Source of the DNA: a virus
Taxonomy: Duplodnaviria; Caudoviricetes
Direction: 5' to 3' (one strand)
Length of the DNA stretch: 60,357 nucleotides
Virus record (IMG/VR): IMGVR_UViG_3300044568_001950
Span: 1 to 60,357 of that record
The notes below the pieces were generated by a model. It was not told the DNA's origin and did not search any database. It saw only the letters and a list, made by a program, of their open reading frames with translations. Positions 1 through 60,357 of this stretch are shown in pieces (positions within the stretch are counted from its first letter, which is position 1; each line of letters begins with the position of its first letter). Both the position numbers and the translations under genes were made by a program.

Positions 1-127
1 AAAGTCGGCAGTAACTACGATAACCAAGGTCTAACGCAGTACAAGATCTCCAACAACTACGGTACCGCCCTGTATCAAGGCGATTCTGTTAAGTTGTCTG
101 GGGGATATTTAGCAATCGCAACCACCG
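1..127. repeat. Terminal duplication (copy 1), most likely assembler circular overlap
   Basis: 1-127 is identical to 60231-60357; 127 is a common assembly k-mer size; an ORF reads through the junction. Confidence 0.95.
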
Positions 128-534
128 GCGCAGCAATTGTCGGTGTATTCCAGGGCTGCTACTACGTGGATCCCACGACCGGCAAACCCACCTGGAAGAA
201 CTACTATCCTGGCAGCATTGTTCAGGACGGTATTGTAGCCCTTGTCAACGACGATCCTAACGCTGAGTTTGTAGTACAGTGCTCCGGCATTGCTGCTGTA
301 ACTTGTGTTGGCCGTAATGCTGACTTGGATACTGCTGTATCAGGAAGTTCAACAACTGGTCAGTCTGGCCAGCAAGTTGGCGTTCCCGCAACAGGTAATG
401 CTACGTATCCGTGGAAAGTTGTTGGCGTGTATGAAGACGCAGAAGACAATGATGTTACTGCTGCTTACGCTAATCTCATCGTTATCCCGAATAACCACCT
501 TTACAAAGGTGGCACGGGCACTGCAGGAGTTTAA
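1..534 (+). CDS. 3' part of a 191-aa capsid-associated (decoration/minor head) protein spanning the circular join; starts at 60189
   Basis: Frame open from base 1; joined protein MANVNKPFGFRPVGKVG...GTAGV; immediately upstream of the major capsid gene. Confidence 0.75.
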   Translation, partial: KVGSNYDNQGLTQYKISNNYGTALYQGDSVKLSGGYLAIATTGAAIVGVFQGCYYVDPTTGKPTWKNYYPGSIVQDGIVALVNDDPNAEFVVQCSGIAAVTCVGRNADLDTAVSGSSTTGQSGQQVGVPATGNATYPWKVVGVYEDAEDNDVTAAYANLIVIPNNHLYKGGTGTAGV

Positions 535-536
535 TC

Positions 537-1439
537 ATGGCTATTTCACGTTCGCAACTAGTACGAGAGCTTGAGCCCGGTCTTAATGCTCTGTTTGGCC
601 TTGAGTATAAAAACTACGAAAACGAGCACGCAGAAATCTATGATGTTGAGACTTCTGATCGCGCGTTTGAAGAGGAAGTTATGCTCTCTGGCTTTGGTAA
701 TGCTCCAGTTAAGGCTGAAGGCGCTGGTGTTGCTTATGACAACGCGCAAGAAGTCTACGCTGCTCGCTACACGCACGAAACCATCGCTCTGGCGTTCGCG
801 CTGACCGAAGAAGCCGTAGAAGACAATCTCTACGATCGTCTGTCCGCACGTTACACCCGTTCGCTGGCTCGTTCGATGGCGCAAACCAAGCAGATTAAAG
901 CTGCTTCTGTGCTGAACGGCGCTTTCACCACCTCTATCGGTGGCGACGGCAAAGCTCTGTGCGCTACGGATCACCCCACCCTGTCCGGTCCGGACCTCAA
1001 GAACGAGTTGACCACTCCGGCCGACTTGTCTGAGACCTCTCTGGAGCAGGCCCTGATCGACATCGCTGCGTTCACTGACGAGCGCGGCCTGAAGATCTCG
1101 ATCCAAGGCTTGAAGTTGATTATCCCCAAGGAACTCCAGTTCACGGCTGATCGCATCATGAAGTCCACTCTGCGTGTTGGTACTGCAGACAACGACATCA
1201 ATGCCATCAAGAACATGGGCATGATTCCCCAGGGTTACACAGTCAACCACTTCTTGACCGATCCGGACGCATGGTTTATCAAAACCGACGCCCCCAACGG
1301 CATGAAGATGTTCCAGCGTGTAGCGATCAAAACTGGCTTCGAAGGCGACTTCGACACTGGTAACGTTCGTTACAAGGCCCGTGAGCGTTATTCGTTTGGA
1401 TTCTCGGATCCACGCGGTATCTTCGGTTCACCGGGTTGA
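537..1439 (+). CDS. Major capsid protein
   Basis: 300 aa, MAISRSQLVRELEPGLNALFG start and C-terminal YKARERYSFGFSDPRGIFGSPG typical of this phage capsid family; follows portal/scaffold; strong codon bias; terminator downstream. Confidence 0.9.
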   Translation: MAISRSQLVRELEPGLNALFGLEYKNYENEHAEIYDVETSDRAFEEEVMLSGFGNAPVKAEGAGVAYDNAQEVYAARYTHETIALAFALTEEAVEDNLYDRLSARYTRSLARSMAQTKQIKAASVLNGAFTTSIGGDGKALCATDHPTLSGPDLKNELTTPADLSETSLEQALIDIAAFTDERGLKISIQGLKLIIPKELQFTADRIMKSTLRVGTADNDINAIKNMGMIPQGYTVNHFLTDPDAWFIKTDAPNGMKMFQRVAIKTGFEGDFDTGNVRYKARERYSFGFSDPRGIFGSPG

Positions 1440-1448
1440 TGATGTAAG

Positions 1449-1475
1449 AAAGGGGGGTTGCAAAACCCCCCTTTT
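1449..1475 (+). terminator. Intrinsic terminator after the capsid gene
   Basis: AAAGGGGGGTT-GCAA-AACCCCCCTTT stem with GNRA loop and T tract. Confidence 0.85.
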
Positions 1476-1490
1476 GCTGTATTCTTATAG

Positions 1491-1570
1491 GACTAGGATT
1501 TTGCTCGTATCTACTGACCTAGCAGACTTAGTAGAGAAGATACGAGAATGTGCTACTACACGAGGACAAA
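1491..1570 (+). ncRNA. Candidate pseudoknotted 5' leader RNA
   Basis: Stem CTCGTATCT(1504-1512)/AGATACGAG(1538-1546); CTAGG(1493-1497) pairs with loop CCTAG(1518-1522); TTGCAA-16-TATTCT promoter-like site just upstream. Confidence 0.5.
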
Positions 1571-2026
1571 ATGGCAAATACCACCTTTTCCGGCCCAGTT
1601 AGGGCTGGCACTATCAAAGATACTACCGGCACAACGGTAGGCACCGATGTAGCAAACGTAGGTTATGTTTTGATGGCTCAATCCGCTGTGATTGACATCA
1701 TTGGCGCAACTGCAGCAAACCAAGTCGTTGCTACTATTCCCGCAAATTCCCAAATTGTTGACGTTATCTTGAACGTTACGGTTGTCAACAACGACACTGG
1801 TACAGCTACCGTTGTGGTTGGAACTTCTGCTGATGCTGATGCATTTATTCCAAGCACAAGCGTTAAAACTGCTGCAACGACTCGCGGAACCTTGGACACA
1901 GAAGCTACGGACGTTGGAACAACCGACCTGCAGGTTCTGGCTGACTTCACCGCAGCAAATGGTGACGGCACAACCGGTGCGGCGACGGTAACTGTTCTTT
2001 ATATCCAGAACAACAACCTCTCCTAA
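1571..2026 (+). CDS. Virion structural protein (Thr/Ala/Val-rich beta protein)
   Basis: ATG 1571 after GAGGA RBS; MANTTFSGPVR start; head-gene cluster. Confidence 0.7.
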   Translation: MANTTFSGPVRAGTIKDTTGTTVGTDVANVGYVLMAQSAVIDIIGATAANQVVATIPANSQIVDVILNVTVVNNDTGTATVVVGTSADADAFIPSTSVKTAATTRGTLDTEATDVGTTDLQVLADFTAANGDGTTGAATVTVLYIQNNNLS

Positions 2027-2039
2027 CTAGGGGGCTCTA

Positions 2040-2342
2040 ATGAGCTACAGTAATCTACTTGCGGTCACAAAGACCGGAGATGATGACGCAATTGCTGGGC
2101 GCACTCGTGTAGCGGCTATTTACTACACTTGCGGCAGCACAGCGTCGTCTTTTCAGTTAAAAAACGGAGCTACAACTGCTGCAACAACGCTTGTGGACAT
2201 TAAAACTCCTGCAGCCGCTGGTGCTTACGACATTATTTTCCCAGACATGGGGGTATTGTTTGACACCGGTGTGTTCATTGAGTTTGCGGACGCAAACGTA
2301 ACTAGCGTCACGTTGTTCTTCTACGGCGGGGCTGCAGTTTAA
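2040..2342 (+). CDS. Hypothetical structural protein
   Basis: 100 aa, RBS, TAATG-coupled to next gene. Confidence 0.7.
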   Translation: MSYSNLLAVTKTGDDDAIAGRTRVAAIYYTCGSTASSFQLKNGATTAATTLVDIKTPAAAGAYDIIFPDMGVLFDTGVFIEFADANVTSVTLFFYGGAAV

Positions 2343-2626
2343 TGGCTTCTAAGGGAATGGGCATTAAGACCTCGGTCAAGTCGGGCAACTTTCGCTCGAC
2401 CAAAACCGGGGCCGGTATGACCAAAAAAGGAGTTGCTGCGTATCGCAAAGCAAATCCTGGATCTAAACTTCAGACCGCAGTCACTGAGGACAGCCCGTCG
2501 CCCGCTCGCGCGAAGCGTCGCAAGTCTTATTGTGCTCGGTCTGCAGGGCAGATGAAGAAATTCCCTGAAGCTGCTAAAGACCCCAATAGCCGTATCCGTC
2601 AAGCCAGAAAACGATGGAAATGTTAA
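2342..2626 (+). CDS. Small basic phage protein (DUF6321-like)
   Basis: RRKSYCARSAG...NSRIRQARKRWKC motif recognised from aquatic phages. Confidence 0.65.
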   Translation: MASKGMGIKTSVKSGNFRSTKTGAGMTKKGVAAYRKANPGSKLQTAVTEDSPSPARAKRRKSYCARSAGQMKKFPEAAKDPNSRIRQARKRWKC

Positions 2627-2857
2627 ATGAGCGTCGAACGGGAACTAGCCACACACTCTGTTGAAATTCGTCATATCCAGGATGACATGGATAAGATGAT
2701 GGCAGATATGAGCGACATAAAAAAGTCGTTAGAAGCAATTAATCTAACCCTGTCAGAAGCGAAAGGCGGCTGGAAAACCCTCATGTGGGTGGCCGGAGCG
2801 TCAAGTGCGGTGACAAGTTTTTTTATCGGTTTGTACGCATTTTTCAACGGAAGGTAA
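2627..2857 (+). CDS. Coiled-coil protein with C-terminal transmembrane helix
   Basis: Heptad N-terminus then hydrophobic WKTLMWVAGASSAVTSFFIGLYAFF. Confidence 0.65.
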   Translation: MSVERELATHSVEIRHIQDDMDKMMADMSDIKKSLEAINLTLSEAKGGWKTLMWVAGASSAVTSFFIGLYAFFNGR

Positions 2858-2861
2858 AGCC

Positions 2862-3017
2862 ATGCCAGCAAAACCCGGCCTTTATGCCAATATCAACGCT
2901 AAGAGAAAACGTATCGCTATGGGATCTGGTGAAAAGATGCGTAAACCGGGAACTAAAGGCGCTCCTACTGCAAAAGCTTTTAAACAATCTGCCAAAACGG
3001 CAAAGAAAGGAAAGTAA
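2862..3017 (+). CDS. 51-aa Lys-rich protein (absent from the ORF track)
   Basis: MPAKPGLYANINAKRKRIAMGSGEKMRKPGTKGAPTAKAFKQSAKTAKKGK; fills the gap; AAGGT RBS. Confidence 0.75.
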   Translation: MPAKPGLYANINAKRKRIAMGSGEKMRKPGTKGAPTAKAFKQSAKTAKKGK

Positions 3018-3019
3018 TC

Positions 3020-3244
3020 ATGGCATTCAAAAATGTGGGTAAAGCAGTGCTTGCAAAGGCAAAAGGTAAGAGCGGCGGTGCTGGAACAACATCGCGCCCT
3101 CGCGGCATGTTTGGAAAATTGATCTCAAAAGTGGCCGAAAAAGCAAAAAGTGCTACTGCCAATAGCGCAGGAATGGCTGCTACCGGCATGAAAAAAGGCG
3201 GCGCGGTTAAAAAAGTTAGACGTTCAACAAGGAAAGGAAAGTAG
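3020..3244 (+). CDS. Small basic protein with MKKGG motif
   Basis: 74 aa, AAGGA RBS, MKKGGAVKK. Confidence 0.7.
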   Translation: MAFKNVGKAVLAKAKGKSGGAGTTSRPRGMFGKLISKVAEKAKSATANSAGMAATGMKKGGAVKKVRRSTRKGK

Positions 3245-3246
3245 TT

Positions 3247-3540
3247 ATGAAACCAGGAATGATGAAAGCTCTTTCTAGTAGAGTACAAGCTATAACAGGT
3301 AAAAGAGGAGCAACGCCCACACCCACACCTCGCCGTAGGAACCCTATAACAGCAGTATCTGGCGTTTCTAATGCTACCGAAAAGGTAAGAAGTCTTCTTT
3401 CCAATAATGCAGGAACGGCTGCTCCTGGCATGAAAAAAGGCGGCGCGGTCAAGAAAAAAGCAGTCAGTGATATGGCCGGTCGTGCTTTGAAGCGTAAAAC
3501 GGCGGATGCAAAAGGCCGCGCAATGAAGAAGGGGAAATAA
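3247..3540 (+). CDS. Small basic protein with MKKGG motif
   Basis: 97 aa, shares GMKKGGAVKK with the previous ORF. Confidence 0.7.
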   Translation: MKPGMMKALSSRVQAITGKRGATPTPTPRRRNPITAVSGVSNATEKVRSLLSNNAGTAAPGMKKGGAVKKKAVSDMAGRALKRKTADAKGRAMKKGK

Positions 3541-3542
3541 TC

Positions 3543-3749
3543 ATGGCCGGAAAAGGAATGGGCATTGCAACCAAGGGCGGCGGATGTGTTGAGTCTGGCC
3601 CCAAGAACAAGATGATTTCAAAGACCAGCAAAACCAGCGGTCCTCTGATGATGAAAAACGGCGGTGCCGTTAATCAGCACAAGCGTATGGCTATGGGCAT
3701 GATGGGTGGTGGAATGGCCAAAGGATACAAAAAAGGCGGAATGTGCTAA
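3543..3749 (+). CDS. Small basic Gly/Met/Lys-rich protein
   Basis: 68 aa, MKNGG, MMGGG and YKKGG motifs. Confidence 0.7.
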   Translation: MAGKGMGIATKGGGCVESGPKNKMISKTSKTSGPLMMKNGGAVNQHKRMAMGMMGGGMAKGYKKGGMC

Positions 3750-4421
3750 ATGGCAACTTCTGGTACCACAACATTTGATCTTTCGATTGATGAACTAGTC
3801 GAAGAAGCATTTGAGAGATGCGGCATGGAGATGACCACTGGTCATCACCTTAAAACTGCTCGTCGTTCTCTCAACATAATGTTTCTTGACTGGGCCAATC
3901 GTGGATTAAATTTGTGGACCATTGAAGAAGTTGTTGCAAACCTTACGGCTGGCGTAACGTCAATTAACCTGCCTACGGATACCGTTCAGGTATTAACGGC
4001 GGTTATTCGGGATTCGACACAAAGTCCCGCTGTAGACATTACGATTGATGCAATTACTCGTGCAGAGTATTTGGACGTTCCAGATAAAAGCACGCAGGCC
4101 CGCCCCGCTCAGTATTACGTGCAACGCACAAACACCCCGGTGGTGTATTTCTACCCAACTCCAAACTTGACGGGTGCGTACCAATTCCGGTACTACAGAA
4201 TCCGTCGTATCCAAGATGCTGGAGAGTACACCAATACTTCTGACGTTAACTTCCGTTTTCTGCCATGCTTGGCTGCAGGGCTTGCCTATTATCTGTCGTT
4301 GAAGTTTGCTACGGATAGAACGCAACTCTTGAAGTCTATCTACGAAGAAGAGTGGGCACGAGCAGCCGCAGAAGACAGAGAAACTGCACGAATATCTTTC
4401 GTGCCACAGTTGGGGGTATGA
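3750..4421 (+). CDS. Putative head-tail adaptor / tail tubular protein
   Basis: 223 aa, RPAQYY...YFYPTP motif and C-terminal helix typical of podovirus adaptors. Confidence 0.6.
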   Translation: MATSGTTTFDLSIDELVEEAFERCGMEMTTGHHLKTARRSLNIMFLDWANRGLNLWTIEEVVANLTAGVTSINLPTDTVQVLTAVIRDSTQSPAVDITIDAITRAEYLDVPDKSTQARPAQYYVQRTNTPVVYFYPTPNLTGAYQFRYYRIRRIQDAGEYTNTSDVNFRFLPCLAAGLAYYLSLKFATDRTQLLKSIYEEEWARAAAEDRETARISFVPQLGV

Positions 4422-4422
4422 T

Positions 4423-4827
4423 GTGGCCTTTGCTACCGGCAAATTCTCTTTCGGCCTTTGTGATTACTGCGGACAACGTTATCCCTATAACGTACTTCGC
4501 AAAAACTGGCGGGGATTCAAAGTCTGCCCAGAGGACTACGAGCCAAAAGAACCACAACTTGAGCCCCTCAAGTTTAGCGGCGATGCCGTTGCTCTTTTTG
4601 AACCTCGCCCGGATCGTGTGGAACCGGTGGATGTGTACGTTGGTGCCCCAGGGGATAGTGCATTCCAAAGTTTGGGAAGCGCTAATGGCGGGACAAATAT
4701 GCAACCTTATCCAGAATCACAGATCGTCGAAGGAGTCGGACAAGTTGGGTCGCTCGAAATCCAGACCTCAACCTCCGTCTCTGTCACAGGATCTAGTGCC
4801 TCAACCGCTGTCGGGACAGTGACATGA
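4423..4827 (+). CDS. Hypothetical protein with N-terminal Cys motif
   Basis: CDYCG...WRGFKVCPEDYEPKEPQL; coupled to neighbours. Confidence 0.7.
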   Translation: MAFATGKFSFGLCDYCGQRYPYNVLRKNWRGFKVCPEDYEPKEPQLEPLKFSGDAVALFEPRPDRVEPVDVYVGAPGDSAFQSLGSANGGTNMQPYPESQIVEGVGQVGSLEIQTSTSVSVTGSSASTAVGTVT

Positions 4828-5480
4828 CCTACAACGAACTCGTTACCAATATTCGTAACTACACCGAAGTGGACTCTAACGTGTTCACCAATGCGGTGAT
4901 TGATACGTTTATCACCATGACGGAGAACAAAATCCTCCGTGATATTGACTTGGACGTCTTTAAACTTGAAGCCACGGCCAACATGACGACGGGCAACAAG
5001 TTTTTGACGGCTCCTAGCGATATTCTGACCCACCGCTACATGATGATTACCTCTGCCGGGGATCAGATCTTTTTGGAATTCCGAGACACTTCCTTTATGA
5101 AGGAATATTGGGCAGATGGCACCTCTACCGGCATTCCTAAGTATTACTCTGTGTGGGACCAGAACACCTTCTATATTGCCCCCACCCCTAATAGCAACTA
5201 TGTGGTAGAGCTAGGCTATATCTATCGCCCAGCCCAGCTTTCCTCTGCAAATAACACTACCTGGATAAGTACAAATGCCCCCGAAGCATTGCTGTACGGA
5301 TGCCTGATTCAGGCTTATAGTTACACCAAGGGCCCTCCCGAGATGCTTTCATATTTTACGAATAGCTATCAACAAGCAATTCAAGGCCTTGGAATCGAGC
5401 AGCAAGGTCGCCGTCGTCGTGACGAATTCCGTGACGGTATGGCAAGGATTAAAGTTAAATCGGAGAGCCCAGGACCATGA
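4824..5480 (+). CDS. Putative head-tail adaptor protein
   Basis: 218 aa, GIPKYY...IAPTP...PEALLYGCL motifs. Confidence 0.6.
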   Translation: MTYNELVTNIRNYTEVDSNVFTNAVIDTFITMTENKILRDIDLDVFKLEATANMTTGNKFLTAPSDILTHRYMMITSAGDQIFLEFRDTSFMKEYWADGTSTGIPKYYSVWDQNTFYIAPTPNSNYVVELGYIYRPAQLSSANNTTWISTNAPEALLYGCLIQAYSYTKGPPEMLSYFTNSYQQAIQGLGIEQQGRRRRDEFRDGMARIKVKSESPGP

Positions 5481-5764
5481 TCAGTGTTCAATCCCCCGTG
5501 CTTCTCGGTGGCATAAAGGTAGCTACCACCGAAGGAAGAGGCCACAATGCCGAGGAATTGGCTCAGCGCATGGCCGACAAGATTGTATATGTGGGAGGAA
5601 ACTCCCATCCAGCAATACGCGACCAAGCGATCGCTTTTAAGGCAGCAGTGAAAGCTGTTTGCTTGTTTTATTTAAAAGAAGCGGTCAACCAGGATCGCGC
5701 GACCATTGCCCACCGCTTGCGGGAGGCTGGTTACCCAGACTTAATTAATCTTTTAGGAGAGTAA
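5477..5764 (+). CDS. Hypothetical protein
   Basis: 95 aa, ATGA-coupled. Confidence 0.7.
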   Translation: MISVQSPVLLGGIKVATTEGRGHNAEELAQRMADKIVYVGGNSHPAIRDQAIAFKAAVKAVCLFYLKEAVNQDRATIAHRLREAGYPDLINLLGE

Positions 5765-5766
5765 AA

Positions 5767-6204
5767 ATGGCTTTCTCTGGCAATTACATGTGCACAAGCT
5801 TTAAGCAGGAGATTCTGCAGGGCGTGCATAACTTTACGGCAAGCACCGGAAACAACTTTAAACTGGCTTTGTACACCAATGGCGCTACATTTACGGCGGC
5901 TACCACTGCATATACGTCGGCCGATGAAGTTTCTGCTTCAGGAACTTATTCGGCGGGGGGTGGTTTGTTGACTAACGTAACCCCCACGACTTCGGGTACG
6001 ACGGCTTTTACGGACTTCAACGACCTGTCGTTTACTAGTGCCACCATCACGGCTTATGGCGCGATGATTTATAACGACTCAGCAGCGGGTGACCCTGCAG
6101 TATGTATTTTGGATTTTGGCGGCCCGAAAACGTCCACTGTTGGTACGTTTACGATCATTTTCCCAACAGCAGATGCAACTAACGCAATTATTCGGATTGC
6201 TTAA
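5767..6204 (+). CDS. Tail-associated structural protein
   Basis: 145 aa, FKLALYT...LDFGG; AGGAG RBS. Confidence 0.65.
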   Translation: MAFSGNYMCTSFKQEILQGVHNFTASTGNNFKLALYTNGATFTAATTAYTSADEVSASGTYSAGGGLLTNVTPTTSGTTAFTDFNDLSFTSATITAYGAMIYNDSAAGDPAVCILDFGGPKTSTVGTFTIIFPTADATNAIIRIA

Positions 6205-6219
6205 TTAGGAAATGGCTAC

Positions 6220-7350
6220 GTGGCAACCTACAGCGGCTGGGGAGAGGGTTATTGGGGCCAAGTCCCATGGGGCCAAGAGCTTGTTGAGGTTGATTTACAA
6301 GGATGGGGCTTTGGTAACTGGGGCAGTCAGGTCTGGGGCGGACAAAACGCGGGTTTGCAAGCGCAAGCCCTCGTTGGCACCGTCACGGTCAATGCTGTCC
6401 GAAACGTTACCGTCTCGTTCGATGCGTGGGGAAGTTCGGCATGGGGAGCAGGAAGCTGGAGCTATGGAACACCGCTTCCTGCCGCGTCTGGCCAAGTCGG
6501 AAGCGTTACGCTTGCAACAGGATCAAACGTCAGTGTCACCGGAGTACAAGGGACAGGCCAAATTGGTCAAGTTACAGTCGGCGAAGGGACTGGAGTCCTC
6601 GTCACCGGAGTCCAGGCTAATGGATTCATTGGCACAACCTCATTCCGGGCAGATGTTGACGTCTACGTTGCGCCACCAGGATGGGGAGCAGAAGGTTACG
6701 GCATTGCAGCATGGGGCTTTGGCACCGGAGGCCTATCGGCTGATGGCGAGGTTGGGTCGGTTAATGCCGTCCCGGTCACAAATGTCTTTGTCACTGGTGT
6801 CCAGGCAAACGGCTTCGTTGGCGTTGCCACGGCAACCGGAGCAGCAAATGTCAACGTTATCGGGGTCCAAGGCACCGGCCAGGTTGGATCTGCCACGGTC
6901 ACTGGCACGGCAAATGTCACGCTCACGGGCGTATCCGCTCAGGGATTTGTTGGTGCTGCCACGGTTACGGCTGGGGCAAATGTTAACGTTACTGGCGTTC
7001 AGGGTACTACCCAGCTTGGCACGGTCGTCGTTCGTCAAGACGTTGCGGTTAGCGTTACTGGGGTCCAAGCAACTGCCAGCGTTGGCTCGGTCACTATTTC
7101 TCTGGCTTTGGACGTCTTTGTCACAGGCGTCCAGGCAGTTGGTCAGATCGGCCAAGCAGCGGCTGGAGGCCAAAGTTTTGTGTACGTTACGGGCGTTCAA
7201 GCGGTCGGTTACGTTGGAAACGTCACAGTTTGGGGCGTGGTTAATGACAACCAGGCCGCTAACTGGCAAAATGTCGATGATTCCCAGTCCGGCACTTGGG
7301 TGGTCGTCGATGATTCTCAATCCTCAACATGGACTCGAATAGCAGCTTAA
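6220..7350 (+). CDS. Repetitive tail protein (VTGVQAxGxVG and WG repeats)
   Basis: ~22-aa repeats VTGVQxxGxVGxxTV; GTG start well spaced from AGGA. Confidence 0.75.
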   Translation: MATYSGWGEGYWGQVPWGQELVEVDLQGWGFGNWGSQVWGGQNAGLQAQALVGTVTVNAVRNVTVSFDAWGSSAWGAGSWSYGTPLPAASGQVGSVTLATGSNVSVTGVQGTGQIGQVTVGEGTGVLVTGVQANGFIGTTSFRADVDVYVAPPGWGAEGYGIAAWGFGTGGLSADGEVGSVNAVPVTNVFVTGVQANGFVGVATATGAANVNVIGVQGTGQVGSATVTGTANVTLTGVSAQGFVGAATVTAGANVNVTGVQGTTQLGTVVVRQDVAVSVTGVQATASVGSVTISLALDVFVTGVQAVGQIGQAAAGGQSFVYVTGVQAVGYVGNVTVWGVVNDNQAANWQNVDDSQSGTWVVVDDSQSSTWTRIAA

Positions 7351-7360
7351 AGGACTAATC

Positions 7361-8011
7361 ATGACTATTAATTACACCACCCTCCTTGGCCTTGCCCAGC
7401 CGGTAACGGGTACTGAATCGGGCACCTGGGGTACCGTCGTCAATGACGAAATCACGGCCCTGGTAGAACAGGCGGTTGCGGGAACGGCAAGTGTTAGTGT
7501 TACTGCCGGTAACGTGACTTTGACGGACACGGACGGGGTATCAAACCAAGCTCGTAACGCGGTATTGCTGATTACAGGCACTCCTGGTACTAGCCGCAAC
7601 GTAATTGCTCCTTCTTCCAGCAAAGTTTATGTTGTTGTCAATAGCTCGGATGCGCAGATTGTATTTAAAGGCTCTGCTACTACTGGGGTAACCATCCCAA
7701 GCGGGGCTAAAGCAGTTGTGTTCTGGGACGGCAGTGACTTTGTGTCATTAAGTTCTGCGGTGCTGTCCATTATTGGAACAGCATCCGGTGGTGGTGCGGC
7801 TCGCTTTTATGAAGATACGGACAACGGCGTTAACTACGTCGGTTTGCAGGCTCCGGATTCCATTGCATCTAATTACACATTGAAATTGCCCACGGCCGAT
7901 GGTACTAGCGGTCAAGCAATTGTAACTGACGGTTCCGGCAACCTTTCTTTCGGTAACGCTGGTATTTCCACGGGCAAGAGCATTGCAATGGCAATGATCT
8001 TCGGATTCTAA
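7361..8011 (+). CDS. Tail fibre / fibre-anchor protein
   Basis: GTESGTWG N-terminus; LPTADGTSGQAIVTDGSGNLSF fibre repeat. Confidence 0.7.
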   Translation: MTINYTTLLGLAQPVTGTESGTWGTVVNDEITALVEQAVAGTASVSVTAGNVTLTDTDGVSNQARNAVLLITGTPGTSRNVIAPSSSKVYVVVNSSDAQIVFKGSATTGVTIPSGAKAVVFWDGSDFVSLSSAVLSIIGTASGGGAARFYEDTDNGVNYVGLQAPDSIASNYTLKLPTADGTSGQAIVTDGSGNLSFGNAGISTGKSIAMAMIFGF

Positions 8012-8028
8012 TATTAAGGAGTAAGTAA

Positions 8029-8406
8029 ATGGCAAACCCAAATATTGTTAACGTCACGACGATTTACGGTAATTCGTCGAGCACGGCACTTTCCACTACC
8101 AGCGCTACGTCAATTGTTAGCAATGCTGCGGCCAGTGGCAAAGTGTTTAAGATCAATTCAATCGTTGTGGCCAACGTAGACGGAACGGCTGCTGCGGACG
8201 TTACGATTAACGTCTATTCTGCGGCTGCACTGGGCGGAACGGCTTTTGCAATTGCTTCGACCATCTCGGTTCCGGCAGATGCTTCGCTAATCGTTACGGA
8301 CAAGACCACGTCGTTCTATCTGCTTGAGAACCAGTCCATCGGTGCTATTGCTGGTGCGGCCAACGACCTCGTTGTCACCGCAAGCTGGGAAGAGATAAAC
8401 TCGTAA
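8029..8406 (+). CDS. Tail-associated structural protein
   Basis: 125 aa, MANPNIVNV start; AAGGAG RBS. Confidence 0.65.
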   Translation: MANPNIVNVTTIYGNSSSTALSTTSATSIVSNAAASGKVFKINSIVVANVDGTAAADVTINVYSAAALGGTAFAIASTISVPADASLIVTDKTTSFYLLENQSIGAIAGAANDLVVTASWEEINS

Positions 8407-8416
8407 GGGTTAAATC

Positions 8417-9307
8417 ATGAGCATGCGCTATAAAGGCGGAATTATCTCCGCCACTCCACCCACTACGTCCACGACAACGGCTACTGGCGTATGGACTCTT
8501 ATTCAGCAGATGCAGGCTCAAGCAGCAGGCAATTGGCCTTTGTCTGTTTTTGCCGTTGAGTGGATTGTTGTAGCTGGCGGTGGTGGGGGCGGTAATGGGC
8601 AAGCATCTGCTTATGATGGAAGTGGCGGTGGCGCAGGCGGCTATCGGTCATCTGTTATAGGCGAGATGTCCGGTGGTGGAGCTTCAGCAGAGGCTGTTAC
8701 ATACCCACAACTTGCAACATCATATACGGTTACTGTTGGTGGCGGTGGTGCATCACAAACAAACGGAAGTAATAGTGTTTTTTCCACTATTACTTCTACG
8801 GGGGGAGGAAGAGGCGCCAGTAATACATCCGCATCTTCTGGCGGGTCTGGTGGTGGAGGTTTAGGAGCCGGAACTACTGGACAGGGATATGCGGGCGGAG
8901 CGTCTGGTGGCGGTGGTGCCGGAGAGGTCGGAAATACGGACGGGGGTAATGAAGGCGGTGATGGCGTTTCTTCTTCAATCACTGGAAGTGCCACGTTCAG
9001 GGCTGGCGGCGGCGGTGGTGGTCAAGCCAGTGGAAGTAATGCTGGCGGTGCTGGTGGTGGTGGTGCTGGCAACCAAAACGGAGCCGGAAGCCCAGGAGAC
9101 CCAAACACTGGCGGTGGTGGTGGCGGCGCAAGAAATGCTGGTGGCGGCGGCGGCGGTGCTGGCGGTTCTGGCGTTGTTATCTTGAAATATCCCTCTGCCC
9201 GTACTATCTCCAACCCTGGCGGTGGGCTGACTTATTCAACCTCAACTTCTGGCGCTTTCAAAATAACAACTTTTACTGCTGGAACTGGCAGCATTCAATT
9301 TTCATAG
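8417..9307 (+). CDS. Glycine-rich tail fibre-associated protein
   Basis: VVAGGGGGG...GGSGVVILKY glycine-rich domain; N-terminal GVWTL..Q..GNWP module. Confidence 0.75.
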   Translation: MSMRYKGGIISATPPTTSTTTATGVWTLIQQMQAQAAGNWPLSVFAVEWIVVAGGGGGGNGQASAYDGSGGGAGGYRSSVIGEMSGGGASAEAVTYPQLATSYTVTVGGGGASQTNGSNSVFSTITSTGGGRGASNTSASSGGSGGGGLGAGTTGQGYAGGASGGGGAGEVGNTDGGNEGGDGVSSSITGSATFRAGGGGGGQASGSNAGGAGGGGAGNQNGAGSPGDPNTGGGGGGARNAGGGGGGAGGSGVVILKYPSARTISNPGGGLTYSTSTSGAFKITTFTAGTGSIQFS

Positions 9308-9316
9308 AGAAGCAAA

Positions 9317-9682
9317 ATGGCACATTACGCATTTTTAGATGAAAATAATATTGTCACAGAAGTAATTGTAGGCAAGGACGAAGGCGAAGACGGCATTGAT
9401 TGGGAAATCAAATACGGCGATTTTCGTGGTCAAGTTTGTAAACGCACCAGTTATAATACTTATGGTGGAAAGCACCTTGATGGGGGCTATCCATTCCGAA
9501 AAAATTACGCCGGTATTGGATACACGTACGATGCCGATATCGACGCTTTCGTACCACCGAAGCCTTTCGCCTCATGGGTCTTGAACAGTGGCACGGCGCA
9601 GTGGGAAGCCCCGACTCAGATGCCGGATGACGGTAAAATGTACTCATGGAACGAAGCTACAACTTCTTGGATTGAGGTTTAA
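9317..9682 (+). CDS. Tail fibre accessory protein
   Basis: MAHYAFLDENN...RTSYN...FRKNYAGIGYTYD...FVPPKPFASW family seen beside Gly-rich fibre genes. Confidence 0.7.
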   Translation: MAHYAFLDENNIVTEVIVGKDEGEDGIDWEIKYGDFRGQVCKRTSYNTYGGKHLDGGYPFRKNYAGIGYTYDADIDAFVPPKPFASWVLNSGTAQWEAPTQMPDDGKMYSWNEATTSWIEV

Positions 9683-9684
9683 TT

Positions 9685-12600
9685 ATGTCTTTACGCTACC
9701 CCGGTGGATTGATTACCAAAAGCCCGACGGCGCCGACTACGTCCGCCGCTCCTGGTATATGGACCCTTGAACAAGCACTGCAGTACATCAAGGCCGGAAC
9801 ATGGCCCTTGTCTGTTTTAGGCGATCCGTATTTTGGCTACAACACATTGTTATTGCCGGGGCAGGGAACCAACGGGGCTAATAATAAGACGTTCTTGGAC
9901 TCAGGCACGGCAAACGGGGGAGTTCCGTTTACAGTAGTCACCAACGGTACACCGACTCAGGGTACGTTTACCCCGTTTAGTGAGGCTCCGGGGTATTGGA
10001 GTAACTATTTTGGAACAGCGGCACACTTCCTAAGCGTTGCAAATAACGCAGCCTTAAACCTGAGTGGCGGTGCATACACCATTGAGGGTTGGGTATATCC
10101 AAATGCTAACTACACATCATATAACGTATTAGTAGCAAAGCGGGTTGCAGGGGGCAGTGCATCAAGTGCTTGGGAACTATTTTTAGATGCTGGTACGGGA
10201 GTGCTTGCTTTTTATAACGGAACTGTCTATGCGTCTGCAGTAACACCACCGCCTAATCAATGGAGCCACTTTGCTGGAGTATATGACGGAACAAGTTTAA
10301 GCCTATATCTGAATGGCTATCGAGTTCTTGGCCCAACAGCAGTATCAAATACTGATTATTCTGCTGATCCAGTCATAGGATCTTATTTAACAACAAGCAG
10401 TAATTATGAGCAACTTTTTGGTTATCTTTCAAATGTAAGAATTACAAAGGGCGCTGCTCTTTACACAGGTTCAACTTACACCGTACCAACAGGGCCGTTG
10501 ACTACGACTGTATCTTCAGGAACGGTTTCGTTGTTGACCTGCCAAAGCAATCGCTATATCGACAACTCTGTTAATGCAGCCGTCATTACAGCAACCGGCT
10601 TACCATCCGTCCAAACATTCCAGCCCTTTGGCGCTCCAACATCTGCGTACAGCGCCGCTACGATTGGTGGTAGCGGGTACTTTGATGGTAGCGGAGATTA
10701 TTTGACTGTAACCGCCAACAACGCATTTAACTTTGGCACAGGCGATTTCACGGTTGAAGGTTGGATATACCCAACACGCTCTGGACTTAATGCAATTTGG
10801 ACTAATGGTCCAGCTTCGTCCGGTTCATTTGGGGTAGGTATAAATGCAAGCAACAAACTCCAAATGGATTATTACTTAGGCACAAGCCTTGCTGGGGCTA
10901 CGTCTGTTCAACTCTATGCATGGAATTATTTTGCATTTGTCCGCTCCGGAAGCAATCTTTACGTTTATTTAAATGGTGTTCGTGATGCCTCAACAACAAC
11001 ATCATCAAATAACTCAACCAATAGTTTTGCTTTAGGTCGCTTTTGGACAAATGATGCAACAAACGAAGCACTAGGATACATCTCCAATTTTAGGATAACA
11101 GATGCATCTGCACGATACACAAGCGCAACGATGACTGTGCCCACAGCGCCGTTAACAAACGACGCAAGCACTTCACTTTTACTTAATTTTACTAACACCG
11201 GCGTCCTTGATAACGCAGTATCCAACGACCTAGTAACGGTTGATAATGCTTCAATCAGCACGGCCCAGTTTAAGTGGGGCACAAGTTCCATTTCCTTGGA
11301 TGGTACGGGGGATTATTTATTTGCCCCTACGTCTCAAAACATAGCCTTTGGTACTGGTGACTTTACGTGGGAAGCATGGATCTACGTTACTACTGTGGGC
11401 GCTGGTGATAAACCAATCTATGAGTCTCGGTCAACAAACTCAAACACTGACGGGTTTACAGTTACGGCGTTCAGTTCTACAGTAATTCGAGTTTATACAA
11501 ACACGGTTGTTGTAACGGCAACAGTCCCCGATTATCTAAATACGTGGACGCATGTTGCATTTGTTCGTGCTGCTGGATTCTGTAAACTGTACGTCAATGG
11601 AAATCAATGTGCATCAGCAGCATTTACAAGCAACCTTACAAATACAACTGCGGCAGTAGGTGCAGGTCGATATGGTTCAACAAACCTAGACACATACCTC
11701 ACGGGTTATATTGCTGACTTGCGCCTTACTAAAGGTTACGCTCGGTACCTTTACAGTTTTACGCCCCCTACGGCTGCATTCCCGCTGTTCTATCAGGCTG
11801 CACCGACGCCGACAACGGATCCGTATTTTGATTACACAACCTTGTTGCTCGCTGGTAATCAGCCCAGTGGTGTCACGGACACGAACAACAACGTCTTCAA
11901 GGATTCCTCGGCCAATAACTTTACCATTACCAGGAACCCAGCTTCGGGACCCAATGCGCCAACGCAAGGCACGTTCACGCCGTTCTCCAAGGTTGATGGT
12001 AGATGGGGTAACTACTTTGATGGCAGCGGCGATATTTTATCAGCAGCAAGTAACGCCGCATTTGCACTTGGAACCGGAGACTTCACAGTAGAGACTTTTG
12101 CGTATTACGCCGCCCAATCAAATGTAGATGCTATTGCGGTAGCAAACTGGGACGGTGGTACTTGGGGTTCAAACAAATGGTCGTTACATCTAGACCACAC
12201 TAGTTATAGAGCCAAAGTTACATTTTGGTTCCACAATTATAGTTCATCTGCCCCGCTTTTAATTAGCACGACTACTTTAGCAATCGGTCAATGGTATCAC
12301 GTTGCAGTAAGTAGAAGTGGAAACACATTTAGATTGTTTATAAATGGTATTTTAGACGTAAGCGCTACTAATTCTACTAGCTTAGATGGTGGCACTAACT
12401 CTCCAATTTATGTGGGTGGTGGAGTTGGTGGCGCTGGATCGCAATACTTTAACGGGTATTTGTCTTCTACAAGGCTTGTTAAGGGAACAGCAGTTTACAC
12501 CGCATCCTTTACTACACCTACCTCTCCGCTTACAAACATTAGCGGTACATCCTTATTGACATGCCAGAGCAATCGCTTCAGAGACAATTCAACTAATGCT

Positions 12601-13773
12601 TTTGCTCTGACGGTATCGGGTAACCCATCTGTCCAAACCTTCTCCCCATTCCCGACTACTGCGTCCTACGATGCTAGCGTTAATGGCGGCTCTGGGTACT
12701 TTGATGGTACGGGTGATTATGTGCAAACGCCAAGTAATGCTGCGTTTGGGTTTGGTACCGGAGACTTCCATATTAGTTTTTGGGCTTACTTATTAAGCGA
12801 TGCTAATAAAACATTTTTTGGTAATGTCACAGACAACTTAAACTTGTATGTTGCAGCAAGCACAAAGTATATTGGTTTATATACGGGAACAACTAACGAC
12901 AGCACTACCCTTGCGCCGTTAAACCAATGGGCTTTTTTTGTTATCACCAGAACCGGGTCAACGCTTCAAGTTTACTTAAACAATACATCCATACTTTCAA
13001 TCTCAAACAGCACGAATTTTGCGACTACCTCTTACATAATTGGAAATAATAATGGTACGTCAAATATCAATGCGTACATTTCTAATTTCAAAATTGTTAA
13101 GGGTGTAGCTTGGACTCCTGCGGCTAACCCAACAGCACCACTAACATCCGATGCGAACACTTCGCTACTACTTAACTACACCAACGGCGGCATCATTGAC
13201 AACACCATGTCTAACGACTTGGAGACTGTGGGCAACGCATCAATAAGCACCACGCAGAGCAAGTTTGGTGGTTCGAGTATGTATTTTGATGGTACGGGTG
13301 ATTGGTTATTAGCAAAAGCATCGAATGTTTTATCATTTGAAACTGGTGATTTTACTATCGAGGGGTGGCTATATCCAACTGCCGTTACTGGGGCAGACCG
13401 CTGTTTATGGGACACCCGTGCTGTTAGCACAGATTCCGGTATGGTTTTATTTATAGATACAAACGGAAAACTGGCTACATACACATCAAGCGCATTAAGA
13501 CTTACCAGCGGTGCATCTTTATCTGCAAATACATGGACGCACTTTGCTTTAGTTAGATACAGCGGAACAATGGCGTTCTATATCAATGGTTTTCAATCTG
13601 GAACAGTGGCATACTCAACCACAATAACCTGTCCCGGAACGGTTTTTATTGGCGCAAGACAAGATAGCGCAGCTCCTTATACGGGATACATAGACGACCT
13701 TCGCATCACCAAAGGCATTGCCCGTTACGTCCAGAACTTCACACCGCCAACATCGGCGTTCCTAACTCTGTAA
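9685..13773 (+). CDS. Large tail fibre / receptor-binding protein with multiple ConA-like (LamG) domains
   Basis: 1362 aa; repeated GDFTxExWxY...WxHxAxVR...YxNG...GYIxxxRITKG units; two ~650-aa halves. Confidence 0.85.
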   Translation: MSLRYPGGLITKSPTAPTTSAAPGIWTLEQALQYIKAGTWPLSVLGDPYFGYNTLLLPGQGTNGANNKTFLDSGTANGGVPFTVVTNGTPTQGTFTPFSEAPGYWSNYFGTAAHFLSVANNAALNLSGGAYTIEGWVYPNANYTSYNVLVAKRVAGGSASSAWELFLDAGTGVLAFYNGTVYASAVTPPPNQWSHFAGVYDGTSLSLYLNGYRVLGPTAVSNTDYSADPVIGSYLTTSSNYEQLFGYLSNVRITKGAALYTGSTYTVPTGPLTTTVSSGTVSLLTCQSNRYIDNSVNAAVITATGLPSVQTFQPFGAPTSAYSAATIGGSGYFDGSGDYLTVTANNAFNFGTGDFTVEGWIYPTRSGLNAIWTNGPASSGSFGVGINASNKLQMDYYLGTSLAGATSVQLYAWNYFAFVRSGSNLYVYLNGVRDASTTTSSNNSTNSFALGRFWTNDATNEALGYISNFRITDASARYTSATMTVPTAPLTNDASTSLLLNFTNTGVLDNAVSNDLVTVDNASISTAQFKWGTSSISLDGTGDYLFAPTSQNIAFGTGDFTWEAWIYVTTVGAGDKPIYESRSTNSNTDGFTVTAFSSTVIRVYTNTVVVTATVPDYLNTWTHVAFVRAAGFCKLYVNGNQCASAAFTSNLTNTTAAVGAGRYGSTNLDTYLTGYIADLRLTKGYARYLYSFTPPTAAFPLFYQAAPTPTTDPYFDYTTLLLAGNQPSGVTDTNNNVFKDSSANNFTITRNPASGPNAPTQGTFTPFSKVDGRWGNYFDGSGDILSAASNAAFALGTGDFTVETFAYYAAQSNVDAIAVANWDGGTWGSNKWSLHLDHTSYRAKVTFWFHNYSSSAPLLISTTTLAIGQWYHVAVSRSGNTFRLFINGILDVSATNSTSLDGGTNSPIYVGGGVGGAGSQYFNGYLSSTRLVKGTAVYTASFTTPTSPLTNISGTSLLTCQSNRFRDNSTNAFALTVSGNPSVQTFSPFPTTASYDASVNGGSGYFDGTGDYVQTPSNAAFGFGTGDFHISFWAYLLSDANKTFFGNVTDNLNLYVAASTKYIGLYTGTTNDSTTLAPLNQWAFFVITRTGSTLQVYLNNTSILSISNSTNFATTSYIIGNNNGTSNINAYISNFKIVKGVAWTPAANPTAPLTSDANTSLLLNYTNGGIIDNTMSNDLETVGNASISTTQSKFGGSSMYFDGTGDWLLAKASNVLSFETGDFTIEGWLYPTAVTGADRCLWDTRAVSTDSGMVLFIDTNGKLATYTSSALRLTSGASLSANTWTHFALVRYSGTMAFYINGFQSGTVAYSTTITCPGTVFIGARQDSAAPYTGYIDDLRITKGIARYVQNFTPPTSAFLTL

Positions 13774-13782
13774 GGATTGATC

Positions 13783-14157
13783 ATGCCTTTATTTACTAAG
13801 AATGGTTCCATCCCTTGCGAGCAGACCGACGGCACGGAAGGGTGGATCTCGGCACCTGATAAGCCATCCTGTCCTGATGGAAAGGAAGTAACGTGGCTCA
13901 ATTGGGAATGGGTCGTCCGTGATCCTAAACCAGAAGACCGCCCTGGTTATCAGTGGAACTGGGATCATGGCCAAAAAACCTGGATTGAATACGTTTTTCC
14001 GTCAACGGCGGAAGTGCCACAGGTATTGGTCACAGAAACTCTCCAGGCGTTAGCTACCGAAGAAATCCAGGCACTGACCACGGAACAGATTCAGGCCCTG
14101 TCTACCACGCAGGTTTCTTCACTGACCACGGAACAACTTGGGGGATTAGGACAGTGA
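13783..14157 (+). CDS. Tail fibre assembly-like protein with C-terminal 8-aa repeats
   Basis: Trp-rich domain then (IQALTTEQ)-like repeats. Confidence 0.6.
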   Translation: MPLFTKNGSIPCEQTDGTEGWISAPDKPSCPDGKEVTWLNWEWVVRDPKPEDRPGYQWNWDHGQKTWIEYVFPSTAEVPQVLVTETLQALATEEIQALTTEQIQALSTTQVSSLTTEQLGGLGQ

Positions 14158-14363
14158 AACGCATTGTAGAGGCGCAGGAATTAGATGGGGTAATCGTTCC
14201 CAAGCACGAGGTCGAATTGCTTTGCAAAGAGTGTGGTTACGATCTTGACGAGTCTGAGGTAGAAGCAGACACCTGTGCTGATTGCGGTGCGGATCTTGAT
14301 CTCCAACAAAATGTTTCAATTCATACCACGACTATCCCTGCTGCTGGTGGCGGGGTGATGTAG
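14154..14363 (+). CDS. Small zinc-ribbon protein
   Basis: CKECG...CADCG. Confidence 0.65.
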   Translation: MKRIVEAQELDGVIVPKHEVELLCKECGYDLDESEVEADTCADCGADLDLQQNVSIHTTTIPAAGGGVM

Positions 14364-14439
14364 TGGGCTTTTGGGCATTGACTTTTATATTTTTATTGCT
14401 ACCTTGGGTTCTGTTTATTTAAGGACAGGGGAATGAATT

Positions 14440-14898
14440 TTGTCAGATTTAGATCCAATTATTGGTACTGCAAAGGCAGCAACAAAGAGCATTAAGTCTG
14501 CCATTGAGTCGGGCAGAGAGGTAAGTTCGGCAATAGAATCTATTCAGAATTTTGGAATGGCGGAAGTCAAAGCCCGCCACGCTTTTAAGACGGTACGTAA
14601 AAGTCAAGAAGGTGAGATAACAATCATGACCGCTATGGCGGAGTGGCGCAGGCTAGATCAAATACGCCGCATGGAGTTGGAAGTAAAGGACTTTCTGATC
14701 CAGCAGTTTGGGCACTTTAAGGGTGAAGAAGAGTTCGAGAAGATCAAGAAGATTAAAGAAGACATGATAGCTCGCCATACTAAAAATAAGGATGAGCTAG
14801 GTCGGGACGTCAAGAAGTTGCGAGAGTTGCAGATTATTTGTGTGATATTGGCGTTTATGGTTGTCACTATTTATTACATCATGAAGGGTCATCTGTAA
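14440..14898 (+). CDS. Hypothetical protein with C-terminal TM helix
   Basis: 152 aa, TTG start, hydrophobic C-terminus. Confidence 0.6.
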   Translation: MSDLDPIIGTAKAATKSIKSAIESGREVSSAIESIQNFGMAEVKARHAFKTVRKSQEGEITIMTAMAEWRRLDQIRRMELEVKDFLIQQFGHFKGEEEFEKIKKIKEDMIARHTKNKDELGRDVKKLRELQIICVILAFMVVTIYYIMKGHL

Positions 14899-15515
14899 TG
14901 GCTGAGGAAAAACTAAACGCTAATGACACGCTCTCTAAGGTGCTGGCGTACGTTGACTCGCCGTTTAAACTTATTGCCCTGATCCTCATGGCGGTGCTGG
15001 CCTTCGGTGGCTGGATGCTGTACGACAACAAAGACTTAATTGTAGGCACCTACAAAGAACATCAAAAGTTGCCGGACATCGTAGAAGACCGAGTTGAGGA
15101 CGCTGTAGCCCACTTATTTAAAACCACGGGTGCGACTACCGTGGCAGTGTTTAAAGTAAACCCCCTTCTGGGAACCCGAGTGCAATATCGGGCCTATACC
15201 AAAGAGGGCAGAGACAAGACGAACGATGGGCTAGACGTAGGACTCTTTACGGCCAACCAAGCCAACAATCAGGACGTAGTTAACCTCATGGCAGGCAACG
15301 TTCCGTGTAGCGATTACAAGGCAGCGCAGTCTGAGATTGGCCTGTGGTACATCGAAAAGGGTATGCGGTTTGGATGCAGGATCAGTATCCCGCCCGAGCC
15401 CAGTAGGTTCATAGGACAGATTACCGTGGGTTGGGATAAGCCCCCCGCTGATTTAGACCAGACCAGGGCGATGCTCAATATCGCCGCAACCATGCTTTCA
15501 AGGAGTAAGAAATAA
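14898..15515 (+). CDS. Membrane-anchored hypothetical protein (lysis region)
   Basis: TAATG-coupled ATG at 14898; N-terminal TM LIALILMAVLAFGGWMLY. Confidence 0.65.
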   Translation: MAEEKLNANDTLSKVLAYVDSPFKLIALILMAVLAFGGWMLYDNKDLIVGTYKEHQKLPDIVEDRVEDAVAHLFKTTGATTVAVFKVNPLLGTRVQYRAYTKEGRDKTNDGLDVGLFTANQANNQDVVNLMAGNVPCSDYKAAQSEIGLWYIEKGMRFGCRISIPPEPSRFIGQITVGWDKPPADLDQTRAMLNIAATMLSRSKK

Positions 15516-15916
15516 TGTTCCCGATCGCTGCTTTGTTATCCATTGGTGAGAAGGTGCTGGACAAGGTGTTACCGGATCCAGAAGCGCGGGCCAAGGCCCA
15601 AGCAATGTTATTAGAGATGCAGCAAAAGGGTGAACTTGCCCAATTACAAGCGGACATGAATGAGCAAGACAACCTGACCAAGCGGGCTGAGGCTGATATG
15701 AAGTCGGATTCTTGGCTATCCAAGAATATTCGCCCCATGACGCTTATCTACATCCTGACTGCCTACCTGGCTCTAGCCGTGATGGATGCTTTGGGATTAG
15801 ACATATCCGATACTTTCGTATCTTTGCTGGGCCAGTGGGGCATGCTGGTGATGTCATTTTATTTTGGCGGACGCACCCTTGAGAAGGTCATGGACATGAA
15901 GGCCAAGCAGAAATGA
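15515..15916 (+). CDS. Holin (3TM / GTA-type-like)
   Basis: SDSWLSKNIRPM, two TM segments, FYFGGRTLEK; adjacent to endolysin. Confidence 0.75.
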   Translation: MFPIAALLSIGEKVLDKVLPDPEARAKAQAMLLEMQQKGELAQLQADMNEQDNLTKRAEADMKSDSWLSKNIRPMTLIYILTAYLALAVMDALGLDISDTFVSLLGQWGMLVMSFYFGGRTLEKVMDMKAKQK

Positions 15917-16377
15917 ACCTGACCGCTAACTTCACCCTGTCAGAACTGGTAAAATCCGATACGGCATTGCGCCATGACATGGATAACACCCCTGGGGAGA
16001 TTGAGATTGAAAACCTTAAAAGATTGGCTGAGAAGGTTCTTCAGCCTGTTAGAGAACATTACCAAAGAGGCGTCAAAGTCAACTCGGGCTACCGCCACCC
16101 GGAAGTCAATGCCAAGGTCGGAGGCTCGAAAACGAGCGATCATTGCAAAGGCCAAGCAGCGGACATTGAAATCCCAGGCGTCCCAAACGCGGACCTCGCC
16201 CAATGGATCACGGAAAACCTCGACTTCACGCAAGTCATCCTCGAGTTCTACACGCAAGGTGTCCCGGACAGCGGCTGGGTCCACGTCAGCTACGACCCGC
16301 AAAACCTCAAGAAACAGAGCTTAACAGCCGTCAAAAAAGATGGTAAAACGGTATATCTACCGGGGATTGTTGCGTAA
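15913..16377 (+). CDS. Endolysin, peptidase M15A family
   Basis: NFTLSEL, SGYR...N..VGG..SDHCKGQAADI, WVHVS zinc-ligand motifs. Confidence 0.9.
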   Translation: MNLTANFTLSELVKSDTALRHDMDNTPGEIEIENLKRLAEKVLQPVREHYQRGVKVNSGYRHPEVNAKVGGSKTSDHCKGQAADIEIPGVPNADLAQWITENLDFTQVILEFYTQGVPDSGWVHVSYDPQNLKKQSLTAVKKDGKTVYLPGIVA

Positions 16378-18246
16378 ATGGCGTACTTTAGGTTAGCCCT
16401 CAAACCGGGCATTGACAAACAGAATACGGAGTATGGCGCCGAGGGTGGTTGGATCGACGGCGACTATATTCGTTTCCGTTATGGGCTGCCTGAGAAGCTT
16501 GGCGGCTGGACCACGTTCGGTCAAACTCCGGCATATCTTGTTGGCAACATAACCGACATCATTACTTGGAACGATTTGGAAGGTGCGCCATATTTAATAG
16601 CGGCAACAAACCGCAAGCTTTATGTATACCAGGGTGGCCTTTGGGCAGACATTACTCCGATTCGTGAGACTACTCCGGCAGGAGCGGTAACTTTTGCCGC
16701 ATCTACTGGCAGCGATATCGTTACGGTTACCGATGCTAACCATGGCGCAACTGCTGGAGACTTTGTCACTTTTAGCGGTGCGGTGAGTTTGGGTGGCGCA
16801 ATAACAGCGGCATATTTGAATGCCGAGTTTGAGATCCAACAGGTTCTAACAACCAGCACTTATAGAATTAAAGTTGGTGTCAACGCAACCTCTGGAGACA
16901 GCGGAAACGGCGGAGCAGCGGTTGTCGGCGCCTATCAAGTTAACGCCGGTAACATCGCTGGGTACTTTGACTTTGGTTGGGGCATTGGCACGTGGGGATA
17001 TTCCACTTGGGGTACGCCACGTACTGGTGTACAAAACTTCAAGCTCATTCCTGGCACATGGCAACTGGATAATTATGGTGAAGACGTTATTTGCCAAATT
17101 ACTAACGGCCCGGTTTATATCTGGGATACAAGCGCCGGTTTAGTTAATAACCGTGCTACTGCAATTGCTGGGGCTCCCACCAAGAGTTCTTATGCGCTTA
17201 TTTCTACTCCAGATCGGCACCTTATTTGTTTTGGTACGGAAAGCACCATTGGCACTCCATCAAGCCAAGACCCAATGTTTGTGCGGTTCTCCAACCAGGA
17301 GGACATCAGCACCTTTGCTGAGTCGGCAACAAATACCGCTGGTGGCCAGCGTCTAACTGACGGAAGCATTATCCTGTCCGCAATACGATCACGCGGTCAG
17401 ATCTTGATCTTTACAGACACATCCTTGCACGCCATGCAGTACATTGGCCCTCCTTATACCTTTGGATTCCAACAGCTTGGTGCAAACTGCGGATGTATTG
17501 GTGCCCACGCTGCTGTAGACATCAATGGTCTAGCCTTCTGGATGGGTACAGAGGCCTTCTATTTATTTGACGGTACGGTCAAAAAAATGCCTTGCACGGT
17601 CCAAGACTATGTGTTCAAGGATATCAATCTTGTTCAGGGCTACAAGACTGCAGCCGGGACAAACTCGCAGTTTAACGAGGTTACCTGGTACTACTGCTCG
17701 GCCAACTCGGATGTGATTGACCGCTCGGTTAGCTATAACTACTTAGAAAACGTTTGGTCCGTAGGAACGTTGTCCAGAACGGCATGGTCAGATATTGGCA
17801 CTTATGCCAAGCCAATAGCGTCTAATTACGAGCCGTTGTCTACAGATGCGACCATAAGCACTATTTATGGTCTGACTGCCGGTCGTTCAAGACTATTTAA
17901 TCACGAGGATGGATATGACGCGGATGGCGCTCCTATTTTTGCATATATTAAGTCTGGGTACTTTGATATTGGTGACGGTGACAATATGCTCTATATGCGC
18001 CGCTTTATCCCTGATTTCAAAAATCAGATACAAAATCTCACTGTACGCCTCTTGCTCAGACCCTATCCCCAGTCCTCGGCCCAGCCTTCCTCGCTCGACC
18101 CGTATGTCATTACGCCGACTACGCAAAAGGTTGATACGAGGGCAAGAGGACGACAAATCAGCCTTGGCATAGAGAGTGCTGACTTAGGTAGCAACTGGCG
18201 CTTTGGAACATTACGAGTGGACATCCAGCCTGATGGATTACGATGA
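16378..18246 (+). CDS. Tail tubular/nozzle (DNA stabilisation) protein
   Basis: 622 aa, beta-propeller-like; position before internal virion proteins. Confidence 0.65.
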   Translation: MAYFRLALKPGIDKQNTEYGAEGGWIDGDYIRFRYGLPEKLGGWTTFGQTPAYLVGNITDIITWNDLEGAPYLIAATNRKLYVYQGGLWADITPIRETTPAGAVTFAASTGSDIVTVTDANHGATAGDFVTFSGAVSLGGAITAAYLNAEFEIQQVLTTSTYRIKVGVNATSGDSGNGGAAVVGAYQVNAGNIAGYFDFGWGIGTWGYSTWGTPRTGVQNFKLIPGTWQLDNYGEDVICQITNGPVYIWDTSAGLVNNRATAIAGAPTKSSYALISTPDRHLICFGTESTIGTPSSQDPMFVRFSNQEDISTFAESATNTAGGQRLTDGSIILSAIRSRGQILIFTDTSLHAMQYIGPPYTFGFQQLGANCGCIGAHAAVDINGLAFWMGTEAFYLFDGTVKKMPCTVQDYVFKDINLVQGYKTAAGTNSQFNEVTWYYCSANSDVIDRSVSYNYLENVWSVGTLSRTAWSDIGTYAKPIASNYEPLSTDATISTIYGLTAGRSRLFNHEDGYDADGAPIFAYIKSGYFDIGDGDNMLYMRRFIPDFKNQIQNLTVRLLLRPYPQSSAQPSSLDPYVITPTTQKVDTRARGRQISLGIESADLGSNWRFGTLRVDIQPDGLR

Positions 18247-19673
18247 GCAAAATATTAAATGTCCGCTTACCCGACGCCTCTGGTGGAAACTATGACCCGC
18301 AAAAGTTTAACCAATTGGTTAGGTCGTTGGAACAAGTTATTCTGCAACTTAACAGTACTTACACGCCAGTTACAAGCGAAAACACGCAAGCAGCCTTGTC
18401 ATGGTTTGAAGCTGGTGGAGGACAGTGTGAAATGAATTCAGGCTCAACAGTTCCGATATCGATAGGCGGTACCAACACTGATGCGTTTGGTCGGTTGCGG
18501 GTATCCCAGCCTTACACCCTCTTTGATAGCCAAAACCGTTACGCTGCTGACAATCAATTTGACGTTGCAACAACCGGCACTGGGACTACAACATTCCTAT
18601 CCAACGAAGCCGCTGTCAAAATGGAAGTCACCAGTGGTGGCGTAGGTTCTGTTACACGGCAGTCGTTCCGTTCTTTCCCGTATCAACCCGGTAAAGGCCT
18701 GTTAGTGCTTGCTACCTTTGTGATGGACAGCAGCACTAGCGCTAACCTGACCCAGAGCGTTGGTTATTTTAACGCCAGTGACGGTGTGTTCTTTACGCGC
18801 ACTGGATCAACCAACTCGTTTGTGCTGCGATCAAGTTCTACCCCCACTCCGGGAACGCCTAGCGATGTTCGTACTGTTAATCAGTCAAGTTGGAATGGCG
18901 ACAAATTAGATGGCACCGGGGCTTCTGGGTTAACGCTAGACCCTACCAAGGCTCAGATTCTATGGATGGACTTTGAGTGGCTGGGTGTCGGTTCGGTGCG
19001 CTGTGGATTCATTATTGATGGACAGTACATCGTCTGCCATACCTTTGAAAATGCCAATGACATTACCAGCGTCTACATGACTACGGCTATTTTACCAGTA
19101 AGGTATTCAATTACTACAACAACCTCTGCCGTTGCCGCTTCAATGAAGGCTATTTGTTGCACGGTTATATCTGAAGGTGGTTTCGAGCAGACTTCGATTG
19201 ACCATGTAGCAAGGCGAACCACAGTCTTTACTAACATAGATACTGCCTCTACTTTTTACCCAATCGTGTCTATTCGTTTAGCATCTGGGCGCACAGGGGC
19301 GGTTGTTTTGCCTAACCGGGCACAGTTTTTACCTATTACTAACCAAAACTACGAAGTTGTTCTACTTAAGAATCCAACACTTACCGGAGCAACTTGGGCG
19401 GCTACCGTGGATTCAGACACAAACGTGCAGTATGACGTAGCGGCTACCGCCATTTCAGCCATAGGAACAATCGTCCAGACGGATTACATTACATCCTCTG
19501 GCAGTGGTGGGGTCTCCCAAACAAGCCTCCCAAACGACTACAACTTTGATTTACAGTTGGGGGCAAGCCTTGCCGGGGTAAGTGATATTTATACCCTTGG
19601 GGTTCGGACCGTGGACGGAGCCACCAAAGGAAGCGGGGTTGGGTCTATATCATTCTTTGACTTGACTCAGTAA
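18243..19673 (+). CDS. Virion structural protein
   Basis: 476 aa; DAFGRLRVSQPYTLFD and WLGVGSVRCGF motifs known from aquatic phage virion proteins. Confidence 0.65.
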   Translation: MSKILNVRLPDASGGNYDPQKFNQLVRSLEQVILQLNSTYTPVTSENTQAALSWFEAGGGQCEMNSGSTVPISIGGTNTDAFGRLRVSQPYTLFDSQNRYAADNQFDVATTGTGTTTFLSNEAAVKMEVTSGGVGSVTRQSFRSFPYQPGKGLLVLATFVMDSSTSANLTQSVGYFNASDGVFFTRTGSTNSFVLRSSSTPTPGTPSDVRTVNQSSWNGDKLDGTGASGLTLDPTKAQILWMDFEWLGVGSVRCGFIIDGQYIVCHTFENANDITSVYMTTAILPVRYSITTTTSAVAASMKAICCTVISEGGFEQTSIDHVARRTTVFTNIDTASTFYPIVSIRLASGRTGAVVLPNRAQFLPITNQNYEVVLLKNPTLTGATWAATVDSDTNVQYDVAATAISAIGTIVQTDYITSSGSGGVSQTSLPNDYNFDLQLGASLAGVSDIYTLGVRTVDGATKGSGVGSISFFDLTQ

Positions 19674-19681
19674 GGCTTGAC

Positions 19682-20014
19682 ATGGCAAATAAATATTTTC
19701 ACCAGGTTCTAATCCCGGCGGCAGCTACCGAGACGACTATTTATACCGTCCCAGCGGCTAATACCGGAATTATTAGGTCCTTGCGTGTCACAAATGCCGG
19801 GTCAGCCGGGGCTACCGTGACCGTGACCCAATACAACACCAGCGGCGGCACTACCCACTATTTATTGCGTGGGAAGTCCGTCCCGGTCAATACGACGATT
19901 GACGTTTTTTGCGGGGTCCCATGCGTCCTGGAGGCTGGAAACCTGCTAAAGATCACCTCTTCGGTGGCCTCTGTAACCTTTTATTTAAGCTATTTGGAAG
20001 TAGACAGAAACTAA
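19682..20014 (+). CDS. Small structural protein
   Basis: 110 aa, TTIYTVPA motif; resembles 8029..8406. Confidence 0.65.
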   Translation: MANKYFHQVLIPAAATETTIYTVPAANTGIIRSLRVTNAGSAGATVTVTQYNTSGGTTHYLLRGKSVPVNTTIDVFCGVPCVLEAGNLLKITSSVASVTFYLSYLEVDRN

Positions 20015-20042
20015 TGAAATACGTGATAATACCTGCCATATT

Positions 20043-20097
20043 CGCGTCCTTTCCCGACGCGCAGCCCTATGCGGCTATTGGCACAAACTGGAAAGGA
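20043..20097 (+). promoter_or_regulatory. Candidate RBS-sequestering pseudoknot leader
   Basis: CGCGTC/GACGCG stem whose loop CTTTCC(20049-54) complements GGAAAG(20090-95) in the RBS of 20103. Confidence 0.5.
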
Positions 20098-20102
20098 TAA
20101 AC

Positions 20103-22253
20103 ATGGAAAACCAAGGAATCATGGCCCTGCCTCAGGCGGGTATGCAGGCACCGACGGCACAGCCTCAAGCCGCAATCGACCCCAAGAACTTTAGCCCGCA
20201 AGTCTTTGACTATGCGCGGATGCAACCTGAGAAATTTGGTCAGGACATCATGGGCGGCATGGAAGCTGCTGATCCTGCCATGGTGGCTGAATTTAAACAA
20301 GCCCTTGCTGGAATGCGGTTGCCCCCAGAAATTATTGATGCTTTGGGGGACATGGTTGACGCCATTTTAAATGACCCGGAAAACTACGACCAAATAAGAA
20401 CAGATTTTGTTTCGGAAGGAATCCCAGAAGAAATTCTTCCGCCAACATTTGATGCGGCATATTTTGCCGCTCTAAATATTGCCCTTGACCAACTAAGTGC
20501 GCAGCAAGGTCCTGTAGGCATGGCTAGTGGCGGAATCATGACGTTAAATCCGGTAGCCACCGAACTTGCCAAGATGGGTCGTGGTGGCGATCGGATGATT
20601 GCTCACGTCACCCCGGCAGAGGCCCGTATGTTGCGCCGCCGTGGTGGATCTGGAACCATTAACCCGGCCACGGGTTTACCTGAATATAAAAAATGGTACA
20701 AAAAAGTTGCTGAAACAGTAACTAAACCTATTAAATCTGCTGCAAAAGCAGTTAAAAGTGCAGTTAAAAGCGTTGGCAACGTCGTAAAAAAGATTGCAGC
20801 CAGCCCGCTTGGTAGGATTGCTCTCACTGCCGCCGCTATTTATTTCATGGGTGGAGCAGGCCTTAACCTTGCAAGTGGAACTCTTGGTATAACCAATGCC
20901 GCTTTGGCTACTGGCGTTAATGCTTTTGCTGGAAGTACTTTGGTTAACTTGGCTTCTGGGCAAAGTTTAGAAGATTCTGTAAAAGGTGGCGTAATAACTG
21001 GATTGACAGCAGGTGTCACCACGGGAGTAATGCAAGGATTTGACGCTACGGTTCCTCCTCCCTCGGTAGTGGGAACGTCGCCCGTATCTGCTGAGCAGTT
21101 AGGAATGGGAGTTGATTCAATTGACGCGGCTGCCGGAACCCCGCTTACAGGAATGGAAGGCGCCACCTCAAACGTACCAACAGTAAGTAACGTCTCTGGT
21201 ACAACAAACGTGGTAACTCCTAACACAATTAGCGCAGACGTATTTACTCCTGACGTTGTCACGGCCAATGCTCCGGCTGGAATTCAACTTGCAGCAGATG
21301 GATCAATTGCGGTTCCTCCAAGTGGACTGGGTCCCCCAATAGAAACGTTTGCTCAAGGACCGGCAACTACCCTAACCGATGGTATAAGCGCTCCGGCTCC
21401 CAATGCTCCGCTCAATTTCTTGGACGAATATAACGTTGGGTCAGGAGCAACTCCTGGTGCAGGCGAGTTTTCTCCTGCGCCTCCTCCGCAAAGCTTTACG
21501 GATATGGCTAAAACTGCTTACAACACAGTAGCAAACCCAGTCAAAGATTTTTACGGAGAATATATTCGTCCATACACTCCAAGTGGAATGGAAGAAAGCG
21601 GACGGGCAGCAGCCGAACAGGTTTACACGGACACTCTTTCTCGTACCGGAAATGAAAAATTGGCAATGATGGCTTATGAAAAAGCGTTGCCAGGGGCCAT
21701 TAGTACTTATGGGCCTACGGCTGCAGCGGGCTTGGGAGCCGCATATCTTGGCGGGGCGTTTACACCAGAAGAGCCTCAGGCTCCTGGAACGTTGCCAAAA
21801 GAAACCGGCTTTGATTTAATGGAAAGGCAGCCAGAAATATACGGAACCACTCCAGGTGGCGCTAGAACCGTTTACTCATCCCTTTTTGATTCTACCCCTC
21901 AAGCTCAAGCTCAACCGGCCTATCAATTTAATCCCATTGAATTTCAACCGGTACAGTATCCAACTTTTCAACCTAGATTTGCCCAAGGCGGAATCGCTGC
22001 TGTAGCTCCGGCCAAATACAATCTTGGTGGTTATGCTTCAGGCGGTATTGGATCCATGGCGAAAAAATATCCTCGTCGCACAGGCCAGATTTCTGGTCCA
22101 GGCACCGGAACCTCAGATTCCATCCCTGCTATGCTGTCGGATGGTGAGTTTGTTATGACGGCCAAGGCAGTGCGCGGAGCAGGTGGCGGATCACGTCGTG
22201 AGGGTGCTCGCAAGATGTACCAGATGATGCGCAAGTTTGAAAGGAATTCGTAA
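20103..22253 (+). CDS. Internal virion (ejection) protein
   Basis: 716 aa; AHVTPAEA...GGSGTINPATGLPEY and GPGTGTSDSIPAMLSDGEFVM motifs. Confidence 0.7.
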   Translation: MENQGIMALPQAGMQAPTAQPQAAIDPKNFSPQVFDYARMQPEKFGQDIMGGMEAADPAMVAEFKQALAGMRLPPEIIDALGDMVDAILNDPENYDQIRTDFVSEGIPEEILPPTFDAAYFAALNIALDQLSAQQGPVGMASGGIMTLNPVATELAKMGRGGDRMIAHVTPAEARMLRRRGGSGTINPATGLPEYKKWYKKVAETVTKPIKSAAKAVKSAVKSVGNVVKKIAASPLGRIALTAAAIYFMGGAGLNLASGTLGITNAALATGVNAFAGSTLVNLASGQSLEDSVKGGVITGLTAGVTTGVMQGFDATVPPPSVVGTSPVSAEQLGMGVDSIDAAAGTPLTGMEGATSNVPTVSNVSGTTNVVTPNTISADVFTPDVVTANAPAGIQLAADGSIAVPPSGLGPPIETFAQGPATTLTDGISAPAPNAPLNFLDEYNVGSGATPGAGEFSPAPPPQSFTDMAKTAYNTVANPVKDFYGEYIRPYTPSGMEESGRAAAEQVYTDTLSRTGNEKLAMMAYEKALPGAISTYGPTAAAGLGAAYLGGAFTPEEPQAPGTLPKETGFDLMERQPEIYGTTPGGARTVYSSLFDSTPQAQAQPAYQFNPIEFQPVQYPTFQPRFAQGGIAAVAPAKYNLGGYASGGIGSMAKKYPRRTGQISGPGTGTSDSIPAMLSDGEFVMTAKAVRGAGGGSRREGARKMYQMMRKFERNS

Positions 22254-23149
22254 TGGCTACCGAAATCACCGAACAGATAGTCCGCGAAGCACCTCAAATT
22301 GAGGCCTACAAGCTAGGCCTTCTTCAGGCAGCAAAGACGCTTTCTGAAAAGAAAATGGATCTTCCTGCTTATGAAGTAGCGGGACTTTCCGAACAGCAAA
22401 AAGCAGCGGCACTTCTTGGCACTAAAGAGGGTGGCGGTATCGGGGCGTTTCAACCTTTCTTACAATCAGGACAAAAATCAATTGAAGCTGGCATTGGTGC
22501 TCTCGGCCAAACCATGGGCGCTCCAACTCAAACAGATTTAGAGGCATATCTAAACCCGTATACCCAAAACGTTATCGATGCGACGTCCGCGCAGATGCGC
22601 CGTCAAGGTCAAATTGCCCAGCAAGGAGCAGCGGCTCAGGCTGTTAAGTCTGGGGCATTCGGTGGAACACGGGAAGGCGTGCAACGTGCCGAAATGGAAC
22701 GTAACCTGCAAGACCAACTATCTAACATGGCAGCGCAACAATATGCGCAGAACTATGCTCAGGCCCAAAATTTATATGGCCAAGAACAGGGACGTGCCCT
22801 GCAAGCTGGACAACTCTACGGCACATTGGGCGTACAACAAGCCGCTCTTGGCGAAGCACAACAACGCTTGGCACAGGGCGACATAAACACATTAATGACT
22901 CTTGGTCAACAAGATCAAGCGCAAAAACAGGCAGCATTGGATGCGAAACGTGCCACAACGCTTCAAGAATCACTGACCCCGTACCAGCAACTGTCCTTCT
23001 TATCGGACATTTACAAGGGCGCACCAGGAACACAAATTGGTTTAACATCGCAATCTGCTCCAAGTACAAGTCCTCTGTTACAAGCGGCAGGAATTGGAAT
23101 AGCGGGGATTTCTGCGGCAGCAGGGGGCAAGAAAGCTGGATTATTCTAG
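22253..23149 (+). CDS. Internal virion / DNA pilot-like protein
   Basis: Gln/Ala-rich; YLNPYTQNVID, GAFGGTR motifs. Confidence 0.7.
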   Translation: MATEITEQIVREAPQIEAYKLGLLQAAKTLSEKKMDLPAYEVAGLSEQQKAAALLGTKEGGGIGAFQPFLQSGQKSIEAGIGALGQTMGAPTQTDLEAYLNPYTQNVIDATSAQMRRQGQIAQQGAAAQAVKSGAFGGTREGVQRAEMERNLQDQLSNMAAQQYAQNYAQAQNLYGQEQGRALQAGQLYGTLGVQQAALGEAQQRLAQGDINTLMTLGQQDQAQKQAALDAKRATTLQESLTPYQQLSFLSDIYKGAPGTQIGLTSQSAPSTSPLLQAAGIGIAGISAAAGGKKAGLF

Positions 23150-23158
23150 GATTAACAC

Positions 23159-25465
23159 ATGAAAAAGCCCGTAATGAGACGAGAGATGTTTATTGCTATG
23201 GCTCCCAAGTCGGGGTCCAAAGGAATCATGTCGGGCTTTGACGACGAAATGGAGATTGAAGATTATGAAGATCGCACACCTGAAAACCTTGAAATCATCG
23301 CTAACAACCTTCGCGGGGACATTCGTTCAATGGACGAAAGGTATTTGGAACTCGCTCAAATGGTCGGTGAGTCAGCGTTCGAAACTCCGGAAGAAGTAGT
23401 TGCATTAATGCAGTCCCAGATGGGACAGCAACAACAACCACCACAGAGTGCAGCCCCTGCTCCGACCCAACAACCTGGCGGCATTGCCGCTTTGGGAGGT
23501 GCAACTGCTCCCCAGGCTCCGCAAGGAATCATGCAAGGAGTTGCAGGGCCCGTGGACCAAGGTCCAATGGAACAACCTCCGGTGCAAATGGCCCAAGGTG
23601 GAATAGTTCATCGTCAGTTAGGTAGTCCTCCTACCGGAGAAGTAGCCCCGGGAAGACGGGCGCTTGGATTTATGCGCTTTATGGAACCGGGCTCGATTCC
23701 CGATCCACGGACCATGGCCCCCCGTTCAATTCCCGTACCACAGGTACAAGTTGCGCCAACAATTCCAATGAGTGGTTTGTTAACGGGTGAGGGTGCTCAA
23801 TTCTTGCAAAGCGGTGCTGCGCGTCCAGGAACATTGCCCCAACAGATTCCTTTGGCTACTCGTTTGAGCACTAACGTTTATGAAGCAATGCGTAATGCTC
23901 CTGGGTTTGCAAGAGAAGTTGGTCGTACGATGATGAGCACTCCTCAAGGAAGAGCCGCTGCCGTTGTTGGCACAGGCTTAACTGCTGCGCTTCCTTTCTT
24001 GGGCGGCAGAGAGCAAACTGTTTCTGACCAAGTTGCTGTTTCGGAAGTGCCTGGTGTAGATGCACAGGGTCGTTATACTCCTGTTCCACTTCCTACGCCT
24101 GTTCGCGGCAAGACCGGAGATGTTGAAAGAGATATTGGTGAGCCTCCAATGCGGGGCAAGACCGGAATTCCTGGCATAGATGTTGGTGTAGAAGATATGG
24201 TTACGTCTACTGCTCCCGTTCCAACAACAACGGTCCCCGCGCCAACACCAGCCAAAAAAGAAGAAGTTGCTGCTCCTAAAGCAAGAGGCTTTAAAGAGCG
24301 AGTTCAAGATAAGATTGACATTTACAAAGACGTTCTTGGCGACGATAAAAACATGCGTCAGGCACAGGCCCTGTTCTTATTGGCTGAGGCTGCATTAAAT
24401 GTAGCCGGAGCCTCCGGCAGATCTACCGCAGAGCGTTTAGCCAAGGGCCTCAAAGGATTGCCAGCAGGTATGGGCGCACTCGGTGCCGAACAAGCCAAGC
24501 AAGATCTGTCTGTTCGCGCTGCTGCCGTTAGCTCGGTTGAGCAAGAGATGGCCGCTGAATCTAAGCAGGCTACTCAGCTTATGCTCAAGATGGCAGACCT
24601 TAACGCTAAGAATGCCGACATCAATACAATGGCGCAGTATCTTGTCGATACGGCAAGCTTTACTCCTGAAAAGGCTGTTCAAGTTGCCAAACTTTCTAAG
24701 GCCGGTGGAATCAAGCCCAATGAAGCCGGAGAGATGGTTGACTTTACTGGCCGTGTGATTAGCAGCCCATATCGTTTAACAGATGGGGACGTTGGCTTCT
24801 TGCCCGCTGATGGTTCAATGCCTTTTGTTTCGGTTGGCAAACGCAGTCTTGTACCGGCAACGGCAAAAGATCGTCCAGCACTGGCCACAGAGCTTGGCAA
24901 TAACCAGTCCATGGTTGGAGCGATTGAGCGTGTAATGCAATTGCCAGGGTTTGAGTCTATGTTCGGCCCGTTAGCCAAGGTTCAGAGTGGGTTAACTAGC
25001 GTCCTTACTCCATTTTTTGGCGCAGACGCTCCGTTTACAAACCTGCCCAAAGATGTTCAAAAGAACGTTGCCATGGAACTTAGAAACGAGTTGATTCAAT
25101 TAAATGCTCGTAATACCTCACGTCCTTCTGTCTGGGAACAAAAGCAAGTTGAGAAGTTTGTTGGCGACCCCAACGCTATCTTGACTTCACCAGAAGAATT
25201 CTTTGGCGTCTTGAATAACTTCCGAGTCAAAGCTATTAACCGGGCTAACGAAATCGAGCATCAGTTGACTGGTTCTCCGCTCAAGCAACTTGAGCCCATT
25301 CCTCTTGGAACGTCTAAAGATCCATTGCAGGCCAAAGATGCTGCCTACCTTGGCGAGTTCTTCCGCTTACGGCCCAATGCTTCTATTTTTATTCAGTTAC
25401 CCAACGAGAAAAGTCCGCGCAAATACTCGGCGCAGGAATACTTTAAACAAACAGGACAGCAATAA
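23159..25465 (+). CDS. Internal virion protein
   Basis: 768 aa, Pro/Gln-rich N-terminus, MAQGGIV motif. Confidence 0.65.
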   Translation: MKKPVMRREMFIAMAPKSGSKGIMSGFDDEMEIEDYEDRTPENLEIIANNLRGDIRSMDERYLELAQMVGESAFETPEEVVALMQSQMGQQQQPPQSAAPAPTQQPGGIAALGGATAPQAPQGIMQGVAGPVDQGPMEQPPVQMAQGGIVHRQLGSPPTGEVAPGRRALGFMRFMEPGSIPDPRTMAPRSIPVPQVQVAPTIPMSGLLTGEGAQFLQSGAARPGTLPQQIPLATRLSTNVYEAMRNAPGFAREVGRTMMSTPQGRAAAVVGTGLTAALPFLGGREQTVSDQVAVSEVPGVDAQGRYTPVPLPTPVRGKTGDVERDIGEPPMRGKTGIPGIDVGVEDMVTSTAPVPTTTVPAPTPAKKEEVAAPKARGFKERVQDKIDIYKDVLGDDKNMRQAQALFLLAEAALNVAGASGRSTAERLAKGLKGLPAGMGALGAEQAKQDLSVRAAAVSSVEQEMAAESKQATQLMLKMADLNAKNADINTMAQYLVDTASFTPEKAVQVAKLSKAGGIKPNEAGEMVDFTGRVISSPYRLTDGDVGFLPADGSMPFVSVGKRSLVPATAKDRPALATELGNNQSMVGAIERVMQLPGFESMFGPLAKVQSGLTSVLTPFFGADAPFTNLPKDVQKNVAMELRNELIQLNARNTSRPSVWEQKQVEKFVGDPNAILTSPEEFFGVLNNFRVKAINRANEIEHQLTGSPLKQLEPIPLGTSKDPLQAKDAAYLGEFFRLRPNASIFIQLPNEKSPRKYSAQEYFKQTGQQ

Positions 25466-28400
25466 TGCCGATTATTACCTTTGCAGATGGCGTTCAATTA
25501 GACACATCTACAGGGCAAGTCGTTGGCCAAGGCGAGCCGCAAAGTCTTACTCCCACCGAGGCCCAAAGGCCTACGGTGGATATTCCATCTGCACCAGGCG
25601 CTCGTGGTGCATTAGACGCGCTCAAGCAACTGTCCACCGGATTTAATACGGCACTTTTTGCCTTACCCGATGCCACCATCCAGGCTGTCGGTCGTGCTTT
25701 AAATGTACGTGAGGATCAAATCCCCACGTTTACTGCATTCTTTAATCGTGATGCAAAGGCCCCGAAGAACACCGTAGAACGATTTGCCAATGCCATTGGC
25801 CAAGGTGCCGGTGGCACGTTACCGTTCACAGGGTTGTTGGCCAGCGTTGCACGGACCAAGGCCCTAACGCAGCCCTTACTTGCCGATGCTTCTGTGTCTC
25901 AACGCGTGGCAAAAGATATGCTTGACTTCATCCGTCAAAACCCAAAAGCCGCAGTTTTGGCGGACATAGGTTTTGGTGGTGCATACGGTGCGGCAGAGCA
26001 AGCCGTAGAAGAAACAGTAGAGCCAGGACAAGAACTAAAGGGTTTACTAAAAGCAACCGTTCCCATTGGAGCAACAGTTGCACTGCCCGCTGCTGGAGCA
26101 AAGTTTTTATCTTTAGCCGGTCGTCTAGCTGAGATTAGCCCCACCGTCAGAGCCGCTCGTGCTGTTCCAGAAATGTTTGGAACCCAGACGGCAGAGGGTG
26201 TTGCTCAAGAAGTCGTGGCTCGGTCCATGCCCAAGGTGCCTATTATTGGCGGCCCATTAAACTGGGTGGGAAGCAAGTATGCCGCTAATGCAGAAAAGAA
26301 AATCACCAACGTACTGGCTCCTCTTTTCTCGGACCCAGCAAAGGCTCCTCCCGGCGTAGCCGATGCACTGGCGGTGACTAAGAGAATCGAAAGTGATCCC
26401 GAACTCAGGGATTTATTCTTGTTTACAGCAGGTGAGCAGACGCTTTACGCACCACTGATCACGGCCCAAAATAACACCGTACGCAATCTTTCCGGTGAGC
26501 TTCTATCTAACGAGCAGGCTCGTGTGGCACAAAACGTTGCCAACATAGGAAATGCTTTTGATTTGTTTGCCCCCAAGGCAGCACTGCCAATTGATGATGC
26601 TTTGCGTACCACCTATGCACAGGCCGTAGACACAATGACTCGCGCCGCACAGCGCGTAGCCACAACTACCGAAGACGAGGCTTTGCGCATTGCCGATACT
26701 TTTGCCATGCAAAACCTAGACGAGATTGGCGATAACTTGCGTCGCGGAATCTTCGGTCAGATGGATGCGCAGTTCAAGCGCATGATGAAAGCGCGGCAAG
26801 AGGCCATGGGTTCAACCGGTATGGACATCGAAGGTGTCAAGACCGCTGTCCGTGCATCCGGTGAGCCGCTTCCCCAAATGCAAACGGCAGATCTAAAAAA
26901 CTTTGCCAACAGATTCACGCAACGCTTCAAGCTCACCCCTGATGAGCGTATGTTCCCAGAGGGAGCACCAGAGCCTATTCGTTTAGTACAACGCGAGATG
27001 ATGCGTTACAACGAAAAGGTTGGCGAGAAGACTGCAGAACTTCTGCCAGATATTATTGCCAGAGAAATGAGCAAGGATCCGTTCTTTGCAAAAGTAACTT
27101 TGGCAGACCGGGAAAGCGCAGCAAGAACTTATGCTGATTCAATTCTTAAGGGAACGGATAGAGTTAAGCTGCCAGAAGGTATTACTGGACCAGATCCCGC
27201 CACGCTCAAGCGCGTTCTAGAAGAAGCCAAGGCACAAGCTGCCAAAGAAGTTGATTTCTCGATCACGATGCCCGAAGCATTGGATCTGTTGAACTCGGCC
27301 ATGAACTTCCGCAACATGTCCATCTTACGTGCAAACAAAGAAATGGACTTGGGCAATCCTCGCCAAGCAGCTATTGGCATTGTCAATCGTGGCGACGCCG
27401 TACTCAAAGACGTAGAGGACTTTGTGTTCTCTTCGTTCAAGAACAGCCCGCAGATGAAAGACTTCCAAGGCGAGTACAAAGATACTTTTGCCAAGGGCTA
27501 CGACAAGTTATTCCCGTTACTCATCACCAAGAAATCTCCCACCGGAGACTTCTACGTTTCCAACGAGCGGGTGGTTAACGAAGCATTAAAGAACGCAGAA
27601 AACGTTCGCAACCTACGGGCCATCTTCCAGGATGACCCCGAGTTTGTGTCCACCATGAACAAGGTCATGCTCGACCGTGCTGCACGAGCCGGGATCCTAG
27701 ATAAGGACGGCACACTGAGCCGAGCCAAGTACGATCGCTGGCTTCAATCGAACAAGAACATTATTGACATGATGCCCCAGTCGGTTCAGCGCAATCTGAC
27801 TGATGAGGCAAAATTTGCCGATGACTATGTTGCACGGCTCAAGGACATGAAGGACCGCCAAGAGCTTGTCAAAGACGACGAGCTTATGTCTCTTTTGCAA
27901 AAGTCTGTACGCCCAGATGCTGATCCGAAAAGACTGGTCGAGCAAGCGGTCAATGACCCGGCCATCATGCGCAAGCTTGTCAACACGGTTGGCAAAGACC
28001 CAGAGCGGTTAAATGCACTGCGCCGCCAGGTTTGGTTCTCGGTCAAAGAATCTTTGTTCGATCCCAAGACGCCCAATTATTTGGCTGACTTTTTAAAGAG
28101 AAATAGCAAGTCAATTGCTATGCTCTACACCCCAGAGCAGCGCCAGAATCTGGATCTGCTTGGCGAAATCCAACGCCGGGTTTACGTAGCCGCTCGCCCT
28201 GAAGGCACTCTGAGTGCCTTCCAAAGTGTGGACGAACAGTTGCGCTCACAGATTGGTGCGGGTATCGGGACGATTGAATCGACAGCCAGAGCAGCCATGA
28301 TTCGCCAGATCAGCCCCATCCACGCTGGTGTGTCGTTGCTTACTCGCTTCATGGGCCGTCAACAGACAGCCATTTATGATGCCATCATGTACAAGGCGCT

Positions 28401-28824
28401 CACTGATCCTGAGTACGCCAATCAACTGGCCAAGTCCAACGGACCACTGAACACTAAAGAGAACATGAAAAAGATGGGCGAGATCACCACTGCAGCCGGT
28501 GGATTCCTGCCTAATTTGCTCAAGGGTGTGCCTCGTGTGGCTTCTATCGAAGCTTCTCAAGCCGCAATGCCTGAGGAAGAGCGTCCGATTGCAACGCCAG
28601 AGTTTACGCAAGGAATGGCCCCTGCAAGGGTTATGCCTCGTATGCCTGCGCCTCCTGCTCCCGCAAGAAGTTTAGGGCAGAGTCCAGTTGTATCGGGGGC
28701 AGCACCAAGGACTCCCCCGGCAATGCCTACTGGTCGGAGCGTTCCTGGGTTTGCAGAGCAATATCAGGCTCTGTTCCCGAACGATCCTTTGTCTCCTCTG
28801 ATGCAGAACCGGCAGCCGCAGTAG
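25465..28824 (+). CDS. Large internal virion protein
   Basis: 1119 aa, helical; C-terminal YQALFPNDPL; last gene of the virion operon. Confidence 0.7.
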   Translation: MPIITFADGVQLDTSTGQVVGQGEPQSLTPTEAQRPTVDIPSAPGARGALDALKQLSTGFNTALFALPDATIQAVGRALNVREDQIPTFTAFFNRDAKAPKNTVERFANAIGQGAGGTLPFTGLLASVARTKALTQPLLADASVSQRVAKDMLDFIRQNPKAAVLADIGFGGAYGAAEQAVEETVEPGQELKGLLKATVPIGATVALPAAGAKFLSLAGRLAEISPTVRAARAVPEMFGTQTAEGVAQEVVARSMPKVPIIGGPLNWVGSKYAANAEKKITNVLAPLFSDPAKAPPGVADALAVTKRIESDPELRDLFLFTAGEQTLYAPLITAQNNTVRNLSGELLSNEQARVAQNVANIGNAFDLFAPKAALPIDDALRTTYAQAVDTMTRAAQRVATTTEDEALRIADTFAMQNLDEIGDNLRRGIFGQMDAQFKRMMKARQEAMGSTGMDIEGVKTAVRASGEPLPQMQTADLKNFANRFTQRFKLTPDERMFPEGAPEPIRLVQREMMRYNEKVGEKTAELLPDIIAREMSKDPFFAKVTLADRESAARTYADSILKGTDRVKLPEGITGPDPATLKRVLEEAKAQAAKEVDFSITMPEALDLLNSAMNFRNMSILRANKEMDLGNPRQAAIGIVNRGDAVLKDVEDFVFSSFKNSPQMKDFQGEYKDTFAKGYDKLFPLLITKKSPTGDFYVSNERVVNEALKNAENVRNLRAIFQDDPEFVSTMNKVMLDRAARAGILDKDGTLSRAKYDRWLQSNKNIIDMMPQSVQRNLTDEAKFADDYVARLKDMKDRQELVKDDELMSLLQKSVRPDADPKRLVEQAVNDPAIMRKLVNTVGKDPERLNALRRQVWFSVKESLFDPKTPNYLADFLKRNSKSIAMLYTPEQRQNLDLLGEIQRRVYVAARPEGTLSAFQSVDEQLRSQIGAGIGTIESTARAAMIRQISPIHAGVSLLTRFMGRQQTAIYDAIMYKALTDPEYANQLAKSNGPLNTKENMKKMGEITTAAGGFLPNLLKGVPRVASIEASQAAMPEEERPIATPEFTQGMAPARVMPRMPAPPAPARSLGQSPVVSGAAPRTPPAMPTGRSVPGFAEQYQALFPNDPLSPLMQNRQPQ

Positions 28825-29500
28825 CATAGAACTCCTTGACCTTGGCATTCCAACGGTCAAGGTACGAGTCAAACTCCCGGCCACAAACCACAAAGTCCTT
28901 TAGTAGGCCATCTTGGGAAGCCATCAAGACCACGCCTTGGCGAATTTCCGTGCCATACATTTCGTTATGCGCCGAAGCGTATGCTGTGAGTTGAACGAAA
29001 TAATCGTCAATCCACTCCCGTTTTTTCATCTTGTTGGCCTGCTTGAAGTCTACGATGGATGGCTCACCACGAAAGACTCCCACCAAGTCGGTTGTTCCTG
29101 CATAGACCCCGCGCTTGTAGACCATGACTTCGTTGCCCCAGACCTCGTCTAGCTCTGGAAAGTACGCCTCCATCAGAGCGCTGGCCATACGATAAGCCTT
29201 GAATTGATAGGCAGATTTTGCCGGTGCCAACTTGCGCATCTTGACGTGGGATTCAATGTAGGCGTGCATGCAAGTACCAACGGCGGCTGCATCGTTCTTA
29301 ATTTTCTCCGCCTGCTCTTGCCCAACACGATTGGCCCACTCTATTAGTTTTGTTTTATCTTTAGTTTTGTCTAATATGGTAGTTACGCTGGGCAGCTTTT
29401 CTTCGTGGCGATTGACATAACGCCTACCTTCCGGCAAATCTTGCCGGGTCAGGGTCTCGTATTTGTACCGTTTGACCAGGTTTATCATCATATCAGCCAT
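28727..29500 (-). CDS. PD-(D/E)XK exonuclease (Cas4/MGME1-like fold)
   Basis: PSVTTIL, GTCMH, E...YAGTTDLVG...IVDFK, YFVQLTAY. Confidence 0.85.
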   Translation of the reverse strand: MADMMINLVKRYKYETLTRQDLPEGRRYVNRHEEKLPSVTTILDKTKDKTKLIEWANRVGQEQAEKIKNDAAAVGTCMHAYIESHVKMRKLAPAKSAYQFKAYRMASALMEAYFPELDEVWGNEVMVYKRGVYAGTTDLVGVFRGEPSIVDFKQANKMKKREWIDDYFVQLTAYASAHNEMYGTEIRQGVVLMASQDGLLKDFVVCGREFDSYLDRWNAKVKEFYATAAAGSASEETKDRSGTEPDIALQTQERSDQ

Positions 29501-30930
29501 TGTTTTAGGTCCTCTCCAAGCACCTGGGTGGCAATGTCGATCTTATTGCGCAGTGCAGTAACGATCTTTTCGTCCACAGACTTGGGTGTAATTAGGTCAA
29601 TGTATGTCACAGACTTGGTCTGCCCGATACGGTGAGCACGGTCCTCGGACTGCAGGCGCACCTCCAGGTCGTAGCTGTTGGAATAATAAATCATTGTGCT
29701 CGCAGCAGTCAGGGTTAACCCGTAGCCTCCGGTCTTGGGCTGCCCAATAAAGAAGCGCAGTTCGCTGTCCGGGTCTTGAAACCTGGTTACGATTTTTTGT
29801 CTTTCTTCACCTTCGGTTGCTCCGTAATAAGTGGCAGCAGAGCCACCGCCATACGTCTTTGAAAGCGCCCGCTCGATCGCCAAGATGTCGTGGGTATAGG
29901 AGGCCCAAATAATAACCTTGCCCGACGTCTCTTCAATACAGTCCAGAAGGGCGTCAAGCCGGTTGTTCTTAATTTCATGCACTTCCCCATCATCGGTCTT
30001 TAAATGCCCACAACATATTTGGTGCAGGCGCAGCAATTGAGTCAGGGCGGTTACCGTCGTAGTCATCTGCCCAGTTTCCAGCATGGCCAGGGCCATCTTC
30101 TTCATGTTGTTGTAGTGGGTCGCCTGCTCGTCAGTCAGCAACACCTCCCGCTTGACGTAGATCTTTGGCGGCAGATCCACGCATTCCTCCTTGGTCACCC
30201 GGAAGGCAAAGGGCTGGAGCTTCTCGTTTAACTCGTCTAGACGCCTGTAACCGACAACTTGGTTAAAGGACCTCGGACCCATGGTTTTTTGGACCAGCAC
30301 GGCGTAGCGGGACTGAAAGGCAAAAAAGCTAGTGAATCCTAACAAATCCGGGGACAGAAAGGCGCATTGTGTGTACAAATCTAGAGGACTCTTGGTCACT
30401 GGCGAACCAGTTAGGATTCTCCTATATTTGGCAAACCGTCCTAACTTGTAGATGCTCTTGGTCCGCTGGGCCGACGGAGATTTGATGGTAGTGCTTTCGT
30501 CCACCGCCATTATGGCGTTGTGGGAAAGTAGGAATTTTTCTGCAAACTTCACACCTTTTGGGGTGGAGAACGCTTCGACGTTCATGATCAGGATATGCAG
30601 GACGTCGTCCGGTTGGAACATGGAGCCCAGTGCAGCTTCCTGGAGCTTATTGGGGTTTGGTGACCACAGAGCGATGCGGTGCATCACATGATCCGGCGCG
30701 TGCTTTGGAATCTCAAGTTCGGCCCAGTTTCGGTACACGCCTTTTGGCGCCACGATCAACGCTCCATTGATGAAGCCATTGTCGTACAGCATGCACATAT
30801 TGTTTATGAGCATGAAGCTTTTTCCCGTACCCATGTCGGCAAATAATGCCGCTTCGGGTTTGTTCCAAAACCTAGACAGGTACGCGCACTGATGCGCATA
30901 AGGTTCATTCTTAAATCGATAATCCAACAT
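29488..30930 (-). CDS. SNF2-family (SF2) helicase
   Basis: DMGTGKS, VDEST, LTGSP, GGYGLTL, QSEDRAHRIGQ; likely ATG at 30930. Confidence 0.92.
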   Translation of the reverse strand: MLDYRFKNEPYAHQCAYLSRFWNKPEAALFADMGTGKSFMLINNMCMLYDNGFINGALIVAPKGVYRNWAELEIPKHAPDHVMHRIALWSPNPNKLQEAALGSMFQPDDVLHILIMNVEAFSTPKGVKFAEKFLLSHNAIMAVDESTTIKSPSAQRTKSIYKLGRFAKYRRILTGSPVTKSPLDLYTQCAFLSPDLLGFTSFFAFQSRYAVLVQKTMGPRSFNQVVGYRRLDELNEKLQPFAFRVTKEECVDLPPKIYVKREVLLTDEQATHYNNMKKMALAMLETGQMTTTVTALTQLLRLHQICCGHLKTDDGEVHEIKNNRLDALLDCIEETSGKVIIWASYTHDILAIERALSKTYGGGSAATYYGATEGEERQKIVTRFQDPDSELRFFIGQPKTGGYGLTLTAASTMIYYSNSYDLEVRLQSEDRAHRIGQTKSVTYIDLITPKSVDEKIVTALRNKIDIATQVLGEDLKQWLI

Positions 30931-30944
30931 GCTTTCTCTCTTTC

Positions 30945-30973
30945 TTGACAAACGCAAACTTCGGAGGTAGTAT
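30945..30973 (+). promoter_or_regulatory. Sigma70-like promoter of the replication operon
   Basis: TTGACA-17-TAGTAT. Confidence 0.7.
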
Positions 30974-31003
30974 ACACGAACTCATAGAAAGGAGAAAGAG
31001 GTA

Positions 31004-31336
31004 ATGGCAAAAGTTTTTGTAGTTCAGGAAACAATGAAACATAACGTGTTGCCCGCGCAACAGTATGGGGAATTGATTTTCCTTCTGCCCCCTCAAGTAC
31101 AGATTGGTTTTTCGCCAGGGCCCATGGTTAACAAGATGAAACGGGTCCTACAAAGATTCACTGACGAAGACTATCTGCTACTTATCGGAGATCCAGCCGC
31201 CATGAGTATTGCCGCTGCTTTGGCATCGGAGTATAATAACGGCAAGTTTCGCTTCTTGAAGTGGGACAAACGGGAAATGAAGTACTATCCCATAGCAGTC
31301 GATTTAAACCAGAAAGGAGAAAGTTATGACTATTGA
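31004..31336 (+). CDS. Conserved hypothetical protein
   Basis: 110 aa, strong RBS, DYLLLIGDP...LKWD. Confidence 0.75.
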   Translation: MAKVFVVQETMKHNVLPAQQYGELIFLLPPQVQIGFSPGPMVNKMKRVLQRFTDEDYLLLIGDPAAMSIAAALASEYNNGKFRFLKWDKREMKYYPIAVDLNQKGESYDY

Positions 31337-31883
31337 TTTTGAATCAGATGCACAAGCAATCACGGTGCAAGACAATTCCCTAGCTGCTATCTCAGAGTTA
31401 GGACGTCAAGCAATTTTGATTGAAAAAGATATCGAGGATCTCGAAGCAACTCTTGCGGAGAAAAAAGAATCACTTCGCAACTTGACCGATGAGCGCATTC
31501 CCGATGCACTCAAAGAAATTGGCATGAAGAGTTTTGAGATGGCCGATGGATCGGAGATTGAAGTCAAGCCATTTTATTCGGCGAGCATTCCATCCGATCG
31601 TCGTGGTGAAGCATATGAATGGCTTCGGGCCCACGGGTTCGACGACATTATCAAAAACACCGTCTCCGTACAGTTTGGTCGTGGCGAAGACGATGCCGCT
31701 GGCGATTTGATTAACGTCATTCGCACGCAAGGGCTCTTGCCTGAACAGGCAGAGAAGATCGAATCCCAAACCCTTAAAGCTTGGGTTCGCGAAATGGTGG
31801 AACAAGGCACGGAGTTCCCCACTGAGCTTTTTGGCGCTTACACAGGCTTCAAAGCAAAGATCAAACGTGCTAAAACTAAATAA
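31326..31883 (+). CDS. Hypothetical replication-module protein
   Basis: 185 aa, coiled coil then WLRAHGFDDIIKN; AAGGAG RBS. Confidence 0.75.
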   Translation: MTIDFESDAQAITVQDNSLAAISELGRQAILIEKDIEDLEATLAEKKESLRNLTDERIPDALKEIGMKSFEMADGSEIEVKPFYSASIPSDRRGEAYEWLRAHGFDDIIKNTVSVQFGRGEDDAAGDLINVIRTQGLLPEQAEKIESQTLKAWVREMVEQGTEFPTELFGAYTGFKAKIKRAKTK

Positions 31884-31895
31884 GGAAATTTAACT

Positions 31896-32669
31896 ATGAA
31901 CCAAGTAGCAAAGAAAAAAGAACAAGCGTTAGCAGTTATCGACAACTCCATATTTGAGCAGGACGCTCATGATGGTATGAACAACATTTCGCAAGAAGAT
32001 GTTGCTCTGCCTTTCTTGAAGGTTCTCTCACAACTGTCCTCGGAACTCGAAACAATCGACGGCGCCAAGGCCGGTATGATTTACAACACCGTGTCAGGCC
32101 AGGTGTATGACGGCGTGCAAGGTATCAAGGTCATTCCGTGTCACTACGAGCGCAAGTATGTTGAGTGGACACCTCGTGGAACCGGCGGCTCTGGTGCGCC
32201 TGTTGCAGTTCATCCTGCGACCAGCGACATCATGACCAAGACTTTCCGCAAGACGGGCGACAGCAAGGACTACCTCGATAACGGCAATTACATCGAGAAC
32301 AGCGCACAGCATTATGTGCTGATCATCGACGAGACGGGTAATACAACACCCGCATTGATTGTCATGAAAGCAACGCAGTTGAAGAAGTCGCGTAAGTGGA
32401 ACAGCATGATGATGACGCTGAAGATGAATGGCAAAAACGGACCGTTTACGCCACCGTCATACAGCCACGTCTATCGACTGACTACCTCCAAAGAGTCCAA
32501 CGACAAGGGCACTTGGTACGGTTGGGAAGTCGAACGTGTTGGCCCAGTAGAAGAGGCTGGAACGTATCAAACCGCGAAGGCATTCTCTCTGTCGATCAAA
32601 CAGGGCGAAGTCAACGTGAAGCATGATCAGGACGAGGGAGCCAAAGCAGCGAGTGCCGCACCCTTCTAA
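31896..32669 (+). CDS. Putative single-stranded DNA-binding protein
   Basis: 257 aa, highly biased codons, C-terminal ...APF, terminator follows, upstream of primase. Confidence 0.55.
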   Translation: MNQVAKKKEQALAVIDNSIFEQDAHDGMNNISQEDVALPFLKVLSQLSSELETIDGAKAGMIYNTVSGQVYDGVQGIKVIPCHYERKYVEWTPRGTGGSGAPVAVHPATSDIMTKTFRKTGDSKDYLDNGNYIENSAQHYVLIIDETGNTTPALIVMKATQLKKSRKWNSMMMTLKMNGKNGPFTPPSYSHVYRLTTSKESNDKGTWYGWEVERVGPVEEAGTYQTAKAFSLSIKQGEVNVKHDQDEGAKAASAAPF

Positions 32670-32683
32670 ATTGAGCACGCGGA

Positions 32684-32708
32684 GGCCGCCCCTTGGGGGC
32701 GGCTTTTT
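32684..32708 (+). terminator. Intrinsic terminator
   Basis: GCCGCCCC-TTG-GGGGCGGC-TTTTT. Confidence 0.8.
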
Positions 32709-32734
32709 GACCTTTATACTATAGAAGAAAGCTC

Positions 32735-34267
32735 ATGCCGGAAGTAGATATCGCACGTTTTAAACAAATTTTTGCAGGTCTTGATATTGCGTATGGAACA
32801 TACAAGATTGAAAAGGAACGGCAAGATGGAAAGCAAAACGGGAAGGCCTCAATCGTCAGGCAACCTCCTACGGATGACCTATGGGTCAAGCATCTTAAGG
32901 GAACCGAGCCTAGCCTCGGGATCATACCGATTCGTGCCGACAATAGCTGCACCTGGGGTTGTATCGATATTGATATGTACCCCATCGATCACGTATCTAT
33001 CATCAAGAAAATTAGAAAGCTCGAACTCCCGCTAGTACCCTTCCGTTCAAAATCCGGTGGCATGCATGTGTTCATGTTTGCAAGAGAACCAGTCACCGCA
33101 ACCTACATGCAAAAGCACCTGAAGCTTTTTGCAGCGTACCTCGGCTATTCGGGTTCAGAGATTTTTCCTAAGCAAACGGAGATTTTGGTTGACCGTGGTG
33201 ACACGGGAAACTTCTTAAACCTCCCATACTTTGGAGGAGACAATGGCACACGCTATGCGTACAAAGATGACGGCTCTGCGGCCACACTCGAGGAGTTTTA
33301 TTCACTTTACGAAACCTATGCCGTTACTGAAGAAACCGTCATCAAAGAACCGAGTAACGTTGCGACTACTCCGGACCTCGCTGACGGTCCTCCGTGCCTA
33401 CAAGTTCTTTGTTCCCAAGGATTTCCGGAAGGCACACGTAATAACGGACTTTTCAACATCGGAGTTTTTCTCCGCAAAGCTAAGCCGGATACGTGGGAGA
33501 ACGAACTTATGGTTTATAACCAAAAGTACATGTCGCCGCCCCTTCCCCTTAATGAGATCACGCTTGTCTCTAAACAACTGAAAAAGAAAGAATATGGTTA
33601 TAAGTGCAAAGATTCGCCGATTAACGGACACTGTAACGCATCGTTATGTAAGACTCGGAAATTTGGTATCGGTCAGTCTAACGATATGCCAAGTATCTCG
33701 GCCCTCTCTAAGTATGCTTCTGATCCCCCGCTTTGGTTTGTTGATGTGGATGGGCATCGCCTGGAACTTACGACAGAGGAACTCCAACAACAGGCTAAGT
33801 TTCAAGTTGTATGTATGAGCAAAGTCAACGTCATGCCGCCGACGTTGAAAAGACAGGAATGGGAGGGGCTGCTCAATGGGCTTCTTAAACAGATGGTTGA
33901 GACGCAGGCAATTACAGAAGCGCCTGAGGATACTTCCAGCGACGGGCGATTCTATGATCTTTTGGAAGAGTTTTGCACTCACCTCCAGACTGCCATGGAT
34001 CGCGAAGAGATTCTTATGGGCCGTCCTTGGACTCACGAAGAAGAGAAGGTAACCTACTTCCGCATCAAAGATTTAGAGAACTTTCTTCAGCGCAACAAGT
34101 TCAACATGACTACGGTCAAGATTGCACAGCGTTTGCGGAACTTGCAGGGTAGCCCACATTCGATCACCGTTAAGAATCGTACGGTACGCACCTGGCGCAT
34201 CCCAGCTTACGAGAAACAGGACTCACCGTTTGATGCCACGATGCCTTCTTCGGGATCTCCATTTTGA
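32735..34267 (+). CDS. DNA primase (AEP-like with PriCT-type domain)
   Basis: WGCIDID, RSKSGGMH, GNFLNLPY, PPCL...EGTRNN. Confidence 0.8.
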   Translation: MPEVDIARFKQIFAGLDIAYGTYKIEKERQDGKQNGKASIVRQPPTDDLWVKHLKGTEPSLGIIPIRADNSCTWGCIDIDMYPIDHVSIIKKIRKLELPLVPFRSKSGGMHVFMFAREPVTATYMQKHLKLFAAYLGYSGSEIFPKQTEILVDRGDTGNFLNLPYFGGDNGTRYAYKDDGSAATLEEFYSLYETYAVTEETVIKEPSNVATTPDLADGPPCLQVLCSQGFPEGTRNNGLFNIGVFLRKAKPDTWENELMVYNQKYMSPPLPLNEITLVSKQLKKKEYGYKCKDSPINGHCNASLCKTRKFGIGQSNDMPSISALSKYASDPPLWFVDVDGHRLELTTEELQQQAKFQVVCMSKVNVMPPTLKRQEWEGLLNGLLKQMVETQAITEAPEDTSSDGRFYDLLEEFCTHLQTAMDREEILMGRPWTHEEEKVTYFRIKDLENFLQRNKFNMTTVKIAQRLRNLQGSPHSITVKNRTVRTWRIPAYEKQDSPFDATMPSSGSPF

Positions 34268-35766
34268 ACGTCACCAAAGTATTTGGCCCACCAGGCACAG
34301 GCAAGACTACGTATTTGTTGAACGTTGTCGATAACCTTTTACAAAACGGTACGCCTGCGTCAGGCATTGGTTACTTTGCATTTACTAGAAAGGCGGCGCA
34401 TGAAGCCAAAGAAAGAGCCTACGCTCGCTTTCAGCAACTCGACTTTAAACGAGATCTTGCCAACTTTAGGACCCTGCATAGCCTTGCTTATGCAAGACTG
34501 GGCATCCAAAGTACCCGTATCGCAACGGCGGAGAATTACAAAGATTTTGCCCTTCTGGCCAAAATTAACCTCAGTGTCGATCGCGGAGACGAGTCGTGGG
34601 AAGTACGAGTTGACAATCCAATACTCAACGTCATCAACCTCGCCCGAATCCGTGGAGCAGACCTCCGTGCCGAGTACAACAAAAGCCAGCTAGGCATTGA
34701 GTGGCAACACTTTTATTACGTTTATCGTATGTACAAAAAGTACATGCACGAGAAGGGCCTGTTGGACTTCACCGATCTGCTAGAGATGTTCGCCGAAGCG
34801 GACGATACGTATTACCCGACACTGGACGTCGTTATCATAGACGAGGCTCAGGATTTGAGCCCGTTGCAGTGGAAGATTGCTGACCGGCTAATCAAGAGAG
34901 CCAAGAAGGCCTACGTTGCCGGGGATGATGATCAAGCAATCTTTGGATGGGCAGGTGCTGATGTAAGGCACCTATTAACGTATCCTGGTGATCAGATAGT
35001 GCTTAATCAGTCCTACCGCATTCCAAAGATTGTTCATGACTATAGCAATAAAATCATCCAGCGAGTCAAGTACAGAGTCCCAAAAGAATGGAATCCACGC
35101 GAAGAGCAGGGTGAATTGCACTTTTATTCCCGCTATACAGACGTTGACTTGGTAGACGGAACGTGGTTGATATTGGCCCCCACTAACTATGTTTTAAACG
35201 GGGTCCACGAATATCTAAAAGGCATGGGCGTACTGTTTGAGCGCAATGGCATTCGCTCCATTGGTGAGAGCACCATCGAAGCTGTGTACGCTTGGGAAGC
35301 TCTGAGAAAGGGGAAAGAGATTGGAAGCAGAGAAATCAAATCACTGTACACGTACCTCGGATCAAACAGTATTGGACGGGGCTTTAGAAAGTTTGTCGGA
35401 GATCCTGAGCAGTCCTACAGCTTTGAGAGACTTAGAGCAGAAGGCGGATTGGTTGCTGACGACAGACCGTGGTATGAAAGTCTTACAAAGCTATCCGACG
35501 CTAACCGAGTGTATATCCGAGCGGCTCTCAGACGTGGACAGTCACTTCGAGGAACTCCACGGATACGCCTCTCCACAATACACGGAGCCAAAGGTGGTGA
35601 AGCGGATCACGTTATCGTTATCACAGATTTATCTTCTCAATTTACTCGCGAGCAAGAAGTAAACCCGGACGACATTAATCGTTTGTACTACGTAGGGCTT
35701 ACCCGAACAAGGAAATCCCTACATATCGTTTACCCCCAGGACCAATATAAGGCTTTTCGTTTATGA
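34264..35766 (+). CDS. UvrD/Rep-like SF1 helicase
   Basis: GPPGTGKT, IDEAQD, GDDDQAI, STIHGAKGGE, YVGLTR. Confidence 0.92.
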   Translation: MNVTKVFGPPGTGKTTYLLNVVDNLLQNGTPASGIGYFAFTRKAAHEAKERAYARFQQLDFKRDLANFRTLHSLAYARLGIQSTRIATAENYKDFALLAKINLSVDRGDESWEVRVDNPILNVINLARIRGADLRAEYNKSQLGIEWQHFYYVYRMYKKYMHEKGLLDFTDLLEMFAEADDTYYPTLDVVIIDEAQDLSPLQWKIADRLIKRAKKAYVAGDDDQAIFGWAGADVRHLLTYPGDQIVLNQSYRIPKIVHDYSNKIIQRVKYRVPKEWNPREEQGELHFYSRYTDVDLVDGTWLILAPTNYVLNGVHEYLKGMGVLFERNGIRSIGESTIEAVYAWEALRKGKEIGSREIKSLYTYLGSNSIGRGFRKFVGDPEQSYSFERLRAEGGLVADDRPWYESLTKLSDANRVYIRAALRRGQSLRGTPRIRLSTIHGAKGGEADHVIVITDLSSQFTREQEVNPDDINRLYYVGLTRTRKSLHIVYPQDQYKAFRL

Positions 35767-37628
35767 CGATATCTCTTTTTCCACAACTGAAAACAGAGTG
35801 GATGGCGCCGGAAGTGTTTCCGGATCTGTCCTCCGCAGAGGCAATTGCAATTGACTTAGAAACATGCGACCCAGGAATGAAAACGAGCGGCCCTGGATGG
35901 CCGACAAAGAATGGCTACATAGTTGGATTTGCCTTAGCCGTAGATGGCTGGAAGGGCTACTTCCCGACCCGCCACGGTGGAGGGGGCAACCTGGACGAGA
36001 AGAAAGTCCGCAAGTTTGTCCAAACTGTTTTGGATCTACCCTGCGACAAGATTTTCTTCAACGCGGCCTACGACGTGGGCTGGCTGAAGGCCGAGGGTTT
36101 CACGATCAATGGGCGCATTATCGATGCGATGATTGCAGCAGCACTTATCGACGAAAATCGATTTAGTTATAGCCTGAACGCTTTGGGCTTTGATTATCTG
36201 CAAGAGACCAAGTCAGAGCAGGGCTTGCGCGATGCGGCCAAAGAGTTTGGTGTGGATCCCAAGGGCGAACTTTACAAGCTCCCTGCCCTGTACGTTGGTG
36301 AGTACGCAGAGCAAGACGCCGCACTGACGCTCAAGCTTTGGCAGTTCTTCAAGATTGAATTGGTTAAGCAGGAATTACTTGCGATCTTTGACCTCGAAAC
36401 AGCGCTGTCCCCGCACTTAATCGACATGACCATGCGTGGCGTGCGCTTGGATGTAAACCGGGCCGAGCAGACCAAAAAGAAGTTTTTGCAAATTGAGAAG
36501 GAAGCACTGGCTCAAATAAAGAGCCTGTCAGGGATTTCCCTAGATATTTGGGCGGCTGCCAGCATTGCAAAGGCTTTTGACAAACTAGGGATCGAGTACC
36601 CCAAGACTGAAAAGGGCGCTCCTTCGTTTACCAAAAGCTTTTTGGCCCACCACCCACATCCCATTGCCAAGTCCATTGTGGACGCCCGTGAGTACAACAA
36701 GGCCAACGGCACGTTCATTGAAGCTTTGCTGAGTTACGCCGAGCACGATGGCCGGATACATGGGCACATCAATCAGTTGCGAAGCGACGAAGGGGGCACG
36801 GTTTCCGGACGACTGTCCATGGCCAACCCCAATCTTCAACAGATTCCAGCCCGCCACCCGGAGATCGGCCCTGCGATCAGGAGCCTCTTTCTGCCGGAGC
36901 AAGACGAAATATGGGCCTCCCTCGATTTCTCCCAACAAGAACCACGGCTCGCGGTCCATTATGCCAAACTGCTGGAATTAAAGGGGGCAGACAAAGCCGC
37001 CGAAGCCTATATCACAAATCCCGATACCGACTTCCACCAAACGGTGGCAGACATGGCAGGCATTGGCCGCAAGCAGGCTAAGACAATTGGCCTTGGGCTC
37101 CTCTACGGCATGGGTAAGGGCAAGATGGCTACCGAACTGGACCTGTCCACAGAGGAAGCCAGCGAACTCATTGGCAAGTTCCACGAGCTTGTACCATTCA
37201 TGAAGGGCCTGGTCACTGCGGTGCAACAACGGGTGGACCATCCAGCTTCAAACGGATCCGTCCGTACCCTGCTTGGGCGTCGATGCCGCTTTAATCTGTG
37301 GGAGCCGACCGAGTTTGGCCTACACAAGGCGTTGCCCCGAGAACAAGCAGTCTTGGAATACGGACCACGGCTCAAGCGAGCCTATACCTATAAGGGCCTA
37401 AACCGCCTGATTCAAGGCTCTGCCGCCGATCAGACGAAGAAGTCCATGCTGGCCTGCATAGAAGCCGGGAAACTGCCCCTGCTCCAGGTCCATGACGAGC
37501 TTTGCTTGTCTGTAACCTCCGCCGAGGAAGCAAATAAATTCGCTCAAGCCATGATGGATTGTGTTAAATTAGAGGTGCCCTCTAAGGTCGATGTCGAATG
37601 TGGACCTTCCTGGGGGGAAGCAGCATGA
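35763..37628 (+). CDS. polA: Family A DNA polymerase with 3'-5' exonuclease
   Basis: DLET exo motif, DFSQQEPR (A), RKQAKTIGLGLLYG (B), QVHDEL (C). Confidence 0.95.
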   Translation: MTISLFPQLKTEWMAPEVFPDLSSAEAIAIDLETCDPGMKTSGPGWPTKNGYIVGFALAVDGWKGYFPTRHGGGGNLDEKKVRKFVQTVLDLPCDKIFFNAAYDVGWLKAEGFTINGRIIDAMIAAALIDENRFSYSLNALGFDYLQETKSEQGLRDAAKEFGVDPKGELYKLPALYVGEYAEQDAALTLKLWQFFKIELVKQELLAIFDLETALSPHLIDMTMRGVRLDVNRAEQTKKKFLQIEKEALAQIKSLSGISLDIWAAASIAKAFDKLGIEYPKTEKGAPSFTKSFLAHHPHPIAKSIVDAREYNKANGTFIEALLSYAEHDGRIHGHINQLRSDEGGTVSGRLSMANPNLQQIPARHPEIGPAIRSLFLPEQDEIWASLDFSQQEPRLAVHYAKLLELKGADKAAEAYITNPDTDFHQTVADMAGIGRKQAKTIGLGLLYGMGKGKMATELDLSTEEASELIGKFHELVPFMKGLVTAVQQRVDHPASNGSVRTLLGRRCRFNLWEPTEFGLHKALPREQAVLEYGPRLKRAYTYKGLNRLIQGSAADQTKKSMLACIEAGKLPLLQVHDELCLSVTSAEEANKFAQAMMDCVKLEVPSKVDVECGPSWGEAA

Positions 37629-37670
37629 AGTCTAACTCCTCTCCTTCATGTTGCGCCTCTTCAAGCTTGC

Positions 37671-37699
37671 GGGGGCGGCGCAAAGTCGCCCCCTTTTTT
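37671..37699 (+). terminator. Intrinsic terminator
   Basis: GGGGGCGGC-GCAAA-GTCGCCCCC-TTTTTT. Confidence 0.85.
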
Positions 37700-37731
37700 G
37701 TGATATACTCCTGTAAATACAGGAGATAGTC

Positions 37732-37971
37732 ATGACTGACGCCGCCAAATGGAAATCTGTAATGCTCCGAGTAGATGCCTACGATCTACTCAAGCAGATA
37801 GCCGCTCGCGATCGCCGCTCGATTGCCAGCATCCTCACTGAACTTGTTGAAAAAGAATGGGAGTGGCACTTTGAAAGAGAAACCCACCAAGAGACCAAAC
37901 GAATCGTCAAGGACCCCGTCCGGCAAGCCCCCGCCCAGGCGTATCGGAACCCCTTCCTCCCACGAAAGTGA
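37732..37971 (+). CDS. Ribbon-helix-helix (Arc/CopG-like) DNA-binding protein
   Basis: KSVMLRVDAYDLLKQIAARDRRSIASILTELV. Confidence 0.7.
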   Translation: MTDAAKWKSVMLRVDAYDLLKQIAARDRRSIASILTELVEKEWEWHFERETHQETKRIVKDPVRQAPAQAYRNPFLPRK

Positions 37972-38266
37972 CCTTCTAAGTTGGATAGATGAGACATTTG
38001 AAGTCATCATTTACCCGAGTGGCTTTGAGGATTGCATTGTGGGGGTGGGAGAACGATTCGGGGGGCCGCCGATGGCCGTATTGGATGTTGAGAAGATGCT
38101 TAAAAAAATGGAAAGTGAGGGAATGACCCGTGAAGAAGCGATCGAATACTTCGAGTTCAACATTTTGGGAGCCCATGTGGGAGAAGAAAATCCCGTTTAC
38201 CTCCACATCCCGGACTTTAAAATTGAAACAAAAACTACAGGCAGAAAAGGAGCGAAGACAGAATGA
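37871..38266 (+). CDS. Conserved phage hypothetical protein (start uncertain)
   Basis: GFEDCIVGV...EEAIEYFEFNILGAHVGE motif; TTG at 37871 has a GGGAG RBS. Confidence 0.65.
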   Translation: MKEKPTKRPNESSRTPSGKPPPRRIGTPSSHESDLLSWIDETFEVIIYPSGFEDCIVGVGERFGGPPMAVLDVEKMLKKMESEGMTREEAIEYFEFNILGAHVGEENPVYLHIPDFKIETKTTGRKGAKTE

Positions 38267-38466
38267 CTACAGAATCATCGAGCATCTTGGACCAGGATTA
38301 TTCTGAGGCAATGATCCGTATTCAACAGTTGCACAAGCAGTTACAAAGAGAGTTGCGCGACAGCAATTTTGTTGCAGCGCGGAACACGGCCCGTAAGGTT
38401 GCAGTTGATGCAATGCTAATAGGCATATGGTGCAAAGATTTTGTTGACAAACGCGAAAATCGGTAG
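38263..38466 (+). CDS. Hypothetical protein
   Basis: 67 aa, AGGAG RBS. Confidence 0.6.
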   Translation: MTTESSSILDQDYSEAMIRIQQLHKQLQRELRDSNFVAARNTARKVAVDAMLIGIWCKDFVDKRENR

Positions 38467-38472
38467 TAGCCT
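38444..38472 (+). promoter_or_regulatory. Sigma70-like promoter of the accessory operon
   Basis: TTGACA-17-TAGCCT; 22/29 identical to 30945-30973. Confidence 0.7.
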
Positions 38473-38499
38473 ATTCACATACTTTAGAAAGGAGAAAGC

Positions 38500-38643
38500 A
38501 TGACTAGCCCTAATATCAACCCTTACGTTGTGGACTCATGGGTCCGCAGTGGACAGGCCGCAGAAGCCGCTCAAGAACTTGCGTGGTTTGTTGCAATTGT
38601 GTTCATCGTCATTGGCTTTTTAGCATGGCGGGGGGACAAATAA
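38500..38643 (+). CDS. 47-aa membrane protein (absent from the ORF track)
   Basis: AAGGAG RBS; ...ELAWFVAIVFIVIGFLAWRGDK; TAATG-coupled. Confidence 0.65.
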   Translation: MTSPNINPYVVDSWVRSGQAAEAAQELAWFVAIVFIVIGFLAWRGDK

Positions 38644-38849
38644 TGGCAATTGAGATGACCGACTTTGAGGAGAAGGTGTGGAAATATTTACTTTCTCACC
38701 CAAAAACTCCCGTTCAAGCAAAGACGATTGCAAAAGAATGGATTGCAAGCGAGGGCAAAGTAGCCCGTACCTTAAAAAGGTTTGTTGATAGCGGCATTGC
38801 GGATCAAATCCGAATGGGTTCTAAAAAATTCTACAGGGTAAAGGAATGA
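38643..38849 (+). CDS. Winged-HTH-like protein
   Basis: AKTIAKEWIASEGKVARTLKRFVDSG...KKFYRV. Confidence 0.6.
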   Translation: MAIEMTDFEEKVWKYLLSHPKTPVQAKTIAKEWIASEGKVARTLKRFVDSGIADQIRMGSKKFYRVKE

Positions 38850-39004
38850 AAAATATGCTGATAGCTGCGATTACCGGAATCATTGTTGGAATTATCTTTT
38901 CGCTATGAAAGCCAGCGACGGCGGAAAAGGCTCCGCAAGACGCCCACAAAATGTCCCCAACGAAAGATTTCGGGAAAACTTTGATCGTATTTTTGGAGAA
39001 ACAG

Positions 39005-39259
39005 ATGCACGAGAACAACGAACGGATGGTGCAGGAGTACCTCATTGCGGCGATGACGTCAGGACTGAAACAAACGGGAGCGACGTACAACCTCCCAGAA
39101 AGTCTGGCGGTTGAATATGGGCGACTTTGCTATAACCAAGCCATCAAAGACATCATGGCCCTCTGCAAGATGTCGGACTTCGGACAAACAGGACTCGAGA
39201 TCTGCGACACGATCCAAGACCTCATCATCCACCAAAAAGGAAAGCATGTCTCCCTTTAG
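39005..39259 (+). CDS. Hypothetical protein
   Basis: GGAG RBS, ATG at 39005. Confidence 0.5.
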   Translation: MHENNERMVQEYLIAAMTSGLKQTGATYNLPESLAVEYGRLCYNQAIKDIMALCKMSDFGQTGLEICDTIQDLIIHQKGKHVSL

Positions 39260-39467
39260 GATCACGGGATACACGCACTCCACCCCGGAGTTCGAGCGCC
39301 TTGAGCGGCTTAATAAAGAGCTTATCGAAGTGGTTGAGCTTTATCTTAAATGGATCAATGCCGTTGAAGACCCAAGCGACACCACGTTGAAAGAGCGGCA
39401 TGACCTTTGTATTGAATTACGGAACAAGGCCCACGGAACATTAGCCAAGGTTAGGAACAGGGAATGA
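39246..39467 (+). CDS. Hypothetical protein
   Basis: AAGGA RBS, ATG at 39246, coupled to next gene. Confidence 0.5.
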   Translation: MSPFRITGYTHSTPEFERLERLNKELIEVVELYLKWINAVEDPSDTTLKERHDLCIELRNKAHGTLAKVRNRE

Positions 39468-39658
39468 ACATCTACCAAAAGATTGGTCTTGGTGACCTGG
39501 TCCAAACGTTTGCTAAACCTGTGGGCATAGACCTGCCAGGAGAAGAGGGCGGGGTGTACGAAAACGCATTATTTGTGTATCTATTCACAACCGATGGGCT
39601 TATAAAGTTTGTTGACGAAATCGTAAAAAGAATCGAGGAGCCAAATGAAACCACTTGA
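39464..39658 (+). CDS. Hypothetical protein
   Basis: ATGA-coupled, 64 aa. Confidence 0.5.
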   Translation: MNIYQKIGLGDLVQTFAKPVGIDLPGEEGGVYENALFVYLFTTDGLIKFVDEIVKRIEEPNETT

Positions 39659-39818
39659 AGAATTCCCTGCAATCAAGAAAGCAGTCAACGATGCCATTGC
39701 CAGTGGCCTGCATCGTCTGCACACCGAAACAGATGACCCAACGTATCTTGAGGCACAACAGTATGTTGTTGGCGCAATCAAGGCCCACCTCGATGCCCTA
39801 GTGGAGAAATCAAAATGA
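39645..39818 (+). CDS. 57-aa hypothetical protein (absent from the ORF track)
   Basis: GAGGAG RBS; MKPLEEFPAIKK...; ATGA overlap with 39815. Confidence 0.6.
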   Translation: MKPLEEFPAIKKAVNDAIASGLHRLHTETDDPTYLEAQQYVVGAIKAHLDALVEKSK

Positions 39819-40141
39819 AAAAACTTATAGCAATTTTGCTATGTGTGCCGTGCATGGCAAGTGCCGAGTTCATGAGTGGCAACAGCCTTCATAGCAAAAT
39901 GACTGGAGATTTTGGTGACAAGATGCAAGCCTTGGGTTTTATTCAAGGTGTATTTGATGTGTACGTCAGCGTCACGTTTTGCTCGCCGGATAATGTAACC
40001 GCCGGACAAGTGTCCGACATGGTCAAGAGATACTTGGATAACAATCCCTCGACTCGCCATAAGACCGCAGAATCCTTGATCAACCTGGCTTTGAAGCAGG
40101 CATGGCCTTGCGCTAATAATCGTGGGAATAATCGGTTATGA
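39815..40141 (+). CDS. Rap1a-like (T6SS amidase immunity family) secreted protein
   Basis: Signal peptide; GNSL...GFIQGVFD...FCSP..VTAGQV...YL..NP..RH..A..LI..AL..AWPC. Confidence 0.75.
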   Translation: MKKLIAILLCVPCMASAEFMSGNSLHSKMTGDFGDKMQALGFIQGVFDVYVSVTFCSPDNVTAGQVSDMVKRYLDNNPSTRHKTAESLINLALKQAWPCANNRGNNRL

Positions 40142-40335
40142 AATTGTTTGCTCTTTTCGCCTTGATAGTATTTTTTCTATGGGTCGGTTGGAGCATTGGG
40201 TATGAGAACGGGCTAAAGGACGGGTGCAGGAACGCCTTGAACATAAACCCACCAAGCGAGTCCATGGAATTAGCGTGCGCCGCCCTATGGGTTGGCGAAC
40301 AAAGCAAAAAGTGGCAGGATAAGACTAAAAAGTGA
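40138..40335 (+). CDS. Small membrane-anchored protein
   Basis: N-terminal TM segment, ATGA-coupled. Confidence 0.55.
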   Translation: MKLFALFALIVFFLWVGWSIGYENGLKDGCRNALNINPPSESMELACAALWVGEQSKKWQDKTKK

Positions 40336-40631
40336 AGGGAAGAACCATGGACTACTATGAAGCCAAAAGGCTTGCCGAAGCTTGGACCACGGGCCAGGAC
40401 GTTAGCCAAGACGGGTGGCGCTCCGTTATCCGCGTCCTGATGGACCACATCTACACTATGGAGGCAGATCTAAAGAGTGCCTACAGCAACTGCCAACGCC
40501 TGCGCAGTGAGAACGAATCACTGTCCTTGGACCTCGGGATCAAGAACAATGACTTTAAACTGCCACCTCAACCACAGTTAAAGACCGTGGCGGATATCAT
40601 CAAAGAATGCTCCGACAAGGCAAGCTGGTGA
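40332..40631 (+). CDS. Hypothetical protein
   Basis: 99 aa, coupled on both sides. Confidence 0.55.
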   Translation: MKGRTMDYYEAKRLAEAWTTGQDVSQDGWRSVIRVLMDHIYTMEADLKSAYSNCQRLRSENESLSLDLGIKNNDFKLPPQPQLKTVADIIKECSDKASW

Positions 40632-40861
40632 CTTTCGGCGAAGGCTTACAGGCACTCCTCGGTCGCGGTCCGGAGGAGAAGATTCAGCTTGTTTACATCA
40701 CGCTTGAGAACGGCAAGGTGCTTGTGTTTCTCGGCGCCCCGGTGACGCCTGAGGATGCCGATCAGATTTCTGAGATTACGTTCGGGGAACAGATGTCCCC
40801 GTTTTTATTAAGCCTCGCGGTTTCCTCGCTGGGCACAGTTGATGGGTTTACAACACAATGA
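40628..40861 (+). CDS. Hypothetical protein
   Basis: GTGA-coupled start at 40628. Confidence 0.5.
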   Translation: MTFGEGLQALLGRGPEEKIQLVYITLENGKVLVFLGAPVTPEDADQISEITFGEQMSPFLLSLAVSSLGTVDGFTTQ

Positions 40862-41016
40862 CAATACCTGCGTGGTTAATTGCGTTTATCGCCGTTCAAT
40901 ATGCGGCAATTGCGTTCTTATTCTATAAAGATGGTCAGCCATGGTTGGCTGTCACTTATTTTGGTTACTTGGTGGGCAACGTCGGATTGACGATGATTGC
41001 CTTGGGTCACAAATAG
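40858..41016 (+). CDS. 52-aa two-TM membrane protein (absent from the ORF track)
   Basis: MTIPAWLIAFIAVQYAAIAFLFYKDGQPWLAVTYFGYLVGNVGLTMIALGHK; ATGA-coupled; stops 5 nt before the repeat array. Confidence 0.65.
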   Translation: MTIPAWLIAFIAVQYAAIAFLFYKDGQPWLAVTYFGYLVGNVGLTMIALGHK

Positions 41017-41021
41017 CTCGA

Positions 41022-41331
41022 GGTATGGCATGCCAAGATAAGGCATGGTCAGGTAGTGTAGGGCGCGGTTCGGTGTGGTTAGGTGCGGTTAGGCTAGGCG
41101 CGGCACGGCTCGGCAATGTTCGGCAGGGCTAGGTTGGGTATGGTGAGAAGTGGTCCGGTATGGTGAGGTATGGGTTTCTTAATGGAGCTTGGTTGGGTTT
41201 GGCAGGATTGGCCCCGGTGAGGTGTGGCTAGGCTTCATTAAGAAGCCCGTAAGGGCTTTATCTGGAAGGGCAGGGCGGGGCATTGTCTGGCTAGGTCCGG
41301 TGCGGTACGGTTCCCCACGTTGGGGGTTTTT
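41022..41331 (+). ncRNA. GGY-NN pentamer array with hairpins; candidate guide RNA(s) for the adjacent Cas7-like protein
   Basis: Three in-phase blocks (41022-41171, 41191-41235, 41264-41313); 40 of 49 pentamers begin GGC/GGT; intergenic; hairpins between and after the blocks. The repeat is certain; the RNA role is inferred. Confidence 0.75.
41312..41331 (+). terminator. Terminator-like hairpin closing the array
   Basis: TCCCCA-CGT-TGGGGG-TTTTT. Confidence 0.55.
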
Positions 41332-41349
41332 CATATAGGAGAAAGTAGA

Positions 41350-41967
41350 ATGGCTAAGTCCAATTTGAAAGTCGTTAGTGATGTAACCAATGGCGGCAAG
41401 AGCGCCATTGAACAGGGTTTCCCTTATGCTGTAGCTGTACGGGCTCAAGGCGCGGCGGATCTGTTGTTCCACCGTTGGAACTGCGAGTCAGTCGATGCGA
41501 AGTCCAAGGCCGCCAAGAACTCAGCGGCCAAGAAGACAGATGACATCGAGTCCTACGTTTGGAGAAACGAAAAAGATGAACTCTGTATCCCAGGGGAGTA
41601 TTTTAGGCAGTCCATTATCCATGCTGCGAAATTTAAGCAAGACCCCCGTTCTCCGCGTAAATCCGCGATGGATCTCTTCAAAGCCGGGGTCGTTTCACTT
41701 ACTCAGTTGGCGTCACTTGGTAGCGATGAGTGGGACTACCTTGACACTCGTCGGGTCACAGTACAGCGAGCCGGAGTTAATCGAACAAGACCTGCCATGC
41801 GCATCGGATGGGAAGTGGATATACAGTTTCAAATACTCACCCCTGAGTATATCGACCCCCACCTTTTTCAAGACGTACTGAACACGGCAGGCCGCCTCGT
41901 AGGCGTTGGAGACTTCCGCCCAACGTACGGACGTTTTAACATCACAAACTTTGAGGTGCTCTCATGA
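41350..41967 (+). CDS. Stand-alone RAMP/Cas7-like RNA-binding protein (205 aa)
   Basis: AGGAG RBS; beta1 YAVAVRAQGAADLLFH, ELCIPGEYFRQSIIHAA (cf. RAMP IPGSSxKGxxR), thumb-like hairpin TRRVTVQRAGVNRTRP, C-terminal Gly loop AGRLVGVGDFRPTYGRF. Confidence 0.75.
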   Translation: MAKSNLKVVSDVTNGGKSAIEQGFPYAVAVRAQGAADLLFHRWNCESVDAKSKAAKNSAAKKTDDIESYVWRNEKDELCIPGEYFRQSIIHAAKFKQDPRSPRKSAMDLFKAGVVSLTQLASLGSDEWDYLDTRRVTVQRAGVNRTRPAMRIGWEVDIQFQILTPEYIDPHLFQDVLNTAGRLVGVGDFRPTYGRFNITNFEVLS

Positions 41968-42386
41968 TTAAAAAGCCTGCCAAGAAAGCGAAAGGTAAGC
42001 CCCTATCCCGTACGGTAAAGCGTACGCAAAAAAGTGCGGTTAAGAAGGCGAAAGGTAAGCCCCTATCCCGTACGGTAAAGCGTACGGTCAAGAAGGAGAA
42101 ACTTACGCCGCTGGCCCAGCTCGTTGCAAAGTGGGACAAGGACCAAGGGCCACTGCCCAGTCTTTACGACACGGCCACCCAGCTTGATGACGTGGTCACC
42201 ACGCTCACCAATATCCAGCACCTGATGGACTCCGCCCTGAATGACTGCGTGGACCTCACCAACAACGACCGCGCGCTTTCCTTACTCTACCTTGCGCACG
42301 GGATGGTTAAGGGAGTGATCGATAAGACCGACCCGCTAATCTCGGACCTTTACCGCATCAACCGGGCCACGTTGGACCTAAAGTAA
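41964..42386 (+). CDS. Protein with duplicated basic N-terminus and helical C-terminus
   Basis: ATGA-coupled to the Cas7-like gene; KKAKGKPLSRTVKRT occurs twice. Confidence 0.65.
   Translation: MIKKPAKKAKGKPLSRTVKRTQKSAVKKAKGKPLSRTVKRTVKKEKLTPLAQLVAKWDKDQGPLPSLYDTATQLDDVVTTLTNIQHLMDSALNDCVDLTNNDRALSLLYLAHGMVKGVIDKTDPLISDLYRINRATLDLK
41988..42086 (+). repeat. 39-bp perfect direct repeat, 60-bp period
   Basis: GCGAAAGGTAAGCCCCTATCCCGTACGGTAAAGCGTACG at 41988 and 42048. Confidence 0.95.
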
Positions 42387-42842
42387 GGATTTTTTCTTAC
42401 GCTTTGGAGCCGGGTGTAATGGCTCCAGGGACATACAGTCGATAGGACCGCCCGTAAGGGGGTCGTAGAGGGACGCAATCTCTATGGCCTCCTTGGGGCT
42501 CTTGCCCAAGTGCAAGGCCGCTATGGCGTATCCTGAGCCAGTCCCGATGGCATAGAAGTCGTTTTTGATCCTCGCAGGGATCAAAGTGCTCTCGTAGACC
42601 CAAATCCCGTCCCGCCGAAGCTCCAACATCTCGATATCACAGTCCTCATCCAACTCGTCGCCCTCTTTGGGGTGCTCGAGCATGCTAAAGGCCCCCAAGA
42701 TATCCTTCCAGTCGCCCGCCGCCCCGTAGATCGATTCTCGGCCCCTACGGAGCTTTTCCACAAAGTACTTGATGTCATCCCCACTGACTTGAGAGTCGGC
42801 GGCAATCTCGAGCGTTGAGAACCTGGCGGCGATCGTGGTCAT
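42378..42842 (-). CDS. HslV/proteasome-beta-like Ntn peptidase
   Basis: MTTI N-terminal Thr, IAADSQ, AIGTGSGYAIAAL, AIEIA..D..TGG. Confidence 0.8.
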   Translation of the reverse strand: MTTIAARFSTLEIAADSQVSGDDIKYFVEKLRRGRESIYGAAGDWKDILGAFSMLEHPKEGDELDEDCDIEMLELRRDGIWVYESTLIPARIKNDFYAIGTGSGYAIAALHLGKSPKEAIEIASLYDPLTGGPIDCMSLEPLHPAPKRKKKSLL

Positions 42843-43222
42843 AGCTCTTCCTTTTGCATGCTCCTGTTGTACGCCCGAATGGCCTGATGTTCGTTGAAAT
42901 GCTCTATCCGATGGCAGTTGGCACACAAGACCTCACACTTCTTGACTTCCTCGTACGCCTGCGAAAAGCAGTTGTCCATCACCAACCGATTCACGTCCTT
43001 CTTGGTCCCGTCCCGCGTGGGGTGGTGGAAGTCAATAATCGCCGGGTGCGACGCACCACAACGCGAACAAACTAGAGTGCTCTTATATTCCAACCACTTG
43101 GCACGGTTCTTTCTGCGTAAAGCATTCACCGCGTCTTGAATGACACGCTTATTGTTCTCGTAGTACTTCTTTCCGTATTCACGGTTCTTAACCCGCCTGA
43201 CCTCAGGATCCTTGTACGGCAT
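42839..43222 (-). CDS. HNH endonuclease
   Basis: CSRCG...IDFHH...KCEVLCANCHRIEH; likely start MPYKDP. Confidence 0.85.
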   Translation of the reverse strand: MPYKDPEVRRVKNREYGKKYYENNKRVIQDAVNALRRKNRAKWLEYKSTLVCSRCGASHPAIIDFHHPTRDGTKKDVNRLVMDNCFSQAYEEVKKCEVLCANCHRIEHFNEHQAIRAYNRSMQKEEL

Positions 43223-43380
43223 GACACTCCCCATTGAATTGGTGTGGGGGACTTGGATAACCCCAATCGTCAAAAAAGGGCGCCCCCACAGGGTTATCGT
43301 ACCCTGAGTGCATGAAACGTCAATGAGTTACCCGTCATACCCATGAGAGGTAACTCGGTGGGTGGTTAGGGGATCAAGTG

Positions 43381-43422
43381 TCGCGGACCATGGACCATGG
43401 ACCACGGGCCAAGATTACGAAG
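43381..43422. repeat. Tandem heptamer run (CCAYGGA-like)
   Basis: TCGCGGA CCATGGA CCATGGA CCACGGG CCAAGAT. Confidence 0.8.
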
Positions 43423-43440
43423 CCACCATACTGTAGGATT

Positions 43441-43675
43441 TCTAGAAATTTTTTTACTACACGTTTTTTTTCAGTCACTTTTAGACGTAATGAACGTAAT
43501 TTTAGCTATAAGTTATTGATTTATATAAGGAATTAGCATTACGTTAAGCATTACGTTAAAGTATTACTTTAAGTCTAGACGTAATGTTATATAGGATTCT
43601 GTAGCTAAAAAGAGACTCTACGTGCCTTACGTCCGGAAAATGTTGGTAAAAATGTGTAGTGAAAAAATTTCTGGA
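43441..43675. other. AT-rich origin/packaging-like element with 28-bp inverted repeats, ACGTAAT iterons and an IHF-consensus site
   Basis: Inverted repeat 43441-43468/43648-43675 (25/28); AGCATTACGTTA x2; AGACGTAATG x2; TAAGTTATTGATT at 43509-43521. Confidence 0.6.
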
Positions 43676-43730
43676 AAAAATAACGTATAGGGCGTGTTGC
43701 TCTGTAAGGGGGCTAAAACCCAGAAATACG

Positions 43731-43759
43731 TTGACAAAATACACCAGTGGAGATAATAT
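43731..43759 (+). promoter_or_regulatory. Sigma70-like promoter
   Basis: TTGACA-17-TAATAT upstream of the Cro-like gene. Confidence 0.65.
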
Positions 43760-43780
43760 AAACAAAGAAGGAGAAAAACC

Positions 43781-44047
43781 ATGACAATGAAGATCATTCC
43801 CGAGATGTACGACCAGCTACCAAGCAATCCGGTGGAGATGCTGGTGATCTCGTTTGGTAGCCAGGAAGACATCGCGGCGTACTGTTCGGTGTCCCCACAG
43901 GCTGTTTGGAACTGGAAGGACCGCAACTCCATCCCTCGAGGGTATGTGAAGGACCTAAGCCGGTTCACAGGCATCCCCCAATGGATGCTCTGCCCCAAGC
44001 ACTTTGATAAACCGGAAGACGAAGGGAGTACGGATGCTGGTGTTTAG
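43781..44047 (+). CDS. Cro/YdaS-like HTH regulator
   Basis: FGSQEDIAAYCSVSPQAVWNWK...IP...LCP. Confidence 0.8.
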   Translation: MTMKIIPEMYDQLPSNPVEMLVISFGSQEDIAAYCSVSPQAVWNWKDRNSIPRGYVKDLSRFTGIPQWMLCPKHFDKPEDEGSTDAGV

Positions 44048-44196
44048 TCTGTTGGCTAAAGCTGTGGAGAAGGTAGAAAGATCGAGAGATGAGTTGCTGG
44101 AAAATAGGTTTGCTCAGAGGGGTTGCTCCAAGACCAACATGGCAGAGCGGCTGGAATTAATGGAGCGGCGCGGTAAAGAGATAAGGAGAAAGATAG

Positions 44197-44904
44197 ATGA
44201 GCAACAAAGACAAGCAGAAGAGTCCTACAGGTCCGCTAACAATCGGTGATGTGCCGAAGAAGCGAGCCGCTAGAGCACAGGCAAGGATCGTTACTTATGG
44301 GGCACCCCTGACGGGTAAGCGTAAGCCCCTGAAACCTCGGGAGGCGAAGTTTGTTGAAATCTATGCTGGTGCTGATGGCACTATAACTCTGACCCAAGCA
44401 GCCCTTGACGCTGGGTATCCGAAGTCCATTGCATCTCGTATTGGCTCGGAGTTGACCACGCCGGAAAAGTATCCCCATGTCGTAGCGGCAATCCAGCGTA
44501 GACAAGCGGAATTAAATGCAAAGCATGGTACGACCTTTGAGCGGCACATGAAGGATTTGCAATTCATCCGGGATAAGGCAATTGAATCCGGGGCATGGGC
44601 GGCGGCGGTCCAAGCCGAATATCGGAGGGGCCAAGCATTGGGTACGATTTATATTGACCGCAAAGAGATCCGGCATGGCTCGATAGATTCGATGAGCAAA
44701 GAGGAAGTGCAGAAGAAGTTGGAAGCTTTGCGTAAGCTATATCAAGGCAGTCCGGAAGTGGTGGATGTGCAGATCACAGAATCGATTGAGATGGAAAAGA
44801 AAGCAGACCATACAGAGGAGTTTTTAAATGACGAAGAAGCCGGAAGCGAGCTTTTATCAGAAGATGAAGAAGGGGATGACGGGGTCGAAGATAACCCGCG
44901 TTGA
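44197..44904 (+). CDS. terS: Terminase small subunit
   Basis: LKPREAKFVEIY...TQAALDAGY...GSEL..P.V HTH pattern; acidic tail. Confidence 0.75.
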   Translation: MSNKDKQKSPTGPLTIGDVPKKRAARAQARIVTYGAPLTGKRKPLKPREAKFVEIYAGADGTITLTQAALDAGYPKSIASRIGSELTTPEKYPHVVAAIQRRQAELNAKHGTTFERHMKDLQFIRDKAIESGAWAAAVQAEYRRGQALGTIYIDRKEIRHGSIDSMSKEEVQKKLEALRKLYQGSPEVVDVQITESIEMEKKADHTEEFLNDEEAGSELLSEDEEGDDGVEDNPR

Positions 44905-45232
44905 ATCTTGGGTGAATCTTGGCATCCCGGATTGTATTGTCGCTTTAAACGATGCGTTTCACTTGGTCGAGTTGAAGGTCGCCGATGCGAAGGGGAAAGT
45001 GAAGGTCAGCCCGCATCAGGTGGCTTTTCACTCCCGGCATAAAGGCTGTCCGGTTTGGCTATTTGTGCAGTACGACAAGGGCCGTAAGGCTAAGCTATTA
45101 ATTTATCCGGCGTGGCAATCGTATGAGGTGGCGAAGATGGGCATCTTTGTCCCGCCCGTCTTGGAACAATCTTATCCATGGGATTGGGAAGGAGTTGAAA
45201 CTTTCTTGAAGAAAGCACTTGACAAGGTGTAG
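44828..45232 (+). CDS. VRR-NUC / Holliday-junction resolvase-like nuclease
   Basis: E...GIPD...LVELKV...SPHQVAFH. Confidence 0.8.
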   Translation: MTKKPEASFYQKMKKGMTGSKITRVESWVNLGIPDCIVALNDAFHLVELKVADAKGKVKVSPHQVAFHSRHKGCPVWLFVQYDKGRKAKLLIYPAWQSYEVAKMGIFVPPVLEQSYPWDWEGVETFLKKALDKV

Positions 45233-45278
45233 AAAATACACAATACTTGTGATTCATACAGAAGAAAGGAAGTGAAAA

Positions 45279-45380
45279 ATGATTGAGGTATTCCGATTAT
45301 TGGGCGATTCCCTTGCGCTGTTGTCTTTGGCAGGCGCGATATATCTACTTGCATCAATCTTTTTGAGGAGCAGAAAATGA
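45279..45380 (+). CDS. 33-aa membrane peptide (absent from the ORF track)
   Basis: MIEVFRLLGDSLALLSLAGAIYLLASIFLRSRK; AAGGA RBS, TTGACA at 45219, ATGA overlap with 45377. Confidence 0.55.
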   Translation: MIEVFRLLGDSLALLSLAGAIYLLASIFLRSRK

Positions 45381-45589
45381 AAAAATATTGTGTGGTGCAG
45401 TATTACCGGGTTGAGTTAGAGGTGGAGGCAGAGAATCAGTACGATGCGTTATGCATGATTACCGATGATGACCGCAATTTCTACACCATAACTGCCAACA
45501 TGGATAACCCCGACAATGAGGTGAAAAATCTTGGTGTGTGGGCGGCAGACATAGATACCGAGGTATACAAGATAGGGGATGAAAAATGA
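45377..45589 (+). CDS. Hypothetical early protein
   Basis: GAGGAG RBS; coupled. Confidence 0.65.
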   Translation: MKKYCVVQYYRVELEVEAENQYDALCMITDDDRNFYTITANMDNPDNEVKNLGVWAADIDTEVYKIGDEK

Positions 45590-45768
45590 CACGCAATGAC
45601 TTTAAATCGCAGTTGGAAATGGTATGGGGAATGCTAGAGGGTTGGCGGGATCATCACCCCGAAGGCACACAGCACAATGACGAGTTTTGGAATGAGGTTT
45701 GCACCGCTATGGCTTGGATCGAAGAGGATTTAGAGGCCGCCTATAACGGCGCAGAAGGGATGGACTAA
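45586..45768 (+). CDS. Hypothetical acidic early protein
   Basis: Coupled, 60 aa. Confidence 0.6.
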   Translation: MTRNDFKSQLEMVWGMLEGWRDHHPEGTQHNDEFWNEVCTAMAWIEEDLEAAYNGAEGMD

Positions 45769-45950
45769 TGAAGCTCGGCGATAAATGGTTGGTGGATTGC
45801 ACCTATGATGAGATTAAGAAGTTTGCCGCTTCGTTTAGGACTGGATATAAATTCAATGACGAGGATTGCGCAGAACTTCGTAAATCCACTTTAATTGACG
45901 AGACACTTGCGGAGGCAGTCGATGATTACATTCGAGCATATGAGGCCTGA
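45768..45950 (+). CDS. Hypothetical early protein
   Basis: TAATG-coupled, 60 aa. Confidence 0.6.
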   Translation: MKLGDKWLVDCTYDEIKKFAASFRTGYKFNDEDCAELRKSTLIDETLAEAVDDYIRAYEA

Positions 45951-46125
45951 GGGTGTGCTTTATTTGCTGGGGCCGGACGACCTCCCGGCTTGCCCTAAGC
46001 ATGGGATCCGGTTGGTGACTGACTTTTTTGTGGCAGAGCATGGCGAAGAGGTGGAGCGGGGCAAGTGCCCGCTATGCAATAAATCGTATTTATTTCAAAT
46101 TGAGGAAGGATTTAAAAATGCCTGA
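45940..46125 (+). CDS. Small zinc-ribbon protein
   Basis: CPKHG...CPLC. Confidence 0.55.
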   Translation: MRPEGVLYLLGPDDLPACPKHGIRLVTDFFVAEHGEEVERGKCPLCNKSYLFQIEEGFKNA

Positions 46126-46384
46126 TGTTCTGATGGTGGAAGGTTGCGCTAAAGCTACGCTGGAGCAAGGCGGGGACGGCGCGTATATTGCGCGGTTCGA
46201 TGAATTATGTGAGTTTGCTGGCTGTCTTGAGCGCAGTAATGACTTTCAATTGCGCGAGATATTGGCCTCTTTAAAGACGGTGCTTGAGTTTGAAATTCCG
46301 AAATACGAGGGCGGCGAATTGCCCGTTGTTTTGGCAGAAGCGCATCATGTTTTTAGGCGGCACCAGCATTTGTTGGAAAAGTGA
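46118..46384 (+). CDS. Hypothetical early protein
   Basis: AAGGA RBS, ATG at 46118. Confidence 0.55.
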   Translation: MPDVLMVEGCAKATLEQGGDGAYIARFDELCEFAGCLERSNDFQLREILASLKTVLEFEIPKYEGGELPVVLAEAHHVFRRHQHLLEK

Positions 46385-46388
46385 ACTT

Positions 46389-46409
46389 ACTGGTCAAAGT
46401 TTGACCAGT
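46389..46409. promoter_or_regulatory. Operator-like palindrome 1
   Basis: ACTGGTCAAA-G-TTTGACCAGT. Confidence 0.6.
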
Positions 46410-46601
46410 TGAAAACGGCAAAAACTGCCTATTTTAAAGGGTTCTTTACAATGAATTAAGCACATTAAAGCGCGGTACAGGATCAGGAAAAACAAGGCCC
46501 CTGCTCTTTTTGGCGTAAACCATTGAAAGTTATAGCTCTTTTTGGCTCGTGGGCCATGGTGCGTGGTTCTAAAATGGCGTGCCCGCGCCCGCGCGGGCTG
46601 C

Positions 46602-46618
46602 TGGTCAATTATTGACCA
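46602..46618. promoter_or_regulatory. Operator-like palindrome 2
   Basis: TGGTCAAT-T-ATTGACCA. Confidence 0.6.
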
Positions 46619-46700
46619 CTAGTTTTTGGTCAAGTATTAAGTGTATTTTTTAAACAAGTGTGCTATAGTGGCGGTTCATACTTAAATACAGGGGTTCACC

Positions 46701-47396
46701 ATGTTAAAAACCGTTGCTGTGTCCAGTAATAAAAAGACGGGGCCGATTGCTGTAACTTATCGGGCCGGGGTCCACGAAACTTATGGCACGTGCCCGAAGA
46801 CGTGCGGATTAAATCCGGCTCCGGATACGGGCGCCGATAAAATCGACCATGAGTATTTGAACGCGCTATTAAAAGCTGTGCCACGTAATGGTGTGGCGTG
46901 GACTTATTCGCATTTTCCGGCGGATCAATTGCCGATGCCTGAAGCTAACCGCACAATAATTAATGCAAGCTGCGACGATATGGACGCGGCAGTAGACGCG
47001 CACAATAAAGGGCGGCCCGCTGTGGTGGCCGCTCCGCTCGGGACCGATTGGTCCGGTGGCCATGAATATCGTGGCGTTAAATTTATTCAATGCCCCGCAG
47101 AACTCGCCGATAATTTCACGTGTATGCAATGCGGAAACGGTAAACCATTATGTGCGCGTGGCGACCGGGACTATATTGTTGTATTCGTGGCGCATGGTAC
47201 GGGGGCCAAGAAAGTTGGCACGTGCGATAAAGGTGGGTGTTACGCGGCCCAAGGACCTACGGCCATACAATGGCATGGCACGCGCAAAAGCGGCGCGGCG
47301 AATGATGCGGAAGCCCTGGTGCAATTTGCAAAAAGCTTGCCGCCGGGATCCATGCTCCGGCACCATGTGGCAGGCGATATTGGGAGGGCCGCGTAA
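46701..47396 (+). CDS. Cys-rich (gp88-like, putative Fe-S) phage protein
   Basis: SSNKKTG, TCPKTC, WTYSH, CPAE..TCMQC, FVAHG, CYA, RHHVAGD. Confidence 0.6.
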   Translation: MLKTVAVSSNKKTGPIAVTYRAGVHETYGTCPKTCGLNPAPDTGADKIDHEYLNALLKAVPRNGVAWTYSHFPADQLPMPEANRTIINASCDDMDAAVDAHNKGRPAVVAAPLGTDWSGGHEYRGVKFIQCPAELADNFTCMQCGNGKPLCARGDRDYIVVFVAHGTGAKKVGTCDKGGCYAAQGPTAIQWHGTRKSGAANDAEALVQFAKSLPPGSMLRHHVAGDIGRAA

Positions 47397-47617
47397 TGTA
47401 TCAATATGAATTCACGGGCCGGTGCCCGTCGCTGGCGCAAATAAAATCGCAGGTTAAAAAAGCCATGGCCGCTGGCCATGATTGGATTCAATTAAGCTGG
47501 GGCGAAAATCAATTAACAATAGAAAAAACTTTTGGCCATGGGTGGAGTGGGCCATGGTTTGGCCATGGCTGGATCGGACGCGCAAGCGGGAACGATATCG
47601 CGCGGGGTTTATCTTGA
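47396..47617 (+). CDS. Hypothetical early protein
   Basis: TAATG-coupled, 73 aa. Confidence 0.6.
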   Translation: MYQYEFTGRCPSLAQIKSQVKKAMAAGHDWIQLSWGENQLTIEKTFGHGWSGPWFGHGWIGRASGNDIARGLS

Positions 47618-47653
47618 TCGCCGTATTTATTGCGGCCGGGATAATTTATTTGC

Positions 47654-47694
47654 TTGACAGGATGCTGGAATAATGTTCTAATTATTCCAGCGTC
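47654..47694 (+). promoter_or_regulatory. Promoter overlapped by an 11-bp inverted repeat
   Basis: TTGACA-17-TCTAAT with TGn; GCTGGAATAAT/ATTATTCCAGC. Confidence 0.65.
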
Positions 47695-47729
47695 ACTAAT
47701 CGGTGGCGCATTTATACAGGAGAATTAAA

Positions 47730-48530
47730 ATGGCAAGATACACTCAAGCCCGTAGTGAAACCGGTTTTTCGCTTGATCAATTGCGCAATATCGCGCCTTC
47801 GATTTTTGCGGAAGAGCCCGCTAGTAAAGTGTCTTCGCGTTATGGCTTTGTCCCCACTGTTAATGTTGTAGAGGAATTACAGGGCCGGGGCCTTGTGCCA
47901 GTATTCGCGGGTCAGACTTTATCGCGCGATATTGATAACCGCGCATTCGCTAAGCACCTGATCCGGTTCCGCCCTCAGTACGCGCCAACGATCGCCAAGC
48001 AGTCGTTGCCCGAAGTGGTCTTAATGAATTCTCACGACGGCTCAAGCGGGTTTAAATTGTGGGCCGGAATTTTCCGCATGGTGTGCTGTAACGGTATGAT
48101 CATCAGCGACAATGTCATGGGCCAAGTGTCCGTTGCGCACCGCTCGAATGCCGCCCAAATTGTGGGCGATCGCTCGATCGGGTTCATGGGCAACATTGAT
48201 CACATCGAAGATCGTATCCAGCGATTCATGGATCGGATCTTATCGCCGCTCGAGCAGGGCCAACTAGCCGAGACCGCAGTGCAATTGCGCTGGGGTAAGG
48301 ATCGGCCCACAGGCCTTGACCATAATTCGCTTTTACTTACTCGCCGTTTTGAGGATGCAGGGGATAGCCTGTGGAATACCTTGAACCGTATTCAAGAAAA
48401 TGTAATTAAAGGCGGAGTTAACCTGAACCGCTCGCGCCGCCAATCAAGCACCCGCGTGTTGCGATCGGTTGGCGATGATGCGCGGATCAATGCGCAATTA
48501 TGGGAAGCGGCTGATGCATTAGTGGTATAA
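47730..48530 (+). CDS. DUF932/DUF945 family protein
   Basis: APSIFA..P..SSRYGFVPT, KHLIRFR, NSHDGSS, GIFRMVCCNG, LWNTLNRIQEN, INAQLW. Confidence 0.85.
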   Translation: MARYTQARSETGFSLDQLRNIAPSIFAEEPASKVSSRYGFVPTVNVVEELQGRGLVPVFAGQTLSRDIDNRAFAKHLIRFRPQYAPTIAKQSLPEVVLMNSHDGSSGFKLWAGIFRMVCCNGMIISDNVMGQVSVAHRSNAAQIVGDRSIGFMGNIDHIEDRIQRFMDRILSPLEQGQLAETAVQLRWGKDRPTGLDHNSLLLTRRFEDAGDSLWNTLNRIQENVIKGGVNLNRSRRQSSTRVLRSVGDDARINAQLWEAADALVV

Positions 48531-48583
48531 TTTAGGAACAGGGCGGCACCCGCCGCCCTGCTTTTAATACTGGAGAAAGAAGC
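48523..48583 (+). promoter_or_regulatory. Early cassette copy 1: -10, GC hairpin, RBS
   Basis: TGGTATAAT; CAGGGCGGC-ACCC-GCCGCCCTG; ATACTGGAGAA. Confidence 0.75.
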
Positions 48584-48769
48584 ATGAACAGAAACACCTA
48601 TGTTGGCGATTGGGATCGCCAAGCAATCGCCGCATATATTGCTGATTACGTCATGGAAGAAATGACGCGCGGAAACGTTGAAGTAGATAAGTGGATGATC
48701 CGCGATGCGATCGATGCGTACTTCGGCGGAGCGGCCGAAGACGCGGATTATTCAGGAGAGGCCGCATGA
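48584..48769 (+). CDS. Hypothetical acidic early protein
   Basis: Own leader and RBS, 61 aa. Confidence 0.7.
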   Translation: MNRNTYVGDWDRQAIAAYIADYVMEEMTRGNVEVDKWMIRDAIDAYFGGAAEDADYSGEAA

Positions 48770-49053
48770 AAACAGTAGAACAAAAAGGCCGCGCCTTTTT
48801 TGATGGACTGCGCAATAAAGAATTTCACTTCTTTGCATCAAGTGTGGCCACTTGGGTAACCGCTACCGATAACCGCACATTGCCCGATGTAATCGAGATC
48901 ATGGAAGACGAGGGCTACATTTATTCCCTGTTCCTGGTCCCAGGTGCCTGGGACAGTAATTATGAGATCCGGCACTACGCGCCCCAGGTAGAGGGCGCGA
49001 TGTTATTGGGCACCTTTACACCGAAAAAACATATTGCACGCAAATCTGCCTGA
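48766..49053 (+). CDS. Hypothetical early protein
   Basis: ATGA-coupled start at 48766. Confidence 0.65.
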   Translation: MKTVEQKGRAFFDGLRNKEFHFFASSVATWVTATDNRTLPDVIEIMEDEGYIYSLFLVPGAWDSNYEIRHYAPQVEGAMLLGTFTPKKHIARKSA

Positions 49054-49106
49054 GGTATAATTAGGGGACCGGCGGCACTCCGCCGCCGGACATACAGGAG
49101 AATGAA
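49034..49106 (+). promoter_or_regulatory. Early cassette copy 2
   Basis: TTGCAC-16-TATAAT; CCGGCGGC-ACTCC-GCCGCCGG; ATACAGGAGAATGAA. Confidence 0.75.
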
Positions 49107-49445
49107 ATGAAAGCATATCTAATCGATCCGTTTACCAAGACTATATCCATGGTTGAGTATTCGGGGGACTATAACGAGATCTATAAACTTATCGAGTGCG
49201 ACACATTTACTTGCGCCGATTTCAACGAATTTGGCGACACAGTATTTGTTGATGATGAAGGCCTGATTAATGGCAAGGATCAAGAATTTTTCTTGATCGG
49301 TGATTATCCTACGCCACTGGCTGGCAAGGCCTTAGTGCTTGGCACTAATCAGGAGGGTGAATCAGTCGAGCCCAGTATGACGATAGAACAAGTCGCTGTC
49401 CGCGTTGATTGGATCCCGAATATCTACACATATCATTTTGCTTGA
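49107..49445 (+). CDS. DUF3846-like protein
   Basis: AYLIDP...VFVDDEGL...LAGKALVLG. Confidence 0.7.
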   Translation: MKAYLIDPFTKTISMVEYSGDYNEIYKLIECDTFTCADFNEFGDTVFVDDEGLINGKDQEFFLIGDYPTPLAGKALVLGTNQEGESVEPSMTIEQVAVRVDWIPNIYTYHFA

Positions 49446-49447
49446 TG

Positions 49448-49500
49448 TATAATTAACGCACTGGGCGGCACTCGCCGCCCAGCTCATACAGGAGAATGAA
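49448..49500 (+). promoter_or_regulatory. Early cassette copy 3
   Basis: TATAAT; CTGGGCGGC-ACTC-GCCGCCCAG; ATACAGGAGAATGAA. Confidence 0.75.
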
Positions 49501-49680
49501 ATGCAATATCACAATATCGAGTTCGACGGAATAGATCACTCAGACTATCCCGATTTTTGCGATGCCTTTATCTGCTATGCAGAACACGATGACGGCGAGC
49601 CATTGACCGATGCCGAATTAGATCTGCTCAATGATGACGGAGGCTTTGTTCATGAAGCACTCTGGAATCACCTTTTCTGA
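49501..49680 (+). CDS. 59-aa acidic protein (absent from the ORF track)
   Basis: MQYHNIEFDGIDHSDYPDFCDAFICYAEHDDGEPLTDAELDLLN...; strong RBS. Confidence 0.75.
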   Translation: MQYHNIEFDGIDHSDYPDFCDAFICYAEHDDGEPLTDAELDLLNDDGGFVHEALWNHLF

Positions 49681-49692
49681 TCGGAGATTAAC

Positions 49693-49968
49693 ATGGCACT
49701 TTATCGCACAACATCAAACCCCAATGTCACCTGCCCTGAGGATCTGTACTCGAGTGATGAACTCGAGCGCATGGATCAGGCCGCCGATCTCGAGATGCAG
49801 ATTGACGCTATCGATCGCCAGCTTCAGGAGATCGACGATCATATGCGCGGCGCAGACATGGCCGGAGATATGCGGACACTATCTGCCCTCGAGTCTAGAC
49901 TTGAGGAATTAGTAGATCTGCAGATAGATCTGCAATTGCAACTTAACAAACTAAACTTTATCGATTAA
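49693..49968 (+). CDS. Acidic coiled-coil protein
   Basis: GGAG RBS; D/E/L-rich heptads. Confidence 0.65.
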   Translation: MALYRTTSNPNVTCPEDLYSSDELERMDQAADLEMQIDAIDRQLQEIDDHMRGADMAGDMRTLSALESRLEELVDLQIDLQLQLNKLNFID

Positions 49969-49988
49969 CTCCTGCCGCGTGAGCGGAG

Positions 49989-50019
49989 AGCCCAGGCGCG
50001 TGAGTGCCTGGGCTTTTTT
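49989..50019 (+). terminator. Intrinsic terminator closing the early region
   Basis: AGCCCAGGCGC-GTGA-GTGCCTGGGCT-TTTTT. Confidence 0.85.
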
Positions 50020-50424
50020 ATTGATACATATGGCACGCAGTGCCATACCCCAGCCCACTATCCACTGTCCAATTCTTTGTATATAAGTAGAAGTGAAAAG
50101 CTATAGGCATAGCCTATTTGTAAAATCTATTCCCTTGGAGGATGGCGGGGGTGGGCGGGCCCGCTTATACTTCTGGAGTCCCTGACAGTTATCACTCCTC
50201 TCCTCGTCTTCCACTTCGCTCCATTCCTCTTTCCACCCCATCAATCAGGCTTCAACCCCTTGGCTCAGTTTCTGCCAGTCAGCCAAGTGTTTCAAACTTA
50301 TCGAGCTAAAACCCACCCCCTTGTTTTCAAAATCAATTTCCGCAAAAATTTTTTGCAAAATTCAAAACTTAGCGTATGCTTGCGTCCATTACGTGCCACC
50401 ACACACGCAGAAAGGGAAAGTACA

Positions 50425-51891
50425 TTGTTTCACGGGAAACAAGAGACAGCGGACGAAGAGATCCTAAAGCTGGAGTTGCGGCTTGCACAGATCGAAGCGC
50501 GAGAAAATGCTAGGAATGACTTTCTGGCCTTCGTCAGGTACGTGTGGCCCACGTTCATATGCGGCGAGCACCACAAGATCATGGCCAAGAAGTTCCAGGA
50601 GTTGATCCATGGTGACCTAAAGCGGGTAGTTATTAATATTGCACCGCGTCATGGTAAGTCAGAGCTTACTTCGTATTTGTTCCTCGCCTGGTTAATGGGC
50701 CAAAAACCGGATTCCAAGATCATTCAGGCTACTCACACAGGCGAGTTAGCCCAGCGGTTTGGCCGTAAGGTGCGAAATCTGATGGATTCTGAGGAGTACA
50801 AACAGATTTTCCCTGAGGTTTTGCTGGCAGCGGACTCAAAGGCAGCCGGTAGGTGGGAGACGAACAAGGGTGGGGAGTACTTTGCCGCTGGTGTGGGCGG
50901 GGCGATGACCGGTCGGGGTGCGGATTTCTTGGTCATTGACGATCCGCACTCGGAACAAGACGCATTGTCGGAGACGGCGATGGAAAATTGCTACGATTGG
51001 TACACAGCAGGCCCCCGGCAGCGACTTCAGCCGGGTGGGCGCATCCTGATTGTGATGACCCGGTGGTCAAAAGTTGACTTAACTGGTCGGGTTTTGCAAG
51101 ATGAGGCCAAAAACCCCATGTCTGACAAGTGGGAGGTCATCGAATTCCCGGCAATCATGCCGTCTGGCACGCCTTGTTGGCCAGAATTTTGGAAAGTGGA
51201 CGATTTACTGCGTGTCAAGGCCGCTTTGCCGGTGTCAAACTGGAACGCTCAGTGGATGCAGAACCCTACGGCTGAGGAAGGGGCGATATTTAAGCGGGAA
51301 TGGTGGAAAGTTTGGCCCCATGACAACGTTCCGAAGCTAAAGTACGTTATACAGAGCTACGACACGGCGTATTCCAAGAAGGAAACGGCAGATTTTTCCG
51401 CTATCACGACTTGGGGTGTGTTTCAGCCTGTTGAGGGCGAGGAAGACAACCTGATTTTGTTGGACGCGAAGAAGGGCCGGTGGGATTTCCCAGAGTTAAA
51501 GCGTGAGGCTATGGAGTTGTACAAGTTCTGGGACCCTGATTGTGTGTTAATTGAGGCGAAGGCCTCTGGTTTGCCCTTGACCCAGGAATTACGGCGCACG
51601 GGAATCCCGGTGGTCAATTATTCACCAGGTGGACGCAAAACGGGTACTGATAAAATCAGTCGGGCGAACTCTGTGTCACCAGTTTTTGAAGCGGGGTTCG
51701 TGTGGGCTCCAGACGAACCGTGGGCCGAGGACCTTGTAGAGGAGATGGCTGAATTTCCGTTCGGTGAGCATGATGACTTGACAGATTCGGCAGTTCAGGC
51801 GGTAATACGGTTTAGACAGGGCAACTTTCTTCAGTTGCCCAGTGATTTCATTGAGGAATCGGTTGGCCCCCAAATCCATGAGTACTATTAA
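50425..51891 (+). CDS. terL: Terminase large subunit
   Basis: Walker A APRHGKS, Walker B LVIDDP, MTRW, nuclease SYDTA...IEAKASG...HDDLTDS; TTG start at 50425 inferred. Confidence 0.93.
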   Translation: MFHGKQETADEEILKLELRLAQIEARENARNDFLAFVRYVWPTFICGEHHKIMAKKFQELIHGDLKRVVINIAPRHGKSELTSYLFLAWLMGQKPDSKIIQATHTGELAQRFGRKVRNLMDSEEYKQIFPEVLLAADSKAAGRWETNKGGEYFAAGVGGAMTGRGADFLVIDDPHSEQDALSETAMENCYDWYTAGPRQRLQPGGRILIVMTRWSKVDLTGRVLQDEAKNPMSDKWEVIEFPAIMPSGTPCWPEFWKVDDLLRVKAALPVSNWNAQWMQNPTAEEGAIFKREWWKVWPHDNVPKLKYVIQSYDTAYSKKETADFSAITTWGVFQPVEGEEDNLILLDAKKGRWDFPELKREAMELYKFWDPDCVLIEAKASGLPLTQELRRTGIPVVNYSPGGRKTGTDKISRANSVSPVFEAGFVWAPDEPWAEDLVEEMAEFPFGEHDDLTDSAVQAVIRFRQGNFLQLPSDFIEESVGPQIHEYY

Positions 51892-51893
51892 AT

Positions 51894-54800
51894 ATGGCAC
51901 AACAAAGTAGCCCGGACGTCGATCAGATTCTATCTACTATTCGTCAGGTAGAGTCTAGCAACAACTATGGTGCGCAGGCAAAGGGTTCGTCGGCCTCGGG
52001 CGCGTATCAGTTTATTGATAGTACGTGGCAGGCTTCGACAAAGAAAGCTGGTTTAGGGACCGAGTACTCAAGGGCCAAGGACGCTCCTCCTGAGGTGCAA
52101 GACGCGGTGGCCGCGTTTGCTGTTCGGGACATCTTGAATCGCACGGGCAATGACGTGTCGAAGGTGCCGCTGGTGTGGTATACGGGCAACCCTGAGGGTC
52201 GGATGACCGAGGACGCTCTTCGCGCAAACCAGGGCCTGACTGCGGATAAGTATCAGCAGAAGTGGCTGTCTGTGTTGGGTGGCGGGGCTCCTGCACAAAC
52301 GGCTCAGGCTCCACGGACCACGGCCCAAGGACCAAAGCAGGCAGGCGCTCGTGTGGCGGCTGCTTTTAACCCCAGAGATTTGCCGAGTAGTTATACGTCG
52401 GCGTTGGCGTTGAATTATTTGGCTGACACGGACCCTGAGGGTGTGACCATGAGCAAGGTCAACGAGATGTTGACCGAGATGATGGAAGATGGTGGCGGTG
52501 CGGCAAAGCCTGCTGGGGGCAAGATCCTGCAGCAGTTCGCACAGGCAAAAAGTGCTGATCCGTTCCAGTTTGTTTTGCAGCAAGAAGAGCCTAAGCGTCG
52601 TGCGGTGCCGAGAATGCCAAAGATGTTTGCTGAGGGTGGTGAAGTTGGTGAGCAATACGAGTCCTTAGAGGACGTTATGGCCGCTGCTCCCACGCAGGAT
52701 GAAGAGCAAAGACAGTGGGAGCAGGAGATTCCTGTTCGAGAATTGACACGTCAGTTAAATGAGACAGTGGACAGGTATCGTGCGGGCAGGGCTTCGGAAG
52801 AGGACGTAAAACAGTTTTTTCCGAACTATAGTGATTACGACATTGCTAATATGTTTGGCATGACAGATGCTGGCCAAAGCGGTCCAAGGCCCGAGATCAC
52901 TGCTCAGCCCTTCTTGACTCCTGAAGTATACGATCGAGCCATGAACCGGGGGCGGATGGAACAGTACAATATTGAGCGTGAGATCCGCGAAAAGAGCCCA
53001 AACCAGTATCCGTACAAAAGGGATTTCACTCTTGGGCTGCAGCAGTTTGCTGACGGTGGCGAAGTAGACTACAACCAGATGGCAGAGCAGATGACTGTTG
53101 GAACACTGCCCACGGACCAACGACCAGCCGGTGAAGTGTTTCGGGGGATTGGGCAAGATATCGTGCGTGGAGCGCAGTATTTGCCGTATGACTTAGCGGG
53201 TGCTCCGGTGGACATTGCCACGATGGCGATGAGGCCGTTTGGGTACAACGTCGAGAAACCTGTGGGTGGCAGTGAGTATCTGATTGAGAAAGCTCGGCAG
53301 GCTGGGATTGCCCAGGCACCCACGGGTTCGACTGCAGAAACTGCAACCCGCATCGGTATGGGATTCGTGAACCCTGCGGCAGGAGCAAGGCAGATAGGTC
53401 GTGGGATTGAAGGACTTACAGATGTAGTTACGGCGCCGATTGATCGCGCAAAAATCCGAGCAGCAGCCTCTCGTGCCCCAGAAGATGTTACCTATGACCC
53501 TCTAAGAGAACGGCTAGAGTCGCAAGGAATTTTGTCCTTGGCTACACGCCCGGGCGGAAGTGTTATGTTTGGTGACGAAACCTCACGTAATCTCCTTAAG
53601 CTGCATTTAGATCAGCAACGCTTGGATGAATACGCCCAAGGTGAAATGCCAAAAGCAGGGGCTGAGTTTAGCAATTCGTTTTTAAACTATTTGCCAAAAA
53701 TAGATAAATATATGCAGTTGCAGTATTCAACACCAAATGATCCTTTGCTCATTGCAACTGTAGAAGGCAGATTTAAACCAAAACCTTTTTTGCGCCCCAA
53801 TGATATTTTTAGTTATGACCGAAAAGAAATTTCAAGAATAACTGAAATTCCCTTACAAGACGAAACAAAATTAACTCCTGCCCATGTGAACAAACTTTTA
53901 GAGTTGTCTAAAGCTGGTAATGAAAAAGCTCAAAAAATGGTATTTAGTGGTGCTAATAGGGCTATGTCTTCTTCCGGACGCATAACCCCGCTGCAAATAG
54001 TAGATAGACTAAAAAACACAGAATTTTTTGATGAAGTAAATGCCAATCTTAAAAGTGCTGTTGAAAGTACTTTTTGGAAAGAACTAGGAAAAGAAGAAGA
54101 TATAGTCCCTTTAATGAAAAAATATATTAATCAAAAAGCAATCTCCAATAATGAAGAAGAACAAAAAGCGTTTAACACACTAGAATTTAGAGTTTCGACT
54201 ATCCTAGAAAAAAAAGCGGACGCAGAAAAAGAACTTCAAGCTAAAAACTCTTTGTTTGGTAAATATCCAACCTCAATAAATCTAGTGCGTGATCCAAGGG
54301 AACTTAATGAGGCAATAGAAAATATTCCGGCTATAGCGGAAGAAATTAAAAGAGGAAAACCCGTTTACCAACCTACAAATACTTGGAATTCTCCGTTCAG
54401 AACAGAAGACATATTTGAGTACATGTCAGAAAATGATCCGGCCAAGTGGTCAAAGATGTCTGTCCCAGAATTAATTATTGCATCTTCGGCCAAAGATCCT
54501 GCCTCCGTTACAAGCCCCACAAAAATTGCTAGGATGGCAGATGATGGAGATCCACTAACTGCGGATCAATTAAGAACAGGTACTCAAAGATATATGCCCG
54601 TTAATTCTCCCACTTTGGGGGAAGGCGCCGAATGGCGAGAAATAACTACCAAAGAGGGGCTACGGATTGAGGGTGGGGTGTTACAACATTGCTTAAAAAG
54701 AGAAACAAGCGGTTATTGCAATCGCCTTTTAAACAAAGAGTCTAAATACTTTACTCTACGAGATGCCGATGGGCAGCCTTATGTAAGTATCGAACTTGCA

Positions 54801-55079
54801 AAACCTATCGGCAGAGAAAAAGAAGATGTTCCGTACAGCGTAATTAAACAAGTCAAGGGCTTTAGAAATACTAATACTATTCCTTTATACGGGGAAGAAG
54901 TCTCAGACTTTTTGATGGATTGGCAGAAAAAGTCTGGTGTTAAATTGAGTCCAACGGAAGATAACGATTTTCTTCCTCAAAAATTTAAGCAAAAGACTTC
55001 TTTTGGAATAGAAGCTCCTCCAGAAAATTTTCGCAAGGGCGGCATGGTAGATAAACCTTTATATGATCGGGCAGTGTGA
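51894..55079 (+). CDS. Multidomain virion protein: N-terminal lytic transglycosylase-like domain, C-terminal PcfJ-like domain
   Basis: ESSNNY...SSASGAYQFIDSTW; EGGVLQHC...TLRD...IKQVKG..N; three FxxGG motifs. Confidence 0.65.
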   Translation: MAQQSSPDVDQILSTIRQVESSNNYGAQAKGSSASGAYQFIDSTWQASTKKAGLGTEYSRAKDAPPEVQDAVAAFAVRDILNRTGNDVSKVPLVWYTGNPEGRMTEDALRANQGLTADKYQQKWLSVLGGGAPAQTAQAPRTTAQGPKQAGARVAAAFNPRDLPSSYTSALALNYLADTDPEGVTMSKVNEMLTEMMEDGGGAAKPAGGKILQQFAQAKSADPFQFVLQQEEPKRRAVPRMPKMFAEGGEVGEQYESLEDVMAAAPTQDEEQRQWEQEIPVRELTRQLNETVDRYRAGRASEEDVKQFFPNYSDYDIANMFGMTDAGQSGPRPEITAQPFLTPEVYDRAMNRGRMEQYNIEREIREKSPNQYPYKRDFTLGLQQFADGGEVDYNQMAEQMTVGTLPTDQRPAGEVFRGIGQDIVRGAQYLPYDLAGAPVDIATMAMRPFGYNVEKPVGGSEYLIEKARQAGIAQAPTGSTAETATRIGMGFVNPAAGARQIGRGIEGLTDVVTAPIDRAKIRAAASRAPEDVTYDPLRERLESQGILSLATRPGGSVMFGDETSRNLLKLHLDQQRLDEYAQGEMPKAGAEFSNSFLNYLPKIDKYMQLQYSTPNDPLLIATVEGRFKPKPFLRPNDIFSYDRKEISRITEIPLQDETKLTPAHVNKLLELSKAGNEKAQKMVFSGANRAMSSSGRITPLQIVDRLKNTEFFDEVNANLKSAVESTFWKELGKEEDIVPLMKKYINQKAISNNEEEQKAFNTLEFRVSTILEKKADAEKELQAKNSLFGKYPTSINLVRDPRELNEAIENIPAIAEEIKRGKPVYQPTNTWNSPFRTEDIFEYMSENDPAKWSKMSVPELIIASSAKDPASVTSPTKIARMADDGDPLTADQLRTGTQRYMPVNSPTLGEGAEWREITTKEGLRIEGGVLQHCLKRETSGYCNRLLNKESKYFTLRDADGQPYVSIELAKPIGREKEDVPYSVIKQVKGFRNTNTIPLYGEEVSDFLMDWQKKSGVKLSPTEDNDFLPQKFKQKTSFGIEAPPENFRKGGMVDKPLYDRAV

Positions 55080-57511
55080 TGGCCAAGAAAAATTCATTAA
55101 ATAACATTGAAAAGGCTCTTGAAGCCGTGGGCCAAGAGCAAATGCTCGCGCCTGAAGTTGACATTGAGATTGAGCAAGAAGAGCCGGAAGGTGAAGACGA
55201 GGGTGTAAGCATTGAGATCGGCGCCGATGGCAGTGCGACCATCACCATGGGCGAAGAGGAAGAGGTCAAGGAAACCAAGCACTACGAGAACTTGGCTCAG
55301 TACATGGATGCTTCTGACCTGGCCAAGATTGGTGAGGAGATCCTTGAGTACTTTGACTCCGACGTTGCTTCACGCGACGAGTGGGAGCGCACCTATGCCG
55401 AGGGATTTAAGAGCCTTGGATTCCAGTACGAGATGCGTACCAAGCCCTTCCGTGGCGCGGCTGGTGTGTCGGTGCCTTTGCTGACAGAGGCGATTACCCA
55501 GTTCTCGGCCCAGGCGATGAAAGAACTCATGCCCCCTGGCGGGCCCGTGCGCACGTCCGTGATTGGCAAGTCCAACCGCTCGCGCGAGGCTCAGGCTAAG
55601 CGGGTCAAGGACTACATGAATTACGAGATCACCACGGTGATGAAGGAATACACGCCAGACTTCGACCAGATGCTTTGGTACGTGGGCTATGGTGGGTCGG
55701 CCTTCAAGAAGGTTTATTTTGACAAGGCTAAGAAGCGCTGTGTGTCGCCGTTCATTACGCCAGACAACTTTGTGATGCCCTACCATGGTTCGAGCAATCC
55801 TTGGGAAAATGAGCGCTGTATTCAGGTCGTTCCTATGTCTGCCAATTCGCTGCGTAAGGCGCAGGTGGCAGGCGTTTATCTGGACCTTGAGATGGAGGAA
55901 GCGCCGATTACGCCTCGCGAAACTCCAATCACGGATGCGCAAGACCGTGTCTCTGGCCAGAGTCCGGGGTACATGGACGAGGAATACACGCTCTTAGAAG
56001 CACACATTCTGTACGACATCCCTGGGTTTGAAGACAAGGATGGCATCAAGAAGCCTTACATCATTACGGTAGACAAGGACAGCGGCAAGGTCTTGGCGAT
56101 CTATCGTAACTGGAAGGAAGAAGACGAAGCTTGCTGCCCGGAGCAATATTATGTTCACTACATGTTCCTCCCCGGTCCTGGCTGTATGGGCTATGGCCTT
56201 GTACATCTCATCGGTAATCTCAACCGTGCTGCCACCTCCGCACTAAGGCAGTTGCTGGATGCGGGTACGCTGGCTAACTTGCCAGCAGGCTTTAAAGCCC
56301 GTGGCTTACGGATCGCGGACGATGATGATCCCCTCCAGCCGGGTGAGTGGCGTGACGTGGATGCGGGCGGCGCGGACCTAAGTTCGTCATTGCTGCCCCT
56401 GCCATATAAGGAGCCAAGCCAGACGTTGTATACCCTGATGGGATTCTGTATTGACAGTGGTCGCAGGCTCGCCAGCATTGCTGACATGCAGGTTGGTGAT
56501 GGTAACCAACAGGCCGCAGTGGGTACAACAATAGCAATGTTAGAAAAGGGTGCCAATGTTATGTCGGGCATCCACAAGCGTCTGCACTATGCCCAGAAGC
56601 TTGAGTTTGAGTTGTTGGCAAACTGCATGGCCAAGCATTTGCCGGACGAGTATCCGTACGAGGTAGAAGGCGGCGATCGCAAGATCTTCAAAAACGACTT
56701 TGATGACCGTGTGGACGTCTTGCCGGTGGCAGACCCCAACGTTCATTCCAGCGCCCAGCGCATCATGATGGCTCAGACCCAGTTGCAACTGGCCCAGTCT
56801 GCACCCCAGATGCACAATATGTATGAGGCCTATCGTCGGATGTATGAGGCACTTGGTGTGCGGGACATTGACATGGTCTTGAACTATGACGATACCCAGG
56901 AACCACGGCCCAAAGATCCGGCTACCGAGAACGCTGACGCTATCGACGGCAAGAAGTTAAAAGCCTTTGCTGGCCAGCAACATGACGCTCATATTGTGAG
57001 CCACATGCTCCAAGGCATGAGCCCAATCCTGCAGGCTAACCCCGTGGGTGCGATGAACCTAACCAAGCACATCTTGGAGCACGTCCGGATTAAGGCCGAG
57101 GAGCAAGTAGAGGCCCAGATCTTTGCCGAGTACGGTCCTGAGAACAAGGGCGTTGTGTCGGACATCCAGAAGGAAGCCATGGTTGCCATGCTGGTGGCTC
57201 AAGGGATGAGCGAGTTGCGTCAATTGTCTTCGCAGTTGTCTGGCGAGGGCGCACCCGACCCATTGATCAAGCTGAAAGAGCAGGAATTAGCTCAGCGTGC
57301 TCAGGCCGATCAGGCTAGAATCCAGGCAGAGCAGCAGAAGATTGGTCTGCAGACCCAGGAAATGCAGCAAAAGATGGTTACTGACGCCGCTAGACTTGAG
57401 ACCCAAGAGGCTATTGCAGACCAGAAGGCTGACTTAACGTTAATGAGACTCAAACAAATGGAGCAACAAAATGCCATTAAAGCCCGGACGCAGCCGCAAG
57501 GTCGTCAGTGA
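55076..57511 (+). CDS. Portal protein
   Basis: 811 aa after TerL; [32 protein letters not shown]-terminal coiled coil. Confidence 0.88.
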
Positions 57512-57719
57512 AAACATCGGTGAGATGGTCCGCAAGTATAAGAAAAGCGGATCTATCGGCACCAGCAAGCCAGCTAGCAAAGGCAAAGCGGTCAAGCAGG
57601 CCGTGGCCATTGCTCTGTCTAAAGCAGGAAAAGCACGCAAGATGAAAACAGGGGGCGTCCCTGGACCCGTCAAAGAAGTAATGCGCAAAGACGCCAAAGT
57701 CCCCACCAAAATCTACTAG
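57471..57719 (+). CDS. Small basic protein
   Basis: MPLKPG...VSENI...[12 protein letters not shown]; MKTGG motif. Confidence 0.75.
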
Positions 57720-57728
57720 GAGCACGAA

Positions 57729-58031
57729 ATGCCCATGTATCGCAAGCCAACACCGAAAGAGCGTGCAAAGATAGAAAAAGCACGGGAAAAGACAACGCAA
57801 GGTATGGAGGGAGAGAAGGATCTTCTGTCCAGGTTTTCTACAACTTCTGCCAAAGCCGCTCGTGACGAGTACAAAGCCGGTCGCAAGATGATGGAAGAGG
57901 TTCCCGCAGAGGCCCGCGCGTACGAGGCTGAAGAAGGTAATCCTGGCGTAGGAACGTACAAATCAGGCGGAATGGTTAGCGTCCGTGGCCAGGGCGCAGC
58001 CCGAAAAACAAAAGGATGTAAAATCTGCTAA
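57729..58031 (+). CDS. Small basic protein
   Basis: YKSGGMV..RGQGAA motif. Confidence 0.7.
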   Translation: MPMYRKPTPKERAKIEKAREKTTQGMEGEKDLLSRFSTTSAKAARDEYKAGRKMMEEVPAEARAYEAEEGNPGVGTYKSGGMVSVRGQGAARKTKGCKIC

Positions 58032-58216
58032 TGGAAAATTTAGTCGAACAGTTGTACAAACTTGTCCGGTCTCGCAAACACGAGATCGGCGAGCAAATGA
58101 TTTACGGCGGTGTCAAGAACTCGGACCATTACCACACCCTGGTCGGTGAGGTCCGAGGCTTGCAAATGGTCGAAGATGAAATGACCCGGATACTAACGAA
58201 AGTAGAAAGCGAGTAG
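58031..58216 (+). CDS. Hypothetical protein
   Basis: TAATG-coupled; Y..LVGEVRGL. Confidence 0.7.
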   Translation: MENLVEQLYKLVRSRKHEIGEQMIYGGVKNSDHYHTLVGEVRGLQMVEDEMTRILTKVESE

Positions 58217-58264
58217 TAAAAACCCTAACCTCGTGGCGGATGCCATGCAATATTGGAGAAATAG

Positions 58265-58711
58265 ATGACTGAAATGACTGCGCTTCAAAAGAAGTGGGCA
58301 GACGAACGTGCGGCTGAGCAAAAGGTGGAAGAGGAAGAACTTCAGAATCGCCCTGAGAATATGGATCAGAGCATTTTGGACCGAATCCCCAAGCCAACAG
58401 GCTGGCGCATTGTAGTTCTACCATTTCGCCCACCCAAGAAGACCAAAAGCGGTATTGTTTTGGCCGAACAAGCGGTGGAGCGGCAACAAATCGCTACGGT
58501 ATGTGGATATGTCGTATCTACTGGGCCTTTGGCCTATGGGGATACGGAGAAGTTTCCGCACGGCCCGTGGTGCAAGAAAGGTGACTGGATTGTCTTTGGT
58601 CGGTATGCCGGGGCTCGTATTGGCATAGACGGAGGAGAGATTCGGATTTTGAACGATGATGAAGTCCTGGCAACTATTGCCGATCCGGACGACATCACGC
58701 ACATGGTATAA
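58265..58711 (+). CDS. groES: GroES-like co-chaperonin
   Basis: PTGWRIVV, KTKSGIVL, GDWIVFGRYAG, RILNDDEVLA. Confidence 0.9.
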   Translation: MTEMTALQKKWADERAAEQKVEEEELQNRPENMDQSILDRIPKPTGWRIVVLPFRPPKKTKSGIVLAEQAVERQQIATVCGYVVSTGPLAYGDTEKFPHGPWCKKGDWIVFGRYAGARIGIDGGEIRILNDDEVLATIADPDDITHMV

Positions 58712-58722
58712 GGAGAAAAACC

Positions 58723-59688
58723 ATGCCAGAGAACGAAGATGTACAAGATGCAGTACAAGTCCCTTCTGGGGACGACCAACTGGAATTCAACCTGGGCGAG
58801 GGCGAACAGGGCGCCGAGGTTGAGATCGCAGAAGACGGAACGGCAAAAATTGCTGCTGTAGACGAAGAAGAGGCAAAAAATGCCGCTTCAGAAGGCAAAA
58901 AGACCCCCGATCGCGGGACCCAGGAGCACGAGGAGTACAGCAACAAGGTCAAAAAGCGTATCGAAAAGATGACGGCCAAGCTTCGGGAATCGGAGCGTCG
59001 TGAGCAGGCGGCTTTGGAATATGCCAAGCAAGTTCAGGCAAACCTCCAGCAGATGCAGGCCAAGGTCTATAACCTAGACCAGGGCTACCTCACCGAGAGC
59101 AAGGGTCGGATTGACTCCCAGATCTCTATTGCAGAGGCAAACCTGCAAAACGCTGTGGAGCAAAACGACGGCAGAGCCGTGGTCGAAGCTCAGAAACTCT
59201 TGTCGCAATTGATGATCCAACAGGATCAGTTAAACCGCGTTGCAGCACAACGGCCCAAGGTTCAGCCTCAGGCTCCTCAACAGGCCTACCAGCAGCCGGT
59301 TTATCAGCAACCCCCACAGCAAGCGCAGCGCGGCCCAGATGAAAAGGCCGAGCAGTGGGCAGAGGAGAATGAATGGTTTGGTTCTGACGAGGTAATGACT
59401 AATGGGACCTTTGCCATCCATAATCAGCTAGAACGAGAAGGATTTGACTTGTCAAGCGATGAATACTATGATGAGTTAAATCGGAGAATCCGTAAGGAGT
59501 TTCCGCATAAGTTTCGTAAGCCTCAGGTAAATACCAATGTAGACGCCCCTGGTATTGCACCTGCAACTCGCGGTTTATCCGTGAGCCAAACTGGGCGCAG
59601 GACCATAAAACTCACACCTAGTGAAGTGGCCATGGCTAAAAGAATAGGTGTCCCCCTGGAAGAGTACGCTAAGTACGTAAGGAGATAA
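58723..59688 (+). CDS. Putative capsid scaffolding protein
   Basis: Acidic N-terminus, coiled coil, C-terminal LTPSEVAMAKRIGVPLEEYAK; lies between portal and capsid genes. Confidence 0.7.
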   Translation: MPENEDVQDAVQVPSGDDQLEFNLGEGEQGAEVEIAEDGTAKIAAVDEEEAKNAASEGKKTPDRGTQEHEEYSNKVKKRIEKMTAKLRESERREQAALEYAKQVQANLQQMQAKVYNLDQGYLTESKGRIDSQISIAEANLQNAVEQNDGRAVVEAQKLLSQLMIQQDQLNRVAAQRPKVQPQAPQQAYQQPVYQQPPQQAQRGPDEKAEQWAEENEWFGSDEVMTNGTFAIHNQLEREGFDLSSDEYYDELNRRIRKEFPHKFRKPQVNTNVDAPGIAPATRGLSVSQTGRRTIKLTPSEVAMAKRIGVPLEEYAKYVRR

Positions 59689-59690
59689 GC

Positions 59691-60167
59691 ATGACTAGTC
59701 AAAAAATTGATCGCACAACACGTGCTGCTGAAACCCGTCAAAAAACGGAGCGTAAGAAGTCATGGGTACGTCCTTCGGACCTAGATGCACCTGAAGCACC
59801 TCCGGGATATCGCCATCGTTGGATTCGTGTACAAGCTGGTGGTCACGACGACAGCAAGAACGTAGCAGGTAAACTCCGCGAGGGGTATGAGCTTGTTCGT
59901 GCTGAAGAGTACCCCGACTTTGTCGCCCCTTCGATTCAAAATGGTATTCATTCTGGCGTCATTGGCGTCGGTGATGTTATGCTGGCGAGAATTCCTGAAG
60001 AGTTAGCTGAGCAGCGTGGAGCGCACTACGAACAGCGGGCAGGCGAACAGATTACGGCTGTTGATAACGATTTGATGAAAATTAATGCGCATGACACTAT
60101 GCGAGTAGTCAAACCGGAGCGGCAGTCACGAGTTACCTTTGGTGGCCCTCGAAAGGCCGATGACTAA
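59691..60167 (+). CDS. Conserved head-region protein
   Basis: LDAPEAPPGYRHRWIR...REGYELV; AAGGAG RBS. Confidence 0.75.
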   Translation: MTSQKIDRTTRAAETRQKTERKKSWVRPSDLDAPEAPPGYRHRWIRVQAGGHDDSKNVAGKLREGYELVRAEEYPDFVAPSIQNGIHSGVIGVGDVMLARIPEELAEQRGAHYEQRAGEQITAVDNDLMKINAHDTMRVVKPERQSRVTFGGPRKADD

Positions 60168-60188
60168 TTTTTTGTAAGGAAGATTCAA

Positions 60189-60357
60189 ATGGCTAACGTT
60201 AATAAGCCTTTTGGTTTTCGTCCTGTCGGTAAAGTCGGCAGTAACTACGATAACCAAGGTCTAACGCAGTACAAGATCTCCAACAACTACGGTACCGCCC
60301 TGTATCAAGGCGATTCTGTTAAGTTGTCTGGGGGATATTTAGCAATCGCAACCACCG
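60189..60357 (+). CDS. 5' part of the capsid-associated protein continuing at base 1
   Basis: AAGGA RBS, ATG at 60189, in frame with 1..534. Confidence 0.75.
   Translation, partial: MANVNKPFGFRPVGKVGSNYDNQGLTQYKISNNYGTALYQGDSVKLSGGYLAIATT
60231..60357. repeat. Terminal duplication (copy 2)
   Basis: Identical to 1-127. Confidence 0.95.

What the first reader, a model, noticed from the sequence alone, without database searches (positions are those of the whole stretch)
41172..41331. Hairpins punctuate the array into separate units, with alternative folds
GGGTTTCTTAATGGAGC (41172-41188) pairs over 17 bp with GCTTCATTAAGAAGCCC (41232-41248). Both deviations are G-U wobbles on the + strand, and the stem loops out block 2. 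It competes with AAGCCC-GTAA-GGGCTT (41243-41258, GNRA loop). Block 3 ends in TCCCCA-CGT-TGGGGG-TTTTT. This supports a + strand RNA with processing or capping handles giving 2-3 mature guides, and possibly attenuation or autoregulation of the downstream gene.
Basis: partly seen in the sequence, partly recalled or inferred. Interest (0 to 1): 0.7.

Follow-up and report, generated by a model that had tools for sequence, protein, structure and literature searches.

The report
Hairpin boundaries in VIPR guide array
The hairpins are real, conserved RNA structures that mark the ends of guide RNAs in a phage VIPR system, a recently described relative of CRISPR; one long helix unusually encloses a whole guide, but the system itself is already known.

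Summary
The 17-bp pairing is the core of a 27-bp gap-free helix (41169-41195 with 41225-41251, 8 G-U). None of 500 shuffles reached 17 bp.

In 12 relatives 251 of 252 cells pair, and 7 of 21 pairs show compensatory changes. The G-U pairs place the helix on a + strand RNA.

The locus is a VIPR system, known from 2026 preprints. A Vipr RAMP protein (41350-41967) matches the SUSP1 Vipr in the PDB. Upstream lie GGY-NN pentamer guide RNAs (vrRNAs), which carry structured 3' tails. The hairpins are therefore clade-specific vrRNA boundary and tail elements.

Three points go beyond the text I could read:
- The tails of two successive guides pair into a 21-28 bp helix that nests a whole guide block. 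This holds in 16 of the 19 loci with such stems, of 156 examined.
- A conserved CCC-tetraloop-GGG-U hairpin competes for the 3' arm.
- A terminator-like hairpin sits directly before the vipr ribosome-binding site.

Cutting by a double-strand RNase and attenuation are inferred, not shown. This scan had already noted stem-bracketed VIPR arrays in other genomes. I class it as a new variant of a known kind.

The parts
41022..41176 (+). Block 1: 31 five-nt units in one phase, 26 of them starting with GG (GGY-NN). This is the vrRNA repeat tract or tracts. Its last unit, GGGTT, is the base of the long helix.
   Evidence: In all 16 of 16 relatives the helix base is the last in-phase unit.
41029..41047 (+). 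Leading hairpin CATGCC-AAGATAA-GGCATG at the start of the array. It is conserved in relatives.
   Evidence: It occurs once in the genome.
41169..41195 (+). 5' arm of the long helix.
41184..41235 (+). Block 2: ten GG units with two phase slips, nested in the long helix. In relatives it is clean (8-10 units) and its NN positions are hypervariable.
41225..41251 (+). 3' arm of the long helix.
41243..41258 (+). Small competing hairpin AAGCCC-GTAA-GGGCTT with a GNRA loop, followed by TTTAT. Its 3' arm holds the first GGY unit of block 3.
41254..41313 (+). Block 3: 12 units in one phase, 10 starting with GG. Its NN positions are hypervariable among relatives.
41312..41331 (+). Terminal hairpin TCCCCA-CGT-TGGGGG plus T5. 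It is terminator-like and serves as the 3' tail of the last guide. It ends 5 nt before the AGGAG ribosome-binding site (41337-41341).
   Evidence: It is present in 16 of 16 distinct clade-A sequences.
41350..41967 (+). vipr: a 205-aa RAMP/Cas7-fold protein.
   Evidence: PDB 36pp_D 'SUSP1 Vipr protein', E = 2.2e-5. 35% identity over 77 aa. Model pLDDT 93.9; top Foldseek hits are the Cas7 subunits Csm3 and type VII Cas7.
41964..42386 (+). Candidate vap accessory gene, overlapping vipr by ATGA.
   Evidence: No Pfam or PHROG hit. No similarity to SUSP1 vap1.

Best explanation
The intergenic region 41017-41349 is transcribed on the + strand as the guide-RNA (vrRNA) array of a phage VIPR system. The hairpins are this clade's version of the structured 3' tails that end each guide.

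Guide tract 1 ends in a tail, the 5' arm. That arm is complementary to the tail of guide 2, the 3' arm. The two tails zip into a 21-28 bp helix that starts exactly at the last GGY unit of each guide and loops guide 2 out. Guide 3 ends in a short CCCC/GGGG hairpin with a U-run.

Shown: the helices exist, they are conserved by compensatory change, they are strand-specific, and they sit at block ends.

Inferred:
(a) The helices stop and cap the Vipr filament at the 3' end of each guide, as the SUSP1 pseudoknot does.
(b) The long perfect helix is the cutting site of a double-strand RNase, with host RNase III the obvious candidate, which separates the units.
(c) Once the helix base is opened, by Vipr holding the last GGY unit or by cleavage, AAGCCC repairs with GGGCUU. 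Guide 2 then gets a hairpin-U tail like that of guide 3.
(d) The last hairpin is a leaky terminator, so vipr is read by read-through from the array.
For: System identity:
- The Vipr homologue lies directly downstream.
- GGY-NN units occur only at this locus in the genome: 20 of 20 matches lie in 41042-41311, against 0 expected.
- 78 of 81 homologous loci carry such blocks.
- NN is hypervariable and indels come in steps of 5 nt among close relatives.
- The published description is 9-16 repeats plus a structured 3' tail that caps the filament.

Long helix:
- 27 bp in the window, with 0 of 500 shuffles reaching 17 bp.
- 251 of 252 cells pair; 7 of 21 pairs change on both sides; covariation score 0.380 against 0.267 in shuffles, with 0 of 500 shuffles as high. 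Slid partners give 35-62% paired.
- RNAalifold predicts the same 21 pairs on its own.
- It is the minimum-free-energy fold in 16 of 16 relatives.
- Stems of 17 bp or more were found in 19 of 156 loci. All 19 have a Vipr at least 71% identical to this one. 16 nest 7-15 GG units and 3 (L003-L005) have a 14-nt loop.
- In L010 the arms alternate in orientation, so every block is bracketed.

Small hairpin:
- 14 of 16 relatives have one by script criteria, overlapping the 3' arm by 5-10 nt. The other two have an equivalent.
- Its arms change together: AAGCCC/GGGCTT, AGCCTTC/GAAGGTT and AACCTAA/TTAGGTT.
- It appears next to the shortened helix in 13 of 16 folds when block 1 is held unpaired.

Terminal hairpin: present in 16 of 16 distinct clade-A sequences.

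Other: another Vipr clade has a different three-hairpin tail after each block, also with compensatory changes. A contig from an RNA library spans 41025-41537, from the array into vipr. This is weak support, because DNA carry-over is not excluded.
Against: - There are no RNA ends. The laid runs are contigs and cannot show 5' or 3' ends, and DNA contamination is possible.
- Block 1 has 31 units with no internal stem, so hairpins do not delimit every guide if guides are 9-16 units long.
- Block 2 in this phage has two phase slips and may be impaired.
- The small hairpin is never in an unconstrained minimum-free-energy fold, 0 of 16.
- The small hairpin gives no significant covariation in a fixed register: 88.9% paired, and 66 of 500 shuffles score as high.
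- The small hairpin is not formed in the constrained fold of the window itself or of L084.
- The terminal stem is invariant CCCC/GGGG, so it offers no covariation.
- Clade B relatives lack both small hairpins; there GG is followed only by a U-run.
- No target was found for any block, so guide function here is inferred from family membership.
- Nothing I read connects RNase III to VIPR.
Confidence: 0.6

Rival explanations
1. The stems form a Vipr-responsive attenuator, in the manner of TRAP. The long helix acts as an anti-terminator. When Vipr coats block 1 through its last unit GGGUU, the helix base opens. AAGCCC then pairs with GGGCUU to form a terminator, and less transcript reaches guide 3 and vipr. 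That would be negative autoregulation. At the last hairpin, Vipr on GGUUC could instead weaken the stem.
For: - The helix base is the last in-phase GGY unit in 16 of 16 relatives.
- The competing hairpin shares 5-10 nt with the 3' arm in 14 of 16 and is followed by 3-5 U in most.
- It forms in 13 of 16 folds when block 1 is held unpaired.
- The array lies directly upstream of vipr. The terminal hairpin ends 5 nt before the ribosome-binding site, and no promoter-like site was found in 40500-41800.
Against: - The competing hairpin has only 3 G-C pairs, and its U-run is partly inside the stem. The terminator scan did not call it.
- It does not form in the window's own constrained fold.
- Clade B keeps the long helices but has no competing hairpin.
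- The two proposed effects of Vipr, more termination at the first site and less at the second, pull in opposite directions.
- No experimental data exist.
Confidence: 0.15
2. The long helix is simply the tail of guide 1, as in L003-L005 where its loop is 14 nt. Block 2 in this phage is a decaying insertion that yields no working guide, so only two kinds of guide mature.
For: - L003, L004 and L005 have the same 22-bp helix without a nested block.
- The window's block 2 has GG spacings of 4 and 6 nt (and direct reading).
- The first and last units of block 2 are absorbed into the helix.
Against: - In 15 other loci the nested block has 7-15 in-phase units.
- Its NN dinucleotides differ widely between close relatives while GG is kept, which is the published signature of a working guide.
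- L083 keeps the same slipped block.
Confidence: 0.1
3. The stems are by-products of how the array grows, that is, by duplication and inversion of unit-plus-tail modules. The 'alternative folds' would have no function of their own.
For: - The 3' half of the small hairpin (GGGTTT) has the same sequence as the helix base.
- In L010 the arms alternate, so neighbouring pairings follow automatically.
Against: - Similarity between the two GGGTTT copies does not extend beyond about 6-8 nt: 12-16 identities in 22, against a control mean of 11.5-13.2.
- Seven helix pairs keep pairing through changes on both sides, and 47 G-U cells stand against 1 mispair. That argues for selection on the RNA helix itself.
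- The tetraloop geometry is kept in most relatives.
Confidence: 0.1
4. The element works at the DNA level, as a cruciform, an origin or a protein-binding iteron array, or it is a minus-strand RNA.
For: The tract is G-rich on one strand and lies between replication and packaging genes.
Against: - With Watson-Crick pairs only, the longest stem is 9 bp.
- The 47 G-U cells would be A-C mismatches on the other strand.
- All flanking genes are on the + strand.
- The published system reads these repeats as RNA.
Confidence: 0.03

Closest known systems
vrRNA 3' tails of the type II VIPR system of Escherichia phage SUSP1 (bioRxiv 10.64898/2026.04.26.720920 and 10.64898/2026.04.26.720927; Results, named Methods sections and passages read)
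   Same: - A GGY-NN repeat tract is followed at once by a conserved folded element with compensatory changes.
- The fold begins at the last GG.
- A Vipr RAMP gene is adjacent, and one guide lies upstream of vipr.
   Different: - The SUSP1 tail is a roughly 40-nt hairpin plus pseudoknot, the same on every guide.
- Here there is no sequence similarity to it; only repeat-to-repeat matches were found.
- The three tails differ from one another, and two of them pair with each other and enclose a guide.
- The last tail is a terminator-like hairpin.
- The Vipr proteins share only 35% identity over 77 aa, and the accessory genes are unrelated.
Other published VIPR array layouts: staggered arrays, hammerhead-ribozyme-interspersed arrays and single vrRNAs (same preprint; main text and legends of figs S18-S20, read)
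   Same: Several guides sit in one transcript, with some device at the unit borders. Block 1, with 31 units and no internal stem, could be a staggered array.
   Different: No ribozyme is present: the Rfam scan of 40000-42500 gave no relevant hit. The borders are long perfect helices and small hairpins. The words stem, inverted, nested, RNase and terminator do not occur in that paper's text.
RNase III processing stalks, such as the helices that bracket 16S and 23S rRNA in bacterial rRNA operons, and tracrRNA:pre-crRNA duplexes in type II CRISPR (recalled from general knowledge, not from a call)
   Same: A functional RNA is looped out by an uninterrupted helix of about 20 bp or more, formed by its flanks.
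   Different: Cleavage here is untested. Several relatives have shorter helices: 12+6 bp in L008b and 15 bp in L092a.
TRAP-controlled trp leader of Bacillus subtilis (recalled from general knowledge, not from a call)
   Same: Short repeats at about 5-nt spacing are bound by a multi-subunit protein. The last repeats overlap the 5' arm of a helix whose 3' arm is shared with a downstream hairpin.
   Different: The binding protein is a RAMP filament rather than a ring. The downstream hairpin is a weak terminator. Regulation is not shown.

Membership tests
VIPR system (Vipr + vrRNA) | A Vipr protein (minimal RAMP with G-loop) is encoded at the locus. | tested here: met
   - PDB 36pp_D 'SUSP1 Vipr protein', E = 2.2e-5, including the G-loop.
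- BLASTP against SUSP1 YP_009199429: 35% identity over 77 aa, E = 4e-10.
- AlphaFold model pLDDT 93.9; top Foldseek hits are Cas7-type subunits.
VIPR system (Vipr + vrRNA) | Tandem GGY-NN (YNNGG) pentamers, 9-16 per vrRNA, lie in the flanking intergenic DNA. | tested here: met
   Block 3 has 12 units, block 2 has 10 (irregular) and block 1 has 31, which is longer than published. All 20 matches to six units in a row lie in 41042-41311, against 0 expected.
VIPR system (Vipr + vrRNA) | GGY is conserved and NN is hypervariable among related loci. | tested here: met
   In the alignment of 11 close relatives, blocks 2 and 3 keep GG but differ in NN, and indels come in 5-nt steps. The 3' part of block 1 is conserved instead.
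VIPR system (Vipr + vrRNA) | A structured 3' tail follows the repeat tract. | tested here: met
   A helix or hairpin begins at the last GGY unit of each block.
VIPR system (Vipr + vrRNA) | The vrRNAs are expressed and bound by Vipr. | not testable with these tools
   Only contigs from RNA libraries were available: 41025-41537 in X15 and 41068-41232 in X16. DNA carry-over is not excluded.
VIPR system (Vipr + vrRNA) | NN dinucleotides match a DNA target under the 1-nt skip rule. | tested here: inconclusive
   In 1.33 Mb of held sequence no score exceeded the scrambled controls. There were 0 exact hits for block 3 in IMG/VR. Mismatch-tolerant searches of large collections were not possible.
Type II VIPR (SUSP1 / P. 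fulva clade) | The SUSP1-type pseudoknot tail and a vap1 accessory gene. | tested here: not met
   There is no similarity to the SUSP1 tail sequences. The downstream 140-aa gene has no similarity to SUSP1 vap1. The type cannot be assigned, because the type tables are in closed supplements.
Hammerhead-ribozyme VIPR arrays | A hammerhead ribozyme sits between guides. | tested here: not met
   The Rfam scan at E up to 10 over 40000-42500 gave one unrelated hit outside the array.
Intrinsic (Rho-independent) terminator, terminal hairpin | A G+C-rich stem directly followed by a U-run. | tested here: met
   Six pairs, a 3-nt loop and T5 at 41312-41331. Present in 16 of 16 clade-A sequences. Actual termination is not testable here.
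RNase III substrate, long helix | Roughly two turns (about 20 bp or more) of uninterrupted dsRNA. This criterion is recalled from general knowledge. | tested here: met
   27 bp here and 21-28 bp in 15 other loci. Cleavage itself is not testable with these tools.
Protein-mediated attenuator (TRAP type) | Mutually exclusive anti-terminator and terminator, with the protein-binding repeats overlapping the anti-terminator. | tested here: inconclusive
   The overlap geometry is met in 16 of 16 relatives, and the hairpins share 5-10 nt in 14 of 16. The 'terminator', however, is weak and was not called. It is also absent from the constrained fold of the window itself.

The most novel reading that the evidence does not exclude
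In this Vipr clade the guide array may control its own maturation. The tails of neighbouring guides would pair into an RNase III-type stalk that nests a guide. Vipr loading onto the last GGY unit would flip the stalk base to a competing hairpin-U element. That would couple guide loading to cutting, to 3'-end formation and to read-through into vipr. In effect an RNA-guided effector would regulate its own gene through its guide precursor.
Probability: 0.15. Interest if true: 0.7.

Novelty: new variant of a known kind. Interest (0 to 1): 0.4.

Why it matters
VIPR was first described in 2026. The texts I could read do not say how several guides are released from one precursor, apart from hammerhead and staggered arrays. 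Nor do they say how vipr expression is set.

This clade offers a concrete and testable layout. Complementary tails form a long helix around a guide, a conserved competing hairpin shares its 3' arm, and a terminator sits at the vipr ribosome-binding site.

If a host double-strand RNase cuts here, VIPR would share a maturation logic with rRNA and with type II CRISPR. That would also show how to build multi-guide VIPR arrays for engineering. If not, the result is still a useful catalogue entry: tails differ between clades, and tail-based vrRNA callers trained on SUSP1 would miss these.

Tried and rejected
Before I knew of VIPR, I considered several readings of the period-5 GG signal: a TRAP-like host RNA-binding protein, a CsrA or Hfq sponge, G-quadruplex or R-loop origin DNA, and an antisense Rho site. 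I dropped them once the VIPR preprints and the PDB match explained the repeats.

- Rfam gave no family.
- The promoter scan found no sigma-70-like site in 40500-41800, so the transcript start is unknown.
- A paper search for pentanucleotide repeats, bacteriophage and RNA-binding returned only unrelated human repeat papers.
- The fixed-register covariation count for the small hairpin was not significant. Two relatives use a shifted register, so I replaced the count with a per-sequence scan.
- Target searches found nothing. Local scoring under the 1-nt skip rule over 1.33 Mb gave no score above scrambled controls. An exact scan of IMG/VR for ten block 3 dinucleotides gave 0 hits.
- Sequencing runs: four RNA-library runs were laid, all as contigs. 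X17 gave nothing and X19 covered only part of vipr. No ends, joints or strand information were obtained. I make no claim from parts without cover.
- The regex attempt to collect the three-hairpin tails of the other clade failed. I rely for that clade.
- The test for duplication between the helix base and the 3' half of the small hairpin showed no similarity beyond the shared GGGTTT.
- No paper in the library holds both 'vrRNA' and 'RNase III'.
- I did not use the complex-prediction tool or the protein atlas.
Data S4 and figs S16-S18 of the discovery preprint may already show this layout or assign this clade to a type.

Full report
**What is there.** The window is a complete 60,357-bp phage genome with terminal repeats. 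The finding lies in a 333-nt intergenic region (41017-41349). Upstream is a 52-aa ORF. Downstream is a 205-aa gene (41350-41967) that Pfam does not recognise and that PHROGs places in a family of unknown function. Written in rows of five, the region is an array of GGY-NN pentamers. Block 1 (41022-41176) has 31 units in one phase, 26 of them starting with GG. Block 2 (41184-41235) has ten GG units with two phase slips. Block 3 (41254-41313) has 12 units, 10 of them starting with GG. Six such units in a row occur nowhere else in the genome: all 20 matches lie in 41042-41311 on the + strand, against 0 expected.

The 17-bp pairing is exactly as described, with wobbles only at U41175-G41245 and G41185-U41235. 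It is the core of a 27-bp gap-free helix, 41169-41195 with 41225-41251, containing 8 G-U pairs. The helix is in the minimum-free-energy fold of both regions I folded. None of 500 dinucleotide shuffles gave a stem of 17 bp or more (maximum 16). With Watson-Crick pairs only, the longest stem is 9 bp. AAGCCC-GTAA-GGGCTT (41243-41258) and TCCCCA-CGT-TGGGGG-T5 (41312-41331) are present, and the latter was called terminator-like.

**Identity of the system.** Four 2026 preprints describe VIPR. For the discovery paper I read the Results, the Discussion, two Methods sections and the figure legends. I read passages of the other three.

VIPR consists of a minimal RAMP protein, Vipr, and vrRNAs. A vrRNA has 9-16 YNNGG repeats followed by a conserved structured 3' tail. 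In phage SUSP1 the tail is a hairpin plus pseudoknot that caps a 12-protomer filament. The NN dinucleotides read double-stranded DNA with a one-nucleotide skip.

The window's protein matches the PDB chain named 'SUSP1 Vipr protein' (E = 2.2e-5, including the G-loop). It is 35% identical to SUSP1 YP_009199429 over 77 residues. Its model has pLDDT 93.9, and the best structural matches are Cas7-type subunits. The family is large: 1184 representatives at E up to 0.001. Of 81 homologous loci, 78 carry in-phase GG blocks next to the gene. Among close relatives, blocks 2 and 3 keep GG but differ in NN, and length changes come in steps of 5 nt. That excludes a coding reading and matches the published signature of guides.

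**The long helix is a selected RNA structure.** I collected 156 loci with upstream sequence. In an alignment of 12 distinct clade-A sequences:
- 251 of 252 cells form a standard pair.
- 7 of 21 pairs keep pairing through changes on both sides.
- 47 cells are G-U and one is a mispair.
- The covariation score is 0.380 against 0.267 for shuffles, and 0 of 500 shuffles are as high.
- Sliding the partner by 1-3 columns drops pairing to 35-62%.

RNAalifold predicts the same 21 pairs independently. The helix is the minimum-free-energy fold in 16 of 16 relatives.

Stems of 17 bp or more (at most 34% G-U) occur in 19 of the 156 loci, all with a Vipr at least 71% identical to this one. Of these, 16 enclose 7-15 in-phase GG units. 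Three (L003-L005) have the same helix with a 14-nt loop and no block. In L010 the arms alternate in orientation, so every block is bracketed and neighbouring pairings compete. In 16 of 16 sequences the base of the 5' arm is the last in-phase GGY unit of the preceding block. The top of the 3' arm is the last unit of the nested block.

**The two small hairpins.** By script criteria, a 5-8 bp hairpin, mostly with a tetraloop, overlaps the 3' arm by 5-10 nt in 14 of 16 relatives. L008a and L101 have an equivalent, seen. Its arms change together with the 3' arm: AAGCCC/GGGCTT, AGCCTTC/GAAGGTT and AACCTAA/TTAGGTT.

The case for this hairpin has limits:
- A fixed-register count is not significant.
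- It is never in an unconstrained minimum-free-energy fold.
- It has only three G-C pairs.
- It forms beside the shortened helix in 13 of 16 sequences when block 1 is held single-stranded, as Vipr would hold it. It does not form in the window's own sequence.

Its 3' arm contains the first GGY unit of block 3. The terminal CCCC/GGGG hairpin with a U-run is present in all 16 distinct clade-A sequences. It is absent from 21 distinct clade-B sequences, where the last GG is followed only by a U-run. In the window it ends 5 nt before the AGGAG ribosome-binding site, and no promoter-like site was found nearby. vipr is therefore probably read from the array transcript.

**Comparison with what is published.** The SUSP1 tails have no sequence similarity to these stems. 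Another Vipr clade, 68-69% identical to this protein, has a different tail of three consecutive hairpins after each block, again with compensatory changes. Tails are thus clade-specific.

The discovery paper lists four layouts: tail arrays, staggered arrays, hammerhead-ribozyme arrays and single vrRNAs. Its text does not contain the words stem, inverted, nested, RNase or terminator. No paper in the library combines vrRNA with RNase III. Supplements were closed. Within this scan, stem-bracketed VIPR arrays were already noted in other genomes (e1-5664113, e1-5901584, e1-5822416), and hairpin tails in many more. The layout is therefore not unique to this phage.

**How it most likely works.** The following are shown: the strand, the helices, their conservation and their position at block ends.

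The following are inferred. The helices cap the Vipr filament at each guide's 3' end. The long, perfect 21-28 bp helix is a cutting site for a double-strand RNase that frees the units. Opening of its base lets the small hairpin give guide 2 a hairpin-U tail like that of guide 3. The last hairpin is a leaky terminator.

I give this reading 0.6. A Vipr-responsive attenuator gets 0.15. A block 2 that is inert in this phage gets 0.1. Stems as by-products of array growth get 0.1. A DNA-level or minus-strand element gets about 0.03.

**Evidence from RNA libraries is weak.** One contig of a relative spans 41025-41537, from the array into vipr. Another spans 41068-41232. Contigs show no ends, and DNA carry-over is possible. 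No DNA target was found for any block.

**Verdict.** The feature belongs to a known system, and I class it as a new variant of its array architecture.

Noticed in passing
41029-41047: A hairpin CATGCC-AAGATAA-GGCATG sits at the very start of the array. It is conserved in close relatives, with one G-C to G-U change. It could be a 5' boundary or a processing signal. It occurs once in the genome.
   Followed up: partly
41122-41176: The last 8 or so units of block 1 (GGTAT GGTGA GA[A/C]GT GGTNN GGTAT GGTGA GG...) are nearly identical across clade-A relatives, whereas blocks 2 and 3 are hypervariable. This suggests either a conserved target or a part of the tail.
   Followed up: no
41022-41176: Block 1 has 31 units, about twice the published 9-16 per vrRNA, and no internal stem. 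It has degenerate units at 41057, 41117 and 41147. It may be a staggered array that yields several guides.
   Followed up: no
L040, L076, L077, L079 (locus coordinates): Some relatives carry single in-phase blocks of 49-71 pentamers. Many have their arrays directly downstream of vipr (from about +615) instead of upstream.
   Followed up: no
L019-L036, L132, L141-L149: A sister Vipr clade ends each block with three consecutive hairpins: GCTGC..GCAGC, a 14-bp stem with a 3-nt loop, and GATGC-GTAA-GCATC. The 14-bp stem shows many compensatory variants.
   Followed up: partly
41964-42386: A 140-aa gene overlaps vipr by ATGA. It has no Pfam or PHROG hit and no similarity to SUSP1 vap1. It is a candidate accessory (vap) gene of an untyped VIPR.
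   Followed up: partly
L001 5198-5815 (OR003939.1): The Vipr homologue of phage DSL-LC04, 96.6% identical, is annotated 'helix-turn-helix transcriptional regulator'. This is probably a misannotation.
   Followed up: partly
42378-43273 (- strand): An HslV-family peptidase-like gene and an HNH endonuclease gene lie on the opposite strand just after the VIPR locus.
   Followed up: no
L012, L117 (last 40 nt before vipr): These relatives have GGGG-TTTTT-CCCC before the ribosome-binding site. That is the inverse order of the clade-A CCCC-loop-GGGG hairpin.
   Followed up: no

What the first reader, a model, noticed from the sequence alone, without database searches (positions are those of the whole stretch)
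41350..41967. Orphan Cas7-like protein in an apparently lytic phage
Motif order matches RAMPs: N-terminal strand, IPGxxxRxxIxxAA helix, extended beta-hairpin, and a Gly-rich loop GVGDFRPTYGRF before the last strand. At 205 aa it is a very compact version. An alternative to the guide model is anti-CRISPR action by poisoning host Cascade or sequestering crRNA.
Basis: partly seen in the sequence, partly recalled or inferred. Interest (0 to 1): 0.8.

Follow-up and report, generated by a model that had tools for sequence, protein, structure and literature searches.

The report
Phage VIPR guide-RNA silencing locus
The small Cas7-like protein is a Vipr protein, and with the five-letter repeat tract just upstream it forms a VIPR system, a CRISPR-related RNA-guided DNA silencer of phages first described in 2026, so this is a new example of a known kind.

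Summary
The ORF is real: 41350-41967, + strand, 205 aa.

**Fold.** The AlphaFold2 model has pLDDT 93.9. Its best structural matches are all CRISPR RAMPs (Csm3, Cmr4, type VII Cas7), by Foldseek (E about 7e-7) and by VIA-align (Z 11.8).

**Family.** By sequence it is a relative of the solved SUSP1 Vipr protein (PDB 36pp, E 2.2e-5). A profile comparison with a phage homologue whose matched C-terminal stretch reads letter for letter like SUSP1's gives probability 98.9%, E 1.2e-17. The published GGY-contact residues are kept: H41, E83, R147, D188, F189, R190.

**Not functionally orphan.** The only GGY-NN pentamer tracts in the 60-kb genome lie directly upstream on the same strand (41022-41313; 40 of 49 units GGY). 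In 74 of 80 related loci, same-strand tracts flank the gene. The NN positions are near-random (1.95 and 1.99 bits).

**Reading.** This is a VIPR system (bioRxiv 10.64898/2026.04.26.720920), probably silencing rival DNA by gapped RNA-DNA pairing.

**Not shown.** No target, no proven transcription, no type assignment. The role of the coupled 140-aa downstream gene is open. The anti-CRISPR alternative has no support.

This scan has noted VIPR on other DNA many times (660 notes). Verdict: new member of a known kind, modest interest.

The parts
41022..41171 (+). vrRNA tract, block 1. It has 30 pentamer units, 25 of them GGY-NN. Units 1-6 (41022-41051) form a leader that is nearly invariant in 8 relatives. 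Units 9-19 are an unbroken run of 11 GGY units.
   Evidence: Unit table. It is one of only three in-register GGY tracts on either strand of the genome, against 0 in 50 shuffles. The alignment of 8 relatives shows conserved GG columns and unit gains and losses in multiples of 5 nt.
41169..41256 (+). Long hairpin after block 1, a candidate structured 3' tail. The outer stem pairs about 41169-41189 with 41236-41256. Block 2 (41191-41235; 9 units, 7 GGY) sits inside it.
   Evidence: MFE of 41150-41345 is -79.4 kcal/mol, z -3.7, with 0 of 200 shuffles as stable. RNAalifold on 5 relatives predicts 21 pairs, 4 with changes on both sides and none broken. Many pairs are G-U, which pair only in the + strand RNA.
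41242..41259 (+). Short 7-bp hairpin with a 4-nt loop that overlaps the 3' arm of the long hairpin (alternative fold).
   Evidence: fold of 41225-41270, -15.4 kcal/mol. The stem letters differ between relatives while pairing is kept (read from the alignment).
41264..41313 (+). vrRNA tract, block 3: 10 units, 8 of them GGY.
   Evidence: Units listed; detected. NN letters are the most variable here among relatives (mean pairwise identity N4 0.58, N5 0.38).
41312..41331 (+). Intrinsic-terminator-like hairpin plus T5, ending the tract just before the vipr ribosome-binding site.
   Evidence: stem 41312-41326, then TTTTT. The stem is kept, with different loops, in relatives.
41350..41967 (+). vipr gene: 205-aa minimal RAMP protein (single RRM core, thumb hairpin, G-loop).
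   Evidence: ORF; model; RAMP fold; PDB 36pp SUSP1 Vipr, E 2.2e-5; hhalign 98.9%, E 1.2e-17; conservation of contact residues.
41964..42386 (+). Translationally coupled 140-aa gene (ATGA overlap). It has a Lys-rich tandem-repeat tail (1-41, disordered) and a three-helix bundle (49-136). It is a candidate accessory (vap-like) gene with unproven role.
   Evidence: overlap; repeat copy number varies among 30 homologues; model; 45-nt direct repeat D4; present with the same -3 offset only in the window's close lineage.

Best explanation
The locus 41022-42386 is a VIPR (Viral Interference Programmable Repeat) system of a lytic freshwater phage.

The 205-aa protein is a Vipr, a minimal RAMP. By homology with the SUSP1 system, one protomer binds each GGY-NN unit of a + strand RNA made from the tract at 41022-41313. 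Each GGY is sequestered, using H41, R147, D188, F189, R190 and E83. The NN pairs are presented so that the filament reads double-stranded DNA by a gapped code (NN, skip one, NN ...) and blocks transcription of the bound gene. The likely targets are genes of competing mobile elements or of the host.

Shown here: the fold, the homology, the kept contact residues, the tract and its strand, its co-occurrence with vipr in relatives, the conserved-GG and variable-NN pattern, and a covarying hairpin after block 1.

Inferred from the papers: RNP filament formation, dsDNA binding with the 1-nt skip, and silencing.

Unknown: the targets, the exact RNA ends, and the role of the downstream 140-aa protein.
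For: (1) Homology. phmmer against PDB sequences finds only 36pp 'SUSP1 Vipr protein' (E 2.2e-5, residues 128-198). hhalign of the 62-sequence family profile against the Citrobacter phage Mijalis homologue gives probability 98.9%, E 1.2e-17 over 164 columns. The Mijalis stretch matched reads letter for letter like the SUSP1 stretch.

(2) Contact residues named in bioRxiv 10.64898/2026.04.26.720927 (section 5, read) map as H17->H41, E71->E83, R138->R147, D177->D188, W178->F189, R179->R190. In the 62-sequence family alignment the counts are H41 49/62, R147 61/62, D188 57/62, F or Y at 189 46/62, R190 60/62.

(3) Fold. pLDDT is 93.9. Foldseek PDB top hits are type VII Cas7 and Csm3 (E 6.8e-7). VIA-align gives Z 11.8 for Cmr4 and Csm3.

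(4) Guide tract. The only in-register GGY-NN tracts of the genome are at 41037-41318 on the + strand, with 0 in 50 shuffles. 40 of 49 units are GGY.

(5) Relatives. 74 of 80 related viral loci have + strand tracts beside vipr and 0 of 80 have them on the - strand. Across 249 tracts and 3301 units, N4 and N5 entropy is 1.95 and 1.99 bits, and the median tract is 12 units (IQR 10-17), against the published 9-16.

(6) Among 8 close relatives, variable columns are G1 9/44, G2 13/44, Y3 30/44, N4 26/44, N5 32/44. Units are gained and lost in steps of 5 nt.

(7) Structured end. There is a hairpin with 4 compensatory pairs of 21 and a terminator before vipr.

(8) No self-target above the shuffled-guide null, as the discovery paper reports for its systems.
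Against: No natural target was found (see Tried and rejected), so the function is inferred.

Transcription is not shown. Contigs from RNA libraries cover the tract, but the tool warns that DNA can be present in such libraries.

No sigma-70-like promoter was found in 40700-42600.

Similarity to the characterised SUSP1 Vipr is remote (25% identity over the aligned columns). The residue aligned to its DNA-backbone contact K33 is A54, with lysines beside it at 53 and 56.

Block 1 has 26-30 units, longer than the published 9-16. It is not clear whether it gives one RNA or several.

Block 2 may be part of a hairpin rather than a guide.

The downstream gene is not similar to the gene in the vap1 position of SUSP1-type phages.

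I could not superpose the model on a solved Vipr structure, because the fold library ends on 2026-04-08 and listed none.
Confidence: 0.88

Rival explanations
1. Anti-CRISPR decoy. The lone RAMP mimics a host Cas7, poisons Cascade or Csm assembly, or soaks up host crRNA. The upstream repeats are unrelated.
For: The fold resembles Cas7-family subunits. The phage carries no cas gene neighbours.
Against: Same-strand GGY-NN tracts flank the gene in 74 of 80 related loci. The residues that hold GGY in the solved Vipr complex are kept. The family is homologous to a protein shown to bind its own vrRNA (papers read). No Pfam RAMP family and no PADLOC model matches.
Confidence: 0.03
2. RNA-processing RAMP only. 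The protein binds or cuts the repeat RNA as Cas6 does, and the RNA acts by another route (antisense, sponge) without DNA targeting.
For: Cas6 proteins appear among the weaker structural matches (Z 6.2-6.4). No DNA target was found here.
Against: The best matches are backbone subunits (Csm3, Cmr4, Cas7), not Cas6. The homologous SUSP1 protein forms filaments on RNA and binds dsDNA. The NN entropy pattern fits a code rather than a fixed processing site.
Confidence: 0.05
3. The repeat tract is a DNA-level element (origin, bent DNA, protein-binding iterons). The protein is an ordinary DNA-binding regulator, as the GenBank record of Phage DSL-LC04 labels its homologue ('helix-turn-helix transcriptional regulator').
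For: The GenBank label. The tract lies in a 330-nt intergenic gap.
Against: No HTH family matches in Pfam or NCBIfam. The model is an RRM/RAMP fold, not an HTH. The tracts are strictly on the gene's strand in 80 of 80 loci. The hairpin relies on G-U pairs that exist only in + strand RNA.
Confidence: 0.02

Closest known systems
VIPR systems: Vipr protein plus GGY/NN vrRNAs. Reference system: type II of Escherichia phage SUSP1 (bioRxiv 10.64898/2026.04.26.720920, 10.64898/2026.04.26.720927, 10.64898/2026.10.15.759431; PDB 36pp).
   Same: A roughly 20-kDa single-RRM RAMP with a G-loop motif GVGD[FW]RP..GRF and kept GGY contacts. Same-strand tracts of GGY-NN pentamers lie in the flanking intergenic DNA. 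GG is conserved and NN variable. It is phage-borne, with a small coupled downstream gene and no self-target.
   Different: Only about 25% identity to the SUSP1-type protein. All tracts lie upstream here, whereas the Mijalis and SUSP1-type locus has them on both sides. Block 1 is 26-30 units against 9-16. The end structure is a long hairpin plus terminator, not the SUSP1 pseudoknot described. The downstream gene is not similar to the vap1-position gene.
CRISPR Cas7-family backbone subunits (Csm3, Cmr4, type VII Cas7, Csf2).
   Same: Fold: RRM core, thumb hairpin, glycine-rich loop (Foldseek E about 7e-7; Z 11.8-10).
   Different: No CRISPR-like array was found in the genome and no Pfam RAMP family matches. 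The repeat is a 5-nt unit rather than a 6-nt ruler on a spacer. Sequence identity to the matched chains is 9-16%.
Phage DSL-LC04 (OR003939, proposed 'Dishuiviridae'; PMC10611076), protein WJZ48083.1.
   Same: 96.6% identical protein in a syntenic place, between the replication genes and the terminase genes. The same leader, tract and hairpin are present.
   Different: It is annotated there as a helix-turn-helix regulator. The passages of that paper that mention the phage say nothing of a RAMP or a repeat tract.

Membership tests
VIPR system (Vipr + vrRNA) | Protein homologous to a characterised Vipr | tested here: met
   PDB 36pp SUSP1 Vipr, E 2.2e-5. hhalign against the Mijalis homologue gives probability 98.9%, E 1.2e-17, 164 columns.
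VIPR system (Vipr + vrRNA) | Minimal RAMP fold: one RRM core, thumb, G-loop (the discovery pipeline used Z>=6 to Cas5/6/7 plus these features) | tested here: met
   Model pLDDT 93.9. Z 11.8 to Cmr4 and Csm3, and Z 6.4 to Cas6 6fjw_A, one of the paper's own query structures. Foldseek gives 139 matches at E<=1e-3.
VIPR system (Vipr + vrRNA) | Residues that hold G1, G2 and Y3 of the repeat (H17, R138, D177, W178, R179, E71 of SUSP1) | tested here: met
   H41, R147, D188, F189 (aromatic for W), R190 and E83 by alignment. They are conserved in the family. M72 aligns to Y84.
VIPR system (Vipr + vrRNA) | Lysine of the helical bundle that contacts target DNA (K33 of SUSP1) | tested here: inconclusive
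   It aligns to A54, with lysines at 53 and 56 beside it. This part of the alignment contains a gap.
VIPR system (Vipr + vrRNA) | At least 4 tandem YNNGG units in DNA flanking vipr, on its strand | tested here: met
   Three blocks, 40 of 49 units GGY, + strand only; 0 such tracts in 50 shuffles.
VIPR system (Vipr + vrRNA) | GGY conserved, NN hypervariable among related systems | tested here: met
   Variable columns are G1 9/44 and G2 13/44 against N4 26/44 and N5 32/44 in 8 relatives. NN entropy is 1.95 and 1.99 bits over 3301 units in 80 loci (the GGY letters were required by my caller, so only the NN figures are free).
VIPR system (Vipr + vrRNA) | Structured, conserved 3' tail after the repeat tract | tested here: inconclusive
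   A covarying hairpin follows block 1 (21 pairs, 4 compensatory, 5 sequences) and a terminator hairpin follows block 3. The RNA ends are unknown, and only about 4 independent lineages were compared.
VIPR system (Vipr + vrRNA) | Accessory vap gene beside vipr | tested here: inconclusive
   A coupled 140-aa gene is present. It is found in only 9 of 83 loci compared, and has no similarity to the vap1-position genes of phage momo or to the downstream gene of Medea1. Sequences of vap2-6 were not available.
VIPR system (Vipr + vrRNA) | vrRNAs expressed and bound by Vipr | not testable with these tools
   Only assembled contigs from RNA libraries were available. They cannot show transcription, ends or strand.
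VIPR system (Vipr + vrRNA) | Natural targets under the 1-nt skip rule (>=80% NN match) | tested here: inconclusive
   Exact-seed scans only. There were no extending hits in viral contigs, and one 20-of-20 hit in a metagenome contig at about chance expectation.
CRISPR-Cas Cas7 (class 1 backbone subunit) | Encoded with a CRISPR array, and matched by a curated RAMP family | tested here: not met
   No CRISPR-like repeat family in the genome. No Pfam, NCBIfam or PADLOC family matches. I did not scan the other genes of the genome for cas families.

The most novel reading that the evidence does not exclude
This freshwater-phage clade may hold a VIPR variant outside the described architectures. It would have long uninterrupted tracts (26-30 units here; 36 at the 95th percentile and 71 at the maximum in relatives), read out as several guides or as one long filament. 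The tract would be capped by a covarying long hairpin instead of a pseudoknot. The system would be served by a fast-evolving partner protein with a variable-copy lysine-rich tail and a three-helix bundle, acting like a detached Cas11-type small subunit or a DNA clamp.
Probability: 0.2. Interest if true: 0.5.

Novelty: new member of a known kind. Interest (0 to 1): 0.3.

Why it matters
It places a working-looking VIPR locus in a complete, apparently lytic, uncultured freshwater phage lineage (the proposed 'Dishuiviridae'). The GenBank relative there is mislabelled as an HTH regulator.

The family is large in environmental data. This search found 6696 relatives, against the 2,664 Vipr sequences the discovery paper drew from NCBI NR.

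The conserved NN letters of block 1 units 9-18 in close relatives point to a guide kept by selection whose target is still unknown. Finding that target would say what a lytic phage silences during infection.

The mechanism itself is already in print, so the gain is annotation and breadth rather than a new principle.

Tried and rejected
**Target searches.**
- All 10-unit sub-guides of block 1, and blocks 2 and 3, were scanned against the window and the 113 loci then held (507 kb). The best scores, 14-16 of 20, were no better than shuffled guides.
- Exact-seed scans of viral contigs were run. Units 9-17 of block 1 gave 0 hits.
- Block 3 units 1-8 gave 8 hits. Block 2 units 1-8 gave 7 hits. Block 1 units 21-28 gave 13 hits, and units 13-20 gave 5 hits. 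None extended into flanking units.
- Block 1 units 7-14 gave 8 contigs that are all one conserved site, in an ORF that I read by eye as like the T7 single-strand DNA-binding protein. There was no extension (3 of 16 flanking letters). The skipped base falls at codon position 1, not the wobble position. I treat this as chance.
- Metagenome and genome-collection scans of block 1 units 9-18 gave 0 and 0 hits. Units 21-30 in genomes gave 0.
- Block 3 (10 units) gave one exact 20-of-20 match in a 2880-bp phage-like metagenome contig (L127). The skipped bases fall at the wobble positions of a 69-aa ORF.
- By my rough estimate about one such hit is expected by chance in a collection of that size. The contig is 38.7% G+C against 49.7% and shares nothing with the window. 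1321 sub-guides from the 80 relatives do not converge on it. I treat it as a lead only.
- All these scans needed exact matches, so targets with 80-95% NN match would have been missed.

**Other searches that gave nothing.**
- Pfam, NCBIfam and PADLOC gave nothing for the protein or its neighbour. PHROGs gave only phrog_4652, of unknown function.
- Rfam has no family on the tract.
- The downstream protein has no Foldseek match at E<=1e-3.
- Complex prediction of Vipr 20-205 with the downstream protein 44-140 returned 'no answer'. It counts neither way.
- RNA-library contigs: one 530-nt contig covers 41025-41537 and one 165-nt contig covers 41068-41232 with a single difference. Contigs cannot show transcription, so I use this only as a weak hint.
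- The ESM Atlas listed only unnamed viral clusters.
- The VIPR type could not be assigned. Supplementary tables of the preprints may list this clade or the DSL-LC04 protein, and I could not see them.

**Papers.**
- Of 10.64898/2026.04.26.720920 I read the abstract, Results, Discussion, methods sections 18, 20, 26 and 27, and passages found by term.
- Of 10.64898/2026.04.26.720927 I read the abstract and sections 5 and 6.
- Of 10.64898/2026.10.15.759431 I read the abstract and section 17.
- Of PMC10611076 I read only the passages that mention DSL-LC04.

Full report
**The observation.** The window is a complete phage genome of 60357 bp with a 127-nt terminal repeat. Its nearest named relative is the metagenome-assembled Phage DSL-LC04. 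The ORF at 41350-41967 on the + strand starts at an ATG 8 nt after an AGGAG and encodes 205 residues. The frame is a real gene. It has 6696 relatives at E<=1e-3 among 6816 candidates and 1184 cluster representatives at E<=1e-3. No curated family names it: Pfam, NCBIfam and PADLOC gave nothing, and PHROGs gave only an unnamed family.

**Fold.** An AlphaFold2 model from a 62-sequence alignment has mean pLDDT 93.9. It shows strand 26-34, helix 82-95, a long hairpin 130-150, helix 170-184, a glycine-rich loop and a last strand 196-204. All listed Foldseek matches in the PDB are Cas7-family subunits (type VII Cas7, Csm3, Cmr4, gRAMP). The best E is 6.8e-7, and 139 matches have E<=1e-3. An independent all-against-representatives search gives Z 11.8 for Cmr4 and Csm3, and its first 29 rows are all CRISPR RAMP proteins. 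Among predicted viral structures, the three matches with E<=1e-3 include one named a RAMP superfamily protein.

**Identity.** A sequence search of PDB chains finds one match, 36pp 'SUSP1 Vipr protein', E 2.2e-5, over the C-terminal 70 residues including the G-loop. This led to three 2026 preprints on VIPR systems. In these systems a small phage RAMP (Vipr) polymerises on an RNA of alternating GGY and NN segments. The NN pairs read double-stranded DNA with one base skipped per unit, and binding silences transcription of rival elements.

A profile comparison of the family alignment with the homologue of Citrobacter phage Mijalis gives probability 98.9%, E 1.2e-17, over 164 columns that span nearly the whole protein. 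The Mijalis stretch matched there reads letter for letter like the SUSP1 stretch.

The residues reported to hold the GGY bases map onto identical or like residues: H17->H41, E71->E83, R138->R147, D177->D188, W178->F189, R179->R190. These are among the best-conserved positions of the family. The lysine K33 that touches target DNA aligns to A54, flanked by lysines, so that feature is unresolved.

**The guide tract.** I scanned both strands of the genome for in-register GGY-NN pentamers. Tracts appear only at 41037-41176, 41191-41235 and 41264-41318, all on the + strand and directly upstream of the gene. None appears in 50 shuffles. Unit by unit:
- Block 1 (41022-41171) has 25 GGY in 30 units.
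- Block 2 (41191-41235) has 7 of 9.
- Block 3 (41264-41313) has 8 of 10.

In 80 related viral loci, 74 have such tracts on the gene's strand beside vipr, upstream or downstream, and none has one on the other strand. Over 249 tracts and 3301 units, the NN letters carry 1.95 and 1.99 bits. The median tract has 12 units (IQR 10-17), close to the published 9-16.

In an alignment of 8 close relatives, the GG columns vary least (9 and 13 of 44) and the Y and NN columns vary most (30, 26 and 32 of 44). Units come and go in steps of five. In block 1 units 9-18, the NN letters are the same in the window, L005, L006 and L008, while several GGY letters differ (read). This is what a guide kept by selection would look like.

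**RNA structure.**
- After block 1, a long hairpin (about 41169-41256) encloses block 2.
- The 196-nt stretch folds far better than shuffles (z -3.7).
- The outer stem of 21 pairs keeps pairing in 5 relatives, with 4 compensatory changes.
- Many pairs are G-U, so the structure exists only in + strand RNA.
- A short hairpin with a 4-nt loop overlaps its 3' arm.
- Block 3 ends in a terminator-like hairpin with five T, just before the vipr ribosome-binding site.
- The first 30 nt of block 1 are nearly invariant in relatives and may be a leader or promoter. No sigma-70-like promoter was found.
- Rfam has no family here.
I tested it.

**The neighbour.** The next gene (41964-42386) overlaps vipr by ATGA. 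Its product has a disordered lysine-rich tail made of tandem repeats, whose copy number varies among homologues, and a three-helix bundle.
- It occurs with the same overlap only in the window's close lineage: 9 of 83 loci compared, and the same cluster.
- It has 209 relatives, against 6696 for vipr.
- It diverges faster than vipr: 32-93% identity where vipr is 91-98%.
- It is not similar to the gene in the vap1 position of SUSP1-type phages and has no informative fold match.
- A basic tail suggests nucleic-acid binding, which would suit an accessory role, but this is inference.
- More distant relatives have other genes, or guide tracts, in that place.

The HslV-like peptidase and HNH endonuclease genes that follow are on the other strand, next to the terminase genes. 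I do not count them as parts of the system.

**Targets.** None could be established; details are in Tried and rejected. No self-target exceeds the shuffled-guide null, as the discovery paper reports for its systems. One exact 20-of-20 match of block 3 lies in a small phage-like metagenome contig, with the skipped bases at wobble positions. It sits at about the number expected by chance and is not backed by convergence of relatives' guides.

**Lifestyle and context.** No tyrosine or serine recombinase is found in the complete genome, which fits a lytic phage. The locus lies after the replication genes and a run of small early genes, and before the packaging genes. The DSL-LC04 paper predicts a Pseudomonas host for that relative.

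**Verdict.** The locus is a VIPR system, a kind already in print. This scan has noted VIPR many times on other DNA (660 notes in at least 461 genomes). It is a new member of a known kind. The long block 1, the hairpin cap and the lineage-specific partner gene are possible variations, which I could not compare with the published type tables because supplements were closed.

Noticed in passing
L001 9001-9618 (Phage DSL-LC04, WJZ48083.1): The 96.6%-identical homologue in GenBank is labelled 'helix-turn-helix transcriptional regulator'. No HTH family matches the window's protein and the fold is a RAMP, so the label looks wrong.
   Followed up: partly
window 42378-42926 (-) and 42839-43273 (-): An HslV-family peptidase-like gene (phrog_1040, E 1.3e-31) and an HNH endonuclease gene converge on the vipr operon. 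Both are kept in the 9 close relatives, and they sit just before the small terminase gene at 44197-44904.
   Followed up: partly
window 43274-43780: A 500-nt intergenic gap holds short tandem repeats (a 7-nt unit x2.9 at 43385-43404; a 12-13-nt unit x3 at 43535-43573).
   Followed up: no
L003 4794-5932 (Pseudomonas phage Medea1): A distant vipr homologue (Medea1_0009, 27% identity) sits in an island between tail genes, after an HTH regulator, an Arc-like gene and a Rha antirepressor. A 12-unit GGY-NN tract lies at 5873-5932, downstream of the next gene.
   Followed up: partly
L113 1847-3595 (Citrobacter phage Mijalis): The SUSP1-type locus shows five + strand GGY-NN tracts, two upstream and three downstream of the vipr and vap1-position genes. 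One of them (1969-2028) largely overlaps an annotated 44-aa 'hypothetical protein' (1980-2114), which may be a miscalled ORF.
   Followed up: no
L127 1920-1948: All 20 coding letters of block 3 match exactly under the 1-nt skip rule, in a 69-aa ORF of a low-GC phage-like metagenome contig, with the skips at wobble positions. About one such hit is expected by chance.
   Followed up: yes
L119-L126 (e.g. L125 6077-6099): Block 1 units 7-14 match exactly (16 of 16 letters) one conserved site in an ORF that I read by eye as like the T7 single-strand DNA-binding protein, in 8 viral contigs. There is no extension, and the skipped base is at codon position 1.
   Followed up: yes
window 1-127 and 60231-60357: A 127-nt exact direct terminal repeat, consistent with a complete genome.
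   Followed up: no
   Followed up: no
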